Shown here: piece by piece, positions 1 through 64,000 of the stretch
Position numbering within the stretch: position 1 is the first letter of the stretch
Layout of the letters: the number at the start of each line of letters is the position of its first letter
Assembly (NCBI GenBank): GCA_963675745.2
Contig: CAXXWX010000019.1
Span: 128,001-192,000 of the forward strand
Direction of reading: 5' to 3'
From: Phycisphaerae bacterium
Lineage (GTDB): Bacteria; Planctomycetota; Phycisphaerae; UBA1845; Fen-1342
Length of the DNA stretch: 64,000 nucleotides
Notes under the pieces: model-generated
The model's database searches: none
The model's input: only the letters and a program-made list of their open reading frames with translations
Told to the model about the DNA's origin: nothing
Position numbers and translations under genes: made by a program

Positions 1-9
1 GCCACCGCG

Positions 10-408
10 CTATAAAGATGGCCGGACCGCGAGTGAGCGCTCGCGGCACGGCCTTAACCACCGGCTTGTTGGAGAAGATCGGCGCATGGCTGCCAGGCCG
101 AGGATAGCAGCGACGTCACCCGCGATTCAAGAACGCTCAACCCGGCCCAGCTCGCCGCAGCAACGTTGCACGGCAACGGAGCGCTGCTGGTTCTGGCGCC
201 CGGCGCGGCCGTGTCGGCTATAAAGATGGCCGGACCGCGAGTGAGCGCTCGCGGCACGGCCTTAACCACCGGCTTGTTGGAGAAGACCGATGGCTGCCAG
301 CCAGGATAGCGCGACTCACCCGCGATTCAAGAAGCTCAACCCGGCCCAGCTCGCCGCAGCAACGCACGGCAACGGAGCGCTGCTGGTTCTGGCGGGCGCG
401 GGTGTCGG
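10..408 (+). repeat. Imperfect tandem duplication (~200 bp) of the helicase upstream region and 5' end; first copy has many small indels
   Basis: CTATAAAGATGGCCGGACCGCG... starts at 10 and again at 218; both copies run to ...GCTGGTTCTGGCG..GTGTCGG; copy 1 carries extra bases. Confidence 0.85.
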
Positions 409-2332
409 AAAGACGATGACGCTGGCTCATTGCGTTGCACACCTCATTCTCAAGGGCGTCAAACCCGAACGCATCCTCCTGCTGACGTTCACCCGCAAGG
501 CGGCGAAGGAGATGATCGACCGCGTCGGGCGGATTGTCGGCCTGAGCTTGGCCAAGCGGGTCGTCGCCGGGACGTTCCACAGCGTCGGCCTGAAACTGCT
601 CCGTAAGCACGCCACTGCCGTCGGCCTCCGACGCGATTTCACTGTCATGGACCAAGCGGATGCGGCGGATCTGCTGAACCTGGTGCGGGCCGAACTGGGT
701 CACGCCGAGAGCACGACTCTCTTCCCGAAGAAGGGCACGCTCATCGCCATCTACAGCAGAGTGGTCAATGGTCAACGCCGCCTCGATGACGTGCTCAACC
801 AGCACTTTCCAGACTGTGTGCGGCACCGGGATGCCATTGCCGAGATCTTCGAAGGCTACGTCGAGCGTAAACACGCCGCCAACGTCGTTGATTTCGACGA
901 CCTGCTGCTGATGTGGCGGATGCTGGCCACCAGTCCACAAACGGGAGCCGCGGTGGCCGGACGGTTCGAGCATATCCTGGTCGACGAGTTTCAGGATACG
1001 TGCGTTTTGCAGAATGAGATCCTGGTGAACATGCAACGCCACTGCAAGAACATCTTCGCGGTCGGCGACGACCACCAGGCGATCTATCAGTTCCGCGAAG
1101 CGACAATTGAGAACATCCTGAACTTTGACAAGAGCTTTCCGGGCGCGCAGATTGTCAAGATCGAGCAGAACTACCGCTCGCACCAGCGCATCCTGGATGT
1201 CGCCAACGCCATCATGGACGTGCCTGATGAACGGTATCGCAAACAGCTCTGGTCCACGCGCAAGGATGGTCCCAGCCCCGTGCTCGTCGCCTGCGATGAT
1301 GAGAGTGAGCAGGCTACCTATGTCGTCGACCGCATTCTCGAACACCGTGAGGACGGCACGCCGCTGGCCGAGCAAGTGGTACTCTTCCGCGCGTCGTACG
1401 CCTCAAACCTGCTCGAACTGGAGCTGAGCCGCCGGGGCGTCCCTTTTGTCAAGTACGGGGGTAATCGCTTCGCCGAGGCGGCGCACGTCAAGGACCTACT
1501 CGCAACGGTGCGCATCCTGGCGAACCCGCGCGATGAAGTCTCCTGGCATCGCGTCCTGCAGCTCCTGACGGGCATCGGCCCTGGTCATGCGAAGCGGATC
1601 ATTGACGCCCTGGACATCGGCAAGGATGGCCCCTCTCCGGTGCAGCGACTCATCGATGATCCGCCTGCGGTACCGGCGGCCTCCCGTAAACAGCTCGACC
1701 AGCTGCGCAATGCACTCGCCGAGTGTTCCGGCAGCGACGACGGCGGCCCTGTCGGCCCGCAGGTCGGGCGGCTGCGGACGTTCTACACGCCGATCCTGGA
1801 ACTGAAGTACGACAACGTAGACGCCCGCCAGCGTGACCTCGATACGCTGGAGGAGGTCGCCGGTCGTTACACGTCGCGCGGCGATTTCATCAGCGAGCTG
1901 AGCCTCGACCCCATCGAGCAGGGAACCCGTCCCAACAACATCTCCGGAGATTCCAGCGACGACGTCTTGAAGCTGAGTACCGTGCACAGCTTCAAGGGCG
2001 GTGAGGCCGACATTACCTATCTCATTTCCGCCAACGATGGAATGCTGCCATCGAGCAAGGCGTTCGGCGACGCCGACGCGATGGCGGAGGAGCGCCGGAT
2101 CGCCTACGTGGCCGTGACCCGCCCGCGCCATCGACTGTACGTCTCGTACTGCGCCCGGCAGCTGAATCACAGGGAGCACCGCTATGGTGCTGCGCACCTC
2201 AGTCGCTTCCTGGTAGATGCCGCTGGGACGTGCTTTGAGAGGCAGGTTGCTCGTGCAGACGACCGTGAGGCTGATGACTCTGACGAGTGCCTCGGGTCGG
2301 TGACTGCTGATGCACGGGAATTGTGGAGATGA
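290..2332 (+). CDS. UvrD/Rep/PcrA-family SF1 ATP-dependent DNA helicase
   Basis: Motifs AGAGVGKT, LLLTFTRKAA, VDEFQD, VGDDHQAIY, QNYRS, STVHSFKG, EERRIAYVAVTR. Confidence 0.93.
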   Translation: MAASQDSATHPRFKKLNPAQLAAATHGNGALLVLAGAGVGKTMTLAHCVAHLILKGVKPERILLLTFTRKAAKEMIDRVGRIVGLSLAKRVVAGTFHSVGLKLLRKHATAVGLRRDFTVMDQADAADLLNLVRAELGHAESTTLFPKKGTLIAIYSRVVNGQRRLDDVLNQHFPDCVRHRDAIAEIFEGYVERKHAANVVDFDDLLLMWRMLATSPQTGAAVAGRFEHILVDEFQDTCVLQNEILVNMQRHCKNIFAVGDDHQAIYQFREATIENILNFDKSFPGAQIVKIEQNYRSHQRILDVANAIMDVPDERYRKQLWSTRKDGPSPVLVACDDESEQATYVVDRILEHREDGTPLAEQVVLFRASYASNLLELELSRRGVPFVKYGGNRFAEAAHVKDLLATVRILANPRDEVSWHRVLQLLTGIGPGHAKRIIDALDIGKDGPSPVQRLIDDPPAVPAASRKQLDQLRNALAECSGSDDGGPVGPQVGRLRTFYTPILELKYDNVDARQRDLDTLEEVAGRYTSRGDFISELSLDPIEQGTRPNNISGDSSDDVLKLSTVHSFKGGEADITYLISANDGMLPSSKAFGDADAMAEERRIAYVAVTRPRHRLYVSYCARQLNHREHRYGAAHLSRFLVDAAGTCFERQVARADDREADDSDECLGSVTADARELWR

Positions 2333-2414
2333 TCAACGTTCATTCGGGTAGGTCATGGCGGTCATCGCACTCCGAACTTCCGCTATCACGAGCCTGCAAC
2401 GAAGGAGTAGACCA

Positions 2415-2723
2415 ATGAGTTTCAGCAACATCCAGCCCGACAACTTGATTCTGCACGAGGATTTCGACAGGTACCTTGGCTACTACTACGACAAGACAAT
2501 ACACCCGGAGGACGTTAACGAAGTGGCGTGCCAGCTGGCCTGCGTGCTTGACAGATACGACGTGTCCGTCGCTGAGGCGGAGCAGGTCCTTGTTGAACAC
2601 AACACCGTGACGCTGACGCCAGAGACCGCCCGCCAGCTTGCGGCGGAGGTGGTCCACGTCCACAGCCACAAGAAGAGCCAAACAACGGCGCGCGGGTCGA
2701 TTTTCGGTGTGGAGGTGCACTAG
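2415..2723 (+). CDS. Hypothetical protein (weak resemblance to a PriCT-1-like helical domain)
   Basis: AAGGAG RBS before ATG 2415; operon-like spacing with next ORF. Confidence 0.6.
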   Translation: MSFSNIQPDNLILHEDFDRYLGYYYDKTIHPEDVNEVACQLACVLDRYDVSVAEAEQVLVEHNTVTLTPETARQLAAEVVHVHSHKKSQTTARGSIFGVEVH

Positions 2724-2726
2724 GAC

Positions 2727-3338
2727 ATGGAGTCTGATGCAGTACCTGACACATTGCCCGAGTGGTACGACCCGCAGGCCGCTCTGGTGCACACCATGTT
2801 GCCCAGCCTGCGTTTACTGTGCGCCATCCAACGCGAGCCGCACCGCGGTGAACACTGCCCGGGGATTTCAGCAGCACGGGATCGCGAAATGACGCGGCAC
2901 GAGCGCCCGCCCGAGTCGTGGACCAACATCGACTTCATGGTGGATTTTCTCATGGTCGGAGCGGGACTGCCTGATCGCTTTTACTACGCGTTGGGTTCAC
3001 TGGCTCGCGGTTGCTTGCCCGGTAATGCCGACCCGCCGGACTGGTACGACAACTCCACGCGGGCGTACATCCGCAGGCTCCCGCTGGACTGGGCTACCTT
3101 GGCGGCCCGCCGCGAGCAGTTCAGGGCGTGGCGCGGTCCGGCCCTGCGGTGTGCCGAACGGTGCGGTGCCGACGAGAAAACTGTGCTGGAGGTGCTCGTC
3201 GTGATCTGCTTCGCGCCAGAAGTGGCCGATGTCGAACTCGACTTCGGGTCACTGGCTTCCGAGGTCGCTGTGCGCTCGCGCGAGTCGGTGCGGCGGGATC
3301 AGGGCTATGTCGATCCTTGGGAATTGGCGCGCATCTGA
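2727..3338 (+). CDS. Hypothetical protein
   Basis: GGAGGT RBS; starts 3 bp after the previous stop; internal P(E/D)WYD motif occurs twice. Confidence 0.6.
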   Translation: MESDAVPDTLPEWYDPQAALVHTMLPSLRLLCAIQREPHRGEHCPGISAARDREMTRHERPPESWTNIDFMVDFLMVGAGLPDRFYYALGSLARGCLPGNADPPDWYDNSTRAYIRRLPLDWATLAARREQFRAWRGPALRCAERCGADEKTVLEVLVVICFAPEVADVELDFGSLASEVAVRSRESVRRDQGYVDPWELARI

Positions 3339-3402
3339 GAATCGACACGCAACGCAGCCGGTTGTTTTCGTTGCCGTTCGGAGTGACGGGTGAGCAGCGC
3401 CA

Positions 3403-3852
3403 TCATGCATAATCGCCCGGTAGCCGCGTGACGGCAAAGTCGATGACATCCCGGCGCTCTGCCACTCCGTCAGCGTCCAGGACGTCTAATCCGGCTCCAT
3501 CATCGTCGGGCGAGACGTATTGTGGCGCTTCCGATGGGGGCTGCGGTTCCTGGGGTAACCTGTTTGGTGTTGTCCAACATCCGTCGTCGTCCCTTACCCA
3601 CATCGCGCCGCTCCGGTTGGGGAGGGCCTCGGGGCCGTAGACGTAGACGAGCAGACGGGCTTCAACCACGGAGCGGTTGGCGAGGTTCGCCTCGAACATG
3701 TCCCGTGGAGTGAATGTGAGCGTGTGCGCGGGCACGCGGCATTCACGGCCGCTGAGGAAGCGGATTGTTGGCTCTGCGCCCTCGGTGAGCACCTGGCCGA
3801 GGCCATGCAGTCGAGATCGAACGTATTGCCGCTTGCGAAACGCGTATTTCAT
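3403..3852 (-). CDS. Hypothetical protein with SH3/Tudor-like N-terminus
   Basis: GGAGG RBS before ATG 3852; FRKRQYVRSRLHGLGQV...TIRF pattern. Confidence 0.5.
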   Translation of the reverse strand: MKYAFRKRQYVRSRLHGLGQVLTEGAEPTIRFLSGRECRVPAHTLTFTPRDMFEANLANRSVVEARLLVYVYGPEALPNRSGAMWVRDDDGCWTTPNRLPQEPQPPSEAPQYVSPDDDGAGLDVLDADGVAERRDVIDFAVTRLPGDYA

Positions 3853-4082
3853 GGTCTGGCCCTCCACGTCGCGTACATGACCAGATTACCAAGTGCCCAA
3901 ATAACCACCCAAAATCGCGCGTAGGTCGCGCAGCTTCCGCCGTGCCGACCCCTTGGATTGTGCGTGTATTCTCTGGGGTATGGTCTACATAGCGAACCCG
4001 GCCACCTCTCAATCGCCGTTTGCTCGCGCGGTCCATCCAGCGCGCATTCTGGAGTGGAATCAGCGCCACGCTCGACGGGTTG

Positions 4083-4160
4083 CCCGGAGATCTCAATTGC
4101 GACGGCTTGATCAACTGCGGCGATATTGATCCGTCGTTGCGCTGCTGTCCTCTTGGTAGC
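4083..4160 (+). pseudogene. Orphan dockerin-like C-terminal remnant
   Basis: Translates PGDLNCDGLINCGDIDP; restoring one base gives FVALLSSW*, matching tails at 6335-6520 and 30843-31031. Confidence 0.7.
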
Positions 4161-4262
4161 CGTCCCTGAGCAGTTCGCAAAGCGGCGGCGTTTTATTGCT
4201 GAAATCGCGTCTGGCGTGTGGGTGGACTCGGTCCGGCGCTTGTGACGCGCGCCCCCGTTCGC

Positions 4263-5280
4263 TAGAGCATTTCAGATTTTAGACTAGCGCCGGGAGCGCG
4301 CACGCGCTTATAGAAGATCGCAGCACAAGGAGGTGTTGCGATGCGAGCGTATTCGATTGACTTGCGCAAACGTGTGCTGGCGGACTGTGACGCGGGCTTG
4401 GGAACCAAGGCCGTCGCGGAGAAGTACCAGGTCAGTCCCGCGATTGTGCGGCGCTGGAAACAACGTCGGCGGGAGAATGGTGAGTTGGGGCCGCGACCCT
4501 GGAATGCGGGTCGCAAACGGATTGTCGACCGAGACGCGGTGGCGGCCGCGGTGCGGGCCCAGCCGGATGCCACGCTACGGGAACTGCGTGAAGCCCTGGG
4601 GATCAATGTCTCGCTCCAGACGATTCACAGCATCCTGCGGGAGCTGAAGATCTCCTTTAAAAAAAGTCCTCCACGCCGCGGAACAAGACCGCCCCGACGT
4701 CGCCCAGAAGCGTGCGCAATGGAAAGCGTGGCAAGTCGGACTCGACCCCCGGCGACTCGTCTTCCTCGACGAAACGTGGGCGAAAACGAACATGATTCGG
4801 CGGTATGGACGTTGTCCGACGCATCAACGCTTGGTGGATAAGACGCCCCACGGGCACTGGAAGACAACGACGTTCTTGGCGGCCTTGCGTCACGATGGCC
4901 TGACGGCGCCACTGGTGGTCGATGGGGCGATCAACGGGGCGATCTTCCTCGCATACGTGCGACAGCACTTGGCACCGACCTTGCGGACCGGCGACATCGT
5001 GATCATGGACAATTTGTCAGCCCACAAGGTGGAGGGAGTGCGTGCCGCCATCGAGGGCGTCGGGGCCCACCTGGTCTACCTGCCGCCGTACAGCCCCGAT
5101 TTGAACCCGATCGAGCAGGTCTTCGCCAAGCTACGTCGGTTGCTGCAAACCGCCCGCGAACGGACGATCAGCGCGCTCTGGCGCCGCATCGGCATCGCCA
5201 TCGATGCCTTCCCACCCCATGAGTGCACCAACTACCTCCGCCACTGTGGGTACCGCTACACAATTACTTGAAATGCTCTA
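4263..5280 (+). mobile_element. IS630-family insertion sequence, apparently complete
   Basis: Inverted ends TAGAGCATTTCA (4263) and TGAAATGCTCTA (to 5280); TA duplication in a GCTAGC target. Confidence 0.93.
4341..5271 (+). CDS. IS630 transposase, two ORFs joined by -1 frameshift
   Basis: N-terminal HTH ([12 protein letters not shown]); slippery TTTAAAAAAAG at 4656-4666; DDE residues in [29 protein letters not shown]. Confidence 0.92.
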
Positions 5281-5371
5281 GCATGAGTGATACGCCTCTG
5301 CCCCCACGGGCACCGAGGCGGGGTGCCGCGCCATGTGGGGGTGTAAGTCACAAATCGAGGAGGTTTGGGGC

Positions 5372-6520
5372 ATGCGCCGGGTTGCTACATTGGCAGGCAT
5401 GTGGGGGTTGGTGTTGGCATGCGCATCTGGAGTGCAGGCAGAAGTAGTGATTGACACCGTCACCGTCGGCAATCCGGGCAACACGCCCGACAATAGATAT
5501 CAAACGCCCGGCTGCGGCGGTGTGGGCTACGTGTACAGCATCGGGAAGTACGAGGTAACCACAGGCCAGTACGTCGAGTTTCTCAACGCTGTCGCGCAGA
5601 TCGACACCTACGGCCTGTACAACTCGAATATGAACGGGGCCGTCTATGGGTGCCAGATCACGCAGCACGGTACCAGCGGGAGTTACTGGTACGATCTGAG
5701 CGGGCGTCCGAGCGGAACGGAAGCCGATTGGGCAGGCCGTCCGGTGAATTACGTAGGTTGGGGAGACGCGGCGCGGTTTGCCAACTGGATGCATAATGGC
5801 CAGGGGGCCGGCGACACGGAGACGGGCTCGTACGACCTCAACGGTGCGATGACCAATGCCGAACTGCTTACCATCACGAGGGAACCAGGGGCTACATGGG
5901 TGATTCCTTCCGATGACGAGTGGTACAAATCAGCGTATCACAAGAACGACGGCGCAACAGGGAACTACTTCGACCATCCGACGAGCAGCAATAGCATGCC
6001 GAGCAATGACCTCGTTGAGCCAACCGATCCGGGCAACAACGCCACGTTCTACGGCGGTGACCCACCGGGCTACACTATCGGTGGTCCGTACTACCGCACG
6101 GAAGTCGGTGCCCACGAGAACTCCGAGAGTCCCTACAACACGTTAGACCAGGCCGGAAACGTCTGGGAGTGGAATGAGGCCATACTTTATGGCGCGTATC
6201 GCGGGATGCGTGGCGGCTCCATTGATAGCGGCGGCAGCAGCTTACACGCCTCGGTCGCCGGTTTCGGCGCAGCGCCGCCGTTTGAGTACGGCGCTGTCGG
6301 CTTTCGCATCGCCTTCGTCCCCGAACTCGTCATTGGCGACCTGAACTGCGACGGACGCCTGGATAACGGCGATATCGATGCATTCGTTTTCGCATTGTCG
6401 TACCCCGATCAATACCCCGATGAGTTCCCGGCTTGCGACATCGCCCTTGGCGACATCAACGGCGACGGCTGGATGAACAACGGCGATATCGACGCATTCG
6501 TGGCGCTGCTCGGCGGGTAG
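5372..6520 (+). CDS. Secreted SUMF1/FGE-sulfatase-fold protein with C-terminal dockerin-like repeat
   Basis: GAGGAGG RBS; signal peptide; GKYEVT, RPVNYV, EWYKSAY, GNVWEW, GFR; tail GDLNCDG..GDINGDG. Confidence 0.88.
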   Translation: MRRVATLAGMWGLVLACASGVQAEVVIDTVTVGNPGNTPDNRYQTPGCGGVGYVYSIGKYEVTTGQYVEFLNAVAQIDTYGLYNSNMNGAVYGCQITQHGTSGSYWYDLSGRPSGTEADWAGRPVNYVGWGDAARFANWMHNGQGAGDTETGSYDLNGAMTNAELLTITREPGATWVIPSDDEWYKSAYHKNDGATGNYFDHPTSSNSMPSNDLVEPTDPGNNATFYGGDPPGYTIGGPYYRTEVGAHENSESPYNTLDQAGNVWEWNEAILYGAYRGMRGGSIDSGGSSLHASVAGFGAAPPFEYGAVGFRIAFVPELVIGDLNCDGRLDNGDIDAFVFALSYPDQYPDEFPACDIALGDINGDGWMNNGDIDAFVALLGG

Positions 6521-6561
6521 TCGACGGTATAATGCACATCGCGAGTCGAGGAGGAAGAGGC

Positions 6562-7593
6562 ATGCGTAGAGTAGCTGTATTGGTGGGTCTGATGTTCGTG
6601 TGCGCGCACACCGTGCAGGCAGAGGTGATCATCGACACAGTCACGGTCGGCAATCTGGGCAACGCCGGGGAGCTTTCCGGCGAAGGCGCGGGTGGTTACG
6701 GCCCGGACCGCATCTGCGGGGCGGTGGATTACGTCTACAGGATCGGCACGTACGAGGTGACCGCCGGTCAGTACACCGAGTTCCTCAACGCTGTGGCGGG
6801 CACGGACACGTTTGGCTTGTACAACACGGACATGTGGTCGAACAGTTACGGTTGCAAGATCGAACGGACCGGTTCGCCGGGTAGCTACAGCTACAACGTG
6901 GAGGCCGACTGGGCGAACAGGCCAGTGAATTATGTAAGCTACTGGGACTCGTGCCGGTTTGCGAACTGGCTGCACAACGACCAGCCTACCGGCCAGCCGG
7001 GCGCGGGCACGACGGAGACGGGGGCCTACACGCTGGACGGCTACAATGGCCAAGACGGCCGGGAAATCCAGCGTAATGGCGGCTGGGATTGGGCAGTGAC
7101 GAGCGAGGATGAGTGGTACAAGGCGGCGTACCACAAGAACGACGGCGTGACGGGCAACTACTGGGACTACCCGATGGGCAGCAGCGTGGTGCCGAACAAC
7201 AGCAATCCGGGCGGCGACACGGGCAACTCGGCGAATTTCTACGACGGGGATTACGCGATCGGCGCGCCTTACTGGCGGACGAATGCGGGCTTCTTCAGCT
7301 CGTCCGACAGCTCGTACGGGACGTTCGACCAGGGCGGGAACGTGTGGGAGTGGAATGAGTCAGTTGTGATCGAGGGGTCGGGTTACTCGGAGCGCGGCCA
7401 GCGGGGCGGGTCGTTCAGACATGGCGATGGCGGTGACTACGCCCTGCGCGCGTCGGTTCGCAGCTACTACGGCGGCTATCCGTCGATCGAAAGCTTCTTC
7501 ATCGGGTTCCGTGTGTCTGAGGTTCCTGAGCCCGCAACGATTGTGATGTTGGCCTTGACTGGCGTGGAAATCCTACGAAGAAGAAGGGCGTAG
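6562..7593 (+). CDS. Secreted SUMF1/FGE-fold protein with PEP-CTERM sorting signal
   Basis: Paralog of previous gene; ends VPEPATIVMLALTGVEILRRRRA. Confidence 0.88.
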   Translation: MRRVAVLVGLMFVCAHTVQAEVIIDTVTVGNLGNAGELSGEGAGGYGPDRICGAVDYVYRIGTYEVTAGQYTEFLNAVAGTDTFGLYNTDMWSNSYGCKIERTGSPGSYSYNVEADWANRPVNYVSYWDSCRFANWLHNDQPTGQPGAGTTETGAYTLDGYNGQDGREIQRNGGWDWAVTSEDEWYKAAYHKNDGVTGNYWDYPMGSSVVPNNSNPGGDTGNSANFYDGDYAIGAPYWRTNAGFFSSSDSSYGTFDQGGNVWEWNESVVIEGSGYSERGQRGGSFRHGDGGDYALRASVRSYYGGYPSIESFFIGFRVSEVPEPATIVMLALTGVEILRRRRA

Positions 7594-7944
7594 GGATTGC
7601 ACTATATCCTCTGGACTCTCTTCGTTTCTGACAACGGCGTAGCGCGCACCGTCGCGATGAAGCACCGTTCGCCCCAGCGCTGGGACTGCAGCAGCGCCAA
7701 CCGGAATCGGTCGCGCGCCCCCAATTAGCTGGATCCACGCGAATCATCCTCAGACGCCACCAGCGAGAGCCTGAGCGCATCAGAAGCACCATCCGGGCTC
7801 GGAGCACACCTGCGGCCCGTTACGCGCCACAGGCGCGCTATGCGCGTCAGAGCACCCTTCCAGCGGCGGATCCCAACACGTTCAGCACCAATGGGCCGCC
7901 TCGCGGTGCCGCACGGCAGTATTACCCGGAATCAGCTTCTCAGA

Positions 7945-8154
7945 TCACTGGCCATCGCTGTCACCGTGCGGCGGCGAGAGCCTCATCCGAAAGCCTCCAC
8001 CGACGTGCCCGTGCTGAGCGGCGTAATGGCCGATCGGCGGCCGGAACGCCTGATACACCGCCACCGTGCTCTCGTCATACTCCCCGAGGATGCGGCGACC
8101 GCCGGCGGGCCAGGCCGCTCTCTGTTCGAGGCAGGGTTGCAGCTGCAGATTCAT
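7945..8154 (-). pseudogene. Truncated DUF4291-family protein (N-terminal part)
   Basis: LEQRAAWPAGGRRILGEYDESTVAVYQAFRPPIG resembles the DUF4291 N-terminus; similarity lost after about 55 aa. Confidence 0.6.
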
Positions 8155-8192
8155 CCTGCCCTCGCCAGCGTCCGCTCAGGTTTGCGCAGCGA

Positions 8193-9167
8193 TCAGCCGC
8201 CTCTTGTCCGAGCCACGGCGTGACGCTCGAACAGCCGCGCGGCCAGCGTGTGGACGTAGTCCCGCCCCTTTGCGGAGTTCTCCAGTCCTTCATACCAGTC
8301 GGCCGGGATCGCTTCGACGCCGTGCAGTGCCCCGGCGATCGCGCCCGTCATCGCGCCGATCGTGTCGGTGTCGCCGCCGAGCATGACGGCGTACGCGACG
8401 GCCTGCTCAAACGAGTCATGGTGCGCAAGGAACGCGTAGATTGCCGCCGGTACCGAGCCGTGGGCGCGGATGTCGTTGCCCAGATCCGCCACCACACGGT
8501 CGACTGTCGGTTCGGCGTCAAGCAGGCTGCCAATGCTCGCCAGCCTCCGGGTAAACTCGTCCGCGTCGGGGCGTACGAACGCCACCAACTGACCCAGGAA
8601 GCCGACGGGATCGAATTCGCCGAGTTGGGTGCGAACCGCAAGCGCCACGGCACACGCCTGCAACGCCGCGCCCTCCTTGCCGAGCGCGTGGGCGTGGGTG
8701 ATGGCTGCCGACCCTTCCGCCGCACGCCTGAGTTCTGCAAGGTCGTGGTGATGGAACGCGCCAACCGGGGCGACACGCATTGCGGCACCGTTGCCGAACG
8801 ATCCGTCGGGGAAGACGAGCGTCGCCGCCTGGCCCCAGGGATAGCCCTGACGTAGCGCGGCGAGGACGTGGTGCGCCCCAGCTCCGTAGCCGCGGAACGG
8901 CTCGTAGTTCTCGGCAAACCGCCGAGCCATGTCCGCGCCGTCGAACTGGCCCCTTTCGACGAGTGACTCCGTCACGCCAATCATCATCTGCGTGTCGTCG
9001 GTGTAGCGGCTCCGGCGAATCCAACCAGCCGTGTCGTCGGTGTCTGTGCCCAATCGCGCGGCCACCACCTCGTGGGGCTGGCCCTCGAAGGGCGCGCCGA
9101 GCATGTCGCCGACCATCGTGCCGAGCAGCGCACCGGCGAAGCGTGATTCCAGAGATGCGGTCGACAT
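8193..9167 (-). CDS. ADP-ribosylglycohydrolase (DraG/ARH family)
   Basis: VGDMLG, YTDDTQM, GNGAAMRVAP, ITHAH, GGDTDTIGAMTGAIAGA. Confidence 0.93.
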   Translation of the reverse strand: MSTASLESRFAGALLGTMVGDMLGAPFEGQPHEVVAARLGTDTDDTAGWIRRSRYTDDTQMMIGVTESLVERGQFDGADMARRFAENYEPFRGYGAGAHHVLAALRQGYPWGQAATLVFPDGSFGNGAAMRVAPVGAFHHHDLAELRRAAEGSAAITHAHALGKEGAALQACAVALAVRTQLGEFDPVGFLGQLVAFVRPDADEFTRRLASIGSLLDAEPTVDRVVADLGNDIRAHGSVPAAIYAFLAHHDSFEQAVAYAVMLGGDTDTIGAMTGAIAGALHGVEAIPADWYEGLENSAKGRDYVHTLAARLFERHAVARTRGG

Positions 9168-9224
9168 GTTCAGACTCCGTCCGTCATCAACCCGCCCAGC
9201 TCCGGGCACTGTCGCCGCTCGACG

Positions 9225-10196
9225 TCAACGTTGCCCTGCTGCCCGCCGACTGGCGACAAGCAGATCATCGGCGATCTCAAGCAGGCCGTCTGCGTTCTCG
9301 ACATTCTCCCGCCACCGAGCGGGAATCGCGTCCAGACCGTTGTACGCGCCGCTGATCGCACCGGCGATACACGCAATGCCGTCCGAATCCCCAACGGTGT
9401 TGGCCCCCGTCAGCACTGTCTCGCCGTAGTCGCCGGGCGTCCGGCAGAAGCAGTACAGGGCGCTGGCAACCGCCTCGTCGCCGATCCATGCCTCACCTAG
9501 AACACCGCTTCTGAGGACGTCGTCGGGTGGCTTGGCGAGCACGACCGGCACACGCTCAATCAGGCTTACGATCTCATCGTTGTCCTCCATCGACCGCAAT
9601 ACGCCAATCAGCCGGGTTGGGTACTCTCGGGGGTCGTCCCCGAGCAGCGCCCAAGCCACCGGTAAAGCCGCACCGGCGGCGGCGGCGAGCGCCGTCGAAT
9701 GCCCATGGGTGAGCAGCGAGCTAGCGCGCGCGACTTCGATGAGCTTCAATTCGTCGTCGTGGTAGAACGGGCCGATGGGAGCCGTCCGCATCGCACTGCC
9801 GCAACCCTTCGACCCCGTCACGCCCGCTTCACGCCACGGGATGCCCGCTTCTAGGTTCTCGCAGCCGGTTCGGCACGTATGACCCGGCGCGCGGTCGTTG
9901 TCGGGTGAGTTGTTCCAGCGCACAGACTCCTCCGCCATCACGCCCATGAGTTCATCAAGAGGCTGATGCCCAACTCGAATGAGCGCCCGAGCAACCGCCA
10001 GGCTCATCTGGGTATCGTCGGTGTACGTCCCGGCCGGGTGCCGGTCCGGTTCGAAATCCGTCACGCCGTCGGGGCCGAACTTCTCGCGAATAGCATCCAG
10101 CGATATCAGGAACTCCGTCGGACGCCCGAGAGCGTCGCCGACGGCCAGGCCGATGACCGCGCCTTGAAACCGGCTCAGCATGTCAGGCGTCGTCAT
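9225..10196 (-). CDS. ADP-ribosylglycohydrolase (DraG/ARH family)
   Basis: VGDALG, YTDDTQM, GCGSAMRTAPIG, LTHGH, GDSDGIACIAGAISGA. Confidence 0.92.
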   Translation of the reverse strand: MTTPDMLSRFQGAVIGLAVGDALGRPTEFLISLDAIREKFGPDGVTDFEPDRHPAGTYTDDTQMSLAVARALIRVGHQPLDELMGVMAEESVRWNNSPDNDRAPGHTCRTGCENLEAGIPWREAGVTGSKGCGSAMRTAPIGPFYHDDELKLIEVARASSLLTHGHSTALAAAAGAALPVAWALLGDDPREYPTRLIGVLRSMEDNDEIVSLIERVPVVLAKPPDDVLRSGVLGEAWIGDEAVASALYCFCRTPGDYGETVLTGANTVGDSDGIACIAGAISGAYNGLDAIPARWRENVENADGLLEIADDLLVASRRAAGQR

Positions 10197-10329
10197 GGTT
10201 GGGGCTCCCTGGTCTGCTCTGGCAGCTGCCGGTGCTGTAGCGCGTTCCTGCTTAATAAACGCAACAAAACGCGTACTATCATAGGGGAGCTTATCTATTG
10301 GCTATCCCGATCCCTGCCAATAGGCAAGC

Positions 10330-10710
10330 CTACAGCAAGACGCCGGGGGCCTTGGGCCAGTTCGCCACGATCTGGACAACCTCCCGCACCCACGCACATT
10401 CGCACTGGACAGGGCACCGCTTCAATTCCTCGCGGCGCAGACAATACGTAGGGCATTCGTCAGTTCCCGTCATACGCTTCGCAAAAACGGGGCCATCGTA
10501 CAGGTCCACGAACTCGCCTACGTGGACGGCGAGCGTTCCCTCACACGAGTGATTGAACAGCAAGTGTCCTGCCACCAGGTCATCGAAAGAGGCTTGATAG
10601 CCGACTATCTCAACACTCGAATCGGCTAGAAAACCCTCGCGCTCTGCCCACAGAAAGCCGCACATCGGGCAGCGCTTGAATACGGAAGGCTCTTGCTGAG
10701 TTGAAACCAC
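10330..10710 (-). CDS. Small Cys-rich hypothetical protein (probable metal-binding)
   Basis: CPMC, NHSC, CPTYC, CPVQCEC; GTG start chosen at 10710 after GAGG. Confidence 0.65.
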   Translation of the reverse strand: MVSTQQEPSVFKRCPMCGFLWAEREGFLADSSVEIVGYQASFDDLVAGHLLFNHSCEGTLAVHVGEFVDLYDGPVFAKRMTGTDECPTYCLRREELKRCPVQCECAWVREVVQIVANWPKAPGVLL

Positions 10711-10918
10711 GGCAGCCTCATCTCTCACGGAGATGTCCCGTGTGCTGCAGCCATCACGCTGATTGTACCAGAACCGCCGTATCAAGCGCCGCCGCGAATG
10801 GTGATCACACCTGGCAGCAACGCCGCGGCCGTGAGTGTTCCTCGTAGCCGACGTCTGGCGATCATTGCCGCGTGGGCCGCAACCCGTCGACCCAATGTTC
10901 CCGTAACGGAGATTCGCC

Positions 10919-12502
10919 ATGCCGAACGACCCATTCTGCGCCCAGATTGTCGACTACGTTCTGAGCGGGCACGCGTTCCTGCATTGCCCAACGACTGAGA
11001 AGACCCGCTTTCTGGCCGAGCTGAAGACCGTTGCCGAGGCCCTGCCCGAAGGTGGCCGTACTGTCTTCGTGTGGTCGCACGCCACCGGATGGCGTGACGC
11101 CGACGGCAACCCCGCCAAGTCCGCATCCGGTACCGACTTCGGCCAACCGGACCCGCAGGCTGTCGCGCAGCAGATCCTCGATCTGCCTGAGAACGCTATC
11201 TTCACATTGATGGGCTTTGGCCACTACATCCAACACAAAACGTACTCCTATGCCGATGTCGTTGTTGCTTGGTTGTGTGAGATCCGCGACGTGCTGGCGG
11301 CCACGGGGCGTACCGTCATCTTCCTCGGCCCCGAGTTCGACGTGCCGCCCGCCCTGGCCAACGACGTAACGACAGTCGAGTTCCCGTTGCCGGACGACGG
11401 TGCTATCGAGCAGAGCGTGAAGTTCGTCATGGACGGCCATGAATTCGACGAAACCGCGGTGCCCCTCATCGTCGGGGCCTGCCGCGGCATGACGCAGCAG
11501 CAGGTCGAGGATCGCGTGGCGTTGGCGTTGAGGAAGTTCAAGACACTAAACGGCGATGCGGCCAAGCTTATCTTGAATGAGAAGGCCGAGGTCCTCCGTC
11601 GCAGCGGCCTGCTCAAGTACCAGGAGCCTCCGGAGGGCGGCCTGACCCAGATCGGAGGTGCCGACGCCATCAAGGAGCACATTCGACGCGATAAGGCGTG
11701 TTTCACACCTGAAGCGAAGGCATTCGGGATCGATACGCCGCGTGGCCTCATGCTCACCGGCATCTCGGGTTGCGGCAAGACGGCGATCTCTCTCGCCGCC
11801 GCCGCCGAATTAGGCGTGCCGCTGATCCAGTTCGACGTCGGCAACATGATGAGCAAATGGGTCGGCGAGAGCGAGGGCAATACCCGTAACGCGTTACGAC
11901 AGGTGGAGGCGATGGCCCCCTGCGTGTTGCAGATCGACGAAGTCGAAAAGGGCTTCGGCACCGTGGGCGGCGACGGCGACAGCGGGGCCAGCCTGCGGAC
12001 GTTCGGTACGTTGCTCAAGTGGATGAGCGAGCGAACCTGCCCCGTGTACATCGTCATGACCGCCAATGACGTCTCGAATCTGCCGCCGGAGTTCACGCGA
12101 AAGGGCCGGATCGACGAGATCTTCGGCGTCTGCCTGCCGACGCCCGAGGAACGCCGGGAGATCTTCGCCATTCACCTGCGGCTGCGGCAGCGTGACCCAG
12201 AGATGTCTGATCTGGATGCTCCGGTGGCGGCGACCGACGCGTACACCGGGGCCGACATCGAGCAGGTGGTGGTCACCGGCCTCAAGCTGGCGTTTCACGA
12301 CAGCAAAGAGTTGACCACCGAGCATCTGTTGCAGGCCGCACCAGAGGTTCGGCCGCTGTCGCAGACCGACCCTGAGCGGGTGGCTGCGATGACGGAGTGG
12401 TTGAACGGCCACGCGAAGCCCGCGAGCAGTGTAGGGCCAGGCAACGACGGGCGGGCCACCAATACGAATGGGCGGAAGCCACGTCGGTCATCGCGCAACT
12501 GA
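10919..12502 (+). CDS. AAA+ ATPase (Ycf46/SpoVK-like)
   Basis: Walker A GISGCGKT, Walker B LQIDEVEK, TAN sensor, RKGRIDE. Confidence 0.9.
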   Translation: MPNDPFCAQIVDYVLSGHAFLHCPTTEKTRFLAELKTVAEALPEGGRTVFVWSHATGWRDADGNPAKSASGTDFGQPDPQAVAQQILDLPENAIFTLMGFGHYIQHKTYSYADVVVAWLCEIRDVLAATGRTVIFLGPEFDVPPALANDVTTVEFPLPDDGAIEQSVKFVMDGHEFDETAVPLIVGACRGMTQQQVEDRVALALRKFKTLNGDAAKLILNEKAEVLRRSGLLKYQEPPEGGLTQIGGADAIKEHIRRDKACFTPEAKAFGIDTPRGLMLTGISGCGKTAISLAAAAELGVPLIQFDVGNMMSKWVGESEGNTRNALRQVEAMAPCVLQIDEVEKGFGTVGGDGDSGASLRTFGTLLKWMSERTCPVYIVMTANDVSNLPPEFTRKGRIDEIFGVCLPTPEERREIFAIHLRLRQRDPEMSDLDAPVAATDAYTGADIEQVVVTGLKLAFHDSKELTTEHLLQAAPEVRPLSQTDPERVAAMTEWLNGHAKPASSVGPGNDGRATNTNGRKPRRSSRN

Positions 12503-12527
12503 CTGAGAGATTGCTCCGTGGGGACAA

Positions 12528-13280
12528 TCAGATGATCCCATCATCCTGAGCCCAATCATGTTCGTCGTACGACGCGAAGATCGCCGCGTCCAGCACGCAA
12601 GGATAGACACGACACGTCCGGCACAACGCCTGCACGCCGTTCAGCACAAAACCGTAGTAGTTGGCGTCTGACAGGCCGGCCGCGGTCAGTTTCACGGGGA
12701 ACCCCAAATCGTTGAGCCACTTCGTGATCCGGCTGTCCAAGGGGATTTCGTAGCGGGTGAGCCCCGCCGACTGGAGCAGGTTGCGCGCCTGCTTGGGACC
12801 GAACCCTGCGAGATGGTTGACGACAAACTCAGCCGCCGCACGCTCCGTGGCAACGTCGCCGCCGGGCTCCAACCGCCGCACCCAGCACATCGTTTCCTTC
12901 CACAACCCGCCCTCCAGCTGATGCAGGTTCTCCGTGACCTCGGCTGCAATCCGCTTCCATCGACGGAGGCCACCGAACTGTCTCAGTGTTCGTTCCGAGA
13001 AACCCGTAAGGTCGGTCCGCGCCATGCACGTGGCGTAGCTCAGGGGGAATGGCGTCTCGTTCATGAACCGCGTCACGGCAGAGTCGGGGCCTGACCGTTG
13101 CTGTGTCGTTAGAAGGCAGGATACGAGACGGAACCACAACCGGGGTTTCGTCACTTTCGGCCGATCGCGCTGTACGTTCATTTTGATACGGTTCTGAACG
13201 AAGCATCTGTGCTTCTGCTCGCTCAGTAGGTCACGGACGCGTCGCACATCTTGCGCGCTGATACGCCAGATGATCCTCAT
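12528..13280 (-). CDS. HhH-GPD superfamily-like protein (possible DNA glycosylase)
   Basis: HhH-like LAGFGPKQARNLLQ followed by IPLDSRI; CVLDAAIF; real start M at 13280, not 14027. Confidence 0.6.
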   Translation of the reverse strand: MRIIWRISAQDVRRVRDLLSEQKHRCFVQNRIKMNVQRDRPKVTKPRLWFRLVSCLLTTQQRSGPDSAVTRFMNETPFPLSYATCMARTDLTGFSERTLRQFGGLRRWKRIAAEVTENLHQLEGGLWKETMCWVRRLEPGGDVATERAAAEFVVNHLAGFGPKQARNLLQSAGLTRYEIPLDSRITKWLNDLGFPVKLTAAGLSDANYYGFVLNGVQALCRTCRVYPCVLDAAIFASYDEHDWAQDDGII

Positions 13281-13310
13281 CGTAAGCTCACCTTCCAGAA
13301 GGAGGCCACC

Positions 13311-14285
13311 ATGACTACAATCGCCGCGCCCAGTGTACCCCCGGCATCGATCGCCGAGGACATCGGGCCAATCAACCTCTACAAACTCGGCATGCTGTTC
13401 GTGATCAAGTGCCGCTATTGGTCTTGCCGGGCTGGCAACGACGCTGACGACCTGGAACTCAGCTCGGACCGGATCGACGCCAAGGCCATTGCCTCGTTCG
13501 GCACCAAGGATCTGCTCGACCCGATCATGACCCGCAAACGATTCCAGCAGATCGAGAAGAAGGCTCGGCATGCATTGGAAAAGCACTCGCGGCCGTTCGC
13601 CGCCGCCAACGCTCATTTCGTGCCCTGGAACCACGTTCAGGCGGTCATCGAGCAACTGGAGGCCCTGCGGACCGAGTTCGACGAGGCCACGCAGCAGTTC
13701 ATCGCCGCCTACCCGGCCCTGCGCGCCGAGTGGCAGGCTCTGCACCCTGGGATCCCCGATGCGTGCTACCCGTTGCCCATGGCGCTGCCCGCCAAGTTCT
13801 GCTTGTCCTGGCACGCGTTCAAGGTGACCGGTGCTCCGGAGTTGACGCCGGTAGAGGACATCGAGATGGAGCTGGAGCAGCGGCGGGCTCGCGACGAGCA
13901 GGTCCAGTTGATGGAGCAGAACCTCCACCGCGAGTGCCAGCAGTTCGTCGAGCAGTATATTCTGGGTTTTCGCGGGGAGGTGGCCGAGTTCTGCGACCAG
14001 GTGATTACTCAGAAAGGCCAGGTCCACGGCAAAACGCTCACCGCCATCCGCGACCGCATCGATCGCTTCAACGCCATGAACGTCTTCGGCGACGCTGATG
14101 CGGCGGTGAAGCTCACGCAGCTCAAGCAGCAGATCGCCGGGCTAACCGGGCAGAATCTCGCGCAGCAGCCCGCTGTCGCCGCCAAGCTGAGCCAGGCGTG
14201 CCAGATGCTCAAGAACCACATCCTGAATCGCGACGCCGTCAGCCAGCTTACGGGACGGTTGAAGCGGCGGGTGGTGTTGGATTGA
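13311..14285 (+). CDS. DUF3150-like protein of integrative elements
   Basis: AGGAGG RBS; ASFGTKDLLDP...FVP...F...Y...W pattern; context next to AAA ATPase. Confidence 0.7.
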   Translation: MTTIAAPSVPPASIAEDIGPINLYKLGMLFVIKCRYWSCRAGNDADDLELSSDRIDAKAIASFGTKDLLDPIMTRKRFQQIEKKARHALEKHSRPFAAANAHFVPWNHVQAVIEQLEALRTEFDEATQQFIAAYPALRAEWQALHPGIPDACYPLPMALPAKFCLSWHAFKVTGAPELTPVEDIEMELEQRRARDEQVQLMEQNLHRECQQFVEQYILGFRGEVAEFCDQVITQKGQVHGKTLTAIRDRIDRFNAMNVFGDADAAVKLTQLKQQIAGLTGQNLAQQPAVAAKLSQACQMLKNHILNRDAVSQLTGRLKRRVVLD

Positions 14286-14335
14286 CGCGCGTGCGCCGAG
14301 CGCATGCCCATCAACTCGCTTCCAAGGAGTCCGTC

Positions 14336-14645
14336 ATAAATACCACCACCACCGCGCCGAACACACTGCGACTCGGCGGCCTGCTGCTGGAGCAGGTCAC
14401 ACCAGCGAGCGATGTTCTGATCGCCCGCACTGAACATTGCAGGTGCGCCGCATCACGTCACCCTCGTGCAAGTCCAAGACGTCGACGACGATGGCGGAGT
14501 TCGACAAGTCGCCGTCCACGATCCGGACGCCCAGTTCAGCAACTTCGCGGGGGCTGATCCGGGAGGCGACGGCCCGTTCTGTACTCTCACTATTCCGGGA
14601 TGTCCGGGCGAGTGGGTGCTGCTGATCTCGCCGTTCTGCCGGTAG
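14336..14645 (+). pseudogene. Degraded small ORF (ATA in place of start codon, frameshift near 14425)
   Basis: AAGGAG RBS then ATA; joined frames give ...HVTLVQVQD...DPGGDGPFCTLTIPGCPGEWVLLISPFCR*. Confidence 0.5.
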
Positions 14646-14841
14646 AACCCGCAGCGTTAATCAGCCAGGGTACGGCCCAGCAGCTGGATGTGACGGCCAC
14701 GCTGAGTCAAGCGTGTCAGGAATGCCCTCCGACGCCTGCCGAGATTAGTCGAGCCGCCGCGGTATAATGAACATGCCCGCCTGCAGAACTGGCTACCGGG
14801 CGTACCGTACGGCAACCGCCGGAGGAGGCCAGGACGACGCA

Positions 14842-15708
14842 ATGCGACAGACCGCACCCGCTACGGCTCTCGCGACGATGATCCTCACCGGCGGGCTTGT
14901 GGCTCCAGCCGCCGGGCAGGGTCCACAGTTTCTGCCAGCACAGCACGTCGGTACCGTCCAACATGCCTCAATCGACGAGGCGTCCGGACTGGCAGCCAGC
15001 CGCGCAAACCCCGGTGTGCTGTGGGTCCACAACGACTCGGGCGATACGGCCCGTGTTTTCGCGATGAACGTCCAGGGCACGCACCTGGGCATCTACAACC
15101 TCAGCGGCGCGTCGGCCACTGACTGGGAAGACACGGCGGTCGGCCCCGGGCCGGTCGAGGGTCAATCATACCTCTACCTCGGCGACATCGGCGACAACAA
15201 CGCTGTGCGGTCCACCATCCGCGTGTACCGTGCTCCCGAACCTGCCGTCAGTCCGTCGCAGCCACCCGTGAATGTCGACCTGTCGGACGTCGCCACGACC
15301 ACGCTCCAGTACCCGGACGGCCCGCGCGACGCCGAGACGCTGATGATTGATCAGGCGACCGCGGACCTGTACATCGTCTCCAAGCGCGAGACGCCCTCGC
15401 GGCTCTATCGGGCCGCGTTCCCGCAATCGACGAGCGAGACGATCTGCTTCCACGGGACGGGCCGCGGCTACTACACGGTTAGCGAAGGATCCTCCCAGCC
15501 CATTTACTACTACGAGCGCGTACCCGAGCCCGGAGACCTCGACAGCGATGGCGACGTCGATGTTGGTGATTCCGTAGTCCTGGCGGACTGCCTCTCCGGG
15601 CCGGCCGCGGTTCCCGCACTCGGCTGCGAGGACGCTGATCTGACCACCGACAGCGACGTCGACGTGGCCGACCTCGCGAAATTCCAGCAGCTACTCATTG
15701 GACCCTGA
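14842..15708 (+). CDS. Secreted beta-propeller-like protein with dockerin-like tail, probably internally deleted
   Basis: Signal peptide; EASGL, HNDSG, DWED, GDIGDN, DAETL; tail VPEPGDLDSDGDVD..ADLTTDSDVD. Confidence 0.7.
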   Translation: MRQTAPATALATMILTGGLVAPAAGQGPQFLPAQHVGTVQHASIDEASGLAASRANPGVLWVHNDSGDTARVFAMNVQGTHLGIYNLSGASATDWEDTAVGPGPVEGQSYLYLGDIGDNNAVRSTIRVYRAPEPAVSPSQPPVNVDLSDVATTTLQYPDGPRDAETLMIDQATADLYIVSKRETPSRLYRAAFPQSTSETICFHGTGRGYYTVSEGSSQPIYYYERVPEPGDLDSDGDVDVGDSVVLADCLSGPAAVPALGCEDADLTTDSDVDVADLAKFQQLLIGP

Positions 15709-16778
15709 GAGAATTGCGGTGGAGAGCCTCACCACGCGGCATGCCTGGTCAAGTGCGTCGGCAACGCTTTGCGCTGGTGCATAACCCCGGGAACTCCCTG
15801 CGGCGCTTGTCGCCACCGAGGCCGTCCTGGCCTGCCGTCGCACGAATGTATCCGCTTGCGTGTCGGACACCCTCGGCGACCTCCGTATCGCGACGGGCAC
15901 GCGGTCTGCCTGCCTTGTCGGGTTTGCGATACCCGTTGTCCGTCGCGGACGCAGCCGGTTGCCCGATGGTCACGGAACCTCAGCGGCGGGGGCAGCATCT
16001 GAACGGTGGTCGGGCACCTGCCAACCGGGTAGGTCAGTCATCCCCGGTTCGGCGGCACACGGAGAAGGGCTGCCCCCACCTGAGGTGGGGGTGGTCGAAC
16101 AGGATATGTTCAGCTTGGGAAGCGAGGATCAGCCCCTGACCGATGGCTCTCAAAGCACTGCACTTTAGGGAGGTTAGCGTGATTCGTGGACTTCGCAAGC
16201 TGGCGCATTTTGACGCGTTTCGGCGCGTCTTGTGGCAGCACTACCACTTTAGGCACCCCGGCGCTCGGGCGCTCCCGCCCTGGCGCGCGGTCGCGTACAG
16301 CACCAGGCCGCTGCGTGCCTCCGCCGCGGTTTACAAAACCGCTGGCTAGATCCGTAACCAACGAATACACAGCGAGTTATGGCGAAATCGAATCGCCCGC
16401 CCGCTCATGCCCCGCAGTTCGTCTCCGAATGACGCTGAAGACAGCGAGTTGTCGCGCGTCATTGCCGCATGTCACCACAGCCGAGGCCCCGCCGATGCGA
16501 GCCTCAGCCGGGTTCCTGGTGACGGAGTATACGGGGCAGGCGCTGGCTGACGGTTGAGTACCCGCCGGCTTGTGGGGTGTACGTGAACGGCCGAGCTTCT
16601 CGATACGTGCATTGCCAGATTCGATTCGGGTGGGTCCGTTACACACCCGGCGGAAGTCCACTGAAGTTCGTGCGGTGCGTGTGTTCGTACGCCTCATGTA
16701 CCGGTGCCAACCGGTTGCCACCGGCCAGCCCCAATGGCTTGCGCGCTGCTCGCGTCAATTGTCACTGCTCGACAGGCG

Positions 16779-19700
16779 CTATTCTGGATTGCCGTACAGG
16801 ACAAAGGCGGACCAGTAGTATGGGTGCTCGTAGGGGTGGTCGGAGTCGGCGGAGTCGGGGACTGGTTGATGGGCCACCTCCGCACCGCGTTCTTCCGGCG
16901 GCGTGTCGTCAACCATGGCTAGTGGGCCGCTGTTCTGCAACTTCCTCAGCTCATCCCGTGTCAGATTGCGCAGCCAGTGCTTGGCCTCGTCGAGCGCCGC
17001 CAGCTTCGAGAGGCATTCGCCAGGCTGATACGTGCGCCGGTGCGCCGTGCGTGGTTCGTCGAACCGGCCCAGCAGATTCTCGTACAGCCGCACCATCAGC
17101 AGGCTGGTCGCTGTGTCATCCACCTTCCACAAGCTGGCGACCACCGTCGGTACGCCCGCCGCGTGGAAGCCCAGCGGGAGCATCATCACGCTGTCGCCGC
17201 GTTTGATGCCACGGCCGGTGTCACACGCGCTCAACACGGCCAACTCGCAGCCCTTGAGCTTGCCAAGCCAGTGACTGAGCAACTCGTCGAGTGTCAGAAA
17301 GCCTATGTCGTCCGGCGAGGGACTCTCCGGCATTGTTAACGCTAGACTGGCGTCATAGGGCCGCTCGCGACTGCCCGTCAGGCCGTGCGTCGCCAAGTGC
17401 AGGAAGCGTGGCACACGCTGGCGCAACGACTCGCGCAACTGCGGAGCGGTGGCGGCATCACCGATGAGCACGATCGCTCCATCGCCGAAGAGCCCGGCGA
17501 TCGATTCCGCCTCACGCTTCGTACCGGGCAGCGGCGGCAGGGATCCGCCGAACAGACGCACCTGGTCAAGGGCCGAAACCTCAGCGGCCTTGCTCTCAAG
17601 CGAACGTGTGGCCGACGCGATCGCTCGAAGACCATTGGCCGGCGCGCTGCGGTCAAGCTGCACACCCATGCGACCGGGAGCCAGCATTGTCTCGACCTCC
17701 TCGCCGTCGCGCCACAGCGTCACCGCGACGTCGCGCGAGTCGGCGCCGCGCTCGCCGGCCTGGACCGCCTTGTTGACCTTGTCGATGGAGCCAACCAGCG
17801 CTTGGTAATCGGCTGCGTCCTGCTCGGCATAGCTGAGGATCACATCACCTCGCCGCAGGCCGGCTTGTGCAGCGTTGGAGCCTTCCACCACCATCGAGAC
17901 GAGCACGCCTTTGTCGGGATAATCCGGATCGGCGGGCGCATCACGATCGAAAATCGGGGCACCCAGCACGACCACGTTATCTGTGCCTCGCGCGGTCGAG
18001 CGTCTTTCTTGCATACGCAGATAGGCTGTTGCTGAGGGCGCGTACGCGATGGGGATGTCGATCCCGAGCGCCTTGAACGGAATTCCATCAAGCAGGCCGT
18101 CAGTGAGAATTACGAGGCGCTTGGCGCCGACGATGCTCTCCCGGATCTCATCAGGCACCAGCTTTTCGATCAGCTCCTCAGCATTGAGCGCCGGTGTTAT
18201 GGTGTTCGGCCGCGTTGCAAGTTGTTGTCGCACCGCCCGTACCCGTTCGGCCAATTCGCCAACCTCACCCACTCCCGCAGCCAGAAACACGCTACGCACT
18301 TCGCCGCAGCCCGCTGGTGGTGTAACAATCAGTAGTACGGTGTCCGCGCTCCAGGCGTAGGTCAGCACTATCTCGTCGCGTTTCAACCGTGCGCGAATCT
18401 CGCCCGTGCTCAGCACCTGCGCGACGGGAAACAGGCCGCGCAGGGCAATGAGTACATCGCTGCCGGCCTGCATCAATGTCTGTCTCTTATGCGCCACATC
18501 GTTGACCAAACCCGCGATTTCCTGGTCAAACCGCGCCAGTTTGGCTTTCCGATCATCCGGTGCGACATCGGAGCGCGATTCGAGTGCCTGACGCTCCTTT
18601 TGCCGAGCGACAAGCAGAATCTCCACGTCGTTGAGGCTGATGCGCGACTGCGCCTCATCTGCCAGAGCCATCTCCAAACGGCGCGCACGTTCAGGTTCTC
18701 CGAGAACGTGGATTTCTGCAGCCATGCTACGCGCGGGGCGTTCGAGCAGATCAAGCAACGCCCGTGCCCGGCCGCGTTCGAGAATTCCTGTCGCTTCGTT
18801 GCGTCGATTAGCTTGCAAAAGCACGCGAGCGTATGAGATTGCACGTCGGTTCAGATCGAGCTCCTGGGCGAACGCCGCTCGCTCTCGCTCACCGCCGACG
18901 ATCTGGGTTCGCATCCGTTCGCTAATCTCAAACGCCTCGCGCGAGAACGGCTCGGCCTCGGCCAGCGCTCCACGGGTTTGGAGGATGCCCGCGAGGTTGT
19001 ATAGGTAGTGCGCTACGTCAGGATGGTCGCCGGGGAAGAGGCGCTGTGCCATCGCCAGTGCGTCCTGTTGAATCGACTCGGCTTGCACAAGCCTACCGCG
19101 GTTCTTTAGGATGACCGCGAGGTCGTTCAGACTGCTGGCGATGCGCGGGTGATCGCCGGGGAAAAGCCGCTGGCGCATCGCCAGCACATCACGAAGAAGC
19201 GCTTCAACCTCGGCCAATTCCCCGCGTTTCTCCAGCGTGTGTGCCAAGTTACTCAGGCTCGTCGCGACGCTGGGGTGATCGCCTGGGAAAAGTCTCTGAC
19301 GCATCGCGAGCGCGTCCCGGTCGAGCAGCTCAGCCTCGTTCAGCATCCCGCGAGCCGACAGGAGGGACGCGAGGTTGCTTAGACTGGTTGCCACTTCGTG
19401 GTGGTCGCCGGGAAACAACCGCTGGCGCATCGCGAGAGCATCACGGTCGAGCAGCTCGGCCTCCGCCAGTGCGCCGCGGGACGACAAGACGAACGCGAGC
19501 GTGCTTAGGCTGGTCGCCACGGCCGGATGGTCGCCGGGGAAGAGCCGCCTGTACATCGCCAGCGCGTCGCGACACAGCGGTTCGGCCTCTGCCGGCGCCC
19601 CGGCGCTCTGGAGGTTGATCGCAAGGTCGTTCAGGCACCGGGCAACCTCCGGGTGATCGCCGGAAAAAAGCCGCCGGGTCATTGCCAGGGCGTCGCGGTG

Positions 19701-21503
19701 AAGTTGCTCGGCCTCGGCCAGCACCCCGCGATCTTGGAGGATCGACGCTAGACCACTCATGCGTGCCACGACAAGTGGATGATCGCCAGGATGCTGCTGT
19801 CGGCACGCCCTTAGCGCCTCACGGTAGAGCTGCTCGGACTCGGCCAGCGCTCCGCGTTCCTTGAGAATGGCCGCGAGATTGTATCGACGGGCCGGGATGT
19901 CTGGATGGCCGTCGGGGAAGAGTCGCTGCGTCATTGCCAACGCTTCGCGGAGATGCGGCTCGGCCTCCGCCAGCGCCCCGCGGAAGAAGAGGATGCCCGC
20001 GAGATTGTTCAGACTGGTCGCAACTTGAGGGTGATCCCCAGGGAACAGCCGCTGACGCATGCCCAACGCCTGTCGGAAAAGCAGTTCAGCCTCGCCGAAC
20101 TCCCCGCGGGCTTGTAGGACGTGCGCGAGGTTGTTCAAGCTGGTCGCCACCGCGACACTGTCACCGGGAAACAACCGCTGGTACATCGCCAGTGCGTCAC
20201 GGTGGAGTGATTCGGCTTCCCCCAACGCTCCTCGCGCTTCAAGGATGTTCGCCAGTCCAAGTAAGCCACTCGCCAGATCCGGATGGTCGCCTGAATGCTG
20301 TTGCTGCTTCGATGCCAGCGCCTCGCGGTAGAGCGACTCAGCAGCCTCTAATTGGCCACGGGCGGCGAGGACGCGCGCGAGACCGGTCAGGCTGGCTGCC
20401 AGGTCAGGATGGCCGCCGGGGAAAAGCCGCTGTCGCATCGCGAGGGCGTCACGATGCAGCGCCTCGGCTTCGGGCAGCGCGCCGCGCTCCTCAATGATGC
20501 GCGCGAGGTTGCTCAAGCTGTTGGCCACGTCGCGATGGTCGCGCGGGAAGAGACGGCGCCGCATCGCCAGTGCGTGGTAGCAGAGTTGCTCGGACTCTTC
20601 CCGCGCGCCGCGTGCGAAGATGGCAGACGCGATGCTTTGCAGGCTCTGCGCCACATCGGGGTGATCGCCGGCGTAGTGCCGCCGGCGCAGCATCAGCGCT
20701 GCACACAGCGCGCGCTCACTAACGGCGTGTCGTCCACTGGCCCATCCGATTGCCCCAATGTCATTGAGACAGGTTGCCAATTCGGGATGCGCGGGGGGGA
20801 AGATCCGGCGACGCACAACTAGCTGACTGACCGCTAACGGCAATGCCCGTTCGTATTCACCCGCTGCGTAGAGCCGGCCTTGCTCAGCCTTGTGTGTCTC
20901 GCTCGACGCCAACTCCCGTCGCGCGGCGGTCGTCAGCGTGCGCAGGTGCTTCAATGTCACTACTTGTTGTTGGGCATCGACGACCTCGTACCAATCCTGC
21001 GGCTGCCCAGCATCAAGCCGAATCTGCACGACATGCTCGGCCAGCCTAATGGCCTCCTCCAACGCCGGCTCCCGCATGGCTCCCGTGTCACCGAGGATGA
21101 CCTGTTTCCGTAGCCCCTCAATCCGTTGCTTCGATTCCCCGATCTGGCCCGCAGTGGGCTCTGGCAGCGTTGGTGGTTTCGGAAGCGTCTCCGGATGACG
21201 CACCATTTCGAGCACTTCCTCCAGCGTCGGAGTCGGCGCCAGGCTGGCGATGATCTCCTCCACCGTCGGCGGATTCAGCCCGGCGATGTACGCATCAAGA
21301 TCAAACGCCTCCCCGATTGAGCGGAACTCCTGTTCGCTCATGGGCCGCTCAGCATTCGGCTGCGACGTAACGTCAGTTGGATTGACAGGCGTATTCTTCC
21401 GCGATCGGTCATCCTGGTCCTGTACCGACGCCGCGCCCGGCGCAACCATGGCCACGAGCAGCAGCGCACCGCTCCCGAGACACAACGCAGTGTGTGACGA
21501 CAT
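16779..21503 (-). CDS. Exported TPR-repeat CHAT (caspase-like) protease with PDZ insertion, ~1574 aa
   Basis: GGAGG RBS and signal-like N-terminus at 21503; 15 x 42-aa TPRs (GDHPxVA..L.NLA); dyad HLATHG and LSACDTG; SLWKVDD; HPYYWSAF; PDZ-like GSNAAQAGLRRGDVI. Confidence 0.9.
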   Translation of the reverse strand: MSSHTALCLGSGALLLVAMVAPGAASVQDQDDRSRKNTPVNPTDVTSQPNAERPMSEQEFRSIGEAFDLDAYIAGLNPPTVEEIIASLAPTPTLEEVLEMVRHPETLPKPPTLPEPTAGQIGESKQRIEGLRKQVILGDTGAMREPALEEAIRLAEHVVQIRLDAGQPQDWYEVVDAQQQVVTLKHLRTLTTAARRELASSETHKAEQGRLYAAGEYERALPLAVSQLVVRRRIFPPAHPELATCLNDIGAIGWASGRHAVSERALCAALMLRRRHYAGDHPDVAQSLQSIASAIFARGAREESEQLCYHALAMRRRLFPRDHRDVANSLSNLARIIEERGALPEAEALHRDALAMRQRLFPGGHPDLAASLTGLARVLAARGQLEAAESLYREALASKQQQHSGDHPDLASGLLGLANILEARGALGEAESLHRDALAMYQRLFPGDSVAVATSLNNLAHVLQARGEFGEAELLFRQALGMRQRLFPGDHPQVATSLNNLAGILFFRGALAEAEPHLREALAMTQRLFPDGHPDIPARRYNLAAILKERGALAESEQLYREALRACRQQHPGDHPLVVARMSGLASILQDRGVLAEAEQLHRDALAMTRRLFSGDHPEVARCLNDLAINLQSAGAPAEAEPLCRDALAMYRRLFPGDHPAVATSLSTLAFVLSSRGALAEAELLDRDALAMRQRLFPGDHHEVATSLSNLASLLSARGMLNEAELLDRDALAMRQRLFPGDHPSVATSLSNLAHTLEKRGELAEVEALLRDVLAMRQRLFPGDHPRIASSLNDLAVILKNRGRLVQAESIQQDALAMAQRLFPGDHPDVAHYLYNLAGILQTRGALAEAEPFSREAFEISERMRTQIVGGERERAAFAQELDLNRRAISYARVLLQANRRNEATGILERGRARALLDLLERPARSMAAEIHVLGEPERARRLEMALADEAQSRISLNDVEILLVARQKERQALESRSDVAPDDRKAKLARFDQEIAGLVNDVAHKRQTLMQAGSDVLIALRGLFPVAQVLSTGEIRARLKRDEIVLTYAWSADTVLLIVTPPAGCGEVRSVFLAAGVGEVGELAERVRAVRQQLATRPNTITPALNAEELIEKLVPDEIRESIVGAKRLVILTDGLLDGIPFKALGIDIPIAYAPSATAYLRMQERRSTARGTDNVVVLGAPIFDRDAPADPDYPDKGVLVSMVVEGSNAAQAGLRRGDVILSYAEQDAADYQALVGSIDKVNKAVQAGERGADSRDVAVTLWRDGEEVETMLAPGRMGVQLDRSAPANGLRAIASATRSLESKAAEVSALDQVRLFGGSLPPLPGTKREAESIAGLFGDGAIVLIGDAATAPQLRESLRQRVPRFLHLATHGLTGSRERPYDASLALTMPESPSPDDIGFLTLDELLSHWLGKLKGCELAVLSACDTGRGIKRGDSVMMLPLGFHAAGVPTVVASLWKVDDTATSLLMVRLYENLLGRFDEPRTAHRRTYQPGECLSKLAALDEAKHWLRNLTRDELRKLQNSGPLAMVDDTPPEERGAEVAHQPVPDSADSDHPYEHPYYWSAFVLYGNPE

Positions 21504-21729
21504 GGTGACGGCCCTCCAAGTCAATGTACCGTACGCCGGAAATGCCCCGCCTGCCGTACTATTGTGGCCGCCACGCCCCGCTTCCACAACCTGGCCCAGC
21601 AGACCTCGCCGCGCGACCAGCAACACGGCCGCCGTACCAAGCGAATTGCCCTGATCGGAGCGCGCGGGCGCGGCACGCCGCCACCTAGCTGGGCCGTCGT
21701 GCCTGCGCCGCGTTGGATGTACTCGCCGA

Positions 21730-21825
21730 CTACACGGAAAAGACTTCCCAGAGGTTCGTGAGGATCGCCGACACGAACTCGCCCGCGCTGTAGAGCAACG
21801 GCTGAATGATGGCGTGCTGATACAT
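21730..21825 (-). CDS. Putative 31-aa small protein MYQHAIIQPLLYSAGEFVSAILTNLWEVFSV
   Basis: GAGGAG RBS 7 nt before ATG; TAG at 21730-21732; followed by GC hairpin and the CHAT gene. Confidence 0.5.
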   Translation of the reverse strand: MYQHAIIQPLLYSAGEFVSAILTNLWEVFSV

Positions 21826-22004
21826 GTGCAATCTCCTCGTGGCGTAAGTGGCCAGGCGATGAATCCGGACCATCCGAATTCCTGCTCGCTGTCGCCTTTT
21901 GACGGTGGTAAGCGGTCGCAGTTGTCTCGCTCAAGCAACCGCCTGCCTTTCACCCCCTCATGCGTAATTGCGGGCGGACATTGCGGGAATTCTTCATTTT
22001 CTAT

Positions 22005-22390
22005 AGAAAGGGGCGTAAGTAGCACTGCTGCATCAATCGCTACGGCGACGCGATCCAGGCCGTAACGCAGCAGCCGTAGCACGTCAATCAGGCTGACCCG
22101 CTCCGGTGTCGTCTCCAGATGCACCGCGATCGCCGTCGTCACCGCGCAAGCCAGGTTGTAGATCAACGCAAATGCCAGCAGTTCCCGCTCGACACCATCA
22201 GCATGTTGACTCCGCAAGACACGCATCCCCAACGTCTGCTTCAAATGCCGCAGATTGACCTCCACCTGCCAGCGACGATAGTACAACTCCGCCAACTCCG
22301 CCGCCGGATACACCTCGGCATCGAGCAACGTGGTAACCAAAGTGATCTGCCGTGTGCGATAGCCACGCCAACGCACCTCTCGCTTGACCC
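22005..22390 (-). mobile_element. IS4-family transposase C-terminal fragment
   Basis: LVTTLLD...LAELYYRRWQVE..LRHLKQTL (YREK motif); N-terminal part absent. Confidence 0.8.
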
Positions 22391-23165
22391 AATGGTCCTG
22401 TACCACGTTGCATCGCGCATCCATCGGAAGTAAAGGTGATCGCGATTTCGCAGGTCGGCGGCCTGCACCACTGATACACGCGAGTAGCCTGACAGTGTGC
22501 GTCCGTGCTAAAGGCCACGGACCCCAATCCCGAGAGTGAAGATGTCCTCGGCGCCGTCTGCGCCCGTTGTGCTGGTCAGGCCCTTGTCCGGGTCTCTCCT
22601 GTTGAACAGGCGCGATCGGCGCCGCCGGTTCGCCGGCCTTGCACAAGGCCAGTCGTCCGAATTCGCCCGGATGAGATTCTCAGTAACGACAGCATCGCGT
22701 GACAGAGTTTTTCTGGGTGTCTCCCACCAGTGCGCTCGCTTATCCTAACTGATACGACTCTTCGGTGAGTGTATTGATATCGGGGACCAACGATCGCACG
22801 GGCGATAGGATGCCGTGCGCAAGCGTGTACCTCGGTCATCGAACCTCGCCGGGGGCTTCGAAAGTGCAGACACGGTGTCGATGGAGGGTGACGTCGTGTT
22901 GGGCCGCCGCTCGCGCAACTGCTGTGATCTTCAGGGCCGGGTTCAGTTTTCCTCCGGCTGGCGGCTGATCCGCATTTGCACAGAATCCAAGTCACTCTCG
23001 AATCTGCGTAAGGACACACGTCTCGAGCGCCGTGTCGCTGCAACGAGTCACATGACGCGTTGACACGCTCGTGTCCGCGTCGAACCGAGAGCAGTGTATC
23101 TACGTCCACCGGCCAGCAACACTTACTGGCCATCGCATACCCTTCCAGGGTAGGGAGAGGCTACG

Positions 23166-25814
23166 ATGAAAACGAGATTTGCGATCCTGGGAATCGTCTC
23201 GATCGGGCTGTTCATCACGCCCGCGATGGCGACACCACTCGGCAACGCGTTTTCGTACCAGGGGCATGTGATCGACGACGGCGTTCCAGTCGATGGATCG
23301 ATCGCCATGGTCTTCACACTGTACGATGATGAGGTGAGCGGACCGCCGCTTGGTATGGTTGTTTTCGACGGCATCCCGCCCAATCCACCGCCGGTTGATG
23401 TCGCCAACGGGCTGTTCATGGTCGAGTTGGACTTCGGCGTCGAGGTGTTTAACGGCGAGGATCGCTGGCTTGAGCTCACCGTTGATGGTGAAACGGTCAC
23501 GCCGCGCCAGCGGATCACCGCCGTGCCGTACGCCCTCCAGACACGCGGGCTGTTTGTACGGGACAACGGCATGGTGGGCGTCGGGACTACTGACCCGCTG
23601 GCCATGCTTCATGTCGGTGGCGCGGCGGGCGCCGACGGCCTCATGTTCCCGGACGGCACGCTTCAGACGACGGCCTATACCGGTGGTGGAACCGGCGACC
23701 TGTGGACCGACGACGGCGATGATATCTTCAATACGAACGCCGGCAATGTTGGCATCGGAGTGCCGTTGCCGGCCGAGCGTCTCGACGTCGACGGTACGGC
23801 GCAGATGACGGGCTTCAAGCTACCGACCGGCGCCACGGCCGGGCATGTGCTCACCTCGGATGCAGCGGGCACGGGCACATGGCAACCAACCCCCGAGGGC
23901 TATTGGTCCGCCAACGGTGACAACATTTCCAACGACAACGCAGGTAATGTCGGAATCGGAACGGCCACGCCGAAGAGCCTGCTGCATCTCGCAGATGAGG
24001 TGTCCGGCCTGGCGTACCCGCTGAGATTGTCCAACGTTGGCAGCGTTGGGGCAGGCAAAGCCACTGGGATTCTGTTCTATTACGGAACAGACGGCCTTGA
24101 TCGAGGCAAGGGCGGCATTGCCTATGAATACTCCAGCTCATGGAATCGCGGCAACTTCCATATACTCCAGAACTCAGGCGGTGATGACTCGATCGCGGAT
24201 TTGAACGACGCCGTCATGACGATCCAGAATGACGGTTATGTTGGGATCGGCATGACCAACCCGGACGAGATGCTGACGGTGGCTGGCACGATGCACTCCA
24301 CCACCGGTGGCTTCAAGCTGCCCGACGGCACAATCGTCGATGACGCGGGTGACTTGGGTGGCGGCACGTCACTTTGGAATGAAGCCGGCAGCGATATTTA
24401 CTACGACAGTGGCAAAGTCGGTGTCGGGGCTGCGACGCCCAATTCCAGACTGCACGTGAACGGTGATGGCATCGACCCGTCCCTGCGGGTCCAGGTAAAC
24501 GGCAGTTCGAAGCTCATTGTGGCCGCCGGGGGAGGCGTCAGCGTAGGCGCAAACCAGACCAACCCGCCGGCCAGTGGACTCTATGTCGCTGGAGACGTTG
24601 GCATCGGTGTAACAAGCCCTGGGGCCAGGCTGCATGTTGCCGGGGCCGCCGGAACGGACGGCATCATGTTCCCCGACGGCACGCTTCAGACGACCGCATA
24701 TACCGGCGGCGCGGGCGGTGGTTTCTGGGACAACAATGGTGCCGACATCTACAACACCAATGCCGGTTATGTAGGCATCGGGACAACGTCTCCAGCCGCC
24801 GGTCTGCACGTGAGTTCATCGCAGTCTTGGGAAGACGCCATTATCGAGAGCAGCTCAACGAATCTCACGCAGGTCCGTCTGGCCAACACCAGCGGGGGAT
24901 CGGGCGCGGGGGTGGAGCAGCGGTTCTTCTTGCAGGTGAATGGTACCGGTGTCGGTGACCGCGCTGGCAACTTCGAGATCTGGGCCAACGGACCATCCGG
25001 AAACTACAATGTGTTCGCCAGCAACCCGGCCGGCGCTGTCGGCATCAACAGATCCACCCCGACGCACCAACTCCACGTCGTCGCCGACGGCGCCCGCCAC
25101 GCTGTCGCGGGATACACGAGCGCCGTCAACCACGCCGGCGTTTACGGCCAGACGAGCGTTAACCCGAGCACGGACAACGAAGCACCAGCCGTGATGGGGG
25201 TTCAGATGGCCGCAAACGTGCTCGGGGCTCTGGGCTACGCTTGGGCGGACCTTCGGTACACAATCGCCACGGGGGTCTACGGTGAAGGGGCTGGCTCCGA
25301 TTATGCCGGGTACTTCAACGGCAATGTGAACATTACCGGCATGCTGACCAAGGCCAGCGGGTCCTTCCGGATCGACCATCCGCTCGATCCTGAGAACATG
25401 ACACTGTCACATTCGTTCGTCGAATCGCCTGACATGATGAACATCTACAACGGCAACGTATGCACCGATGGCGACGGCAAGGCCACCATTGCGCTCCCGG
25501 ACTGGTTCGAAGCGCTGAATCGCGACTACCGTTATCAACTCACCGTGATCGACGACAGCGATGACTTCGTCCAAGCCAAGATTGCCCGCGAGGTCCGGGA
25601 CGGGAGCTTTGACATTCGCACCAGCAAGCCGCGCACCAAGGTCTCCTGGCAGGTCACCGGGATTCGGCAAGACGCATACGCCAATGCCAATCGCGTACAA
25701 GTTGAGGAAGACAAGCCCGAGTGGGCCCGTGGACGCTATCTGCACCCAGAAGCGTTCGGCCTGACGCGCGCGCGCGGCATCGGTCCGCACGCTGATAGCG
25801 CGGGCGCGGACTAG
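23166..25814 (+). CDS. Secreted fibre/adhesin-like repeat protein
   Basis: Signal peptide; FSYQG..NGLF..LDFG..RWLE..PRQ..VPYAL N-domain; repeated GNVGIG..P...LHV; C-terminal GSFRIDHPLDPEN..HSFVESP domain. Confidence 0.85.
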   Translation: MKTRFAILGIVSIGLFITPAMATPLGNAFSYQGHVIDDGVPVDGSIAMVFTLYDDEVSGPPLGMVVFDGIPPNPPPVDVANGLFMVELDFGVEVFNGEDRWLELTVDGETVTPRQRITAVPYALQTRGLFVRDNGMVGVGTTDPLAMLHVGGAAGADGLMFPDGTLQTTAYTGGGTGDLWTDDGDDIFNTNAGNVGIGVPLPAERLDVDGTAQMTGFKLPTGATAGHVLTSDAAGTGTWQPTPEGYWSANGDNISNDNAGNVGIGTATPKSLLHLADEVSGLAYPLRLSNVGSVGAGKATGILFYYGTDGLDRGKGGIAYEYSSSWNRGNFHILQNSGGDDSIADLNDAVMTIQNDGYVGIGMTNPDEMLTVAGTMHSTTGGFKLPDGTIVDDAGDLGGGTSLWNEAGSDIYYDSGKVGVGAATPNSRLHVNGDGIDPSLRVQVNGSSKLIVAAGGGVSVGANQTNPPASGLYVAGDVGIGVTSPGARLHVAGAAGTDGIMFPDGTLQTTAYTGGAGGGFWDNNGADIYNTNAGYVGIGTTSPAAGLHVSSSQSWEDAIIESSSTNLTQVRLANTSGGSGAGVEQRFFLQVNGTGVGDRAGNFEIWANGPSGNYNVFASNPAGAVGINRSTPTHQLHVVADGARHAVAGYTSAVNHAGVYGQTSVNPSTDNEAPAVMGVQMAANVLGALGYAWADLRYTIATGVYGEGAGSDYAGYFNGNVNITGMLTKASGSFRIDHPLDPENMTLSHSFVESPDMMNIYNGNVCTDGDGKATIALPDWFEALNRDYRYQLTVIDDSDDFVQAKIAREVRDGSFDIRTSKPRTKVSWQVTGIRQDAYANANRVQVEEDKPEWARGRYLHPEAFGLTRARGIGPHADSAGAD

Positions 25815-25904
25815 ACGATCGGCCCACGCGACGCGCCAGGTGGACAGCGGGCCGATGCCGGCCGCAGTGTCCGACGCTCAGGCGCGCCAGGGAGGCACCT
25901 CACA

Positions 25905-28900
25905 ATGAGATCCGCCATTAAGACAATAGTAGCGATCACCGTCCTGACGCTCACTGTGCTTTCGGTCGATCTACCGACACGCGCTGACGACGGCGTTACG
26001 GGCGAACCCAACCATCCAGCCGCACGCAACCCGGGCGCGACGGTGCCGTGGTATTCGCATGACGCCGGCGGGGCGCGCGGCACGTCGAGTTCATATCAGG
26101 TACTCGGGACAGTCGGGCAACCGGATGCCAGCACTGTACTGATAACACCCGGCGGTCTGCAACTCACGGCAGGTTTCTGGCAACCCTTCATCACCCCACA
26201 GATCGACCGCGTATCGCCGCCATTGCTGGATTCGGCCGGCGGAACGCCGATTCAGATCTTCGGGCAGGGCTTTGGCCCCGGCCTGACGGTGCGCATCAAC
26301 GGCGCCACTGTCACCAACCTGGTAGTGATTGATCAATGGCGGATGACGGCGTTGGCACCCGCGAACCCGGCGGGCACCTACGACGTTGATATCATCCAGA
26401 CCGCCGCAGGTGCAGCCGTTGCGACGCTGCCCGAGGCCGTATCGTACGGGACCGCACGCGCACGACCGATCGCGGACCTCGAATCCGCTCACCTCGGTGA
26501 CCGAATCGTGTTCAGCTGGTCAAATCCGCTGGTGTACGACCAGATCTTCATCAGCGGTTCGGATGGGTCAGAGTACACGTTGCCCGGCGACGCAACCTCG
26601 TTCGTCGTATCTCCCGCTCCGCCCGACCTGTCGGCCGAGTACACTTTGACGCCCTCAATTCAGGGCGAGCCCGCCCATGCTTCGGTCGCCACTGTCGTTC
26701 ACCCCACAATCAACATGACTTGCGAGCGTGAGGGGGTCGACCGGCTTGGGCACATAACCAATCGGTCAATCAGGCTGCGCGGGGATGCGCGCGACGTTGC
26801 GGGTGCATACTTCAGCACAACACTGCCGTACGATTACGGATTCAAACTGGTGGCGTTGCTGAAGCGCGGCTCTAACACAACCAACACCGGCGCGCTACGC
26901 GCCGACCTGTACGACATCAGTGATCCCAATATAACCGTCGCGACGGCCAGCTATGGTGATCTTGCAAAGTTCACGAGCTTCAAGCTCGAGGTGGCGCAGT
27001 TTACCGGGCTACTGCCTGCCGGAGACTACGGCGTTCGGTTGTATGTCGATGGTGGCGCGCCGGACATCGTCGAATTCGAGGTGATGGAGTACTTCAAAGA
27101 CGGAGAGACGTTACCTGACCCAGGGCCTCCTTATCCGTGCCCGCCTTACGCGGCGTTCTTCGTGTCACCCAATGTGTGCGGCGAAATACCGCCGGTGGTG
27201 TCCGGGATCGAGTTGAATCGCGTCACGGAAGCGGAAAACGGTGTTCTGGGTGTGGTCGCCGAAGCAATCGCTGACGACCCTGACGGCGAGGTAGTGGAGT
27301 ATGAGTGGCGGCTGGTGTCGGAATCGCCACTGTCTGAGAAGTCCGACGACTCCTCAGTCATCGCGCGCGTAACCCTGACGCCGGTGGAGCTCATGTTCAT
27401 CTGGCAGTGGTACTTCACGGTTCCTGAATACGGCGACTACAACGTCCGTGTGTGGGTGCGCGACAACGATGGACTGCGCGCCTGGGGCAGCAAGACGCTG
27501 CAAGTCTATCCGCCGGGCGACCCGCCTGCCGCTGGGCAAGGACCGAGAGTCAGTCACCTGTCGCCCGACCCGAATGACGGGCCACTATCACTGGTCCCCG
27601 GTGTCAGCGCGCTCGATCCCAACACACCGGCTGTCTTTCAGGAGTTTCGCGCGTACGTGCAGTCACAGCCGGGCACGATGGTCGCCAACGTCAGCATGGA
27701 GTTGCGCGACGCGGATGACGATACGTTGTTGGCGCCAGCGGAATCGGCGACGACCGCACTGACTGGTGCAGCCGGCTTCTGGCATGCCCGGTTCAACATT
27801 AGCGCGCTGCCACGCCGCGAGCAGGTTGTGCTGCGTATCCACGCCAGCGATTCGGCGGGAATACCCAGCGCAACCGATTGGCTACTCACGTTGAGCCCCA
27901 TTTTCGACGCGGACTGCCTCAACTACGTGAAAACCGACCTAACTTACGATCCGAACGCCGGCCAATATGACGTGGCATTTACACTGCCTGACGACCCGAA
28001 TTGGTTCAACTGCCCAATCACGATACCAGTGATCGACGTTGAGTTGCAAAACCGAGTTGTGGCGTCGTTTAAGACGGCGTTTCGACTGCTCGAGGGCCTG
28101 TGGTCCAGCGAGAAGCTCCGCGGCGAGATCATCGCTGAGTTCTTCAGCATTGATGTGCTGGACAAGTCGTGGGAAGCAAACGCAGTCGGTGAGCCGACCG
28201 AGGCGCCGGAATTCGGCGCGGATTATGAGCTCGTGAGCACACGGAAACTGCACGACACGCTGAAGTTCGACAAGTATCTGCTCAATGACTATCCGCTGTA
28301 CGAAATGCTGTTCTTCCGAGTGACGCTCGATGTACGTATCCTGGCTTGGTACGACACGCTGCTCAAAAACGTCTTGCTGAATCTGTTTGGCGACGAGCCG
28401 TGCGTTGGCCTGAGCGCGACGGCGCTCCCCTGCGGCCGGGCAGACGCGGAGGGGACGGTCAAGGTGTCGGCGGTCGTGGCCTGGGTCGAGGGAGGCGCCC
28501 ATGGCAAGATTCTCGGGGCCTTTCCGATCACGCTCGATTACGTGCCGCCGGCCTCGATTAGGCCCACCTTCGGCTGGTGCTTCAAGTTCAACATCAGTTG
28601 GTTTGCACGGGTCTGCTATGACGTGTGGTTCTCATCCGGTTGCGAGGAGATCGGCGGCGACCTCATCAATACCCACATCCAGGGACCGGGCGACAGGGAT
28701 ACCTGTAGCCAGATTGAGCCGTGCGATTTCGGCGACATCGAACTCTCGCGTCCGCTGCGCCAGGCAAACGCGCCATTTCACAGTCCGGATCAGGCAAGCA
28801 GCCCAGACGGACAACACACCATCGCCGTGTGGATCGACAACGGTGATCCGAATGGGCCGACCTACAAACCCGACGTATTCTTCAAGGTTGACTCCGGCGG

Positions 28901-31031
28901 CGGCTGGTCCGACGCCGGATCGGTCTGGGAGTCCGACGAGCACACCGATCGCGACCCGCGTGTCGTGTTCGTGAATGACACAACCGCCGTCCTGCTCTGG
29001 ATCCGCAATGAGCTGACGCACGCAGAGACTGCGGCGCTTACTGGTGATGTCGCTGGGCTGAACACATACTTCAAGAGCCAGGAGGTCTACTACGCGATGT
29101 GGCTGGCTGGCGTGGGTTGGACCCCGCCTCAACGCGTGACCAACAATACATTTGCCGAGCAGATGCCCAAGCTCGCCGCCGACTCTTTGGGGCGCGCCTG
29201 GGCGACGTGGTTCCGCGTCGACGCCGCCGAGCCGTTTCTCGAGGACCCCATCGGTGATCCGGTGCTCCAGGTGTATGAAACATCTCTGCTTGCGCTCGCA
29301 CTCGACCCGGCGCTGGGCCCGATCGGACCCGAGCAGCTCATTACCGGTGACGACGCGGCAGTGCCGGCCGCTGATTATGCCGGGGAAGTTGCATTCTCCC
29401 CGCTCGGCGGGGAGGACGCAGGCATGGTGGTATGGGTCCGTGAGCGACAGGATGGGACGCGAGACCTGATGTACTCACAGTGCGAGGCAGGCATGTGGAC
29501 CACGCCGGCCGTCGCATACGACGGCACGACCTACCCCGGTATCGACATGCCGAGCCTGGCGCTCAGCAGCCGTGACAGCGCCGTCGTTGGGTTCATCAGC
29601 GATCCAAACACCACAGTGGAGGCTGTCCGCGTCGGGTTGACCGGCGGCGAGCTCCTGGCCGGACATATCACGCGCGACGGCCCGAGCTTTAATTTCACGC
29701 CGCCACCGACGGTCAACTTCCTGCGCTGCGTAACCAGCACTGATCCTGCGGTGGTCACATCCAACCCGTACTACGCACGCTGGCCGCAGGTACTGCACCT
29801 TGGCGGCAACAAGTTCGGCGTGATCGCCCGGAGCATGTCCAACCCGCGCCAGTATGACCCCGACGGGGAAGTCGGTTTTGCAGTAGCGGATTTTGCGCTG
29901 CCAGACGCCACTTGGCATGTGGCCAATCTCACTGACGACGATCAGATCGACGCGGAAATCGGTGCCACGGTGGTCGGCGACAAAGTGCGTGTGATTCGCA
30001 CAATCGGCCCAGAGCTGATTACAACCGGCGTTGTCGACGTCATCGACTTCGACCTGCTGCCCGATCTCGCTATCGTCGACGCACAGCTTTCAAACCGCTT
30101 CGCGGCACCAGGGCAGTTGCTGCGCGTGCACGTGGCAACGCGCAATCTCGGGTTCCGCTCGGCCTCCGCAAGCCACCAGGACACCGTTGTGCGCGTCGGG
30201 TACGTCGATGACGCTTCGTTTGTGGAGTTGGGCAACGTCGCGTTTACGTTTGACGTCGCTCCTGGAGAGATCGCGCAGGTTGCGGTGGATATCGTCACAC
30301 CGCTAGACGTCAGCTTGCTACGCATCCAGGTAGATCCGTTGGGCGAGGAGACCGTCCTCGACAACAACGAACTCGGCATCGCAATCGGCGTACAACCGCC
30401 GCAAGGGCTCACGTGCCGTGTTGTCCCGGTCGGGGACCAGGAGTATATTCGGCTGCGGTGGGACAACGCAGACATCTACGACCGGATCCTCGTGTACCGC
30501 GATGGACAGCGCATTGCTCAACTGCGCGGCGATGCGACGGAGTATGCTGACACAGATGCCGAGTTTGGACCGCATTCCTGGTCATTGCGGGGCGTCGTCC
30601 TCAGCACCCGTTCGCCGCAGGCTAGCGCAATCTGCGACGGCAGCGTATGCCCGCTCGGCGACCTCGACTGCGATGGCGAGACCAGCAATGAGGATCTGTC
30701 GTTGTTCCTCGGTTGCATCTCTGGGCCATATGAGCCATATGACTTCGGCTGTGAACTCGCCGACATGTCCGGCGACGGTGACGTTGATCTGGCTGACTGC
30801 ATGAGGTTTCAGCGTCGATTCAGCGCGACGGCATGGACAGTCGGCGACCTCAACTGCGACGGCTGGGTGAATAACGGCGACATCGACCCATTCGTGTTCG
30901 CCTTGTCGTATCCCGAACTGTACGCCGACGAGTACCCGGGTTGTAACATCATGCTCGGCGATATCAACGGCGACGGTTGGATGAACAACGGCGACATCGA
31001 TGCGTTCGTCGAACTGCTGGCCGGCCAATAG
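25905..31031 (+). CDS. Large secreted multidomain protein (IPT/TIG, PKD-like, CARDB-like, dockerin-like repeats)
   Basis: Signal peptide; WYSHDAGG..GTVGQPDA..GFW N-motif; GGTPIQIFGQGF; DDPDGEVVEYEW; PDLAI..NNEL; four GD(L/M/I)xxDG repeats. Confidence 0.85.
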   Translation: MRSAIKTIVAITVLTLTVLSVDLPTRADDGVTGEPNHPAARNPGATVPWYSHDAGGARGTSSSYQVLGTVGQPDASTVLITPGGLQLTAGFWQPFITPQIDRVSPPLLDSAGGTPIQIFGQGFGPGLTVRINGATVTNLVVIDQWRMTALAPANPAGTYDVDIIQTAAGAAVATLPEAVSYGTARARPIADLESAHLGDRIVFSWSNPLVYDQIFISGSDGSEYTLPGDATSFVVSPAPPDLSAEYTLTPSIQGEPAHASVATVVHPTINMTCEREGVDRLGHITNRSIRLRGDARDVAGAYFSTTLPYDYGFKLVALLKRGSNTTNTGALRADLYDISDPNITVATASYGDLAKFTSFKLEVAQFTGLLPAGDYGVRLYVDGGAPDIVEFEVMEYFKDGETLPDPGPPYPCPPYAAFFVSPNVCGEIPPVVSGIELNRVTEAENGVLGVVAEAIADDPDGEVVEYEWRLVSESPLSEKSDDSSVIARVTLTPVELMFIWQWYFTVPEYGDYNVRVWVRDNDGLRAWGSKTLQVYPPGDPPAAGQGPRVSHLSPDPNDGPLSLVPGVSALDPNTPAVFQEFRAYVQSQPGTMVANVSMELRDADDDTLLAPAESATTALTGAAGFWHARFNISALPRREQVVLRIHASDSAGIPSATDWLLTLSPIFDADCLNYVKTDLTYDPNAGQYDVAFTLPDDPNWFNCPITIPVIDVELQNRVVASFKTAFRLLEGLWSSEKLRGEIIAEFFSIDVLDKSWEANAVGEPTEAPEFGADYELVSTRKLHDTLKFDKYLLNDYPLYEMLFFRVTLDVRILAWYDTLLKNVLLNLFGDEPCVGLSATALPCGRADAEGTVKVSAVVAWVEGGAHGKILGAFPITLDYVPPASIRPTFGWCFKFNISWFARVCYDVWFSSGCEEIGGDLINTHIQGPGDRDTCSQIEPCDFGDIELSRPLRQANAPFHSPDQASSPDGQHTIAVWIDNGDPNGPTYKPDVFFKVDSGGGWSDAGSVWESDEHTDRDPRVVFVNDTTAVLLWIRNELTHAETAALTGDVAGLNTYFKSQEVYYAMWLAGVGWTPPQRVTNNTFAEQMPKLAADSLGRAWATWFRVDAAEPFLEDPIGDPVLQVYETSLLALALDPALGPIGPEQLITGDDAAVPAADYAGEVAFSPLGGEDAGMVVWVRERQDGTRDLMYSQCEAGMWTTPAVAYDGTTYPGIDMPSLALSSRDSAVVGFISDPNTTVEAVRVGLTGGELLAGHITRDGPSFNFTPPPTVNFLRCVTSTDPAVVTSNPYYARWPQVLHLGGNKFGVIARSMSNPRQYDPDGEVGFAVADFALPDATWHVANLTDDDQIDAEIGATVVGDKVRVIRTIGPELITTGVVDVIDFDLLPDLAIVDAQLSNRFAAPGQLLRVHVATRNLGFRSASASHQDTVVRVGYVDDASFVELGNVAFTFDVAPGEIAQVAVDIVTPLDVSLLRIQVDPLGEETVLDNNELGIAIGVQPPQGLTCRVVPVGDQEYIRLRWDNADIYDRILVYRDGQRIAQLRGDATEYADTDAEFGPHSWSLRGVVLSTRSPQASAICDGSVCPLGDLDCDGETSNEDLSLFLGCISGPYEPYDFGCELADMSGDGDVDLADCMRFQRRFSATAWTVGDLNCDGWVNNGDIDPFVFALSYPELYADEYPGCNIMLGDINGDGWMNNGDIDAFVELLAGQ

Positions 31032-31193
31032 GCCGCCGCCGGTGGGGGAACAGGTGTACCGCCGGGCTCGGCGCGCTCAATGAGCGTGTTGGGGACGGGG
31101 TGTGCGATGCCGTGAGCAGGAGTTGCTGACCACTAACCCCAGGCCATGCCTGAATCCCCTCCGCGCTGCGCGCATGGAACGCCGTTACCGCGG

Positions 31194-34100
31194 CTACTCA
31201 TCCCCGTTTGCGGGGCTCGCCGCCGGCTCGCTGGTGGGTTGCGTCGTCGCCGGCCGGCTCTCCGTCGTCGTTGGGTGTGTGGTGGCTTGCCACTCCTCCA
31301 GCTTCGCGCGCCACTCGGCGGCCTTGGCGTCGTAGCCTCCGTCCTGCTCTGAGGTATGCCAGCCGTCGTAGAGCTTGACGATGCGATACAGCGCTGCGCG
31401 TTTGCGGGCGTCACTTGCAGCAGAGTCATCCTTCATTCCCCTGTAGCCCTCCAGGAGCATCGGCTCCGCCTCCGGCAACCTACCCTGTCCAGCAACCGAC
31501 TCGCCCAGCATGCTCATCGTGTTGAACCGCAGCCAGTGGTCGGACATCACCTTCTCGCGAATGTCCAGGCACTCGCGCAACAACGGCTCCGCTTCCTGGT
31601 ACCTTTGCTGTTGGATGAGGTTCCAGCCCAGCATTGCAAGCGCGTATGCAACAGAAGGGGCGCTGCTCGGCTGCGCGCTTCGTTGGGCGTCCAATGCTTG
31701 GCGGTAAAAGGGCTCCGCTTCGGCATGCTGACCCAGAGATTCCAGGCACAGGGCCACGTTGTTCAGGCTCGTCTCCACGGCAGGATGATCTCTGGGATGG
31801 AGCCGCTGGGTCATCGCCAGTGCCGCTTCATACTTGGGCAGCGCCTCCGCCGACCGGCCCAAGGCTTCCAGGCAATGCGCCACATTGTGCAGGCTCGCCG
31901 CTACGTCGGGATGGTCGCCTTGATAGAGCCGCTGCTCTATCTCCAGCGCTGCTTCATACATGCGCAGCGCCTCGGCCGACCGGCCCAGTGAGTGTAGGCA
32001 ATAGGCCACGTCGCTCAGGCTTTGCACCACCTTGGGATGGTTGCTTGGCAACGCTCGTTGGCGTATTTCCAGCGCCGCCTGGTACTTGGGCAGCGCCTCC
32101 TCCGACCGGTCCAGGGACACCAGGCAGTTGGCGAAGCACGTTAGTAGTTGTGCCGTGCCGGGGTGGCTGTCCGGGTACAGACGTTGGAACATCTCTACTG
32201 CGGCTTCGAACTTGGGCAGGGCCTCCGCCGACCGTCCAAGAGAATGCAGGCAACTTGCCAGGTTCACCAGACTCTCGGCCACGTCCCCGTTGTCGCCTTC
32301 AAAGAGCCGCTGGTTCATCGCCAGAGCCGCTTCATTCATGGGTAGCGCCTCGGCTGAGCGGCCAAGCTGCTGGAGGCAAACGCCCACGTAGTTCAGGCTC
32401 CTGGCTATTTCGGAGTGATCCCCCTCGTAGAGCCGGCGATTGATCTCCAAGGCTGCCTCAAGGTTGGGCAAGGCCTCGGCAGGCCGGCCCAAGTGTTGCA
32501 GGGAGCCGGCCACCGACATCAGAGCGTGTGCCACGGATCGGTGGTCGCCGTTATAGTCGCGCTGAAATATCTCGAGCGCCTTTCTCTGTTTCGGTAGCGC
32601 CTCCGCTGGTCGGCCCAAGTAGCTCAGACAATCAGCCGCAAGCAACATGCCCCACGCGACACCGGGACTATCTCCCTGGTCGAGCCGCTTGCGCATCTCC
32701 AGCGCCGCTTCATACGTGGCCAACGACTTCGCGTAGCGGCCAAGACGAGTCAGACACCGCCCTACCTCCATCATGGCTCGCGCGACGGTGGGGTGATCGC
32801 CATCGTGAAGCTGCTGACTGATTTTCAGTGCCCGCTCGGCGACCCGGAGTGCCTCCTCGTCGCGGGCATTGCCAGAGAGAATCAGCGAGATGGTCAACCG
32901 CAAAGCGACCTCGGTCTCTGGCTGGTCCTTCAATTGGCCGGCGTCGAGCAATTCAACGGCCTGGTTCATCGCATCCGCAACTAAGAAACCTCCATGGCCA
33001 CCATAGTAGGGGTTGCACGTGACGAGGGCCTCCGTTACGAACTTGTTGATCGTTTCGGCCTTCTTGCGTTCGCTCTCCGCCGCCGACGTTGCCGCTTCGG
33101 CCAGTTCGCGTTGCTTCTGTTCCGAAAGCAGGGCTGCCTCGGCCCGCTCGCGCTCATGAACGGCCTGCCGCCAGTAAATGGTTGAGATCACGAGCGCCGC
33201 CAGAACCACCACCAGGAACGATGCCGCCACGGCGACCGCCACGCGGTAGCGCTGCAGGTTCTTGCGCAACACATACCATCCACTGTCCCGCTTCGCCTCG
33301 ATTGGCTCGCCGGCGAGGTAGTGCCGCACATCGCGTCCGAGCTCGCCCGCCGACTGGTAACGCCGCTCGGGTGCCTTACTCAGGCACTTGAGCACGATCG
33401 TCTCAACCTCGTCGTTGATCTGCCGACGGATCGTGCTCGGCCGTGCCGGTTCGGCCTGCAAAATGTTGTCGAGCACATCACGCATGTTGCCGGCCACCTC
33501 GTACGGGAAGCGCCCGGTCAACATCTGGTAGAGAATCACTCCCAGCGAGTAAACGTCCGTGCGGATGTCAATGTTCCCCGGCACGCCCTCGGCCTGCTCC
33601 GGGCTGGCCCACGGCAGGCTGCCCACGAACTGGCCGGTTAGCGTCATCAGCGACGCGCCCGTCTCACTGCCCGAGCGTGCCAGGCCGAAGTCCAGAACGT
33701 GCGGCTGACCGTTCGCGTCGACTCGGATGTTGCCGGGCTTGAGGTCGCGGTGGATCACGCCGCGCAGGTGGGCCGCGTTGACGGCTTCACAGATCTTACC
33801 GAACAGCTCAAGCGTCTCGTCGATGCTCGGCTTGTTGCGCTCGATGTGTTCATCCAGCGCCCGTCCCGAGACGTAGTCCATGACGAAGTAATGGCTGCCG
33901 GCGGCCTCGCCGCTGTCGTGCACCGTGACGATGTTTGGATGCTTGAGCTGGCCGAGGATGGTAACCTCGCGATCGAAGCGGGCCCGGTCGGCAGCGCCCC
34001 CAAAGGGCCCCTCCTTCATGACCTTGATGGCCACCTTGCGTCTGGTGGACTGCTGGATGGCTTGGTAGACCACGCCCTGCCCCCCGCGGTGCAGTTCGCG

Positions 34101-34427
34101 GATGATTGTGTAACCGGCGATCGAGCCGGGATGGGTGGGGAGTGTAGCGGACGTGTCGCCGTGACCCTCCGTGGTGTCCTCGGGTGACAGCGTCTGCGTC
34201 ACGTCGTCGTTGGCCGCGGCGCGCTGGCGAGCCTGCTCGACAAGCCGCAGTGCGGCGAGTTGCTGGCCGAGTTCCGGCATCAGTTCGGGATGTGCAGCGG
34301 CGATCTCCTCATCCAGCACTAGCTCGCCTTCAGACCGCCGTCGCGCAACGTCCGCGACGACCTCGGTAACGCGCGCGCTTCGGCTGTCAGCACCTCCGTC
34401 TCGGACCGCTGAGTCTTCAGCAGTCAT
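31194..34427 (-). CDS. Hanks-type Ser/Thr kinase with TM helix and ~10 TPRs
   Basis: RGGQGVVY, VAIK, HRDLKPGN, DFG, ASPEQ, DVYSLG; TM VAVAASFLVVVLAALVIS; GGGGAG RBS before ATG 34427. Confidence 0.93.
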   Translation of the reverse strand: MTAEDSAVRDGGADSRSARVTEVVADVARRRSEGELVLDEEIAAAHPELMPELGQQLAALRLVEQARQRAAANDDVTQTLSPEDTTEGHGDTSATLPTHPGSIAGYTIIRELHRGGQGVVYQAIQQSTRRKVAIKVMKEGPFGGAADRARFDREVTILGQLKHPNIVTVHDSGEAAGSHYFVMDYVSGRALDEHIERNKPSIDETLELFGKICEAVNAAHLRGVIHRDLKPGNIRVDANGQPHVLDFGLARSGSETGASLMTLTGQFVGSLPWASPEQAEGVPGNIDIRTDVYSLGVILYQMLTGRFPYEVAGNMRDVLDNILQAEPARPSTIRRQINDEVETIVLKCLSKAPERRYQSAGELGRDVRHYLAGEPIEAKRDSGWYVLRKNLQRYRVAVAVAASFLVVVLAALVISTIYWRQAVHERERAEAALLSEQKQRELAEAATSAAESERKKAETINKFVTEALVTCNPYYGGHGGFLVADAMNQAVELLDAGQLKDQPETEVALRLTISLILSGNARDEEALRVAERALKISQQLHDGDHPTVARAMMEVGRCLTRLGRYAKSLATYEAALEMRKRLDQGDSPGVAWGMLLAADCLSYLGRPAEALPKQRKALEIFQRDYNGDHRSVAHALMSVAGSLQHLGRPAEALPNLEAALEINRRLYEGDHSEIARSLNYVGVCLQQLGRSAEALPMNEAALAMNQRLFEGDNGDVAESLVNLASCLHSLGRSAEALPKFEAAVEMFQRLYPDSHPGTAQLLTCFANCLVSLDRSEEALPKYQAALEIRQRALPSNHPKVVQSLSDVAYCLHSLGRSAEALRMYEAALEIEQRLYQGDHPDVAASLHNVAHCLEALGRSAEALPKYEAALAMTQRLHPRDHPAVETSLNNVALCLESLGQHAEAEPFYRQALDAQRSAQPSSAPSVAYALAMLGWNLIQQQRYQEAEPLLRECLDIREKVMSDHWLRFNTMSMLGESVAGQGRLPEAEPMLLEGYRGMKDDSAASDARKRAALYRIVKLYDGWHTSEQDGGYDAKAAEWRAKLEEWQATTHPTTTESRPATTQPTSEPAASPANGDE

Positions 34428-34467
34428 CCATCTACTCCCCGTTGCCTGCGCCGAAACAGCCAAGTTC

Positions 34468-34497
34468 AGTATATGGCGAACACCAGGGCCGTGGAAA
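34468..34497 (-). promoter_or_regulatory. Putative sigma70-type promoter of kinase 1 (-10 TATACT)
   Basis: TTTCCA..CCATATACT is conserved with the paralog at 35971-36000. Confidence 0.6.
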
Positions 34498-34550
34498 GCC
34501 GGCAGCGGGGGAGCTTACGCCGTGGGTGGTACGTGGCAGGTAATGAGCAA

Positions 34551-34577
34551 GGCGGGCGATTCGGTGAATCGCCCGCC
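34551..34577 (-). repeat. Perfect 12-bp hairpin downstream of micropeptide 1
   Basis: GGCGGGCGATTC-GGT-GAATCGCCCGCC. Confidence 0.85.
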
Positions 34578-34599
34578 CGCGGAGGCCTGGGGTTTTCGG

Positions 34600-34656
34600 T
34601 TAGAACCAGGGAAAAATGAACAAGAAATTGAGCCAGTAAAACGGATCGGGCCACAT
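34600..34656 (-). CDS. 18-aa aromatic micropeptide MWPDPFYWLNFLFIFPWF
   Basis: AAAGGAG RBS; 11/18 identical to the peptide at 35809, with synonymous third-position changes. Confidence 0.8.
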   Translation of the reverse strand: MWPDPFYWLNFLFIFPWF

Positions 34657-35049
34657 ATCAGACTCCTTTGCATGATCAGGTTTCGCGTGGCTCTCGGCGT
34701 CCACAGTCCCTCTAATGCGATCTGGGCGCCGCGCGCTCTCGCCGATTCGAAAAACCTCCAACTACCCGGCTCACCATCGTCACAACGTCGGCCGTGATGG
34801 AGGCGCATTGTCGCGTTTGACCGTGTCACCAGCAGAGCGACCACGCGATCCATGATCTTGGGACTCCCCCGCCGTCAGGATCTTCACCACACCCCGCTAC
34901 TTTCGCACCAGGCGGGGCTAATCCGATTCGTCTTGTGACGCGCGACCCGATTCAATGGCATGGCGCGTACGCTTCTGCCCCCACGAGCATTGAGGCGGGG
35001 CGGCCACGCCATGTGGGGGCGAAGATCGTGAGTTGAGGAGATTGGGGGC

Positions 35050-35700
35050 ATGTGTAGGGCTGATATATTGGCTGTGCTCGTGGGCTTGGTTCAGGTGTGC
35101 GTAAGCACAACGCTGTCGGACGTGTTCAACATGCCCGACAGCCTGACCAGCCTGGGCACCGTCACGGTGGGCAACCCAGGCAACGCGCCAGACACGCGCT
35201 ATGATCCGAACGGGTATGGTAGCGTGGACTACGTGTACAACATCGGCGAGCACGGGGTGACGGCCGTGCAGTACGCGGAGTTCCTCAACGCCGTGGCCGC
35301 AATGGACACTTACGGCCTGTACAACACGAACATGTTGTCGAGCAGTAGCCGCTGTAAGATCGAACGCAGCGGCTCGTCACCCAATTACACGTATAGCGTG
35401 GCCGGCGACTGGGCCGACCGGCCGGTGAACTACGTATCGTGGGGTGACGCGGCGCGGTTCGCCAACTGGCTACACAACGACCAACCGACCGGGGTGCAGG
35501 GACTGAGTACGACCGAGGACGGGGCGTACTTCCTGGACGGCGCGACGAGCAACGAAGAACTGCTCGCCGTGACGCGCGAGGTCGACTGGAACTGGGCGAT
35601 CACCAGTGAGGACGAGTGGTACATGGCTGCGTATCACCAGAACGACGGCGTGACGGGCAACCACTTCGACTATCCAACGAGCAGCGACAGCGTGCCGAGC
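35050..35700 (+). pseudogene. 3'-truncated SUMF1/FGE-fold secreted protein
   Basis: Matches paralogs at 5372 and 6562 up to DYPTSSDSVPS; then enters the duplicated kinase leader; GNVWEW and GFR are missing. Confidence 0.82.
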
Positions 35701-35808
35701 AGCTGGAGGTTCTTTCGAGTCAAAGAGAGCGCGCCGTGCCCGGACTGCATTGATTGGAATGTGGACGCTGAGAGCCACGTGAGACCCCCTGAAACATAGG
35801 AGCCTGTT

Positions 35809-35865
35809 ATGTGGCCTGACCCGTGGTGGTTGTTCAACTTCTTCTCCATCTTCCCCTGGTGGTAA
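35809..35865 (+). CDS. 18-aa aromatic micropeptide MWPDPWWLFNFFSIFPWW
   Basis: AGGAG RBS; same length and position relative to its kinase as the 34656 peptide. Confidence 0.8.
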   Translation: MWPDPWWLFNFFSIFPWW

Positions 35866-35886
35866 TGCAGACCTGAAGAACCGGCG

Positions 35887-35913
35887 GGCGGGCGATTCTA
35901 CGAATCGCCTGCC
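35887..35913 (+). repeat. 12-bp hairpin downstream of micropeptide 2 (one G-U pair)
   Basis: GGCGGGCGATTC-TAC-GAATCGCCTGCC. Confidence 0.85.
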
Positions 35914-35970
35914 TCGCGTGTTTCAGGCCTAATGTGTCGCCTACGTAGCCCACCCTCCCCCGATTCCACC

Positions 35971-36000
35971 TTTCCCCGGCCCGCGTGCTCACCATATACT
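35971..36000 (+). promoter_or_regulatory. Putative sigma70-type promoter of kinase 2 (-10 TATACT)
   Basis: TATACT at 35995-36000, conserved with kinase 1 leader. Confidence 0.6.
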
Positions 36001-36041
36001 ACATTGGGCCAATTCAAGCGCAAGCCATGGGGAGCGTGTCG

Positions 36042-38768
36042 ATGGTTAGCGAGGACTCGGCATCAAAGGACGGCGATGCGGCCAGCCGCGAGGAGCGCAT
36101 CGTCCAGGTCATCGCGGATGTCGCGCGACGCCGGTCGGAAGGCGAGAAACTACCTGATGCACACATCACGGCGGAGCACGCGGACCTGATGCCCGAATTG
36201 GGTGAGCAGCTCGCCGCGTTGCACCGCGTCGAGCAGGGTCATCAGCGCGCCAAGATCAACGCCGACGTGACGCAAACGCGGCAGCCCGAGGACAGCGCAA
36301 ACATCGACACCCAGCCGGCCCTATCGCCGTTGAGTCAACCGGATTCAATCGCCGGCTACACGATTGTCCATGAGCTGCACCGCGGCGGACAGGGTGTTGT
36401 GTACCAGGCCATTCAGCAGTCCACCAAACGCAAAGTGGCCATCAAGGTCATGAAGGAGGGGCCGTTCGGCGATGCGGCCGAGCAAGCCCGTTTCCAGCGC
36501 GAGATCCAGATCCTCGGTCAGTTCCAGCACCCCAATATCGTGGCCATCCACGACAGCGGTATTGCCGCCGGCAGCCACTACTTTGTCATGGACTACATCC
36601 GCGGCGAGCCGCTCGATGCATACATGGCCTCGAGTAAGCGGTCGATCGACGACACGCTTCAGCTATTCGCAAAGATCTGCGACGCGGTCAACGCGGCGCA
36701 TCTGCGCGGCATCATTCACCGCGACCTGAAACCGGGCAATATCCGCATTGACACCGAGGGCGAGCCACACATTCTCGACTTCGGACTGGCGAAGGTCACC
36801 TCGGGTACGGACGCAACGCAGATGACCATGACCGGGATGTTCCTGGGGTCATTGCCGTGGGCCAGCCCGGAGCAGGCCGAGGGGGCGCCGGATCAGATCG
36901 ATGTGCGGACGGACGTGTATTCGCTGGGCGTGCTGCTGTATCAGATGCTGACGGGCAGATTCCCATACGAAGTCGTCGGGAACATGCGTGATGTGTTGGA
37001 CAACATCCTGAAGGCCACGCCAGCCAGGCCGAGCACCGTTCGCCGTCAAATCAATGATGAGGTCGAGACGATCGCCCTCAAGTGCCTGAGCAAGGAGAAG
37101 GAACGGCGTTATCAGTCTGCGGGCGAGTTGGCCCGCGACGTCCAGCGTTACCTGAAAGGCGAGCCGATCGAAGCCAAACGCGACAGTGGCTGGTACGTGC
37201 TCAAGAAGAGCCTGCGGCGGCATCGTGCCGCTGTTGCGGTAGCGGCGGCGTTTTTGCTCATACTTGGGGCCGGGTTGGCGACGTCACTCAGCCTGTGGCG
37301 GCAAGCAGTGCGCGAGCGGGATAGGGCGGTGGCGGCGGAGCAAAGCGAGGGCCGGCAGCGAAGGCGGGCCGAGGATGAGGCCCACAACGCGCGACTGGCC
37401 GAAGCCGAGCAACGCCGCCTGGCTCAGGCCGAACAGCGCGAGCGGAAGAAGGCGGAGGCAATCAACCGATTCGTGGGGAAGACGCTCGTGTCGTCAGATC
37501 CCCACCAAGGTGGCGAGTACGGGTTCCTGGTGGCAGATGCGATGGAACAGGCCATCGACCTGCTCGATGCCGGCGAGTTGCGCGACCAGCCGGAAATTGA
37601 AACCGCCCTGAGGCTGAAGATCGCCCAGATCCTCGCCGGCAATGCACGCTCGGAGTTGGCGCTGAGACTTGCCGAGCGCGCCCTGGAAACAGATCAGGCG
37701 CTCCATCCAGGTGATCATCCTGACGTGGCTGCGAGCCTGAGCGCGGTGGGTAACTGCTTGCGCTTGCGGGGTCAGTTGCAGGAGGCGCTGGTCAGGCTCC
37801 AGGCAGCGCTCGAGATGCGCCAACGGCTCTTCTCCGGCGACCATCGCGATGTCGCGGCGAGTCTGAACGACGTCGGTGGTTGCCTCGAAGCCCTGGGCTC
37901 ACCCGTATACGCGATTACCAAGTTCGAAGCCGCCCTGGGGATGTACCAACGACTTTACCCCGGCGACCACAGCAAGGTGGCGGCAGCACTGAGCAACACG
38001 GCCTCCTGCATGAAGTCCCTGGGACGACTCGATGAGGCGCTTACGATGTTTGAATCGGCGCTGGCTATGCGACAGCGACTGTTCGAAGGCGATCATCCTG
38101 ACATTGCGGCAAGCCTGAACAACTTGGGTGGATGCCTGGAGGCCCTAGGCCGGCCCTCTGATGCCCTGCCCATGTATGAGGCGGCGCTGGGAATGCGCCA
38201 GCGCTTGTTCCCAGGGGACCACCCCGGCGTGGCAACGAGTCTGAACAACGTGGCCGAGTGTCTGCAATACCTGGGTAGATACGAAGAGGCGCTACCCAAG
38301 CATGAAACGGCGCTGGAGATGTGGCAGCGGCTCTTTCCGGGCGATCACCCTGATGTGGCGGTGGGCCTGAACAATCTGGCCTCCGCCCTGCGTTCTATTG
38401 GTCGGCTGGAGGAGGCGCTGCCAAAGTACGAAGCGGCGCTGGAGATGAGGCGGCGTCTCTTCAAGGGTGATCATCCCGCCGTGGCGCGAAGCCTGAACAA
38501 CGTGGCCCGGTGTCTGGACAGCATGGGCCGCTCGGACGAGGCTTTGCCCAAGTTCGAGGCAGCGCTCGAGATGTACCAACGGCTCATCGCGGACGACCAT
38601 TCCGTCGTGGCGACGTGCCTGAACAACGTGGCTGCATGCTTGGACAACCTCCGGCGCCACGCCGAGGCAGTGCCGAAATACGAGGCGGCGCTGGAGATGT
38701 TCAAACGAGTTCTGCCGCCCGGCCAGCGCGTGCTGACGGTTGTTGCCGGTGCGATGATCCTCCAATGA
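36042..38768 (+). CDS. Ser/Thr kinase-TM-TPR paralog, C-terminally truncated by IS remnant
   Basis: Same kinase motifs as 31194-34427; 8 TPRs; periodicity breaks at LPPG (~38724). Confidence 0.9.
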   Translation: MVSEDSASKDGDAASREERIVQVIADVARRRSEGEKLPDAHITAEHADLMPELGEQLAALHRVEQGHQRAKINADVTQTRQPEDSANIDTQPALSPLSQPDSIAGYTIVHELHRGGQGVVYQAIQQSTKRKVAIKVMKEGPFGDAAEQARFQREIQILGQFQHPNIVAIHDSGIAAGSHYFVMDYIRGEPLDAYMASSKRSIDDTLQLFAKICDAVNAAHLRGIIHRDLKPGNIRIDTEGEPHILDFGLAKVTSGTDATQMTMTGMFLGSLPWASPEQAEGAPDQIDVRTDVYSLGVLLYQMLTGRFPYEVVGNMRDVLDNILKATPARPSTVRRQINDEVETIALKCLSKEKERRYQSAGELARDVQRYLKGEPIEAKRDSGWYVLKKSLRRHRAAVAVAAAFLLILGAGLATSLSLWRQAVRERDRAVAAEQSEGRQRRRAEDEAHNARLAEAEQRRLAQAEQRERKKAEAINRFVGKTLVSSDPHQGGEYGFLVADAMEQAIDLLDAGELRDQPEIETALRLKIAQILAGNARSELALRLAERALETDQALHPGDHPDVAASLSAVGNCLRLRGQLQEALVRLQAALEMRQRLFSGDHRDVAASLNDVGGCLEALGSPVYAITKFEAALGMYQRLYPGDHSKVAAALSNTASCMKSLGRLDEALTMFESALAMRQRLFEGDHPDIAASLNNLGGCLEALGRPSDALPMYEAALGMRQRLFPGDHPGVATSLNNVAECLQYLGRYEEALPKHETALEMWQRLFPGDHPDVAVGLNNLASALRSIGRLEEALPKYEAALEMRRRLFKGDHPAVARSLNNVARCLDSMGRSDEALPKFEAALEMYQRLIADDHSVVATCLNNVAACLDNLRRHAEAVPKYEAALEMFKRVLPPGQRVLTVVAGAMILQ

Positions 38769-39024
38769 GTCCCCTGCCGCCGTAGTCAATCCCAAAGCGT
38801 CATCGAGTTCGCGATCGGCCAGCAATCCAGCATCGGATGTGATCCGCGAACCGTGAAACGCGAGCTTCAGGCCGCCGTCAAACCCGACTCGCAACGCCGC
38901 CTTGCGCCTTTCACCCATTGGGTTCTCCGCCGGTTTTGTGCTGCGATGCCGAAAAGCCCGTGATTTATAGCTCCAAATCTATGTCAAGTATAACACACTG
39001 TAGACATTATCTGGGAAATCCGGG
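38719..39024 (-). mobile_element. IS1380-family fragment (left end and transposase N-terminus)
   Basis: End CCCGGATTTCCCAGAT on minus strand; ORF from 38918 MGE..LRVGFD..LKLAFHGSRITSDAGLL..RELDDALGLT. Confidence 0.85.
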
Positions 39025-39287
39025 TTCAGCCCCCCTCCGAGGAAGCAGTCCGGCCAGCGCGGGAAGTGTTGGAATGGCACTGCTCCAACCGTTTGGTCTC
39101 CGCGTGACGGTGTGTGCTAGCCGCGGCGGCATGCGTAGCCGCGACCCAAACGCTGGTCATGACCAGGCGTCCGAGTAATAGGAGATCGCCGTTACGACCA
39201 ACACCGCACATCACGAGGAAGCGATGCCTGGCTTGGCCACCCGCGTTCCGTTGTCAGCTCCCCGCGATTATGCTCTTATTCGGCCCC

Positions 39288-40109
39288 ATGAGACTGCTCT
39301 ACGTCACCGATCTTCACGGGCACCACGCCAAGTACCGGAAAGTCCTTCGCCTCGCGCGCGACCAGAGCGTCGACATCGTCGTCAACGGCGGGGACATGTT
39401 GCCCAAGTCCGGCGACCTGCACGCGGTGCAGGCCGAGTTCCTCGACCGGTTTCTGGACGCGCACCTGGGCGAGTACGACGCGGCCGGGATTCACTACGTG
39501 GCGCTGCTGGGCAACGACGATCTCCGCGTCTACGACGAGCGGTATAGCGAGATTTGCTCTCGCCATCCGATGGCGACAGACCTGGCGCAGTCGCGTCTGG
39601 AAGTCGGCGATTTCGACCTGATCGGCATGAACTGGGTGGTGGATTACCCGTTCCGCTTGAAGGACCGCTGCCGCATGGACACGGAGGCCTATAGCTTTGG
39701 CCCGCAGCTCGGGGCTGCCTTGCTCTCCCTGCCCGACGGCTTCGAGGATGTCCCCGATTGGCCGACACAGGCTCGAGCATGGCCGACCATCGAGGAAGAA
39801 CTCGACCGCCTGCCATCGGCGCGGAACCCGGAAACCGCGATCTACGTAGTCCATATGCCCCCGGCGAACCTCGGCCTGGACGTGTGCGGGAACGGGGACA
39901 CGGTCGGGTCAGGGGCGGTGTATCGGTTCATTGAGCGCCGCCGCCCGATGCTGGCCCTGCACGGGCACATCCACGAGTCCCCCGACGTAAGCGGCGTCTG
40001 GCGCGCCAGGCTCGGGCGGACATGGTGCGTCCAACCCGGACAGATGAAGCCGCTCGCGTGCGTGCTGATCGAGCTGCCGGAGATGACGATGGAACGGCGC
40101 GTCAGGTAG
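39288..40109 (+). CDS. Calcineurin-like metallophosphoesterase
   Basis: DLHG, GGDM, GNDD, HMPP, HGHIHE. Confidence 0.88.
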   Translation: MRLLYVTDLHGHHAKYRKVLRLARDQSVDIVVNGGDMLPKSGDLHAVQAEFLDRFLDAHLGEYDAAGIHYVALLGNDDLRVYDERYSEICSRHPMATDLAQSRLEVGDFDLIGMNWVVDYPFRLKDRCRMDTEAYSFGPQLGAALLSLPDGFEDVPDWPTQARAWPTIEEELDRLPSARNPETAIYVVHMPPANLGLDVCGNGDTVGSGAVYRFIERRRPMLALHGHIHESPDVSGVWRARLGRTWCVQPGQMKPLACVLIELPEMTMERRVR

Positions 40110-40146
40110 GCCCAGTCGCCCGTACCGCGTGCAGAAGCTCGGGACA

Positions 40147-40495
40147 CCGTCACACCGGACGGCGGCACCGTCACTCATCACAAGTCCCAGCGGGCAGGCC
40201 ACTTGCATGTTCGCTGTGACGGCTGTGACGGCTGTGACGCCTAGGGGACCCGGCAGATCAGTAACCACCTCGCTTCCTGGCCTGATCGAGACGTTTATAG
40301 CGCCCGGCGATACCGGTGAGCCAGAGCCGTCACTCCTGTCACATCCGTCACAGATTGGGCTGTGCCAGCGGAGCCAGGCCCGGTGGTGCCGTAGGCCGTC
40401 ATTCCCGTCACCAGCAAAATCACGCCGCAACGACGCCGAAATCATGCCACTCGCCAGACGCTCGATTCAGACACCTGAGCTGTCGTCTGTGACGC
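40147..40495. repeat. Cluster of CCGTCAC/GTGACGG heptamers in both orientations (iteron-like)
   Basis: About 9-10 exact or near copies, including tandem GTGACGGCTGTGACGGCTGTGACG at ~40216. Confidence 0.7.
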
Positions 40496-41355
40496 GAAGT
40501 TTCCACCATCGTCCCTTGCCAGTTCGTCCCCTGTCGACATCCACGCCCAAACGGCGGAGGTTAGGAGCGAACTCCATCACGCACGTCCCCATTTCCGCGG
40601 GACTCTTGGGCCAGCCTTTCGCGCGGCGAACGGTGGCGTTCGACCAACGGTCGTCGTTCAAGTCCGCCAACAGGCGGCTCGCGCTGCCCTTCCAGTATCG
40701 GATCTTCTCGATCATTCGTCGCAAAGCCACTGCCACTGCCGAACTTTCGAAGACCTGGTTCGCCATCACGTCCCGGTTTCCCTTGTAGGCCTCCTGGAAG
40801 CGGCCCGACTTCCAACCCAGAGCCGGTTCCGCAGCGGTTACCCACCGGGCGACGTCAGCCATTCGTGGCAGCGTGGACAGCTTGACATTGGCTACGTTGG
40901 CGATCGCCGCCGACACAGCGTTGAACAGCGCCCCGAGGATTCCCGGCCGCGCGATCTCGAATGATGCCCACAGCTCCTTTTCGGCCCGCCGTTTCTCATC
41001 CTCCAGAGGCGGCACGGTGATGGAGAGGCAGCGGTCCAGCAGGTCACTGCGTGTCGCCGGATCCGAGATCCCGTTCAACGAGATCGGCCGGGTCGCCTGA
41101 AAGAGCTGCTCGTCCTCGTCGGTGAAAAGCGCTCTCGTGGCGAAGCCGCCGCCGGTTGCGACGCGACACAGCCCGTCTGAGAGCCAAACCGGGATCGAAC
41201 TCAGATTGTCATACGAGAGAACCCACGCGTTATTCGCGGCGATGCAGAGATCACGGAGGCTGCCAGGTGCGGCGCGGACCGGCGAGAATGACGGGTCTAC
41301 CAGAGCACGCAGCATCCGGGCCGCGGTGCTCTTCGTTGAGCCCGGTTCCCCGAGC
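40467..41355 (-). pseudogene. 5'-truncated primase-associated helicase/ATPase of a mobile element
   Basis: Walker-A-like GEPGSTKST upstream of the listed start; YDNLS, LSDGLCRVATGGG..RALFTD, LNGI, DLLDR. Confidence 0.75.
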
Positions 41356-41359
41356 CGTA

Positions 41360-41610
41360 CCGGCCAAGACGACGGCGAAGAAGACGATCAAGCGGCGCAA
41401 GTTCAAAACAACGGCCAACGAACTGATTCTGGCCACTATCAAGAAAGCCGGAGCGAAAGGCGTGACCGGGGGCCCAGCTCAGCAGAGTTTGGAAAGCAAA
41501 CAAGCGATCTGGAGAGGTGTACAAACAACTCGGCCCCCTGGTTCAGGCGAAGAAGATCAAGCGACAGAATATCAGAGGCGGACGAGGAAGCGTTTATACG
41601 CTGTGAAGAT
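41360..41610 (+). pseudogene. Fragment of basic nucleoid/wHTH-like protein
   Basis: AKTTAKKTIKRRKFKTTANELILATIKKAG, then frameshifted VWKANKRSG..LVQAKKIKR; no start codon. Confidence 0.5.
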
Positions 41611-42249
41611 CGGTTAGGTTTGTGTCGCCAGCGGTGGGCGGCGAGCAAGTCGCCGCATCTCGATCCGAGGTTGTGGGTCGGGGCGCGCAATAGTGGGCAT
41701 GCCCGAATGGCTGGCTCGATGTAATTCCACCGGAAGCCGACGTGCTGACCTCAACGCGGCTCGACATGCGGCCAGTCGGCGACGGCGCTGCAGTTTTTCA
41801 CCGGCGGCCATGGCGACCCAAACCTATGACCCAAACTCGAACGCGAAGCCCCCGTACGGCGTCAAAAACGCGGATTTTAGCCCCCCTGGGCAATTTCGAA
41901 ACCGGCCCCCTTCAGCCACTCGGGCACCTCTCCAGGTCGATTAGACATATCTACCAGCGGTGAGCCGCCGCAGGTCGGCGCACTCGGCCGGGTTACCCAA
42001 TCAGGGCGCGAATACACCGGGATCGAGATCGATACGATTCATCGCACGCCCGCGTCGATCGCCGGGATTCGATGGCGGTGTCAGCCTGGCGAGCCATCAC
42101 CCGCGCCGTTCACCATCCACGCCGCAAGACACCGAGTTTATTTCAGATCCAGGCGCGAAGCAAGTCACACGTGTGTCGGCCCGTGACGACGGCGCGGTGA
42201 CAGCACCGGCGGAAATTCCGCGTCCGTGTTCTCCAAGTTATTCGCCCTG

Positions 42250-42361
42250 CAGGGGACGACCGAAAGCTCAGCCGTCCCAGTGGGACTCGGTTTTCACGTG
42301 GCTACGATTGCCCCAGCACTTCGTGCTTGGCTATGTTCATTGCGTCCCTAATGCGGGACGG
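42250..42361. repeat. REP/MITE-like palindromic element
   Basis: GTCCCAGTGGGAC ... CCCAGCACTTCGTGCTTGG ... GTCCCTAATGCGGGAC nested palindromes. Confidence 0.5.
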
Positions 42362-43067
42362 CATGGCTACGATCCGCAGATTGTGTCACGGATGCCGTGG
42401 CGGTGACGATACTCGCTCAGCGCGTGTGTGTACGCCCGCCTGGACGCGGTTTGCCGGCTCCTGGTTCGCCGCGCGAACCTGTGGCTGTGGCGAGGCTGTC
42501 GCGGCACAGAACACATCCCACGGCTCGCCAGCGGCCGCGGCGCCGGGGGCGGATTGGCGGCCAGCGATTTGCCACGGATGCTATAATATCCGGGTTGAGT
42601 CATCAGGCTGGGGAGTGATGCGGCAGGCGATAGACATCGGCCTTGAGCGGTTGAGGGGGGCCTGGCAGCGCGTCAGGGGACGCCTGCCGGTTGTGCGCGC
42701 CGATTGGGAGGCGCGGGGCCGAGGTGCTCGCCGTCGCCCGGGGCGCACCGGCGAACGGTCATCGTCGGCGGGGGCGCGCTGTTGGCGGCGATCATTCTCG
42801 TCGTCATAGCGGCGACATGGACCGCGCGGGCGTTTCGGTCCGCCCGCCCCCTCGCCCGTGGTGACGCGCGAAGGGGGAGTGGCGCTATCTGGTGGTTTGT
42901 GATAAGTGCAAGCGGCGAACGTACTTCGCCCAGCACCCGGCAACCGTGCTTCCCGCGCGTGGACCGCTGCTCAAATGCGAGCAGTGCGGGCAGTTCAGCG
43001 CTGCATGGTATCGGCGTGGCAGCATGGCGGTGCCGCCCGGCGGGTGGTGAATCGTCCGGAGGAACTA

Positions 43068-44107
43068 ATGTCAGTGCGAATGGTTCGCCGTGGGTTCACG
43101 CTGATCGAGTTGCTGACGGTGGTTGCGATTATCGCACTGCTGGTCTCGATCCTGCTGCCGAGCATGTCGCGGGCGCGCGAGCAGGCCAAGCGCGTTTATT
43201 GTTCGTCGAATCTGCGGAGCATCGGCCAGGCCGCGCTGGCATATGCGAACGAGGACGAACACGAGCTGTTAATCCCCATTCATCAGTCGATGGTCACGTA
43301 CAAACCCAGCTCCGATTACTGGCTCTGGCGCACGGCGATGTGGGTTTTCGTTCGGCGGTCGCTCAGCACCAGAATCGTTCCTGACCAACCAGGGGCCGCG
43401 TGAGTTGGGACAGGACGAGCATTGGACAGCCCAGACGCGCCCGCTTAACCAGTTCATCTTCAAAACCGTTTACGAGGCGGACGCGCGCGAGCTGAAGCTC
43501 TATCGTTGCCCGTCCGATCGAGGCTACCCCGATCACCCTGACATCGATGATTCGCCGATCGAGAATGCGGGGCGGAGGTGTTACGACACGCTGGGGAGCA
43601 GCTACCGCGCGAGTCTTTACGGCATATTCCCCGGGCCGGCGACCGGGTATGACGGAGCCTTTGCGATCGGCCCCTGGGGGCACAGCCTGTCCTCCATCCC
43701 GCAGCCATCGATGGTAGCGGCGTTTGGCGAGCCGTCTTTTTTCAACATGATCGGTCAGGGACAACGGCACGGTGAATCCGGACCCGGTGATCGCGATCGG
43801 CTGGCACAAGCAGTGGATGGTGGACAACCTGGTATTCTGTGACGGGTCGTCCAAGCCGACGCGCGCGACGGGCCACGAGTCAATCATGGACGAAGTGGTC
43901 AACGCGCGCATGGAAGTCGGACGGAATTGGGATTTGATTTCGCGCGGTCCGGGTTGGCGTTTTGACCTGTGGCCGACGCCGGGAGCCCGGATCTGGGCGC
44001 ACGACCCCGAGAGTCAATTCTGGAACGCGCCGTATACGGATCAGCCGGATGAGCGTTGGCGCCATTGGCCGTTTGTCGGTGCTCAAGACAATCGGAGCGG
44101 CGTCTGA
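43068..44107 (+). CDS. Prepilin-type N-terminal cleavage/methylation protein (DUF1559-like), split by two +1 G frameshifts
   Basis: [43 protein letters not shown]; extra G at ~43344 and ~43760. Confidence 0.85.
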
Positions 44108-44647
44108 GAGCGAGGGGGGGACGCCGCACGGCGTCGTGAATCTCCTGAGAAATGAGTGGTGTGCGAGGTCGTCAGTCGGCTGACCACGACCCCATCTGGC
44201 TGTTGGCACCACGATTTGGCTTGACCGGGCCGGATCAGATCATCGCGGGGGACGATGACCAAACGACCAGCGTCACAAGCAAGGCCGTCACTACTCCCCA
44301 AAGCAAGGCGGTCAGGCGGCCGCCCCACTCAAGTTCGCTTCGAGTAAACGGCGTCGCGAAGATTCGCGGGAGCATTATCATGCCTCCGCGCCCAGGATCA
44401 CGAATTCGTAATACTGGGTGATGACACAAACCAGCTCATATACGAGCCCTGTGATGGTGGCGAACATATCACACCTTCCGCTTCCATCCGAAGCTCCGCC
44501 ATCTGGATTTGTCCAGTTAGGCTATCGGTGACATAGGGTGAGCACCTTAATAGCGCTGCGGCAAAAACATGCCGGCGCAGCGTGTTTAACGCACCCTTAA
44601 TGGCGATTGCGGATGGAACAGGTGGGCAATGGTGGTGGCGGGAGGGG

Positions 44648-45827
44648 CTATTTGATCTCGGTCATCCGGACCGCGCAGCGATTCTTCGCGGAGATCAGGG
44701 GCGGCCTCGAGGACACGCTGGGTCTCGTACGCGTCAGCGAAGTCCGGCAGAGGAATGGTCGGCTCTTCGCCGCCCAGGACCGCCATCATGTCGGCGACCA
44801 TGTTTACGAAGGTGTGTTCGTAACCGATTACGTGCGCATCGGGCCACCACGCGCCGGCGTAGGGGTGGTTGCCGGCCGAGGTACACATGATACGACGCCA
44901 GCCGGCTTCCTGCTCATCGTCCTCGGCGTTATAGAACCAGAGGATGTTCATGTCCTCGAATGAGAACTTGAGCGCGCCTTTTTCGCCGTTGATCTCAATC
45001 GTATTGGCGTTCTGGTTGCCGGTGGCCAGGCGCGAGGCTTCGAACGAGGCCACGCCGCCACCTTGCAGCTTGGCCAGAAACAGCACGGTGTCGTCAACAT
45101 CCACCTTGGCCCTGGTCGGCCGACGACGGCGACCGCCCGGCTTGCCGGTCGGCGTCGGCAGAAAACGCTCGGTAACAAACGTCTCCGAGATCGCGCCGCT
45201 GACCTCGGTGACTTCCAATCCGCTGATGAAGCGCGCCATGTCGACGATGTGAGCGTTCAGGTCGCCATGCGCACCGGAGCCGGCGTATTTCTTCTGAAAC
45301 CGCCACACGTGCGGCACGTCGGGTGTGCCCCAGCTTTGCAGATAGCACGCGCGGATGTGATATATGCGCCCCAGACGGCCATCTTTCACGAACTGGTGGG
45401 CCAGCGCAACGGCGGGACAACGACGGTGGTTGTACCAGACAAACGTGTTGCATTTGCGCGAGCGGGAGGCGGCGTTCTTCATCTGCCGCGCTTCCTTGAG
45501 AGTGCCGGCCAGCGGCTTTTCGCACGCCACGTGCTTGCCGGCTGACAATGACGCCAGCGCCAGCTCGGCATGGTTGTAGTTGGGGGTCGAGATGTCGACC
45601 AGGTCGATATCAGAGTCCTTCAGGGCTTCCTTCCAAGAGGTGTTGTAGCTTTTCCAGCCCCAACGGTCGGCAAACGGGGCCAGGGCAATCAGATCGCGGC
45701 CGACTATGGTGTGCATCACCGGTTTGAGCGGCAGGTTGAAGAACCGTGGAGCTTTCAGATAGGCATTACTGTGAGCGCGCCCCATGAACTTCTGACCGAT
45801 CAAAGCGATGTTGCAGACGCTGGACAT
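44648..45827 (-). CDS. Gfo/Idh/MocA-family oxidoreductase (extra C near 3' end)
   Basis: IGQKFMGRAHS, HVACEKPL, GDLNAHIVD; removing one C at ~44700 gives EAALISAKNRCAVRMTEIK*. Confidence 0.9.
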
Positions 45828-46053
45828 GCGCTCTCCTTCGCTGCGAAGGCCCCTTTTGCTCCGGCGAAATGGTATACAGAACCCGGCGACGCTTCGCAAG
45901 TCCTTGTCAGTAAAGCAAATCGGATTTTGGAGGCAGGCTGGCGCGCCTGATGAAAGTCGAGCCGCGCGACGCGCGCTGAGCCGCCGATCGCGCTGTTGCG
46001 CGATCCGGCGCTGGAGCATCGCGCGCGCCCGCGCGCGACGCCGAGTTCCAATG

Positions 46054-46554
46054 CTAGCCCTCGAGATTCAGCGCGGACACTCGCTCCCCCTCACCGCCGG
46101 ATGAGCGCGAGTCCCCGTTCCGGGAGCCGCTCGAAGATGACGACGGCCTTCCGTCCTCGGAGACCGTGGCCTCTTTGGCGATCTTCTTCACGATCAACGT
46201 CCACGTCTCGCGCTGGTGCTTCAGGATTCGGATGGCGTCGTCGAGCGCGTTGAGTTCTCGACGGATGTTGGCATCGACCAGCCGCATGTAGCAGTAGTTG
46301 TACAGCGCGGTCATCTGATCGGCGACCTCGGGGTTCACGTCGCGGTTCAGGCCGGCGGACAGTTGAAGGCATATCCGCTGGGCGCGATCGAGGCTGTTGA
46401 AACTCGCCTCATAGTCACCGTCCGCGAGGGCCTGGCGGCCCTTCAGCGCAAAACGGACCGCCCCGTCAAGCAGCATGACCTGCAACTGCGCGGGGCTCGC
46501 CGTCAGGACGGCGTTCCTGAGATACTCCTGCGATGCGTTGGCCGTTTGCTTCAT
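46054..46554 (-). CDS. fliS: Flagellar export chaperone FliS
   Basis: YLRNAVLTASPAQLQVMLLDGA..RAQRI..L..LYNY..RETW; directly downstream of fliD. Confidence 0.92.
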   Translation of the reverse strand: MKQTANASQEYLRNAVLTASPAQLQVMLLDGAVRFALKGRQALADGDYEASFNSLDRAQRICLQLSAGLNRDVNPEVADQMTALYNYCYMRLVDANIRRELNALDDAIRILKHQRETWTLIVKKIAKEATVSEDGRPSSSSSGSRNGDSRSSGGEGERVSALNLEG

Positions 46555-46653
46555 GCGGTCATATCGGTCCAAGTGAGGTCGGCGTTCAATACCGCGCACG
46601 CGGGCCGACGGTCACCGTGTTTGCCGTCGGGGGTCGCGCGTGTTCGGTCACAG

Positions 46654-49600
46654 TTAGCTACTCGTGCTCGACGTGCGTGTCGTGAATGACGCCGCGATGC
46701 TGGCCAACTGGCTCAGTGCGGTTTGCTGTGACTGCATCGCGGCCAGGGCTTGCTCCATCGCAATGAACTGGTTCGTCAGCCGTTCACGTTTGCGATCCAG
46801 TAGTTCTGTGAGCGCGTCGGCTCGGTTCGTGAGCGACTCGGCCTGATCATCGAGGGCCTCGTCACGCCGATCGATCAGCCCGTCCGTGTCAGTGATGGCC
46901 TTGATGGCCTCTTCGAGGTCGGCGGCGCGTCCGATCTCGGAGTCGCTGAAGAAGCGTTCGACTCCGAGCGGGTCGGCCTCGTATGCCTCACGGAAGGCGG
47001 TTTCGTCGAACTCGAGCGTGCCGCCGTTGCCGAGCGTGATGCCGAGATCCGACAAGCGGGAGATGGAACCCGCGCTGCCGGTCGCGGTGCTTTGGATCAT
47101 GTCGTACAGTCGGTTGTCGATCGAGCGGGCGGTGCCGTCGCCGTGCAGTATTGCGGCCTGCTCCGTCTCGGTGTCGAACTCCATCAGCTCGCCGACGCGT
47201 TTGGTGGCGGCGTTGAAATCACTGACGAAACCACCCACCGCCGTCACGACGCGCTCGATGTCGGTGCCGACGGTAACGGTCACCGGCTCATCGCTGACGT
47301 TGCTGACGTTCAGGGTCATGCCGTCGACGACGTTTGAGAAGGTGTTGGTGCTGCTGGTCAGCAGCAATCCGCCATCGGCGCCGTCGCCGAGCAGAATGCT
47401 CGCGTCGCGCGCCTGGGTCAAGGCGGAGAATCCCAGGCCGGTCTGCCCGGCGTCAACGATCAGTTCCCCGGCCGCCCCGGTAACTGTCGATTTGATGCTA
47501 AGGCGATACGGCGCGATGCTGGTCCCATCATTGAACACACTGGCAGTTGCCGACGAGGCGTTATCGTTGATCTCGGCGGCGATTTCCTCGAGAGTTTCAT
47601 GGCCGCTGAGCTCCAGGTTGAATTCGAGCGAGCCGTCGATCTGTCCGTCATCGCTTTCACCGGCGATGTTGAGATTGCGCGCCACCAGGCCGTCTTCATC
47701 CTCAATGATCAGTGGCAGTTCTCCGCCGCTGGAATCGATGATGACAATCCCGTCGCCGGTGTCGTTGATGCGGGCCTGGATGGAGTCCGGCGTGGCCTTG
47801 TTTATTTCGGTGAGAACGTCCTGGATGGTCGTGATGGAGGAGCTGTAGAGACTCACCGTGGACGCGAAGCCGGTTCCCGAAGTGATCTTTATCTTACCCT
47901 GCCCGACGCCTTGCCCGGCGTTCAATTCGGACAGCAAGGTGCCCTCGGAAATGTACCGTCGCTGCAAGTTGACGCTCTGGATCGTGTCACCGGTCTGGGC
48001 GATGCCCATGGCGGTCGCAAAGCTGTCGTCGCCGACATCGCTGATAGTGATCGGCGAATCGTCGAGCATGTTCGAAAACTCGACACGCAGGCCGGTGGAG
48101 TCGTATCCGACGTCGATACCCAGCGTGTCCGCCTGGGCGTTGATCAGCTCAATGACATCGCGCAGCGTCTGGGCCTGCGTGGCATCGATGGTTGCGATCT
48201 GACCGTTGGCTTCAATCTGAAAGATGCCACCGACGAAACCCTGCCCGCCGTTGAGCGAGGAAAGCAGAACCGTGTTGATGCCGCCGGCCACGCGGCGTCC
48301 GGTGACGGTCTCCCCATGCGTATACGTGCCTTCCTGCAAACCAAGATCGGCCAGCGCGTGCGAGTATTCGCCGGCGATGAGGTCGAAGGTCGCGTGCGTG
48401 CCATCCGTGCCATCGATGAGTTCGATGTGCCGGCCGTCATCTGAAAGCTGTGCCTGGAAATACGGCACGTCGCTGTCCGCTGCGAAGTTGGATTCGGCGA
48501 AATTGATCGCCGCCAGCGCGTCGCCGAGCGTGTCCATGTGCAGAATGCCGTCACCGGTCAGCTTGTCGCTATCGGCGGTGCCGGCGATGCCGAGGTCACG
48601 CGCGGCGTGCGTGTCGCCGACGTCTTCAATGGAGAACTCGTAGCGCGAGGGATCATCTTCGTCGAGGGGTTCGGAGGCGTCGATGATGTTGATGTGGTTG
48701 TCGGACATGACGAAGGTGATGCGGTTGTCGCCCGTTTCGGACTCCCTGGTGGCGTCCTCGATGAGCGTTTTCACATCGCCGATTGTGCGGGCCCCGGACA
48801 GGTCGATCTCGGTTGAGAACCCGTCGCGCGTTGAGATGCGGATGGTGCCGAGGTCCACGCCGGTGCCGTGATTGAGGCGTTCAAGGCGTGTGCTGGACTT
48901 TACGAAGACGCTCATATCCACCGCGACCTCGATGGTATCGGCGCCGCCCTCGCCGCCGGCGCGGATGGTGAAGTCGCTTCCACCGCGTGAGCGCCCCAGT
49001 CCCAGCCCCCCGCTCAAGGCCTTCAGCGGCGAGTTTTCGGTAAGGTACGTCAGCTCGGTGCCGGCCAGTTGTCCGGTACCGAAGGTGGTCTCACCGAAGC
49101 CGAGGTCGGCGGCGGTCTGGCCGCCATCAACCTCGCGGATACGGATCTGGCCGCCGGTGTCCTCGGTCAACAGCAGGTGGTCGCCCTCGATGGCCGCCGT
49201 GATGTCGACGTCGGCGGCGTTGATGCTGTCGATGATGTCGTCAAGCGAGCGAGCGCCGCTCGTGCTGATCGTGGCCTGATTGCCGGCGGCATCGGTCAGG
49301 GTAAACGAGCCCGCCCGCACGCCCGCATAGCCGTTGAGCTCATCCAGGCTGGTTGTGAAGTTGGCCCGGGCGCTGGCTGACTCGATGGTCAACTGGCCGG
49401 CGGGGATGGGCGTGTGCAGACTGTTGAAGCCGCGGCTGACAAGCTGGTGGCTTGAGGCCAGTGAATTGACGCGAAATGTGTACGATCCGGGGGCCACGCC
49501 GTCGTTCGTGGAAACGGACAAGACGTCGGGCGCTGAGGAGGTGCTCGTCGTGCCCTGGAAAAAAGTGGAGTTCTTCAGCGACGAAATGCGCGAGAGCATG

Positions 49601-49770
49601 GCGCTGATACGCGCAGAAATCTCCGCAAAGGCCGTCTTTTGCGCGTTGATCAGGCCGACCCGCTCCAGCAGGCGGTCGCGGGGTTGCGCTTCAATCGACA
49701 TCAACTGGTCGACGAGCGTTCCGTAGTCAATGCCGGACATAAGCCCGACACCTGAGGTGATGCTGCCCAC
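46654..49770 (-). CDS. fliD: Flagellar filament cap protein FliD (long form)
   Basis: GLMSGIDYGTLVDQLM N-terminus; SSTNTF..DGMTL; RLTNQFIAMEQALAAMQSQ C-terminus. Confidence 0.92.
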   Translation of the reverse strand: MGSITSGVGLMSGIDYGTLVDQLMSIEAQPRDRLLERVGLINAQKTAFAEISARISAMLSRISSLKNSTFFQGTTSTSSAPDVLSVSTNDGVAPGSYTFRVNSLASSHQLVSRGFNSLHTPIPAGQLTIESASARANFTTSLDELNGYAGVRAGSFTLTDAAGNQATISTSGARSLDDIIDSINAADVDITAAIEGDHLLLTEDTGGQIRIREVDGGQTAADLGFGETTFGTGQLAGTELTYLTENSPLKALSGGLGLGRSRGGSDFTIRAGGEGGADTIEVAVDMSVFVKSSTRLERLNHGTGVDLGTIRISTRDGFSTEIDLSGARTIGDVKTLIEDATRESETGDNRITFVMSDNHINIIDASEPLDEDDPSRYEFSIEDVGDTHAARDLGIAGTADSDKLTGDGILHMDTLGDALAAINFAESNFAADSDVPYFQAQLSDDGRHIELIDGTDGTHATFDLIAGEYSHALADLGLQEGTYTHGETVTGRRVAGGINTVLLSSLNGGQGFVGGIFQIEANGQIATIDATQAQTLRDVIELINAQADTLGIDVGYDSTGLRVEFSNMLDDSPITISDVGDDSFATAMGIAQTGDTIQSVNLQRRYISEGTLLSELNAGQGVGQGKIKITSGTGFASTVSLYSSSITTIQDVLTEINKATPDSIQARINDTGDGIVIIDSSGGELPLIIEDEDGLVARNLNIAGESDDGQIDGSLEFNLELSGHETLEEIAAEINDNASSATASVFNDGTSIAPYRLSIKSTVTGAAGELIVDAGQTGLGFSALTQARDASILLGDGADGGLLLTSSTNTFSNVVDGMTLNVSNVSDEPVTVTVGTDIERVVTAVGGFVSDFNAATKRVGELMEFDTETEQAAILHGDGTARSIDNRLYDMIQSTATGSAGSISRLSDLGITLGNGGTLEFDETAFREAYEADPLGVERFFSDSEIGRAADLEEAIKAITDTDGLIDRRDEALDDQAESLTNRADALTELLDRKRERLTNQFIAMEQALAAMQSQQTALSQLASIAASFTTRTSSTSS

Positions 49771-49830
49771 TTCATGCCTCCCAGGGACGCAGTGGTTGCC
49801 GATGGTCGCGCGGTGCGCCGGCTTTCAGCA

Positions 49831-49846
49831 TGCAAGGTGGGTGCCA
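49831..49846 (-). promoter_or_regulatory. Sigma54 (-24/-12) promoter upstream of fliD
   Basis: Minus strand TGGCAC-CCACC-TTGCA matches TGGCAC-N5-TTGCW, 61 bp above the start. Confidence 0.75.
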
Positions 49847-50210
49847 GGCCACGCCGCCGGCGTGTGTCTCATAACCTGTCGCGCCTGGCTGCACCCACGG
49901 CGCAGTCAGGCGGTGCATCGGCGCTCTCGCCGTGCCGCTTGAGTAAGCCGCACCCGGACGATCGAGCAACGCCAGTTGTGACTCGGGCCATCAATGTAAC
50001 GGCCTGCGCCCCGCAGGCCGCGGGGCCGCGGAAACACCGTCGCGCGCCGATGGCCTGCGACGTACGTGCCTCTACCGGGCTTCTGCACGACGCCGTTAGA
50101 AAGGACGCCGGTTTTCCGAGTTGCGACTGCTTGCGTGGCGCGGGACACTGCTGACATGGTCGGCTTCGGGTAAACGATCGAACGCCATCAGTCACAGGAA
50201 GGGGGCTGGT

Positions 50211-51281
50211 ATGTCCGCCGTGCAGTGTCCGGGGTGCGGCACTCGGTACAGGGTTAAGCCGGAATCCGCCGGGAAACGCTCGAAATGCCGGAAGTGTGGA
50301 ACGGCGTTCCGGATTCCAGCGGCGCGCCCGACTGATGAGCGTTTGCAGGTGGAAATCCCGGACAGTGATGCGCTGGCCGACGGCACGACAATCGCCATTC
50401 AGCTGGCGATGGACGTTCCGGCGTCGATCCCCGCCGCCGGGCTCGGCCCGTCTGACATGCCGGTCGGTTATGCCGAGGATCAGGCGGCATCGGCGGGTGG
50501 GGGATACGGCGGTTTCTTCCGCTCGATGGCGCTGTCGGCGGCGTTTCCGGCGCGCCTGGGAGATCTGGTCACGTTCATATTCGTTGGCGTGCTTTTGGCG
50601 CTGGCGGCGACGATCCTACCTTTTGGCATGTGTATCGGTACGCTCGCGTGTCTGATCATCGTCGGGTGGTATCTGTCGTTTCTGCTGAACATCGTGGTCG
50701 GCGCCACCGCCGGTGATAGAGACCTCCCCTCGCTGACGCTGACCGAGGGCACCTGGGATGGAATCGTGTTTCCGTTCATCAAGATGTTCGCGGCGAGCGC
50801 CGTGGCCTTGCTCCCGTTTGTCGTATTCATGTGCTGTTCGGTCGCATTCGGCGGACTCGTGCTCAGCAGCGGCAGTGGACCCAGCGGCATCGGACAGCAG
50901 ATTGCCGCCGGCGGCGTACTCGTGTCCACCGTGCTGTTGCTGATGCTTGCCGGCTTTGTCTGGCCGATCGTGGTGTTGGTGGTGGCCGTTGGCGGTATTG
51001 CGGCGCTGGCCCGCATCGATCTGATCTTCCGCACGATCATCCTGTCATTCCCGGCCTATCTGCTGATCGTGCTCACTGTCTGGCTGGCGATCGGGCTGAA
51101 GTTCGCCTCCGCTGCCGCTGTGGCCGCCGCCGCCGGTTCGGGCCCGATGGTGAGCTTTGGCGCGCTGGCAATCGCGGCGCTGATGGCGTTCGTCAAGCTA
51201 TACTTCGATATCATCGCGATGCGCGCGATCGGGTTTTACTACCATCACTTCAAGCACAGGTTTGCCTGGTCGTGGGGCTAG
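50211..51281 (+). CDS. Zinc-ribbon-containing multi-pass membrane protein
   Basis: CPGC..CRKC N-terminus; several hydrophobic segments. Confidence 0.8.
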   Translation: MSAVQCPGCGTRYRVKPESAGKRSKCRKCGTAFRIPAARPTDERLQVEIPDSDALADGTTIAIQLAMDVPASIPAAGLGPSDMPVGYAEDQAASAGGGYGGFFRSMALSAAFPARLGDLVTFIFVGVLLALAATILPFGMCIGTLACLIIVGWYLSFLLNIVVGATAGDRDLPSLTLTEGTWDGIVFPFIKMFAASAVALLPFVVFMCCSVAFGGLVLSSGSGPSGIGQQIAAGGVLVSTVLLLMLAGFVWPIVVLVVAVGGIAALARIDLIFRTIILSFPAYLLIVLTVWLAIGLKFASAAAVAAAAGSGPMVSFGALAIAALMAFVKLYFDIIAMRAIGFYYHHFKHRFAWSWG

Positions 51282-51373
51282 GGCAAGGTGAATGAACCTG
51301 CAAGCTTCGAGGGGCGCCGTCTTCGGTACCGCGCGCCGGGCAAAGAGCAGCTAACCTCCCAGGAGTGCATACG

Positions 51374-51769
51374 ATGATGTTTCAACGCGCCTATTCCGGC
51401 GCCAAATGGGAAACAGCGGTGGGATACTGCCGCGCGGTACGCGCCGGTAGCCACATCTACGTAACCGGCACGGCGCCGGTCGCCGACGATGGCAGCGTCG
51501 TCGCCCCCGGTGACGCTTACGCGCAGACGCGGCGGTGTTTCGAGCTTATCCGCCAGGCGCTGGCATACCTGGGCAGCGATCTGTCGCAGATCGTCCGCAC
51601 GCGCATGTATGTTACCGACATCAGCCGCTGGGAAGATTACGGCCGCGCTCACCATGAGGCGGTCGGCAAATACCCGCCGGCAACCACGATGGTCGAAGTG
51701 CGCGCACTGATAGACCCGCTGATGATGATCGAGATCGAGGCGGATGCGGTCTCCCCGGACTCGCCGTAG
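51374..51769 (+). CDS. RidA/YjgF-family protein
   Basis: WETAVGYCRAVR, IVRTRMYVTD, PATTMVEV, IEIEADA. Confidence 0.9.
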   Translation: MMFQRAYSGAKWETAVGYCRAVRAGSHIYVTGTAPVADDGSVVAPGDAYAQTRRCFELIRQALAYLGSDLSQIVRTRMYVTDISRWEDYGRAHHEAVGKYPPATTMVEVRALIDPLMMIEIEADAVSPDSP

Positions 51770-51890
51770 CGCGCGGTTTCAGCAGAGGTCTGTCACCTGG
51801 TAGTGTGCCACGGTTCTGTGAGCCGTGAGGTTTGCGTCGAAGCCACGCTGCTCAAGAGCAGTGGCACGCCGGATGTTTTCCCAAAGCGCT

Positions 51891-52499
51891 TTAGTGGCCG
51901 TCATCCTCGCGCGGCGCCCACGTGGGCATGTTCACACCGGTGAGGCGCGTAAGGCAGACGACCTGGAGCGTGATGACAACGACGGCGATGGCCATCGCCG
52001 CCACGCCGCGTATGTCGGCGACCGCCCCGAGCGCCACAATCAGCGCCGATGCGCAGGCGGGCGCGTGCGGGCATCTTATGCGCACCAGCAACAGGCAGGT
52101 GCCCGCCAGTGCCAGTGATGCTCCGATTAGCGGCGCCCACTCGCCGGCCGTCGATGCGGCGCCCGAGGCCCCCAGGAACAGGCTGACCTCGCGCCCCGCA
52201 AGCCCACAGCCTATTCCCGTGAAATGGCCCAGGATTACGGAGCGCGGCGCGGCGGCTTGTGCAAACGGTTTGACGGACAGAGTAAACGCCGTCGGGCCCA
52301 GCGCCGGGAAGATCAGGGGCAGATCGGTCAGCCAGGCGATGAATCCGACAATCAGGATCGTCACCCCCCCGTTCAGCGCGGCGAGGAACGCGACAATGCG
52401 CTGCTCATCGTAAGCGGCCAGCATCGACGGTATGGACCAGCGGGCGCGTAACGCCAGCCATCTCAGCCGCAGCGTGGACATTCGTCGGGTCTGCTGCAT
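51891..52499 (-). CDS. HPP-family membrane protein
   Basis: LIFPALGPTAF..PRSVILGH..HAPACASAL. Confidence 0.78.
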   Translation of the reverse strand: MQQTRRMSTLRLRWLALRARWSIPSMLAAYDEQRIVAFLAALNGGVTILIVGFIAWLTDLPLIFPALGPTAFTLSVKPFAQAAAPRSVILGHFTGIGCGLAGREVSLFLGASGAASTAGEWAPLIGASLALAGTCLLLVRIRCPHAPACASALIVALGAVADIRGVAAMAIAVVVITLQVVCLTRLTGVNMPTWAPREDDGH

Positions 52500-52761
52500 G
52501 CGCCGTGCTCCCATATTCCCGTGCGGCCAGCGATATCGCACGGCGGCTCGCTTATTCCGGCCAATTGCCGGAAAGCGTATGCGCACCGCGCACGGAATTA
52601 CATGTGGAGCCAACCGCGGCGCTTGGCGCAGCCGCACCGCTCCCCTCGTGCCATCGGCTGTCATGGACAGTGGCTTGATGAGGCTCCGCGCGGCGCTCCC
52701 GCCGACAATCTTGCGGTGTGCGGCGGTCGTGCCGGCGGGCGCATGTATTACCGGAAGGTTG

Positions 52762-55110
52762 TCATTCCCCGACTTTCCATTCCAGTATGCCGCCGGAGAA
52801 GTCCGGCTGGAGCTGCACCTCGATCATCAGCCCATCGGTCGTTACGGGGTCGAATGTCACGCGGTTGTACCGATCACCGGCCGTGCCGCACGGTGACGCG
52901 TTGCCGACGGGCTGCCACTGGTCGCCGACCCGGTATTGCAACTGCCACGAAGACGGCACGCGGCACCCGCCATCTTTCTGCCGGTCATCAAACCAGTAGA
53001 CCTCGGTCCAGGATACGTTGCGCGGTTTATCGAATTCATAACGCACCCACTCCCGCGAGCCGCGCCGATCCCACCAGGTGAACCGGGGAATGCTGTGATC
53101 GCCTGAGCCGGCGGGCTCTATCCGATCGTGTAGTGCCCTGGTCGTATCGCGCGCAAAACAGTGTGAGGCGCTGGGCGTGATACCGCCGACCGGTGGCGCC
53201 TCAACCAGTGTGGGTGATTCGGGCAGCCACACGACCATCTCCCCCGGTGCCCGATTTGCCCACGCGTAATAGGGGATCGCCAGGAACTCGACCGGCTCTA
53301 CGGCCATGGCCGGCCGGTAAAGCGCGCCGCTCCAGTCGTCCCACTCCTCGTGGGCCACGCCCATCGCCGTACCGCGCAGCACTGTTACTCCGCCGAGCGT
53401 ATCCGGCCGGTGTTCGGCTACCAGCGCCGCGGTGCGCGGGAGTGCCAGGTTGCGCACGGTGCCGTTGTTGTCCGCGCCTTCGAGGCAATAGACGATCGGG
53501 CCGCGCTGCAAGGCGACGCGCCCGCGGTCGGCGGCGACCTGCGGATGCGCTTCAATGCGCTGGATCGACATCGGTAGAACGAGTTCGACAACGTCGCCAC
53601 GCTGCCACTGCCGCCGCACTGTGACGTAACCGTCGCGCACGGGGGAGTCTGTGACCGGCTGGCCGTTCAGCACCACCTGTGCCCCGTGGCACCAGCCCGG
53701 AATGCGAACATGCAACGCAAACTCGACCGGCGCTTCCGGTTCGAGTGTCAGCCGAACGGCGCCTTGCCAGGGGTAGCGCGTTTGCTGTTTGAGCACGATT
53801 GGCGTGTCGAGCAGGGTGATGTCCGCGCGGCCGGCGATGAACAGGTTGACATAGAGCGCGTCGTCCGCCTGCGCGTAGATGTAACCGCCCAGCGACAGCA
53901 GCAGCCGGGCCAGGTTGGGTGGGCAACATGCGCACCCGAACCATTCAACGCGGCGATTATCGCCTCGGCTCGCCAGCGGATTCGTGTAGAAAAAGTGCTT
54001 ACCGTCCAGCGCGATGCCCGAGAGCACGCCGTTATAGAGCGCGCGTTCGAGCACATCCACGTAGCGCGCGTCGCGATATAGCAGGTTCAGCCGGTGATTC
54101 CACAGCACCATCCCGATCGCCGCACAGGTTTCCGCGTAGGCCTGGTCATTGGGCAGATCGTAGGCGACGGTGAAGCCCTCGTTGTGGCCCGACGGGCCGA
54201 TGCCGCCGGTGATGTACATTTTCCGGCCGATCAGGTCGTCCCAGATCCGCGCCATGGCGTCCAAATAGCCCTGGTCACCGGTGATCGCCGCGACATCGGC
54301 CATACCGCAGTAGAGGTACATCGCGCGGACGGCGTGGCCGACGATTGTGTCATGGTTGCGAGCCGGCGCGTGATCCTGGCAATAGTCGCCGTAGAGTTCC
54401 CGGCCTTCGGCCCGGCCGCGCTGGTCGAGGAAGAACTCGGCCAGGTTGAGGTAGCGCTCGTCGCCGGTGTGCTGGGCCAGGGCCACGAGCGCCAGCTCGA
54501 TCTCCTCGTGGCCGGGCACCTCGACCCGCTTGCCGGGGCCGAAGCGCGCGTCGATCAGATCCGCGAAACGGATGGCCACATCCAGCAGCTTCCGCTCGCC
54601 GGTGGCCTGGTGGTAGGCGATTCCGGCTTCGAAAAGGTGCCCGGCGCAATAGAGCTCATGGCGGTTGCGCACGTCGGACCACTTCTCTTCACCGGTCAGC
54701 GAGTAGAAAGTGTTGAGATAACCATCCTGCTCCTGGGCCTTGGCGATGCGGGCGATGAGCTGGTCCATTTCGCCGCGCAGGTCGGCGTCGGGCCGCGTCG
54801 CGAGTGCATAGCCGGCCGCCTCAATGGCCTTGTAGACGTCCGAGTCGTTGAAGAAGGCGCCTTCGTGGTCGCCCGCCAGCGCGCCGGCGGCCTTATCGAA
54901 GTTGCTGAGTCGCCCGGTTTCGTCGCACATCCTGAAGATGTGCGGCAGCGTCTGCTTGCGCGTGGTCTCGACGCGCGCAGCCCAGAACTCATCCTCGATC
55001 GTCACGTCTGTCAGCGGAACCGCGCGGAGCGCGTCAGGCGCGGCGCTCGCGGATCGGATGTCGTGCAACGTCAATCCTCCCAGCAGTATTAATCCCAGGG
55101 CAAAACGCAT
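52762..55110 (-). CDS. Secreted GH127 (beta-L-arabinofuranosidase-like, DUF1680) glycoside hydrolase with C-terminal beta-sandwich
   Basis: DSDVYK, HELYCAGH, GHEEIELAL, GHAVRA, ETCA, CACCPPN, RGPIVYC; GGAGG RBS before 55110. Confidence 0.92.
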   Translation of the reverse strand: MRFALGLILLGGLTLHDIRSASAAPDALRAVPLTDVTIEDEFWAARVETTRKQTLPHIFRMCDETGRLSNFDKAAGALAGDHEGAFFNDSDVYKAIEAAGYALATRPDADLRGEMDQLIARIAKAQEQDGYLNTFYSLTGEEKWSDVRNRHELYCAGHLFEAGIAYHQATGERKLLDVAIRFADLIDARFGPGKRVEVPGHEEIELALVALAQHTGDERYLNLAEFFLDQRGRAEGRELYGDYCQDHAPARNHDTIVGHAVRAMYLYCGMADVAAITGDQGYLDAMARIWDDLIGRKMYITGGIGPSGHNEGFTVAYDLPNDQAYAETCAAIGMVLWNHRLNLLYRDARYVDVLERALYNGVLSGIALDGKHFFYTNPLASRGDNRRVEWFGCACCPPNLARLLLSLGGYIYAQADDALYVNLFIAGRADITLLDTPIVLKQQTRYPWQGAVRLTLEPEAPVEFALHVRIPGWCHGAQVVLNGQPVTDSPVRDGYVTVRRQWQRGDVVELVLPMSIQRIEAHPQVAADRGRVALQRGPIVYCLEGADNNGTVRNLALPRTAALVAEHRPDTLGGVTVLRGTAMGVAHEEWDDWSGALYRPAMAVEPVEFLAIPYYAWANRAPGEMVVWLPESPTLVEAPPVGGITPSASHCFARDTTRALHDRIEPAGSGDHSIPRFTWWDRRGSREWVRYEFDKPRNVSWTEVYWFDDRQKDGGCRVPSSWQLQYRVGDQWQPVGNASPCGTAGDRYNRVTFDPVTTDGLMIEVQLQPDFSGGILEWKVGE

Positions 55111-55339
55111 CGGTCCGCACCTCCGGACAATGAAACCATTCAGCAGCAAACGCCGAGGCGGCATCTTAGGCGTGCGCACGAGATGCTCGCAAGCGTGCAA
55201 TGGAAGGCCGATCAGCCGCTCGACGTGCCGGCAGCGGACGCCTGGCGAGCGAATAATCGCGGATCGCCACTGACGGCCGTTCCGCCGAGCCTTATACTTG
55301 GTGGGTATAGCGGCCGATTCCCGATCAGGGGGTCTAGCG

Positions 55340-58300
55340 GTGGACCAAGACGATCTGAGGTTGCAGCTTGAGCGGCTCGCGAAGCGTCTGGATCGCGTCG
55401 AGGAGATGCTGAACATCCGCGGCGATGTGGATGCCCCCGGCGAATCGGACGAGCCATCTCCAACGGCGGCGGAACAGGCTGCCCAGGCGCCGCCGGGTCC
55501 GGCCTGGGCTGACAAGCTCTCCGAGATAGCCGCAAAGCGTCGGGCCGACGAAATCACGGATGAGCCGGGCGAGCCGACCGAGACAGTCAAGCCGAGCGCG
55601 GTGTCAGCCGAGCGCCGCCGTGAGGGCCCATCACTGGAGTTCACCATCGGCGGTCGCTGGATGGCGTGGGCCGGGGCGATCATCGTAGTCATCGCCGTGG
55701 CGTTTTTCGTCAAGCTCGCGGTGGACGAGGGCTGGTTCGGCCGCCTGCCGCCGCTGGCCAAATGCCTGCTGGCCGCGGGTTTTGGCGGGCTGTTGATCGC
55801 CGCCGGTGAGTGGGCGCTGCGTTATGTCGGCCGTCCCGCGGCGGTTGGGTTATTCGGCGCCGGAATCGGCACTCTCTATCTCACATCCTATGCTACGTTC
55901 CGATTCTTCAACCTGCTGGACGAATCGGGCGCTTTCATTCTGCTGGCGTTGACCGCGTTGTTCGGCATCATGCTGACCGTCAGGGCCCGTATGCTCACGA
56001 TCGGCGTGCTTTCCCTGACCGGCGGTTATCTCGCCCCCATTCTGCTGAGTGGCGCCTCCACATTCGTGACCGCATTGCCGACCTACCTTACCGCGCTGCT
56101 GGCCATCGCACTGGCGCTCTCGACCTGGCGCGATCGCCCCTTTCGCTCGTTGCGCTACGTGGCGTTATGTGCGCATGCCGCCGTGGCCGCATTGTGGGCG
56201 CTCAGCGAAGGCCGGGAACACGTCACCGTAGCGCTGAGCTTCATGTCACTGTGGTGGCTGATGATTGCCGGTGAGGCCATGCTGACGGCGTGGCGTGGCG
56301 AAACCGCGACCGGCAATACGGTCATGAGCCTGCTATCAACGCTGTGGTTCGTGACGGTCGGCTGCTGGGTGCTGGCGGATATTGACCCGGGCGGGCGTGA
56401 CTGGACGGGGTTATTCACGCTGCTGGTTGCGCTGGCCGCCGCCACGATGGCCTATGCGAACGGGCCGCGCCTGGAGGCGCTGCGCGCGCCGCCGCAAACG
56501 GCCATTGCCAAGCTGGCGATGGCGCTGTGGGCTCAGGTTGGTGTGTTGCTCGCGGTGGCGATTGCGCTGCAGTTCGAAGACTACGGCCAGTCGATCGGCT
56601 GGCTGGCGCTGGCGTTGGCAGCGGTGGAGATCGGCCGGCGGTTGCCCTCCGGCAACGTGGCCGCGTTTGGACTCCTGGTTGGAGCCCTCGCTTTGATCAG
56701 AGTTGCGGCACTCGACCCGTTTCTGCCGGCGTTGCGCACGGAGCTGTGTTCCCTGGGCGATGTCAGCATCACTCACTGGTCATTGCTGGCGCTGGCGGCC
56801 ATCTGTGCAACCCACGCGGCGGCGCATCGAATACGCCTCGAGCGCAAGCACCTCACCAACTCGCTCCGCGCTTTTCTATCGTGCCTGAGCGTCGCCGGGT
56901 GGTTGGGGCTCTGTGTTGTTCAATGCGAGGATCTGGCGGTTCCGGGCGGCTGGCTGATCGCGGCGGTGTTGCTGCTTGGCTTTGAGCGACTCGGCCGCGC
57001 GCAGCGATATCTCGAGGCGGCGCTGCTGGTGCTGGCGCTGACGGCGGCACACTGGTTGATCAATGATGCCATCCTGGGCCGCCTGAGCCCCGGCTGGAGT
57101 CCAACCAGCACTTGGCCGCTGCTGAACGCACAGATGGCGGTCGCGGCGGCCATCACCGCCGCCGGCTGGTGGGCCGCCAGAATCCTGAGCCTGCGGGAAA
57201 TCAGCACTGATGAACCGCAACGCCACAGTCACGACGTGGCGTGGCAGGCCGTGCTGGTCTGCGGGGCGGTTCTGATGCTGATCAGCCTGAGCATGGAGGT
57301 CGATCGGGCCGTCGAGCGCGTCGTCGCCGGCGTGGATGTTGAGTGGTCGGTGCGGCACGTGCGCCAATTGCTGCTCACCATACTGTGGGCCGTTGGCGGT
57401 CTGGGACTCGGCATGGTGGGCCGCGCGCTTGCCGGCCGACAGCGCGACGGCCAGATGTTCGGTGTGAATCTCGTTATCCGCTTTGCCTGGGGCATGCTGC
57501 TGGCGTGCGCCGGGAAGTGGATCATCATCGATTGCGTGGTGGTCGGCCGGCTGATGGACCTCGAACGTGCCGCGACGGTCGCGTGGCCGCTGCTGAACAC
57601 CCAGATGCTGGCCGGTGGTGTGGTCATCGGCGCATTGCTCGTCTTCTACATCACTTCCGGCGTCGCGGCGGCCGTCGGCACGGCAGCGCGGGACGAAGGC
57701 CGATCGGGCTGGCTCACCGCCGCGGCCTGGTTGCCGGTTGCCGGGTGCCTGATGTTGCTCTGGGGTCTGACGTTCGAGCTTGATCGAGCGATCGGCCGCT
57801 GGGAGGCCTCGCGGCCGGAAGACTGGTCACCGCTCTGGCCCGCGTTTCAACTGCGCCTGCTCTGGTGGACCGCGCTGTGTGCGGTCGGCGGGCTGACCAT
57901 GTTCGTTTATGGTCGATTCCGTGCGCGCGGGCCGATGGTCTCGGGCGGTGTGCGCCTGCTGTTTGCCATGGTGTGTGTCTGGCTCGTGCTTGACACGCTC
58001 GTCGAGCGCATCAATCAGGGAGTGGCTCTTGTGCCGGTTGTATTCAACCTCCAGTTTGCCGTCGGCGCGTTGTTGATAGTGCTATTGGTGATTGCAATCC
58101 GCCTGGCCCGCGCGGAAGTCGTAGGCGCGATCGTGCCGCACAGCGTGCCGCTCGCGTGGATGCTGGTTGGAATGCTCGGTCTCTGGCTGGGGACGCTCGA
58201 GCTGGATCGCCTTTTCGCCCCCGAGGCCGGACGCATACAGCGGGCCGCGATGGCCCGTCACACGGCGCTCAGCGTTTACTGGAGCGTCTATGCCATCGTG

Positions 58301-58534
58301 CTCGTGGCCCTTGGATTCACCTACCGTTCGACCTGGTGCCGCTACGCCGGCCTGGCGCTGCTTGCCTTCGGTTTGGCCAAGGTGCTGATCATCGACATGT
58401 CGGAGGTGCGTTACATCTATCGTGTGTTCTCGCTGCTGGGTGTTGGCCTGCTGCTCGTGGCCACATCGGTCGCCTACGGAAAACTGGCGCCGCGCCTGCT
58501 GGCGCGTCCCGACCCGCCGCCGCCGGGACCGTGA
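55340..58534 (+). CDS. DUF2339-family large membrane protein
   Basis: LEFTIGGRWMAWAG..FFVK N-motif; many TM segments; C-terminal KVLIIDMS..RVFSLLGVG. Confidence 0.85.
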   Translation: MDQDDLRLQLERLAKRLDRVEEMLNIRGDVDAPGESDEPSPTAAEQAAQAPPGPAWADKLSEIAAKRRADEITDEPGEPTETVKPSAVSAERRREGPSLEFTIGGRWMAWAGAIIVVIAVAFFVKLAVDEGWFGRLPPLAKCLLAAGFGGLLIAAGEWALRYVGRPAAVGLFGAGIGTLYLTSYATFRFFNLLDESGAFILLALTALFGIMLTVRARMLTIGVLSLTGGYLAPILLSGASTFVTALPTYLTALLAIALALSTWRDRPFRSLRYVALCAHAAVAALWALSEGREHVTVALSFMSLWWLMIAGEAMLTAWRGETATGNTVMSLLSTLWFVTVGCWVLADIDPGGRDWTGLFTLLVALAAATMAYANGPRLEALRAPPQTAIAKLAMALWAQVGVLLAVAIALQFEDYGQSIGWLALALAAVEIGRRLPSGNVAAFGLLVGALALIRVAALDPFLPALRTELCSLGDVSITHWSLLALAAICATHAAAHRIRLERKHLTNSLRAFLSCLSVAGWLGLCVVQCEDLAVPGGWLIAAVLLLGFERLGRAQRYLEAALLVLALTAAHWLINDAILGRLSPGWSPTSTWPLLNAQMAVAAAITAAGWWAARILSLREISTDEPQRHSHDVAWQAVLVCGAVLMLISLSMEVDRAVERVVAGVDVEWSVRHVRQLLLTILWAVGGLGLGMVGRALAGRQRDGQMFGVNLVIRFAWGMLLACAGKWIIIDCVVVGRLMDLERAATVAWPLLNTQMLAGGVVIGALLVFYITSGVAAAVGTAARDEGRSGWLTAAAWLPVAGCLMLLWGLTFELDRAIGRWEASRPEDWSPLWPAFQLRLLWWTALCAVGGLTMFVYGRFRARGPMVSGGVRLLFAMVCVWLVLDTLVERINQGVALVPVVFNLQFAVGALLIVLLVIAIRLARAEVVGAIVPHSVPLAWMLVGMLGLWLGTLELDRLFAPEAGRIQRAAMARHTALSVYWSVYAIVLVALGFTYRSTWCRYAGLALLAFGLAKVLIIDMSEVRYIYRVFSLLGVGLLLVATSVAYGKLAPRLLARPDPPPPGP

Positions 58535-58827
58535 CGCGTCAAGTCTGCAAGCAACGCAAGCGACGGGAAAGGTAGCGTAGGTCGAGCACAGAGAGGCCTG
58601 CCGGCGGATCAGGTCACCTATTCCCGTTGGCCAGCTGCATGCTGGCCACGGGTTTCGGCGACCGTGACCGGCGCGCTCCCACGCGGTATACTCACCGTTA
58701 TGTCGCACGGTGATATTGGTTGCCACGCACCGGACGCCGTGCCGGAGCCTGTGGTGAGAAACGCCGCGATACATCGCGATTCGCCAGCGCCCCGTGGGCG
58801 GAGGCGCCCTATTGGGGGGGCAGCAGC

Positions 58828-61269
58828 ATGAGCAGGTACGGGTTCTCGATTCGTTGTCCACATTGCTTCGAATGGAGTGACTGGCCAGACGCCGACCCTA
58901 AGGCGTACGTGCTTGAGTCGGAGGAGGACCGCCAGGAAATCGTCCAGCGGCTCTATAACGATCCACAGGGGTTCGCGGACAAGCGGATGCTTCGCTGCCA
59001 GTCACCGGGAGGTGATTGTCCTGCGCCATTTGAGGCCTTTATCTGCCCCGACCGCGACAGCGCACACGCGTTCGTAGAACAGATCCCGACCTGGGCGTTA
59101 CGGCGCGCGTTTCGCCTGCATAAGTTGAACCACCAATCACGCTGGCCAGAGTATGTCGCGGTCATCTGTTGCACTAAGCCCGTCGCTCGGCAGCGCTATA
59201 TCGAGCTTGAGAGGCTAATTGACAGGACGCTGCTTAGTCGGTCGATCGTTGGCATGGCAGAGGAAGTGGGCGCTCCGATCACGGTCTACGCTGCGAAGTT
59301 CTTCGAAGTTTACGGAAAAGTGCATAAGTTCTGGATCCCCGTCGAGGCATACCATCCGGATCGACCGCACATTCCTCCGCGGTATAACCTCTTCTGCGAA
59401 GAGTGCCGCGAGGCCACGATCGGGCCGCTTCTGGATAAGTTCGACGGCAGCGTGTCCACGGAGTCGTGCCCAATTGGATTTGGGCGCGATGGGCTCTGCG
59501 CCGGAGGCGAGGCCGCGTGTGAGGAAGGCGACTGGAATCGTTGTCCTGCGTTCCTTCAAGCGCGTCGGGATCACGGTCTTTGCTATTTGTCATACCAGCA
59601 GATCATCGACGAGCTTGAGCGTAAATGGGGCCAAAACGAGCTTAAGGAACCGAAGAACGAGAGGTGGCACTGCTGGGCGGGCTTTCGCGAGATCGCCGTG
59701 CCGATAGTCGTCCATGACCATCTGGTCGCCGTTGCCATGAGCGGCCAGATTGTCGAACGCCGGAGCAAGTTGCCGGACGTGCCCACGCTTGTCAAAGAGC
59801 ATAAGCTTCTGGCCCCGGGCGAAGCGCGTCTGGAATCCCTCGTGCAGTTGCTAGGAGGCCAACGACCGCCGCGTGACGATCGTGAACGGCACACGTTGGG
59901 ATTCTGCCTCACGCAGAAGGAGATCGCCGAGCGTGCAGGCCTGTTGCAGAAGAACATCGCCCGGATCGTCCTTGCCGCCACCGCGCACTACGGACATAAG
60001 CGCGCCCGCAGCGAAGCAGTGTTTCGCCACGAATTGCTCAGCCATGTCAACTCTCCTTCCAGCAGCCCGGTTTGGTACGAAGATCTGCTCTTGACGGTCT
60101 TGGAGCGCATGCGCGAGTTCTGGGCATTCAAGGCCACGTATCTGCTGCGCTGGGAACACGGGGCTGGCCGATTGTCGGCCACGGCGCGTAGCACTCAATC
60201 CGCCCCAGGGTTGGTGTTCTCCGATGGCGAGAAGGTGCTTGGAACAATCAAGGGTGGCCCAGCACAGACCCATCCGCTTCCCTACCTGTTTGATATCGCG
60301 CGCCAGGTTAGCCCTCCGAACACGTGGGTCAGGCGTTTTGGCGACATCTTGATGAATGCGCGCGTCGACCCTGACCTCCAGATCCCCCCGGGGCACGTCT
60401 ACTTTCTCGTATCGATTCCCTTTGCGGATGAGAGCTACGCGTTTGTCTTCGCAGTGCGGGATAACGAGGTGGTGAGCCCCCTGCGCCGTCTGCTCACAGC
60501 CGGGATAAGCGAGATCTGTCAGGAGGCCATCCTGGAAACCACGACGGCGGTGGCCCACGCGCTACGCGAATTGTATCAGCGGTTTGCCCGCGAGGAGCAT
60601 ATCAAGTATGACGCGTGGCGCCGGCTATCGGAACGCGTTGCCCACAAGATTGGCAACCGGGTATTCGCGGCATTGGGTGCGCATCGACGCCTGAAGCCGG
60701 CCATCACGGACAAGGCCGGCGATGCGCTGGACAAGATCCAGAGATGTCTCGTGCAGATCAATCGCGCGTGCAACGACTTCAAGCGCTTCAGCCGTTTGCC
60801 GCCGACTCGATTCGAGCAGACGAACATCGCCGCGTTGGTTAGGGAAGAGTTGCGCGAACACCAGGGCGATCTTGGGGACCGCTTCGTGGACGCTGATATC
60901 GCATCGGATTTGCCAACGTGTACGTGGGATGGCGACCAGATTCGGTATGCGCTTGCCGAGTTGCTCGACAACGCCGTTCACCACACCGCGGACCGTGACG
61001 CGTTGCGCATCAAGGTTCATCGCGCCGATGAGGATGATCCACCGAGCATCCGGATTCTCATCGAAAACCCCGGCGTGGGAATCGACACGAGCCTCAAAGA
61101 CAAAGTGTACGAACCATTCTTCACAACGCGACCAGACGGATCAGGGTTGGGACTTGCCATTGTCCACCAGATCGTCACACAGCACGGCGGAAAGATTCGG
61201 GAAGACGGCGAGCCTGGTCGGTACGCTCGCTTCGTGATCGAGTTACCGGTTCACCCTGAAATGGAGTAA
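58828..61269 (+). CDS. Soluble histidine kinase with Cys-rich N-terminus and PocR-like sensor
   Basis: CPHC; FCEECR..CWAGFREIAVPIVV..SGQ (PocR-like); AHKIGN, ELLDNA, NPGVGI, EPFFTT, GSGLGL. Confidence 0.88.
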   Translation: MSRYGFSIRCPHCFEWSDWPDADPKAYVLESEEDRQEIVQRLYNDPQGFADKRMLRCQSPGGDCPAPFEAFICPDRDSAHAFVEQIPTWALRRAFRLHKLNHQSRWPEYVAVICCTKPVARQRYIELERLIDRTLLSRSIVGMAEEVGAPITVYAAKFFEVYGKVHKFWIPVEAYHPDRPHIPPRYNLFCEECREATIGPLLDKFDGSVSTESCPIGFGRDGLCAGGEAACEEGDWNRCPAFLQARRDHGLCYLSYQQIIDELERKWGQNELKEPKNERWHCWAGFREIAVPIVVHDHLVAVAMSGQIVERRSKLPDVPTLVKEHKLLAPGEARLESLVQLLGGQRPPRDDRERHTLGFCLTQKEIAERAGLLQKNIARIVLAATAHYGHKRARSEAVFRHELLSHVNSPSSSPVWYEDLLLTVLERMREFWAFKATYLLRWEHGAGRLSATARSTQSAPGLVFSDGEKVLGTIKGGPAQTHPLPYLFDIARQVSPPNTWVRRFGDILMNARVDPDLQIPPGHVYFLVSIPFADESYAFVFAVRDNEVVSPLRRLLTAGISEICQEAILETTTAVAHALRELYQRFAREEHIKYDAWRRLSERVAHKIGNRVFAALGAHRRLKPAITDKAGDALDKIQRCLVQINRACNDFKRFSRLPPTRFEQTNIAALVREELREHQGDLGDRFVDADIASDLPTCTWDGDQIRYALAELLDNAVHHTADRDALRIKVHRADEDDPPSIRILIENPGVGIDTSLKDKVYEPFFTTRPDGSGLGLAIVHQIVTQHGGKIREDGEPGRYARFVIELPVHPEME

Positions 61270-61275
61270 CGCGCC

Positions 61276-61896
61276 ATGCGAGTTCTCGTGGTCGATGACC
61301 TGCCAGACGTGCTGGAAGAAATAACACGTGAGATTGTATCACGGTCCCCCCTGGGCGATGAAGTGCTCGAGGTGGTGCCAATATCCGACTACAGAGAGGT
61401 GCTGGCGCCTGAGTGGACGCAGTCGTTCGAGTTCCTGATTACTGACATGCGCATGGGCGCGCAGGGATTCGAGGGCCTTGCCGTGATTGAGCATGCTGGG
61501 CGACGCGCCGACGTCGTAATCGTCCTTACGGCCTACGCCAGTATTCCAAACTGCGTGCAGGCAATGCGCGCCGGGGCATGGGACTACATCGAGAAGTCGC
61601 CCGACGACGGGGATCCGTACGAACGCCTGCTTGACTCAATGGCTGCCGGATACGAGCATCGCAGCGAGCACCCGCAGCGCGGGCAGCCCAACCCGGACGA
61701 CGCATGGGTGCAACAGAATCTTGGCCAACTTATGCTCGATTACCCTGGGGAGGTCGTCGCAGTCCTCTACGAGAGCGTCATCGATCACGATCCCAGCTTC
61801 GCGAGGGTCTCGGCTCGCGTCAAGAAACAACACCCGCTTTCCCAGGCGACGTTCGTTGCTATCCCCGACGCACAAGCGGAGGAGGAGGCAATATGA
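61276..61896 (+). CDS. Response regulator with C-terminal DUF5678-like domain
   Basis: REC: VVDD, ITDMRM, LTAY, IEK; tail AWVQQNLGQLMLDYPGEVVAV..VIDHD. Confidence 0.85.
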   Translation: MRVLVVDDLPDVLEEITREIVSRSPLGDEVLEVVPISDYREVLAPEWTQSFEFLITDMRMGAQGFEGLAVIEHAGRRADVVIVLTAYASIPNCVQAMRAGAWDYIEKSPDDGDPYERLLDSMAAGYEHRSEHPQRGQPNPDDAWVQQNLGQLMLDYPGEVVAVLYESVIDHDPSFARVSARVKKQHPLSQATFVAIPDAQAEEEAI

Positions 61897-62363
61897 ACGC
61901 GATGCAAGGCCCGCCGCCCGGCTGGAACGGTATGACTTTCCAGAACGGCCGGCCTTATGGTGTGGATATCAGGCTCACACCACCATCCAGCCGCCGTCCC
62001 CCATGGATCGCCATTAGAATCGCCCGGGCTGGGACCACCGCTTTCAAGTGGATTCCTGGGAAGCTAGACACCGGCGCAAGCCGGACGGTGCTCACGCTCA
62101 GCGATGCCGAAACGCTCGGCATACGTAGGCCATGCCGGTCCGCGCTGAGCAAGGAGGAACTCCACGCAGCCAACAAGACGAAATTGACGTGTTATTTTCA
62201 TCGCGTAACCCTGCGCGTGGGCGCGAACCAGGGCACTCAGATTCAATTCCCGCTTGTGGTCGGCGTGGCCAAGAAGCTCTCCCACACTCTGTTCGGTTTC
62301 GACTGGACCTGGCATTGCTGCCTCGCAATCGATGCCACTTCCGTGCACTTGTTGCGGAACTGA
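61893..62363 (+). CDS. Retropepsin-like (clan AA) aspartic protease
   Basis: LDTGASRTVL..AETLGI..LFGFDW; ATGA overlap with upstream stop; GGAGG RBS. Confidence 0.82.
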   Translation: MNAMQGPPPGWNGMTFQNGRPYGVDIRLTPPSSRRPPWIAIRIARAGTTAFKWIPGKLDTGASRTVLTLSDAETLGIRRPCRSALSKEELHAANKTKLTCYFHRVTLRVGANQGTQIQFPLVVGVAKKLSHTLFGFDWTWHCCLAIDATSVHLLRN

Positions 62364-62618
62364 AAAGAGGTTGCCAGGAGTGGTCAGAACGGCACGTCTT
62401 GCTGCGCCCGACATGCCCTTCCAGATTGCTTCGCCCACCGGGTTCGCACTCCGCCGCCGCGGGATGCAACGGCTGGATCCCCCCCAAAGCGGCCGCTTTT
62501 TCACCCGGCGTAATTGCGATAAGATGCTCGCTTGCCGGCGATAGCGCGGGCGCGGTGGGAAGGGATTGGAGCCTTCACCGACCCGGCGCCGTTGTCGATC
62601 CACTTGCCAGGTACGCAT

Positions 62619-64000
62619 ATGGCACCAGATTTGCTCGACACTCAGGTGGAAGCTCTCACGCAACAACTTGGACGCGACATGTTTGCCCGCATGCGCGCGC
62701 TCGCTGCCGGCCCCCTTCAGTACGAATGGTGGGAAGAGCAGATGATGCAGCAGTTCATGCAGTACGAGTGGCTCAAGGTCCAGGCCTTTCGCTTCATCGA
62801 CGCGCTGCCGACTCTGCACGACGATGTCGAGGTCGCCCGGCACATGCGCGAGTATTTCGTGCATCCCAGCCACCGTGCGCGCGGCGGCGACCATAACGGC
62901 CACAACGGCGAGGCCGCCGCCGCCCTGGCGGAATTGCAGCCCCGGCGGTTTGAGGCGGCACTCTACGGGCTCGTCTCGCGGCTGATGGACTTTCACGAGC
63001 TTGACGGCTTGCGCGCCCGCTTCTTCGTGAACTTCTCGCGCTGGTCGACGCGCATGATGGCCGGGGGTTTCATCGCCGGCTCGAATATCACACAAGCCGT
63101 GCGGGCCATCCGCACGATGCGCGCGGGCCAATTGGCGTTCACGATTGATGTGCTCGGCGAGGCCGCCGTCTCGGGCATCGAGGCCGAGCAATACCAGCAG
63201 ACGTATCTGAACCTGATCGCCGAACTGCCCAAGCGCGCCGCCGAGTGGCCCGAGGTGCCGCTGGTGGATTGTGCCGACGGAGAGCCGATCCCGCGCGTCA
63301 ACGTGTCGGTCAAGGTCACTTCGCTCTACCCCGGTTTTGATGCGCTCGCGGGCCAGGCCGGCATCGACCGTGGTAAGGAGCTGCTGCGGCCGCTGCTGCG
63401 CAAAGCCATGGAAGGCGGTGTGCATCTGCACATCGACATGGAACACTACGCCATAAAGAACCTCACGCTCGACCTTTGTGAGCAGCTCTTCATGGAGGAC
63501 GAGTTCCGCGGCTATCCCCACTTCGGCATCGTGCTACAGGCGTATCTCAAGGACGGTGACGAAGACGCCCGGCGGACCGTCGAATACGCCAAGCGGCGCG
63601 GCACGCCCCTCTGGGTGCGGCTGGTCAAGGGGGCCTATTGGGACTCCGAGACCGTCTGGGCCCGGCAACGCGGGTGGCCGTGCCCGGTCTGGGAACAGAA
63701 ATGGCAGTCGGATGCCTGCTTCGAGCGCATGACGCGCGTGTTGCTGGAGAATCACGAGCACGTCTACAGCGCGTTCGCCAGTCACAACATCCGCAGCCTG
63801 TGCCACGCCCGCGCGCTGAAACAGTTGCTCGGGGTTCCACAGCGGGCGTTTGAGTGGCAGATGCTGTACGGCATGGGCGACGCGATGAAGCGCGCCGCCG
63901 TCCAGCTTGGCGAACGCTGCCGGGTGTACACGCCGTTCGGTGAGCTGATGCCGGGCATGGCGTATTTCATCCGCCGCCTGCTGGAAAACACCGCCAACGA
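62619..64000 (+). CDS. putA: Proline dehydrogenase / PutA, partial (runs off window)
   Basis: FRFIDALP, IDVLGEA, HIDMEHY, LQAYLKD, VRLVKGAYWD, ASHNIR, QMLYGM, AYFIRRLLENTAN. Confidence 0.92.
   Translation, partial: MAPDLLDTQVEALTQQLGRDMFARMRALAAGPLQYEWWEEQMMQQFMQYEWLKVQAFRFIDALPTLHDDVEVARHMREYFVHPSHRARGGDHNGHNGEAAAALAELQPRRFEAALYGLVSRLMDFHELDGLRARFFVNFSRWSTRMMAGGFIAGSNITQAVRAIRTMRAGQLAFTIDVLGEAAVSGIEAEQYQQTYLNLIAELPKRAAEWPEVPLVDCADGEPIPRVNVSVKVTSLYPGFDALAGQAGIDRGKELLRPLLRKAMEGGVHLHIDMEHYAIKNLTLDLCEQLFMEDEFRGYPHFGIVLQAYLKDGDEDARRTVEYAKRRGTPLWVRLVKGAYWDSETVWARQRGWPCPVWEQKWQSDACFERMTRVLLENHEHVYSAFASHNIRSLCHARALKQLLGVPQRAFEWQMLYGMGDAMKRAAVQLGERCRVYTPFGELMPGMAYFIRRLLENTAN

Follow-up and report, generated by a model that had tools for sequence, protein, structure and literature searches.

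Planctomycetota encode hugely expanded sets of Ser/Thr kinases with periplasmic TPR arrays, whose inputs and control are described as mostly unknown in the available text of PMC11032199; the periplasmic placement of the arrays in this phylum is a prediction of the same source. In the 64,000-nt stretch of a Phycisphaerae contig analysed here (the window), two divergently oriented genes of this kind are each preceded by an 18-codon open reading frame (sORF). Are these frames translated, and what might they do for the kinases that follow them?

Two kinase genes share a leader with a short aromatic ORF

Kinase A (31194..34427, minus strand, 1077 aa) and kinase B (36042..38768, plus strand, 908 aa) each comprise a Pkinase domain, one hydrophobic helix and a TPR_12/TPR_10 array, which is long in kinase A. 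The domains were assigned by Pfam search, which found no HTH or Rap-type domain in either protein, and the helix is seen in the translations. Relative to a copy with 96% identity that lies at the beginning of contig C15, kinase B has a shortened C terminus, the likeness stopping near 38725.

sORF A (34656-34600, minus) and sORF B (35809-35865, plus) consist of 18 codons and a TAA stop, and encode MWPDPFYWLNFLFIFPWF and MWPDPWWLFNFFSIFPWW, respectively. Each follows an AGGAG Shine-Dalgarno (SD) sequence 6 nt before its ATG (34663-34667, minus; 35798-35802, plus), and the peptides share 11 of 18 residues. Start, stop, frame and SD are preserved in both copies. Each sORF lies on the strand of its kinase, with 172 nt (A) or 176 nt (B) between the sORF stop and the kinase ATG. 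These features, including a spacing of about 175 bp, had been reported in a preliminary description of the locus and are read directly in the DNA. Both frames are invisible to gene callers.

Both peptides are strongly hydrophobic, with residues of the set WFYLIVMAC making up 67-72% of each and aromatic residues accounting for 9 of 18. Among 3,747 SD-preceded, ATG-initiated sORFs of 10-45 codons in the whole genome, only these two are at least 40% aromatic, and they are the only two copies. The longest hydrophobic run covers about 13 residues between P5 and the C terminus, and contains N10 and P16. The 18-aa product begins MWPDP and has no signal sequence, basic N-region, cleavage region or pro-region; no export or processing genes lie near the sORF-kinase units.

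A truncated FGE-sulfatase-like gene (35050..35799, plus) adjoins unit B and is not part of it. Its homology to 10 full-length paralogues ends at residue 218 (~35704), just short of the repeat edge, and its frame continues into unit B as far as a TAG stop three codons before the sORF B ATG.

The sORF diverged in a coding-type manner within a conserved leader

As judged from their divergence, units A and B are old inverted paralogues. The kinases have a dS of 1.25-1.6, with 143 of 306 four-fold sites identical (46%) and third positions ~50% identical along the whole gene. In contrast, the ~330-nt leaders are identical at 229 of 330 positions (69%), with 6 gap columns. This comparison shows that the entire leader, and not the peptide alone, is conserved above the neutral level. 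Because A and B represent one duplicated unit, we count them as one origin and not as two independent occurrences.

Within the leader, the sORFs (72% identical) are no more conserved than the flanking non-coding sequence (73%), and it is the pattern of change that sets them apart. The 15 sORF differences fall 1/5/9 by codon position, whereas those in the adjoining 96 nt are spread 11/8/7, so this stretch is not coding. Five of the differing codons are synonymous and seven are replacements, three of which exchange one aromatic residue for another. By the NG86 method there are 5 synonymous differences per 7.67 sites and 10 non-synonymous per 46.3 sites, a dN/dS of ~0.17 that is near the kinases' own ratio. 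The non-aromatic residues P3, D4, N10 and I14 are preserved through synonymous changes, while the aromatic residues interchange freely.

When 15 substitutions were placed at random in simulations, the ORF survived in 8-11% of trials, five or more synonymous codons arose in 0.3-0.65% and three or more aromatic swaps in 0.2-0.66%; leaving the intact ORF aside, each coding feature was matched in <1.5% of trials. All three outcomes coincided in at most 5e-6 of trials. From two full sequences in one genome and one fragment on a 537-nt contig, we conclude that translation of the sORF, with selection on its peptide, is very likely. This bears out the selection proposed in the preliminary description: all five of the synonymous differences that it named (CCC/CCT, GAT/GAC, AAT/AAC, ATT/ATC and TTT/TTC) are present, and the low dN/dS, the aromatic swaps and the retention of an sORF beside both old kinase paralogues agree with it.

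The sORF is confined to one lineage

The fragment, P0002, is the one further partial homologue. It preserves VDAESH, AKES (the part in which the SD would lie), the start with MWPDPF and an aromatic run. No sORF was found upstream of the other kinase paralogues in this genome (0/26), at the kinase loci of five relatives from the genus and family (0/15) or in other genomes of the order (0/278). The loci that lack it include the five kinases nearest to kinases A and B in the tree. Two collection-wide scans returned no real match, and linkage of sORF and kinase is not demonstrable in any other genome. These surveys show the sORF to be confined to this lineage and not to be a general partner of kinase-TPR genes. 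Among the papers listed in a literature search, none describes a leader peptide or a small protein associated with a Hanks-type kinase, and none carries the motif.

The preliminary description had envisaged peptide-kinase-TPR signalling, and had named absence of the sORF upstream of homologous kinases as a finding that would speak against it. That absence is what the 0/26 and 0/15 counts record, and a signalling system of any generality is not supported. Binding of the peptide by the TPR domain gains no support from the features tested. There are neither a signal sequence nor export or processing genes nearby, and the idea that a variable core confers specificity draws on a single peptide pair and is not upheld.

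Elements of the leader

Upstream of the sORFs, an ungapped block that is 73% identical between the copies extends from the repeat edge at 34752 (the outer edge) in unit A (34657..34752, minus) and at 35713 in unit B (35713..35808, plus, including AGGAG). Both blocks hold an invariant 18-nt element, GTGGACGCYGAGAGCCAC (34687..34704, minus, 30 nt before the sORF ATG; 35761-35778, plus), which recurs in P0002. Translated in frame with the sORF it gives VDAESH; because that frame lacks coding periodicity, we take it to be a DNA or RNA element.

Downstream of the sORF stop, at 22 nt in A and 21 nt in B, lies a 27-nt hairpin with a 12-bp stem, GC-rich in A, and a 3-nt loop (34551-34577, minus; 35887-35913, plus). 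The hairpins are identical at 24 of 27 positions, and the sole stem change gives a G-U pair in the sORF-sense RNA of copy B. Neither hairpin has a U-tract, and a scan for terminator-like sites found none. Next comes a C-rich, G-poor tract with 33 C and 17 G in 77 nt in A (34474..34550, minus) and 36 C and 16 G in 81 nt in B (35914..35994, plus). The C/G ratios in the 80 nt past the hairpin, 1.94 (A) and 2.25 (B), rank within the highest 1.0% and 0.3% of windows across the genome; we call the tracts rut-like from base composition, which is not proof of a rut site. The genome encodes Rho (Rho_RNA_bind, 120 bits, in a 518-aa frame).

A consensus scan found a sigma-70-like site, TTTCCA-18-TATACT (34468..34497, minus, with TATACT at 34468-34473), before kinase A. 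The counterpart before kinase B, TTTCCC-18-TATACT (35971..36000, plus, with TATACT at 35995-36000), has a -35 hexamer below the scan threshold. The copy A site was the only one returned; none appeared 5' of the sORFs, nor was any promoter-like site for an antisense RNA seen on the opposite strand between 34300 and 36200. Of the conserved unit outlined in the preliminary description, the 12-bp hairpin, the TATACT and the kinase-TM-TPR arrangement therefore stand, whereas the scan recovers no promoter-like motif 5' of the sORFs.

Each kinase ATG is preceded at 7 nt by the SD sequence GGGGAG (34435..34440, minus; 36029..36034, plus), to which CTCCCCCG in tract A (34506-34513, minus) and CTCCCCC in tract B (35955-35961, plus) are complementary. 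In MFE folds of both copies CUCCC(C) pairs with this SD, whose predicted unpaired probability is ~0 in the long RNA; in a short RNA starting from TATACT it is predicted to be largely open. Holding the sORF region single-stranded in silico left the SD-masking pairs at probabilities of 0.23-0.89 (A) and 0.70-0.73 (B). Because the SD is still masked when the sORF region is blocked, at pair probabilities of 0.7-0.9, simple unmasking of the ermC type is not predicted. No antiterminator alternative to the hairpin appeared in MFE, centroid or constrained folds of either copy, and fold z-scores are modest (-2.0 and -1.5). A 5-bp helix that would pair sORF codons 6-7 with a CCACC/GUAAG segment is proposed by RNAalifold; it has four compensatory pairs, a number reached in 0/200 column shuffles and under 0/47 false pairing rules.

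A candidate cis-acting leader peptide

We tentatively favour the reading that the sORF is a translated upstream ORF whose half-aromatic, Pro-containing leader peptide acts in cis on the kinase. From the anatomy, the leader conservation, the coding-type substitutions and the lineage restriction described above, we infer translation, co-transcription and each step of control as follows. Transcription from an upstream start would read through the sORF, the stable hairpin and then the C-rich, G-poor tract. In such long transcripts the kinase SD would be paired with CUCCCC, and translation of, or ribosome pausing on, the Trp/Phe/Pro-rich sORF would set the transcription or translation that reaches the kinase, by Rho- or structure-dependent control of the tnaC or mgtL type. 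Transcripts starting at the proximal TATACT promoter would be short, leaving the kinase mRNA unmasked.

Characterized bacterial 5'-leader ORFs of at most 18 codons are mostly regulatory leader peptides. A cis role is supported here by the strand, spacing and SD kept in both copies, the CUCCC(C):SD pairing, the C-rich tract and the presence of Rho, and conservation of the whole leader means that a cis-regulatory leader fits at least as well as peptide-kinase signalling. Against it, a TTTCC(A/C)-18-TATACT site retained in the stretch from hairpin to kinase suggests a promoter of the kinase's own, in which case the sORF may be a separate cistron. The lack of an antiterminator and a U-tract and the modest z-scores also weigh against a cis leader, and the preserved P3, D4, N10 and I14 with freely swapped aromatic residues fit a peptide with its own function as well.

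One such function, which we consider somewhat unlikely, is that of a trans-acting membrane micropeptide paired with its kinase, a pairing already proposed in the preliminary description, in the manner of MgrB/SafA-PhoQ. Its aromatic tail would be embedded in the membrane, with either that tail or the invariant MWPDP head touching the TM/TPR part of the kinase, and two diverged peptides would match two diverged kinases. The selection on amino-acid sequence that includes non-aromatic residues, the conservative aromatic swaps, the hydrophobicity and the retention of both copies since an old duplication all suit this idea, and the sORF's own SD and nearby hairpin resemble a small independent gene. 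The kinases are single-helix membrane proteins with TPR arrays predicted to be periplasmic in the phylum (PMC11032199, available text), and there are precedents for small membrane proteins tuning sensor kinases (PMC2789325 and PMC12648545, available text). However, a ~13-residue hydrophobic stretch is too short for a membrane-spanning helix (about 18-20 residues), signal sequence and nearby export or processing genes are lacking, the sORF is absent at all other kinase-TPR genes examined, and the conserved non-coding parts of the leader are left unexplained. Moreover, since the linkage stems from one duplication, adjacency was copied and not re-selected.

A more speculative and rather improbable form of this idea is a co-evolving pair, in which the leader-made 18-aa peptide would reside in the membrane, binding its cognate Hanks kinase at the TM/juxtamembrane part or displaying its invariant Trp-Pro-Asp head to the periplasmic, KLC-like TPR array. 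If so, each paralogous kinase would have a private modulator, bacterial Ser/Thr kinase-TPR receptors would gain their first described small-protein regulator, and a leader peptide would work both in cis and in trans.

It is quite improbable that the sORF encodes a small hydrophobic protein unrelated to the kinase, membrane-active or type-I-toxin-like, brought beside it on a duplicated segment. Ibs toxins are 18-19 aa long, and the peptide recalls them in size and hydrophobicity; its own SD, the downstream hairpin and the single origin of the linkage also fit. Such a protein leaves the conserved kinase spacing and the SD-masking element unexplained, and the copy number of two speaks against it, as may the scan of the opposite strand (34300-36200), which found no promoter-like site for an overlapping antisense RNA gene of the Ibs/Sib type.

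That there is no functional peptide, the untranslated ORF being a side effect of conservation in a non-coding leader (promoter or RNA structure), is very unlikely: the equally conserved flanks, the four compensatory pairs and the failure to find homologues outside the lineage would suit it, but random substitution hardly ever yields the coding-type pattern, ATG, stop, frame and SD are all maintained, P0002 retains the start and MWPDPF run, and the RNAalifold helix has ~0 probability in either single-sequence ensemble and costs 8.5-9 kcal/mol to force.

The locus offers a concrete, testable case of a coding-type tiny frame in the conserved leader of two kinase-TPR genes. If the sORF controls or binds the kinase, it would provide a handle on the regulation of at least one branch of these kinases, with a scope of one genome and one 537-nt fragment and not of the kinase family in general.

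Comparison with known systems

A TPR domain beside a short-peptide gene recalls the RRNPP systems (Rap/Phr, PlcR/PapR). RRNPP receptors are cytoplasmic TPR proteins fused to HTH or phosphatase outputs, and their ligands are secreted as pro-peptides with an N-terminal signal and re-imported. Here, by contrast, it is a kinase that carries the TPR array, beyond a membrane helix; the peptide lacks the secretion signal and pro-region, and the kinases lack an HTH or Rap-type domain.

With MgrB and SafA the units share a small hydrophobic peptide, a membrane kinase and, as proposed here, a mode of action in which the peptide tunes the kinase. Proteins of that type, 47-65 aa long, have a complete transmembrane helix, target histidine kinases and are encoded outside the kinase leader, whereas the peptide here has 18 aa and a ~13-residue hydrophobic stretch, and its binding to the kinase is putative. 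As in ermC and cat leaders, the SD of the downstream gene is masked by leader pairing in predicted folds; unlike in those leaders, a ribosome on the leader ORF is not predicted in silico to free it.

Like trpL and pheL, the leader has an ORF in the 14-18-codon range, rich in aromatic codons and followed by a GC-rich hairpin. It differs in lacking both a U-tract and an antiterminator pairing across the leader ORF, in the interchange of Trp, Phe and Tyr codons between copies while non-aromatic residues are selected, and in a downstream gene that is not biosynthetic. In papers on peTrpL, a leader peptide is reportedly able to act in trans as well.

The units have no sequence likeness to tnaC or mgtL, the gene regulated would be a Hanks-type kinase and not an amino-acid or ion gene, and here a strong hairpin stands between the sORF and the C-rich tract and a promoter-like site lies inside the spacer. 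The likeness to these leaders is one read from sequence, with stalling and Rho dependence putative here: a short, SD-bearing ORF in the same-strand 5' leader whose conserved residues include Trp, Asp and Pro, a spacer of ~170-220 nt to the regulated gene, a C-rich, G-poor tract downstream of the sORF and a genome that encodes Rho (facts on TnaC from the available text of PMC8429421).

Anatomy of the two kinase units

Two divergent kinase genes, kinase A (31194..34427, minus strand) and kinase B (36042..38768, plus strand), are each preceded by an 18-codon ORF in the same orientation. sORF A (34656-34600, minus strand) encodes MWPDPFYWLNFLFIFPWF and sORF B (35809-35865, plus strand) encodes MWPDPWWLFNFFSIFPWW. 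The preliminary description had claimed such a pair with an AGGAG 6 nt 5' of the ATG, and both copies read exactly so; both end in TAA. Alignment of the two peptides gives the 11 identical residues out of 18 that had been reported, and nine of the 18 residues in each are aromatic. Also present in both units are the 12-bp hairpin and the spacing of about 175 bp to the kinase, which we measure as 172 nt (A) and 176 nt (B) from sORF stop to kinase ATG.

The hairpins (A, 34551-34577, minus strand; B, 35887-35913, plus strand) are 27 nt long, comprising a 12-bp stem and a 3-nt loop, and begin 21-22 nt past the sORF stop. They are identical at 24 of 27 positions (89%), and the sole change in the stem produces a G-U pair on the sORF-sense RNA. 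In both units the hairpin is followed, ahead of the kinase Shine-Dalgarno (SD) sequence, by CTCCCCCG, CTTTCC, CGGCCC and CCATATACT blocks. The kinase SD, GGGGAG, lies 7 nt 5' of the kinase ATG (34427, minus strand; 36042, plus strand). A search of Rfam returned only a sub-threshold match to the P10 sRNA, over hairpin A, an identity that we reject because its 19.2 bits fall below the gathering score of 37. The spacer after sORF A (34584-34603) is 80% complementary over 20 nt to 31126-31145, about 50 nt past the kinase A stop, with which it would share a long minus-strand RNA; this complementarity is probably due to chance.

In both kinases a Pkinase domain (E 1e-46) precedes an array of seven or eight TPR_12 stretches, and a hydrophobic helix between the two parts is visible in the translations. 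A study of Planctomycetota kinases (PMC11032199) describes this architecture as common in the phylum, the TPR part as predicted to be periplasmic, and lineage-specific kinase duplications as frequent. Elsewhere in the window, at 16779-22646 (minus strand), a 1955-aa frame contains 11 TPR_10 repeats, a C-terminal CHAT protease and a DDE transposase fragment near its N-terminus.

Constraint on the leader and coding signature of the sORF

Kinases A and B are 62% identical in protein sequence, with dN of 0.24-0.39 and dS of 1.25-1.6 (NG86) and 143 of 306 four-fold sites identical (46%). Neutral sites are close to saturated between them. Identity at third positions is about 50% in every 60-codon window along the kinases without a rise at the 5' end, and on this ground gene conversion was rejected as the source of leader conservation. 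The leader, from the repeat edge to the kinase ATG, is nevertheless identical in 229 of 330 columns (69%; 6 gap columns). By part, identity is 73% in the upstream 81 nt, 72% in the sORF, 89% in the hairpin, 52% in the spacer between stop and hairpin, and 64-65% in the rest. Because neutral sites are near saturation and there is no sign of recent gene conversion, the whole leader, and not the sORF alone, is under constraint.

Within the sORF, the 15 differences between copies fall 1/5/9 on codon positions 1, 2 and 3. Five codons differ synonymously (P3, D4, N10, I14 and F15), confirming the earlier claim of synonymous change at kept residues, and seven are replaced, three of them aromatic for aromatic (F6W, Y7W and F18W) by two base changes each. 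NG86 counts 5 synonymous differences over 7.67 sites and 10 non-synonymous over 46.3 sites, so that the dN/dS calculation proposed in the preliminary description yields about 0.17, like the ratio of the kinases themselves. We compared these values with a random model that placed 15 substitutions on either copy (200,000 trials each, under uniform or GC-weighted spectra). The ORF remained intact in 8-11% of trials, at least five synonymous codons arose in 0.3-0.65%, at least three aromatic swaps in 0.2-0.66% and at least nine third-position changes in 1.4%, and at least nine aromatics were kept in 0.5-0.9%. An intact ORF with five synonymous codons and three swaps occurred jointly at a frequency of at most 5e-6, a generous figure given that the statistics were picked after the data had been seen and from only two sequences, although its direction is clear. 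The 96 nt directly 5' of the sORF are as conserved, but their differences are distributed 11/8/7 in the same frame, which contains a stop in B. This pattern of substitution makes it very probable that the sORF is translated and that selection acts on the peptide.

Origin in an inverted duplication

Units A and B, each consisting of sORF, leader and kinase gene, are inverted repeats of each other: complementarity of 72-76% extends from the kinases across the leaders, to outer edges at 34752 (A) and 35713 (B). The inverted duplication is old. Copy B is preceded by a truncated FGE-sulfatase-like ORF (35050-35799, 249 aa), whose likeness to ten full-length paralogues (350-400 aa) stops at residue 218, at about 35704 and just ahead of the repeat edge. 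These paralogues have a signal peptide, the FGE domain and then a PEP-CTERM-like or dockerin-like GDxNxDG repeat tail. The truncated frame enters unit B and ends at a TAG three codons 5' of the sORF B ATG. Since its homology ends ahead of the repeat edge and its frame stops before the sORF ATG, the FGE-like ORF is not part of the unit; the arrangement suggests an insertion of unit B into the FGE-like gene, or a recombination there.

We also considered whether the sORF could be the last part of a larger protein, since it lies in a frame that is open over 53 codons in copy A and that the FGE-like ORF shares in copy B. This reading was rejected on account of the TAG in B, the 11/8/7 distribution upstream and the end of FGE homology before the edge.

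Kinase B is shortened at its 3' end. Positions 1-1600 of C15, another contig of the same genome, are 96% identical to 37127-38725, and additional TPR sequence follows on C15; the copy in the window departs from it at about 38725 and stops 14 codons downstream of that point. As the C15 match runs on into more TPR sequence where the window diverges, unit B in the window is a recent partial copy of a B-type locus. Kinase B has its recent twin on C15, the 5' part and leader of which are not assembled, and a third sORF there is probable.

Contigs from four DNA-type runs gave low, broken cover; none among those listed spans 35720-35903, and they supplied no usable sORF variants. Two contigs, one each from runs X1 and X2 of the same sample, join 34576 in hairpin A to 35865 at a depth of 3.7-5, so that hairpin A abuts directly, on the opposite strand, the last 32 nt of a B-like sORF. 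The junction may have arisen where the assembly switched between the near-identical hairpins, or it may mark a unit variant without the stop-to-hairpin spacer. A 7.4-kb contig (run X1, record 3) matches 34680-34884 with 22 differences in 205 nt, the match ending just before the SD, and may come from a related organism or from a paralogue with a diverged sORF region.

Distribution of the sORF

An nhmmer search of the genome with a profile of the leader found two copies only, A and B, and the hairpin motif likewise has two occurrences. The six frames of the genome contain 40 WPDP tetrapeptides, and an aromatic run follows only those of sORFs A and B; among 3,747 sORFs of 10-45 codons with an SD and ATG, only these two are at least 40% aromatic. 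Upstream of the 26 other closest kinase paralogues (about 700 nt each), no such sORF was found (0/26) by a script that recovers both true copies, and a single unrelated 33-aa Ala/Arg-rich sORF passed the loose filter. On another contig (C26, about 541910, plus strand) lies a 32-codon open stretch, ...VWPFWSFWPFWSFWPS, with a Trp/Phe-rich hexapeptide repeat and no kinase match near.

The Ser/Thr kinase family of this genome is large and actively duplicating. A tblastn search with the kinase N-terminal half gives more than 50 matches on 20 contigs, and near-identical recent pairs are seen in the tree (C24:5019/C26:44838 and C15:62532/C27:7504).

In other genomes, 15 kinase loci from five members of the genus and family have no aromatic window. 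A quick tree places kinases A and B in a clade of seven (SH-aLRT 93, internal order not resolved) together with two paralogues of this genome and three kinases from other genomes; these five have different N-termini and no sORF. The general pairing of such peptides with kinase-TPR genes that had been proposed is thus refuted by the absence of the sORF from the 26 paralogues and the relatives' 15 loci, the nearest five kinases included.

Querying 1.84 billion representatives with the 53-aa open frame of copy A (phmmer) recovered a partial third homologue, P0002 (E 5.7e-5), a single-member protein of 95 aa from one 537-nt contig, with the C-terminal end ...GRIRENVDAESHNQGNNAKESIMWPDPFWLFWWF. P0002 keeps the VDAESH block, which in A and B is an invariant 18 nt (GTGGACGCYGAGAGCCAC), as well as AKES where the SD would lie, and MWPDP. 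The aromatic run after MWPDP agrees with B in 9 of its 12 positions by visual count. It is known from the protein alone, and its 12 sORF residues end either at a stop or at the contig end. In an ungapped alignment over 44 positions it shares 21 with A and 20 with B; being about equally far from both, it represents a third lineage. An ECF-type promoter in the 18-nt block, assessed by eye only, was rejected as inconsistent across the three sequences.

The strict pattern MWPDP..FPW was absent from all 40 relatives, and its matches at 12 GTDB-wide and 20 metagenome loci were all due to chance: they lay out of frame, were broken by stop codons or lacked aromatic character. Because this pattern would miss P0002-like forms, a looser one was also run, with no hit in 71 other genomes of the family or 278 others of the order. 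A profile of the two peptides gave a best foreign E of 0.05 per genome across 400 other genomes of the class, with weak matches in 32, three of which were inspected; the most sORF-like match (L069) lies within a 693-aa ORF, in antisense orientation. Protein searches by word index, with the 53-aa frame and P0002 as queries, added no homologue, by a method that fails to link A to B. The sORF is restricted to one lineage.

Possible functions of the sORF

The comparisons of the two copies make a real, translated and selected gene the most likely identity of the sORF. Our tentative reading, which we put forward as possible and not as established, is that it is a cis-acting leader peptide. The conservation of the whole leader, with strand, spacing and SD kept in both copies, would be in keeping with such a role. 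When either copy is folded on its own, the kinase SD GGGGAG is paired with CUCCC(C), and the predicted unpaired probability of this SD is about 0 in a long RNA, the site being largely open in a short RNA that starts after TATACT. Past the hairpin, the sense strand is unusually rich in C and poor in G over 80 nt: its C/G ratios of 1.94 (A) and 2.25 (B) rank among the highest 1.0% and 0.3% of windows across the genome. In composition only, this tract would resemble a Rho-loading site; Rho is encoded in the genome.

Several results count against a simple cis-acting model. The hairpin has no U-tract, the folds of neither copy contain an antiterminator, the kinase SD is still masked when the sORF is held single-stranded in silico, and the fold z-scores are only -2.0 and -1.5. 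Moreover, a conserved TTTCC(A/C)-18-TATACT suggests that the kinase has its own promoter. RNAalifold predicts that sORF codons 6-7 (UUUAC in A, GGUGG in B) form a 5-bp helix with GUAAG/CCACC, the segment just 5' of CUCCCC. The helix contains four compensatory pairs, and at least four were reached in 0 of 200 column shuffles and 0 of 47 false pairing rules. This predicted helix is statistically unusual, yet it has a probability of about 0 in either ensemble and costs 8.5-9 kcal/mol to force.

It is unlikely, although less so than the readings that follow, that the sORF encodes a trans-acting membrane micropeptide directed at the kinase. Selection on the non-aromatic residues, free swapping of the aromatic ones, the hydrophobicity of the peptide and the retention of both diverged copies would fit such a role, but the hydrophobic run is not long enough to cross a membrane, the peptide has no export signal, and a single duplication copied the linkage to the kinase, with no independent re-selection. 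A small hydrophobic protein unrelated to the kinase is a distinctly improbable identity, and an untranslated by-product of the leader is very improbable indeed. The initial proposal that the peptide is a ligand of the TPR receptor is unsupported; a complex prediction for kinase B residues 375-908 with the 18-aa peptide scored 0.02, a value without weight either way because the peptide is below the calibrated size.

In a limited search of the literature, the motif did not occur, and no leader peptide or small protein was described in connection with a Hanks-type kinase. For the cis-acting leader reading, the closest comparison is with TnaC, which PMC8429421 describes as a leader of 24 aa in which Trp, Asp, Ile and Pro residues are critical and which stalls at its own stop codon and blocks Rho. 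Trp, Asp and Pro are likewise retained in the sORF peptide, but its sequence does not resemble that of TnaC. Small ORFs in leaders and upstream regions are of a known kind, to which the sORF adds a lineage-restricted variant at Hanks-type kinases.

Follow-up and report, generated by a model that had tools for sequence, protein, structure and literature searches.

A conserved three-gene cassette encoding a sensor kinase, a REC-DUF5678 regulator and a retropepsin-like protease

What could a histidine kinase and its response regulator be doing in one tightly packed gene group with an aspartic protease? The question is raised by a locus in the window analysed here, by which we mean the whole stretch of 64,000 nucleotides from a Phycisphaerae bacterium. 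As an earlier reading from the sequence alone (the sequence-only reading) had described, the three genes lie on the same strand and are closely coupled, with 6 bp between kinase and regulator (61269 to 61276) and with the regulator TGA and the protease ATG overlapping in an ATGA (61893-61896). The features are the following.

58828..61269, + strand: sensor histidine kinase gene, 813 aa
58855..59019, + strand: N-terminal four-Cys motif of the kinase (C10, C13, C57, C64), Cys invariant in 5/5
59395..59721, + strand: PocR-like sensor core (C190, C252, C282, H296, H298), invariant in 5/5
60643..60645, + strand: predicted phospho-His606 (A-H-K-I-x-N), invariant in 5/5 same-sensor kinases
61276..61896, + strand: response regulator REC-DUF5678 gene, 206 aa
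61444..61446, + strand: predicted phospho-acceptor Asp57, invariant in 25/25
61690..61893, + strand: DUF5678 output domain (helix-helix-strand-strand-helix-strand), from homologue profile matches and a model
61893..62363, + strand: clan AA (retropepsin/Ddi1-like) aspartic protease gene, 156 aa
62067-62069, + strand: catalytic Asp59 of the protease, in the motif L-D59-T-G-A

A GGAGG lies 5' of the protease start, and the use of the ATG at 61893 is supported by a 12-aa N-terminal extension that is also present in the 69%-identical homologue P0048. Scans for promoters and terminators stayed at chance level, and no convincing insertion-site repeat was seen.

The three gene products

The kinase has the H-box His and the N, G1 and G2 boxes of the HATPase domain expected of a two-component kinase. 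In Pfam it matches HATPase_c (E 2e-21) and, weakly, HisKA (E 0.13); H606, N715, G749/G751 and G773-L-G775-L are invariant in the five kinases with the same sensor, and AH[RK]I stands at the equivalent site in the TPR-type members. In the G1 box Asn replaces the usual Asp (N747-P-G-V-G), a change that CusS-type kinases tolerate. The protein is cytoplasmic, with no transmembrane segment (maximum 19-residue hydropathy 1.44). Its description as a PocR kinase held in part: the window copy gives a partial match to PocR (PF10114) above the cut-off (24.9 bits vs 23.9) and homologues match with E values of 1.9e-13 and 7e-8, but PocR is only one part of a larger Cys-rich sensor. An extra four-Cys insert (C214-C224-C231-C239), also invariant in 5/5, sits inside the PocR-like core, and the N-terminal four-Cys motif is predicted to form a zinc-ribbon-like, putatively metal-binding site; residues 1-121 have no Pfam match. 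Atlas features lie at 0.87 to PocR clusters, which we record as a lead only.

The regulator matches Response_reg in Pfam (E 6e-11) and belongs to a family of 25 members with 40-62% identity. The acidic pocket (D7, D8), the phospho-Asp D57, T85 and K107 are all intact, the last three being invariant in 25/25 sequences, and no DNA-binding domain was found by Pfam, which agrees with the intact receiver without DNA-binding output read from the sequence earlier. The AlphaFold2 model of the regulator has a pLDDT of 90.7 and a pTM of 0.67. Its C-terminal part carries the motif W144..N...L152...YPGE.VAV....I.HD172, which had been likened to DUF5678 (PF18929). Since the window copy on its own stays below the threshold (E 0.017, 15.4 bits, cut-off 23.2), the assignment was made from homologues and structure: the Pfam cut-off is passed by 20 of the 24 homologues, all 40 aligned tails match at E <= 0.1, and the domain model (pLDDT 92.5) has a DUF5678 model as its top Foldseek match (TM 0.75, rmsd 1.7 A). 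On these grounds the tail is DUF5678. A genome search with the DUF5678 family gave no match at E <= 0.1, the ESM Atlas no usable match for the tail, and a Foldseek search of PDB folds nothing clear (best E 0.95). The best VIA-align result, to deaminases, had a Z of 4.2 and an rmsd of 3.0 over 68 residues and is not read as kinship.

Clan AA is defined in PMC11313796 by Asp-Thr/Ser-Gly together with a hydrophobic-hydrophobic-Gly psi-loop, and the window protease has both (L-D59-T-G and L-F-G135). It also matches Asp_protease_2 in Pfam (25.1 bits, cut-off 24.3), so the last gene is indeed the stand-alone LDTGA protease first proposed. Among NCBIfam models, TIGR02281 was missed (20.4 bits vs 57.95) and TIGR03698 gave no match. 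The nearest solved structures are the retroviral-protease-like domain of Ddi1 (PDB 2i1a, 4z2z; best match of the family profile, E 1.8e-4) and APRc (5c9d; E 0.09), which share the single-domain D[TS]G protease fold, a remote similarity, and differ in having neither two-component control nor DUF5678.

Conservation and inheritance of the cassette

The three-gene linkage recurs elsewhere, as the sequence-only reading needed it to. In all of the 27 distinct related loci compared, the next gene overlaps the regulator stop codon (offset -4 in 23, -1 in 4); it is readable as a protease in 26, the remaining one being cut after 14 codons by the contig end. A kinase lies directly upstream in 25/27 (L007 and L102 have none). 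Neither linkage nor overlap is lost where regulator identity falls to about 40% or where the sensor has been exchanged, which has happened several times (TPR, Cys-rich PocR-like and short helical types), and the proteases of the cassette form a clade of their own. Pairwise identities correlate between kinase core and protease (rho 0.88, n=15), kinase and receiver (rho 0.83, n=15), REC and protease (rho 0.78, n=25) and DUF and protease (rho 0.61), correlations that speak for co-inheritance only.

The genes flanking the cassette vary among loci, and no fourth gene is common to the 21 loci inspected. Together with the swapped sensors and the low GC3 of the cassette, this points to a self-contained and probably acquired unit, which is rare and probably mobile. 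Among viral contigs a single REC-only locus turned up, and no full-length member. The flanks had been called core-like; this fits putA, found in 5/5 relatives, and less clearly DUF2339, found in 2/5.

DUF5678 itself was sampled as 21 loci from 301 genomes of the phylum. A D[TS]G protease gene lies directly downstream in 13, and two more (L168, L183) encode single-chain DUF5678-protease fusions that keep DSG, so that the domain precedes or is fused to a clan AA protease in 15/21 loci, which supports its proposed role as a habitual partner. No retropepsin follows one REC-DUF5678 gene (L173) or four further DUF5678 genes. DUF5678 is a stand-alone gene in 9/21 loci; elsewhere its N-terminal partners are varied and unrelated (REC, TPR, helical domains, a 542-aa protein). 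Different sensors thus converge on DUF5678, as illustrated by L172, a kinase-free version made of TPR-DUF5678 and a protease. No REC-DUF5678-protease single chain was seen, which is weak evidence. The simple pair and the cassette share the domain, the gene order and the overlap; the cassette differs in adding an intact receiver fusion, a dedicated kinase and a separate protease clade.

A proposed phosphorylation-gated protease and the alternatives

The reading that we favour, with slightly better than even confidence, is that phosphorylation gates the protease through DUF5678, the signal likely switching the protease directly rather than via gene expression. In the window copy the Cys-rich PocR-like sensor would read a cytoplasmic redox, metal or small-molecule signal, and the kinase would phosphorylate the receiver (His606 to Asp57) by standard two-component chemistry, a transfer that we infer from adjacency and co-inheritance. 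DUF5678 would serve as an accessory or docking subunit that docks on the protease and activates rather than inhibits it. Phosphorylated receivers tend towards dimers, and the Asp-Asp site of retropepsins forms only in the dimer; a pair of receivers would bring two DUF5678 domains to a protease that works as a dimer, which makes activation the simplest option. The protease would cut a host protein that is not part of the cassette; the 21 loci inspected share no gene that could supply a substrate. Translational coupling, joint inheritance, intact phosphotransfer residues, the exchangeable sensor, the missing DNA-binding output and the pairing or fusion of DUF5678 with this protease fold at other loci support this gating; proteases without the catalytic Asp (3/26), loci without a kinase (2/27), the DUF5678 genes that no retropepsin follows, the lack of a co-travelling substrate gene and the Asn of the kinase G1 box count against it.

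The proteases without the catalytic Asp bear directly on an alternative that we consider unlikely, in which the protease fold serves REC-DUF5678 as a scaffold or binding partner, with cleavage secondary or absent; the output would then be that a partner is sequestered or released depending on phosphorylation. In L008, L085 and L088 the catalytic Asp is Asn while fold and gene coupling are kept; all three have the Cys-rich PocR sensor and make up three of the four relatives with the sensor type of the window. The loss probably arose twice separately, judging from the protease tree. The L008 and L085 proteases are intact at 55% identity and use different codons for 35 of their 76 identical residues, suggesting that the fold was kept without catalysis. 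However, D[TS]G is retained in 23/26 proteases, including the window protease and P0048, the homologue closest to it, and the natural DUF5678-protease fusions retain DSG.

It is rather improbable that the regulator or kinase is itself the substrate, with DUF5678 as a tag delivering its carrier to a protease that resets or matures it while the phospho-receiver acts on another target. No conserved fourth gene offers a candidate substrate, and the N-terminal domains to which DUF5678 is joined are many and unrelated. The C-terminal tail of the regulator is acidic, and cleavage of Glu-rich stretches is described for two retropepsins, RimB and RloA (PMC11957791; PMC12239564). Yet the tail overlaps the Shine-Dalgarno sequence of the protease gene, which explains its Glu codons, and its role as a pseudo-substrate was set aside; moreover, the stand-alone DUF5678 of 9/21 loci has no carrier to be cleaved.

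Still less probable is that DUF5678 acts as an antitoxin-like inhibitor of a toxic protease freed by phosphorylation. A small upstream gene overlapping the enzyme gene recalls type II toxin-antitoxin (TA) pairs, the distribution is patchy, and TA genes adjoin four loci. Against this, the single-chain fusions of L168 and L183 speak against a separate labile antitoxin, DUF5678 fits no antitoxin family or solved fold, and inactive protease variants are kept. More generally, the suggested conflict or TA origin draws weak support from the TPR sensors of many members, the Detocs-like design and those neighbouring TA genes (an uncontrolled count), and none from defence profiles or TA families, which gave no match for this clade. 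That a DUF5678-protease pair joined a receiver by chance, with no functional coupling, would suit a rare and probably mobile cassette and is scarcely credible given that linkage and overlap persist in 27/27 loci, with regulator identity as low as about 40% and despite sensor swaps.

Relation to known systems and possible significance

Judged from its genes, the cassette resembles Detocs (DtcA/DtcB/DtcC; Rousset et al., bioRxiv 10.1101/2023.01.24.525353) in design and is not a member of it. As Detocs is presented there, both have a soluble kinase and a regulator in which an effector-related module replaces the DNA-binding output, and DtcA, like many cassette members, has a TPR sensor. In contrast, the stand-alone receiver DtcB is absent from the window and the 21 loci inspected, and the DtcC effector (PNP, hydrolase, nuclease) is fused to REC, whereas the retropepsin of the cassette has its own gene in every readable locus, and the domain fused to the receiver is DUF5678. 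The window copy also differs in its Cys-rich PocR-like sensor. PADLOC profiles gave no Dtc match, the presence of Dtc models in that set being unconfirmed, no match for the window regulator or protease and no convincing one for DUF5678. Weak matches to PDC-M52B (best E 3e-6) were confined to proteases that pair with a stand-alone DUF5678, and the main text of the PADLOC candidate paper makes no mention of PDC-M52.

RimB of RimABK, as reported in PMC11957791, is likewise a retropepsin-like bacterial protease in a small regulatory operon with its partners, and a natural fusion with its partner occurs. It differs in that the partner is the RimK ligase, RimA and c-di-GMP take part, the substrate is polyglutamylated RpsF, and the module described there contains no kinase, receiver or DUF5678. 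Control of proteolysis by receiver phosphorylation has precedents of another kind. RssB and CpdR are receiver-domain protease adaptors; they serve the ATP-dependent ClpXP, unlike the small aspartic protease co-encoded in the cassette.

No paper on the cassette was found in the literature covered, which takes in kinase-receiver conflict systems incompletely; within it the only mention of DUF5678 is in an unrelated plant paper, and 'aspartyl' and 'pepsin' are absent from the main texts of PMC7159879 and PMC8195603. A doubtful extension is a Detocs-like immune or stress circuit: a soluble sensor would detect infection or damage, and phospho-REC-DUF5678 would bring together an active retropepsin dimer, which would arrest the cell by cleaving a conserved host protein, DUF5678 being a general activating subunit that links TPR, receiver and other sensors to the widespread HIV-type proteases of microbes. 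If the gating proposed here is true, a two-component system would act by controlling an ATP-independent aspartic protease directly, an output class that we did not find in print; DUF5678, which accompanies retropepsins in many genomes and for which the PDB searches gave no solved relative, would gain its first function; and three genes would make an ATP-triggered test system for the switching of bacterial retropepsins. The Asp to Asn members pose the question of pseudoprotease function, and the swappable sensors make the cassette a natural starting point for building a signal-gated protease in laboratory bacteria.

The cassette and its recurrence

The kinase, REC-DUF5678 regulator and DTG protease form a real, conserved variant of two-component signalling whose output is directed at a protease, and apparently an undescribed one: literature searches turned up no account of what DUF5678 does or of such a cassette. 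The genes lie on one strand of the window, laid out as the sequence-only reading had it, with a 6-bp kinase-regulator gap and an ATGA regulator/protease overlap.

Cassette genes in the window
58828-61269, kinase, 813 aa, Pfam HATPase_c and partial PocR
61276-61896, regulator, 206 aa, Pfam Response_reg
61893-62363, protease, 156 aa, Pfam Asp_protease_2

No transmembrane segment was found in the three proteins, and the receiver is intact, with D57, T85, Y104 and K107 invariant in 25/25 sequences. Genome and metagenome contigs were scanned, and among the best 80 of 198 and the best 80 of 269 relatives 34 loci match the whole regulator at at least 40% identity; removal of 7 exact duplicates left 27 distinct loci, the distant member L115 being set apart. 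The three-gene linkage claimed from the window recurs in these listed loci. In all 27 the next gene begins inside the regulator stop codon (offset -4 in 23, -1 in 4). That gene is a whole member of the protease family at 25 loci; at one locus a contig end leaves a DTG-bearing fragment, and at another the contig stops after 14 codons. A kinase lies directly upstream of the regulator in 25 of the 27 (L007 and L102 are without it). Pairwise identities correlate across the three genes (rho 0.61-0.88, permutation p 0.0005), a result that demonstrates joint inheritance but not physical contact. Four of the named records holding the cassette are Planctomycetota, and the fifth carries the label Anaerolineales.

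In the kinase-less locus L102 the regulator is preceded, 246 bp upstream, by a soluble PAS protein that lacks a kinase domain (L102:6666-7754). At L115 (958-6348, +) a sigma-70 region-4 gene precedes a GAF-type kinase, REC-DUF5678 and a DSG protease; this arrangement may have been assembled independently on the same plan.

The sensor is modular. A motif close to IKLDAWRxLSxRxAH[RK]IGN is retained in the kinase core, whereas the N-terminal part can be a TPR array, a short helical segment or, as in the window, of the Cys-rich type. The Cys-rich sensors of the window and of four relatives share an invariant N-terminal four-Cys motif, a PocR-like core with invariant C190, C252, C282, H296 and H298, and an inserted, equally invariant C214-C224-C231-C239 motif; they may bind metal or Fe-S and receive a redox or small-molecule input. 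Kinase residues about 400-585 had no Pfam match.

The DUF5678 tail and its association with retropepsins

The regulator tail had been likened to DUF5678. The window's own tail stays below the Pfam cut-off (15.4 bits vs 23.2), but its relatives bear the assignment out: a search with the whole regulator as query reduced 516 candidates to 29 proteins, 24 of them near-full-length (40-62% identity), of which 20 pass the cut-off and all 24 match DUF5678 at E <= 0.011. When the tail is modelled with AlphaFold2 (pLDDT 92.5), its top structural match is a Pandoravirus model annotated as DUF5678 (TM 0.75, rmsd 1.7 Å, probability 1.0, E 1.4e-3). Homology and modelling thus identify the predicted C-terminal domain as DUF5678. 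The fold is seen in Pandoravirus proteins (BFVD models A0A2U7UG46 and A0A2U7UD66) and a few unannotated phage proteins.

DUF5678 is generally associated with retropepsins. In 301 phylum genomes it occurs at 21 loci in 17 genomes. At 13 of the loci the gene immediately downstream encodes a D[TS]G protease; of the rest, two (one genome) are single-chain fusions to the protease, one precedes half of a protease gene and five have no protease gene. At L172:601-2070 (+) a TPR array is fused to DUF5678 and a DSG protease comes next, the wiring being the same but without a kinase, and DUF5678 is also found behind other helical domains and as a double or triple tandem repeat. On the simplest reading, DUF5678 serves as a handle linking various input domains to the protease, to which the cassette added a phosphorylation switch.

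The two fusions, 200 aa each, would be handy constructs for a structure of the interface:

L168:1289-1891, +, DUF5678-aspartic protease single chain
L183:1069-1671, -, DUF5678-aspartic protease single chain

Proteins P0051 and P0053 are further direct TPR-DUF5678 fusions, P0039 and P0042 carry three and two tandem copies, and P0055, with 542 aa, ends in DUF5678 and has an N-terminus that by eye resembles PIN, without Pfam support. At L173:763-2097 (-) a REC-DUF5678 gene has no retropepsin after it; the next gene, encoding 235 aa with GH..V.W and NCHNC motifs, by eye recalls a permuted papain-like peptidase and had no Pfam or NCBIfam match.

Mechanism and alternatives

We lean slightly towards a mechanism in which a signal would lead to phosphorylation of His606 in the kinase and then of Asp57 in the receiver, whereupon DUF5678 would engage the protease and switch it on, much as the signal-gated proteolysis proposed earlier. 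The phosphorylation steps are predicted because they are standard two-component chemistry; docking of DUF5678 on the protease is suggested by the gene linkage and natural fusions; and activation, through paired presentation of DUF5678 to a dimeric protease, would draw on general properties of receivers and retropepsins.

The strongest contrary result is that the catalytic Asp is Asn in 3 of the 26 readable proteases among the listed loci, all three from relatives with the window's type of sensor, of which there are four. These candidate pseudoprotease genes are still coupled and conserved:

L008:8405-8824
L085:8618-9037
L088:3871-4305

They appear to sit at two places in the protease tree, and two are intact at 55% identity despite many synonymous changes; therefore the protease fold has a role surviving the loss of catalysis. 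This favours a fold that serves for binding only, which we nevertheless consider unlikely. The window protease and its closest homologue P0048 both keep DTG. Cleavage of the regulator by the cassette protease is marginally less likely again, release of an inhibited toxic protease is improbable, and passive linkage of the genes is very unlikely.

Possible role and genomic setting

In design the cassette is like Detocs (DtcA/DtcB/DtcC; 10.1101/2023.01.24.525353), but two of that system's defining features are missing from it; among characterised proteases, RimB of the RimABK module (PMC11957791) offers the nearest context. The cassette may have a role in defence. This would fit the soluble TPR kinases, the non-transcriptional output (as in Detocs), the patchy spread and toxin-antitoxin genes within about 2 kb downstream at four loci (an uncontrolled count):

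L004:9598-11296, DarTG
L085:9246-9884, HigBA
L100:6065-6367, Phd-like
L107:10748-11227, PIN

However, a defence-profile search of the cassette clade gave no convincing match, flanks are mostly housekeeping and the window copy has a PocR-like sensor.

The cassette is self-contained and was probably acquired. No fourth gene common to the whole family recurs and flanks differ (21 loci inspected). In the window, where Pfam identifies DUF2339 upstream and putA downstream, cassette GC3 is 0.70-0.72 vs 0.80-0.84 in the flanks, and just 2.5% of 1372 long ORFs of the source genome have GC3 <=0.71. The protease clade is present in 2 of 401 phylum genomes, the source included; the sole match of the regulator tail in 40 relatives is one stand-alone DUF5678 gene; and kinase, regulator and protease are all absent from the ten loci of putA or DUF2339 in five relatives, taken with flanks of about 1.5 kb. 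Bracketing the cassette are 16-nt inverted arms (58812-58827 / 62472-62487; 81%, which may be chance), and the flanking intergenic stretches 58569-58606 and 62388-62423 resemble a 32-36-nt element at a few other sites in the genome.
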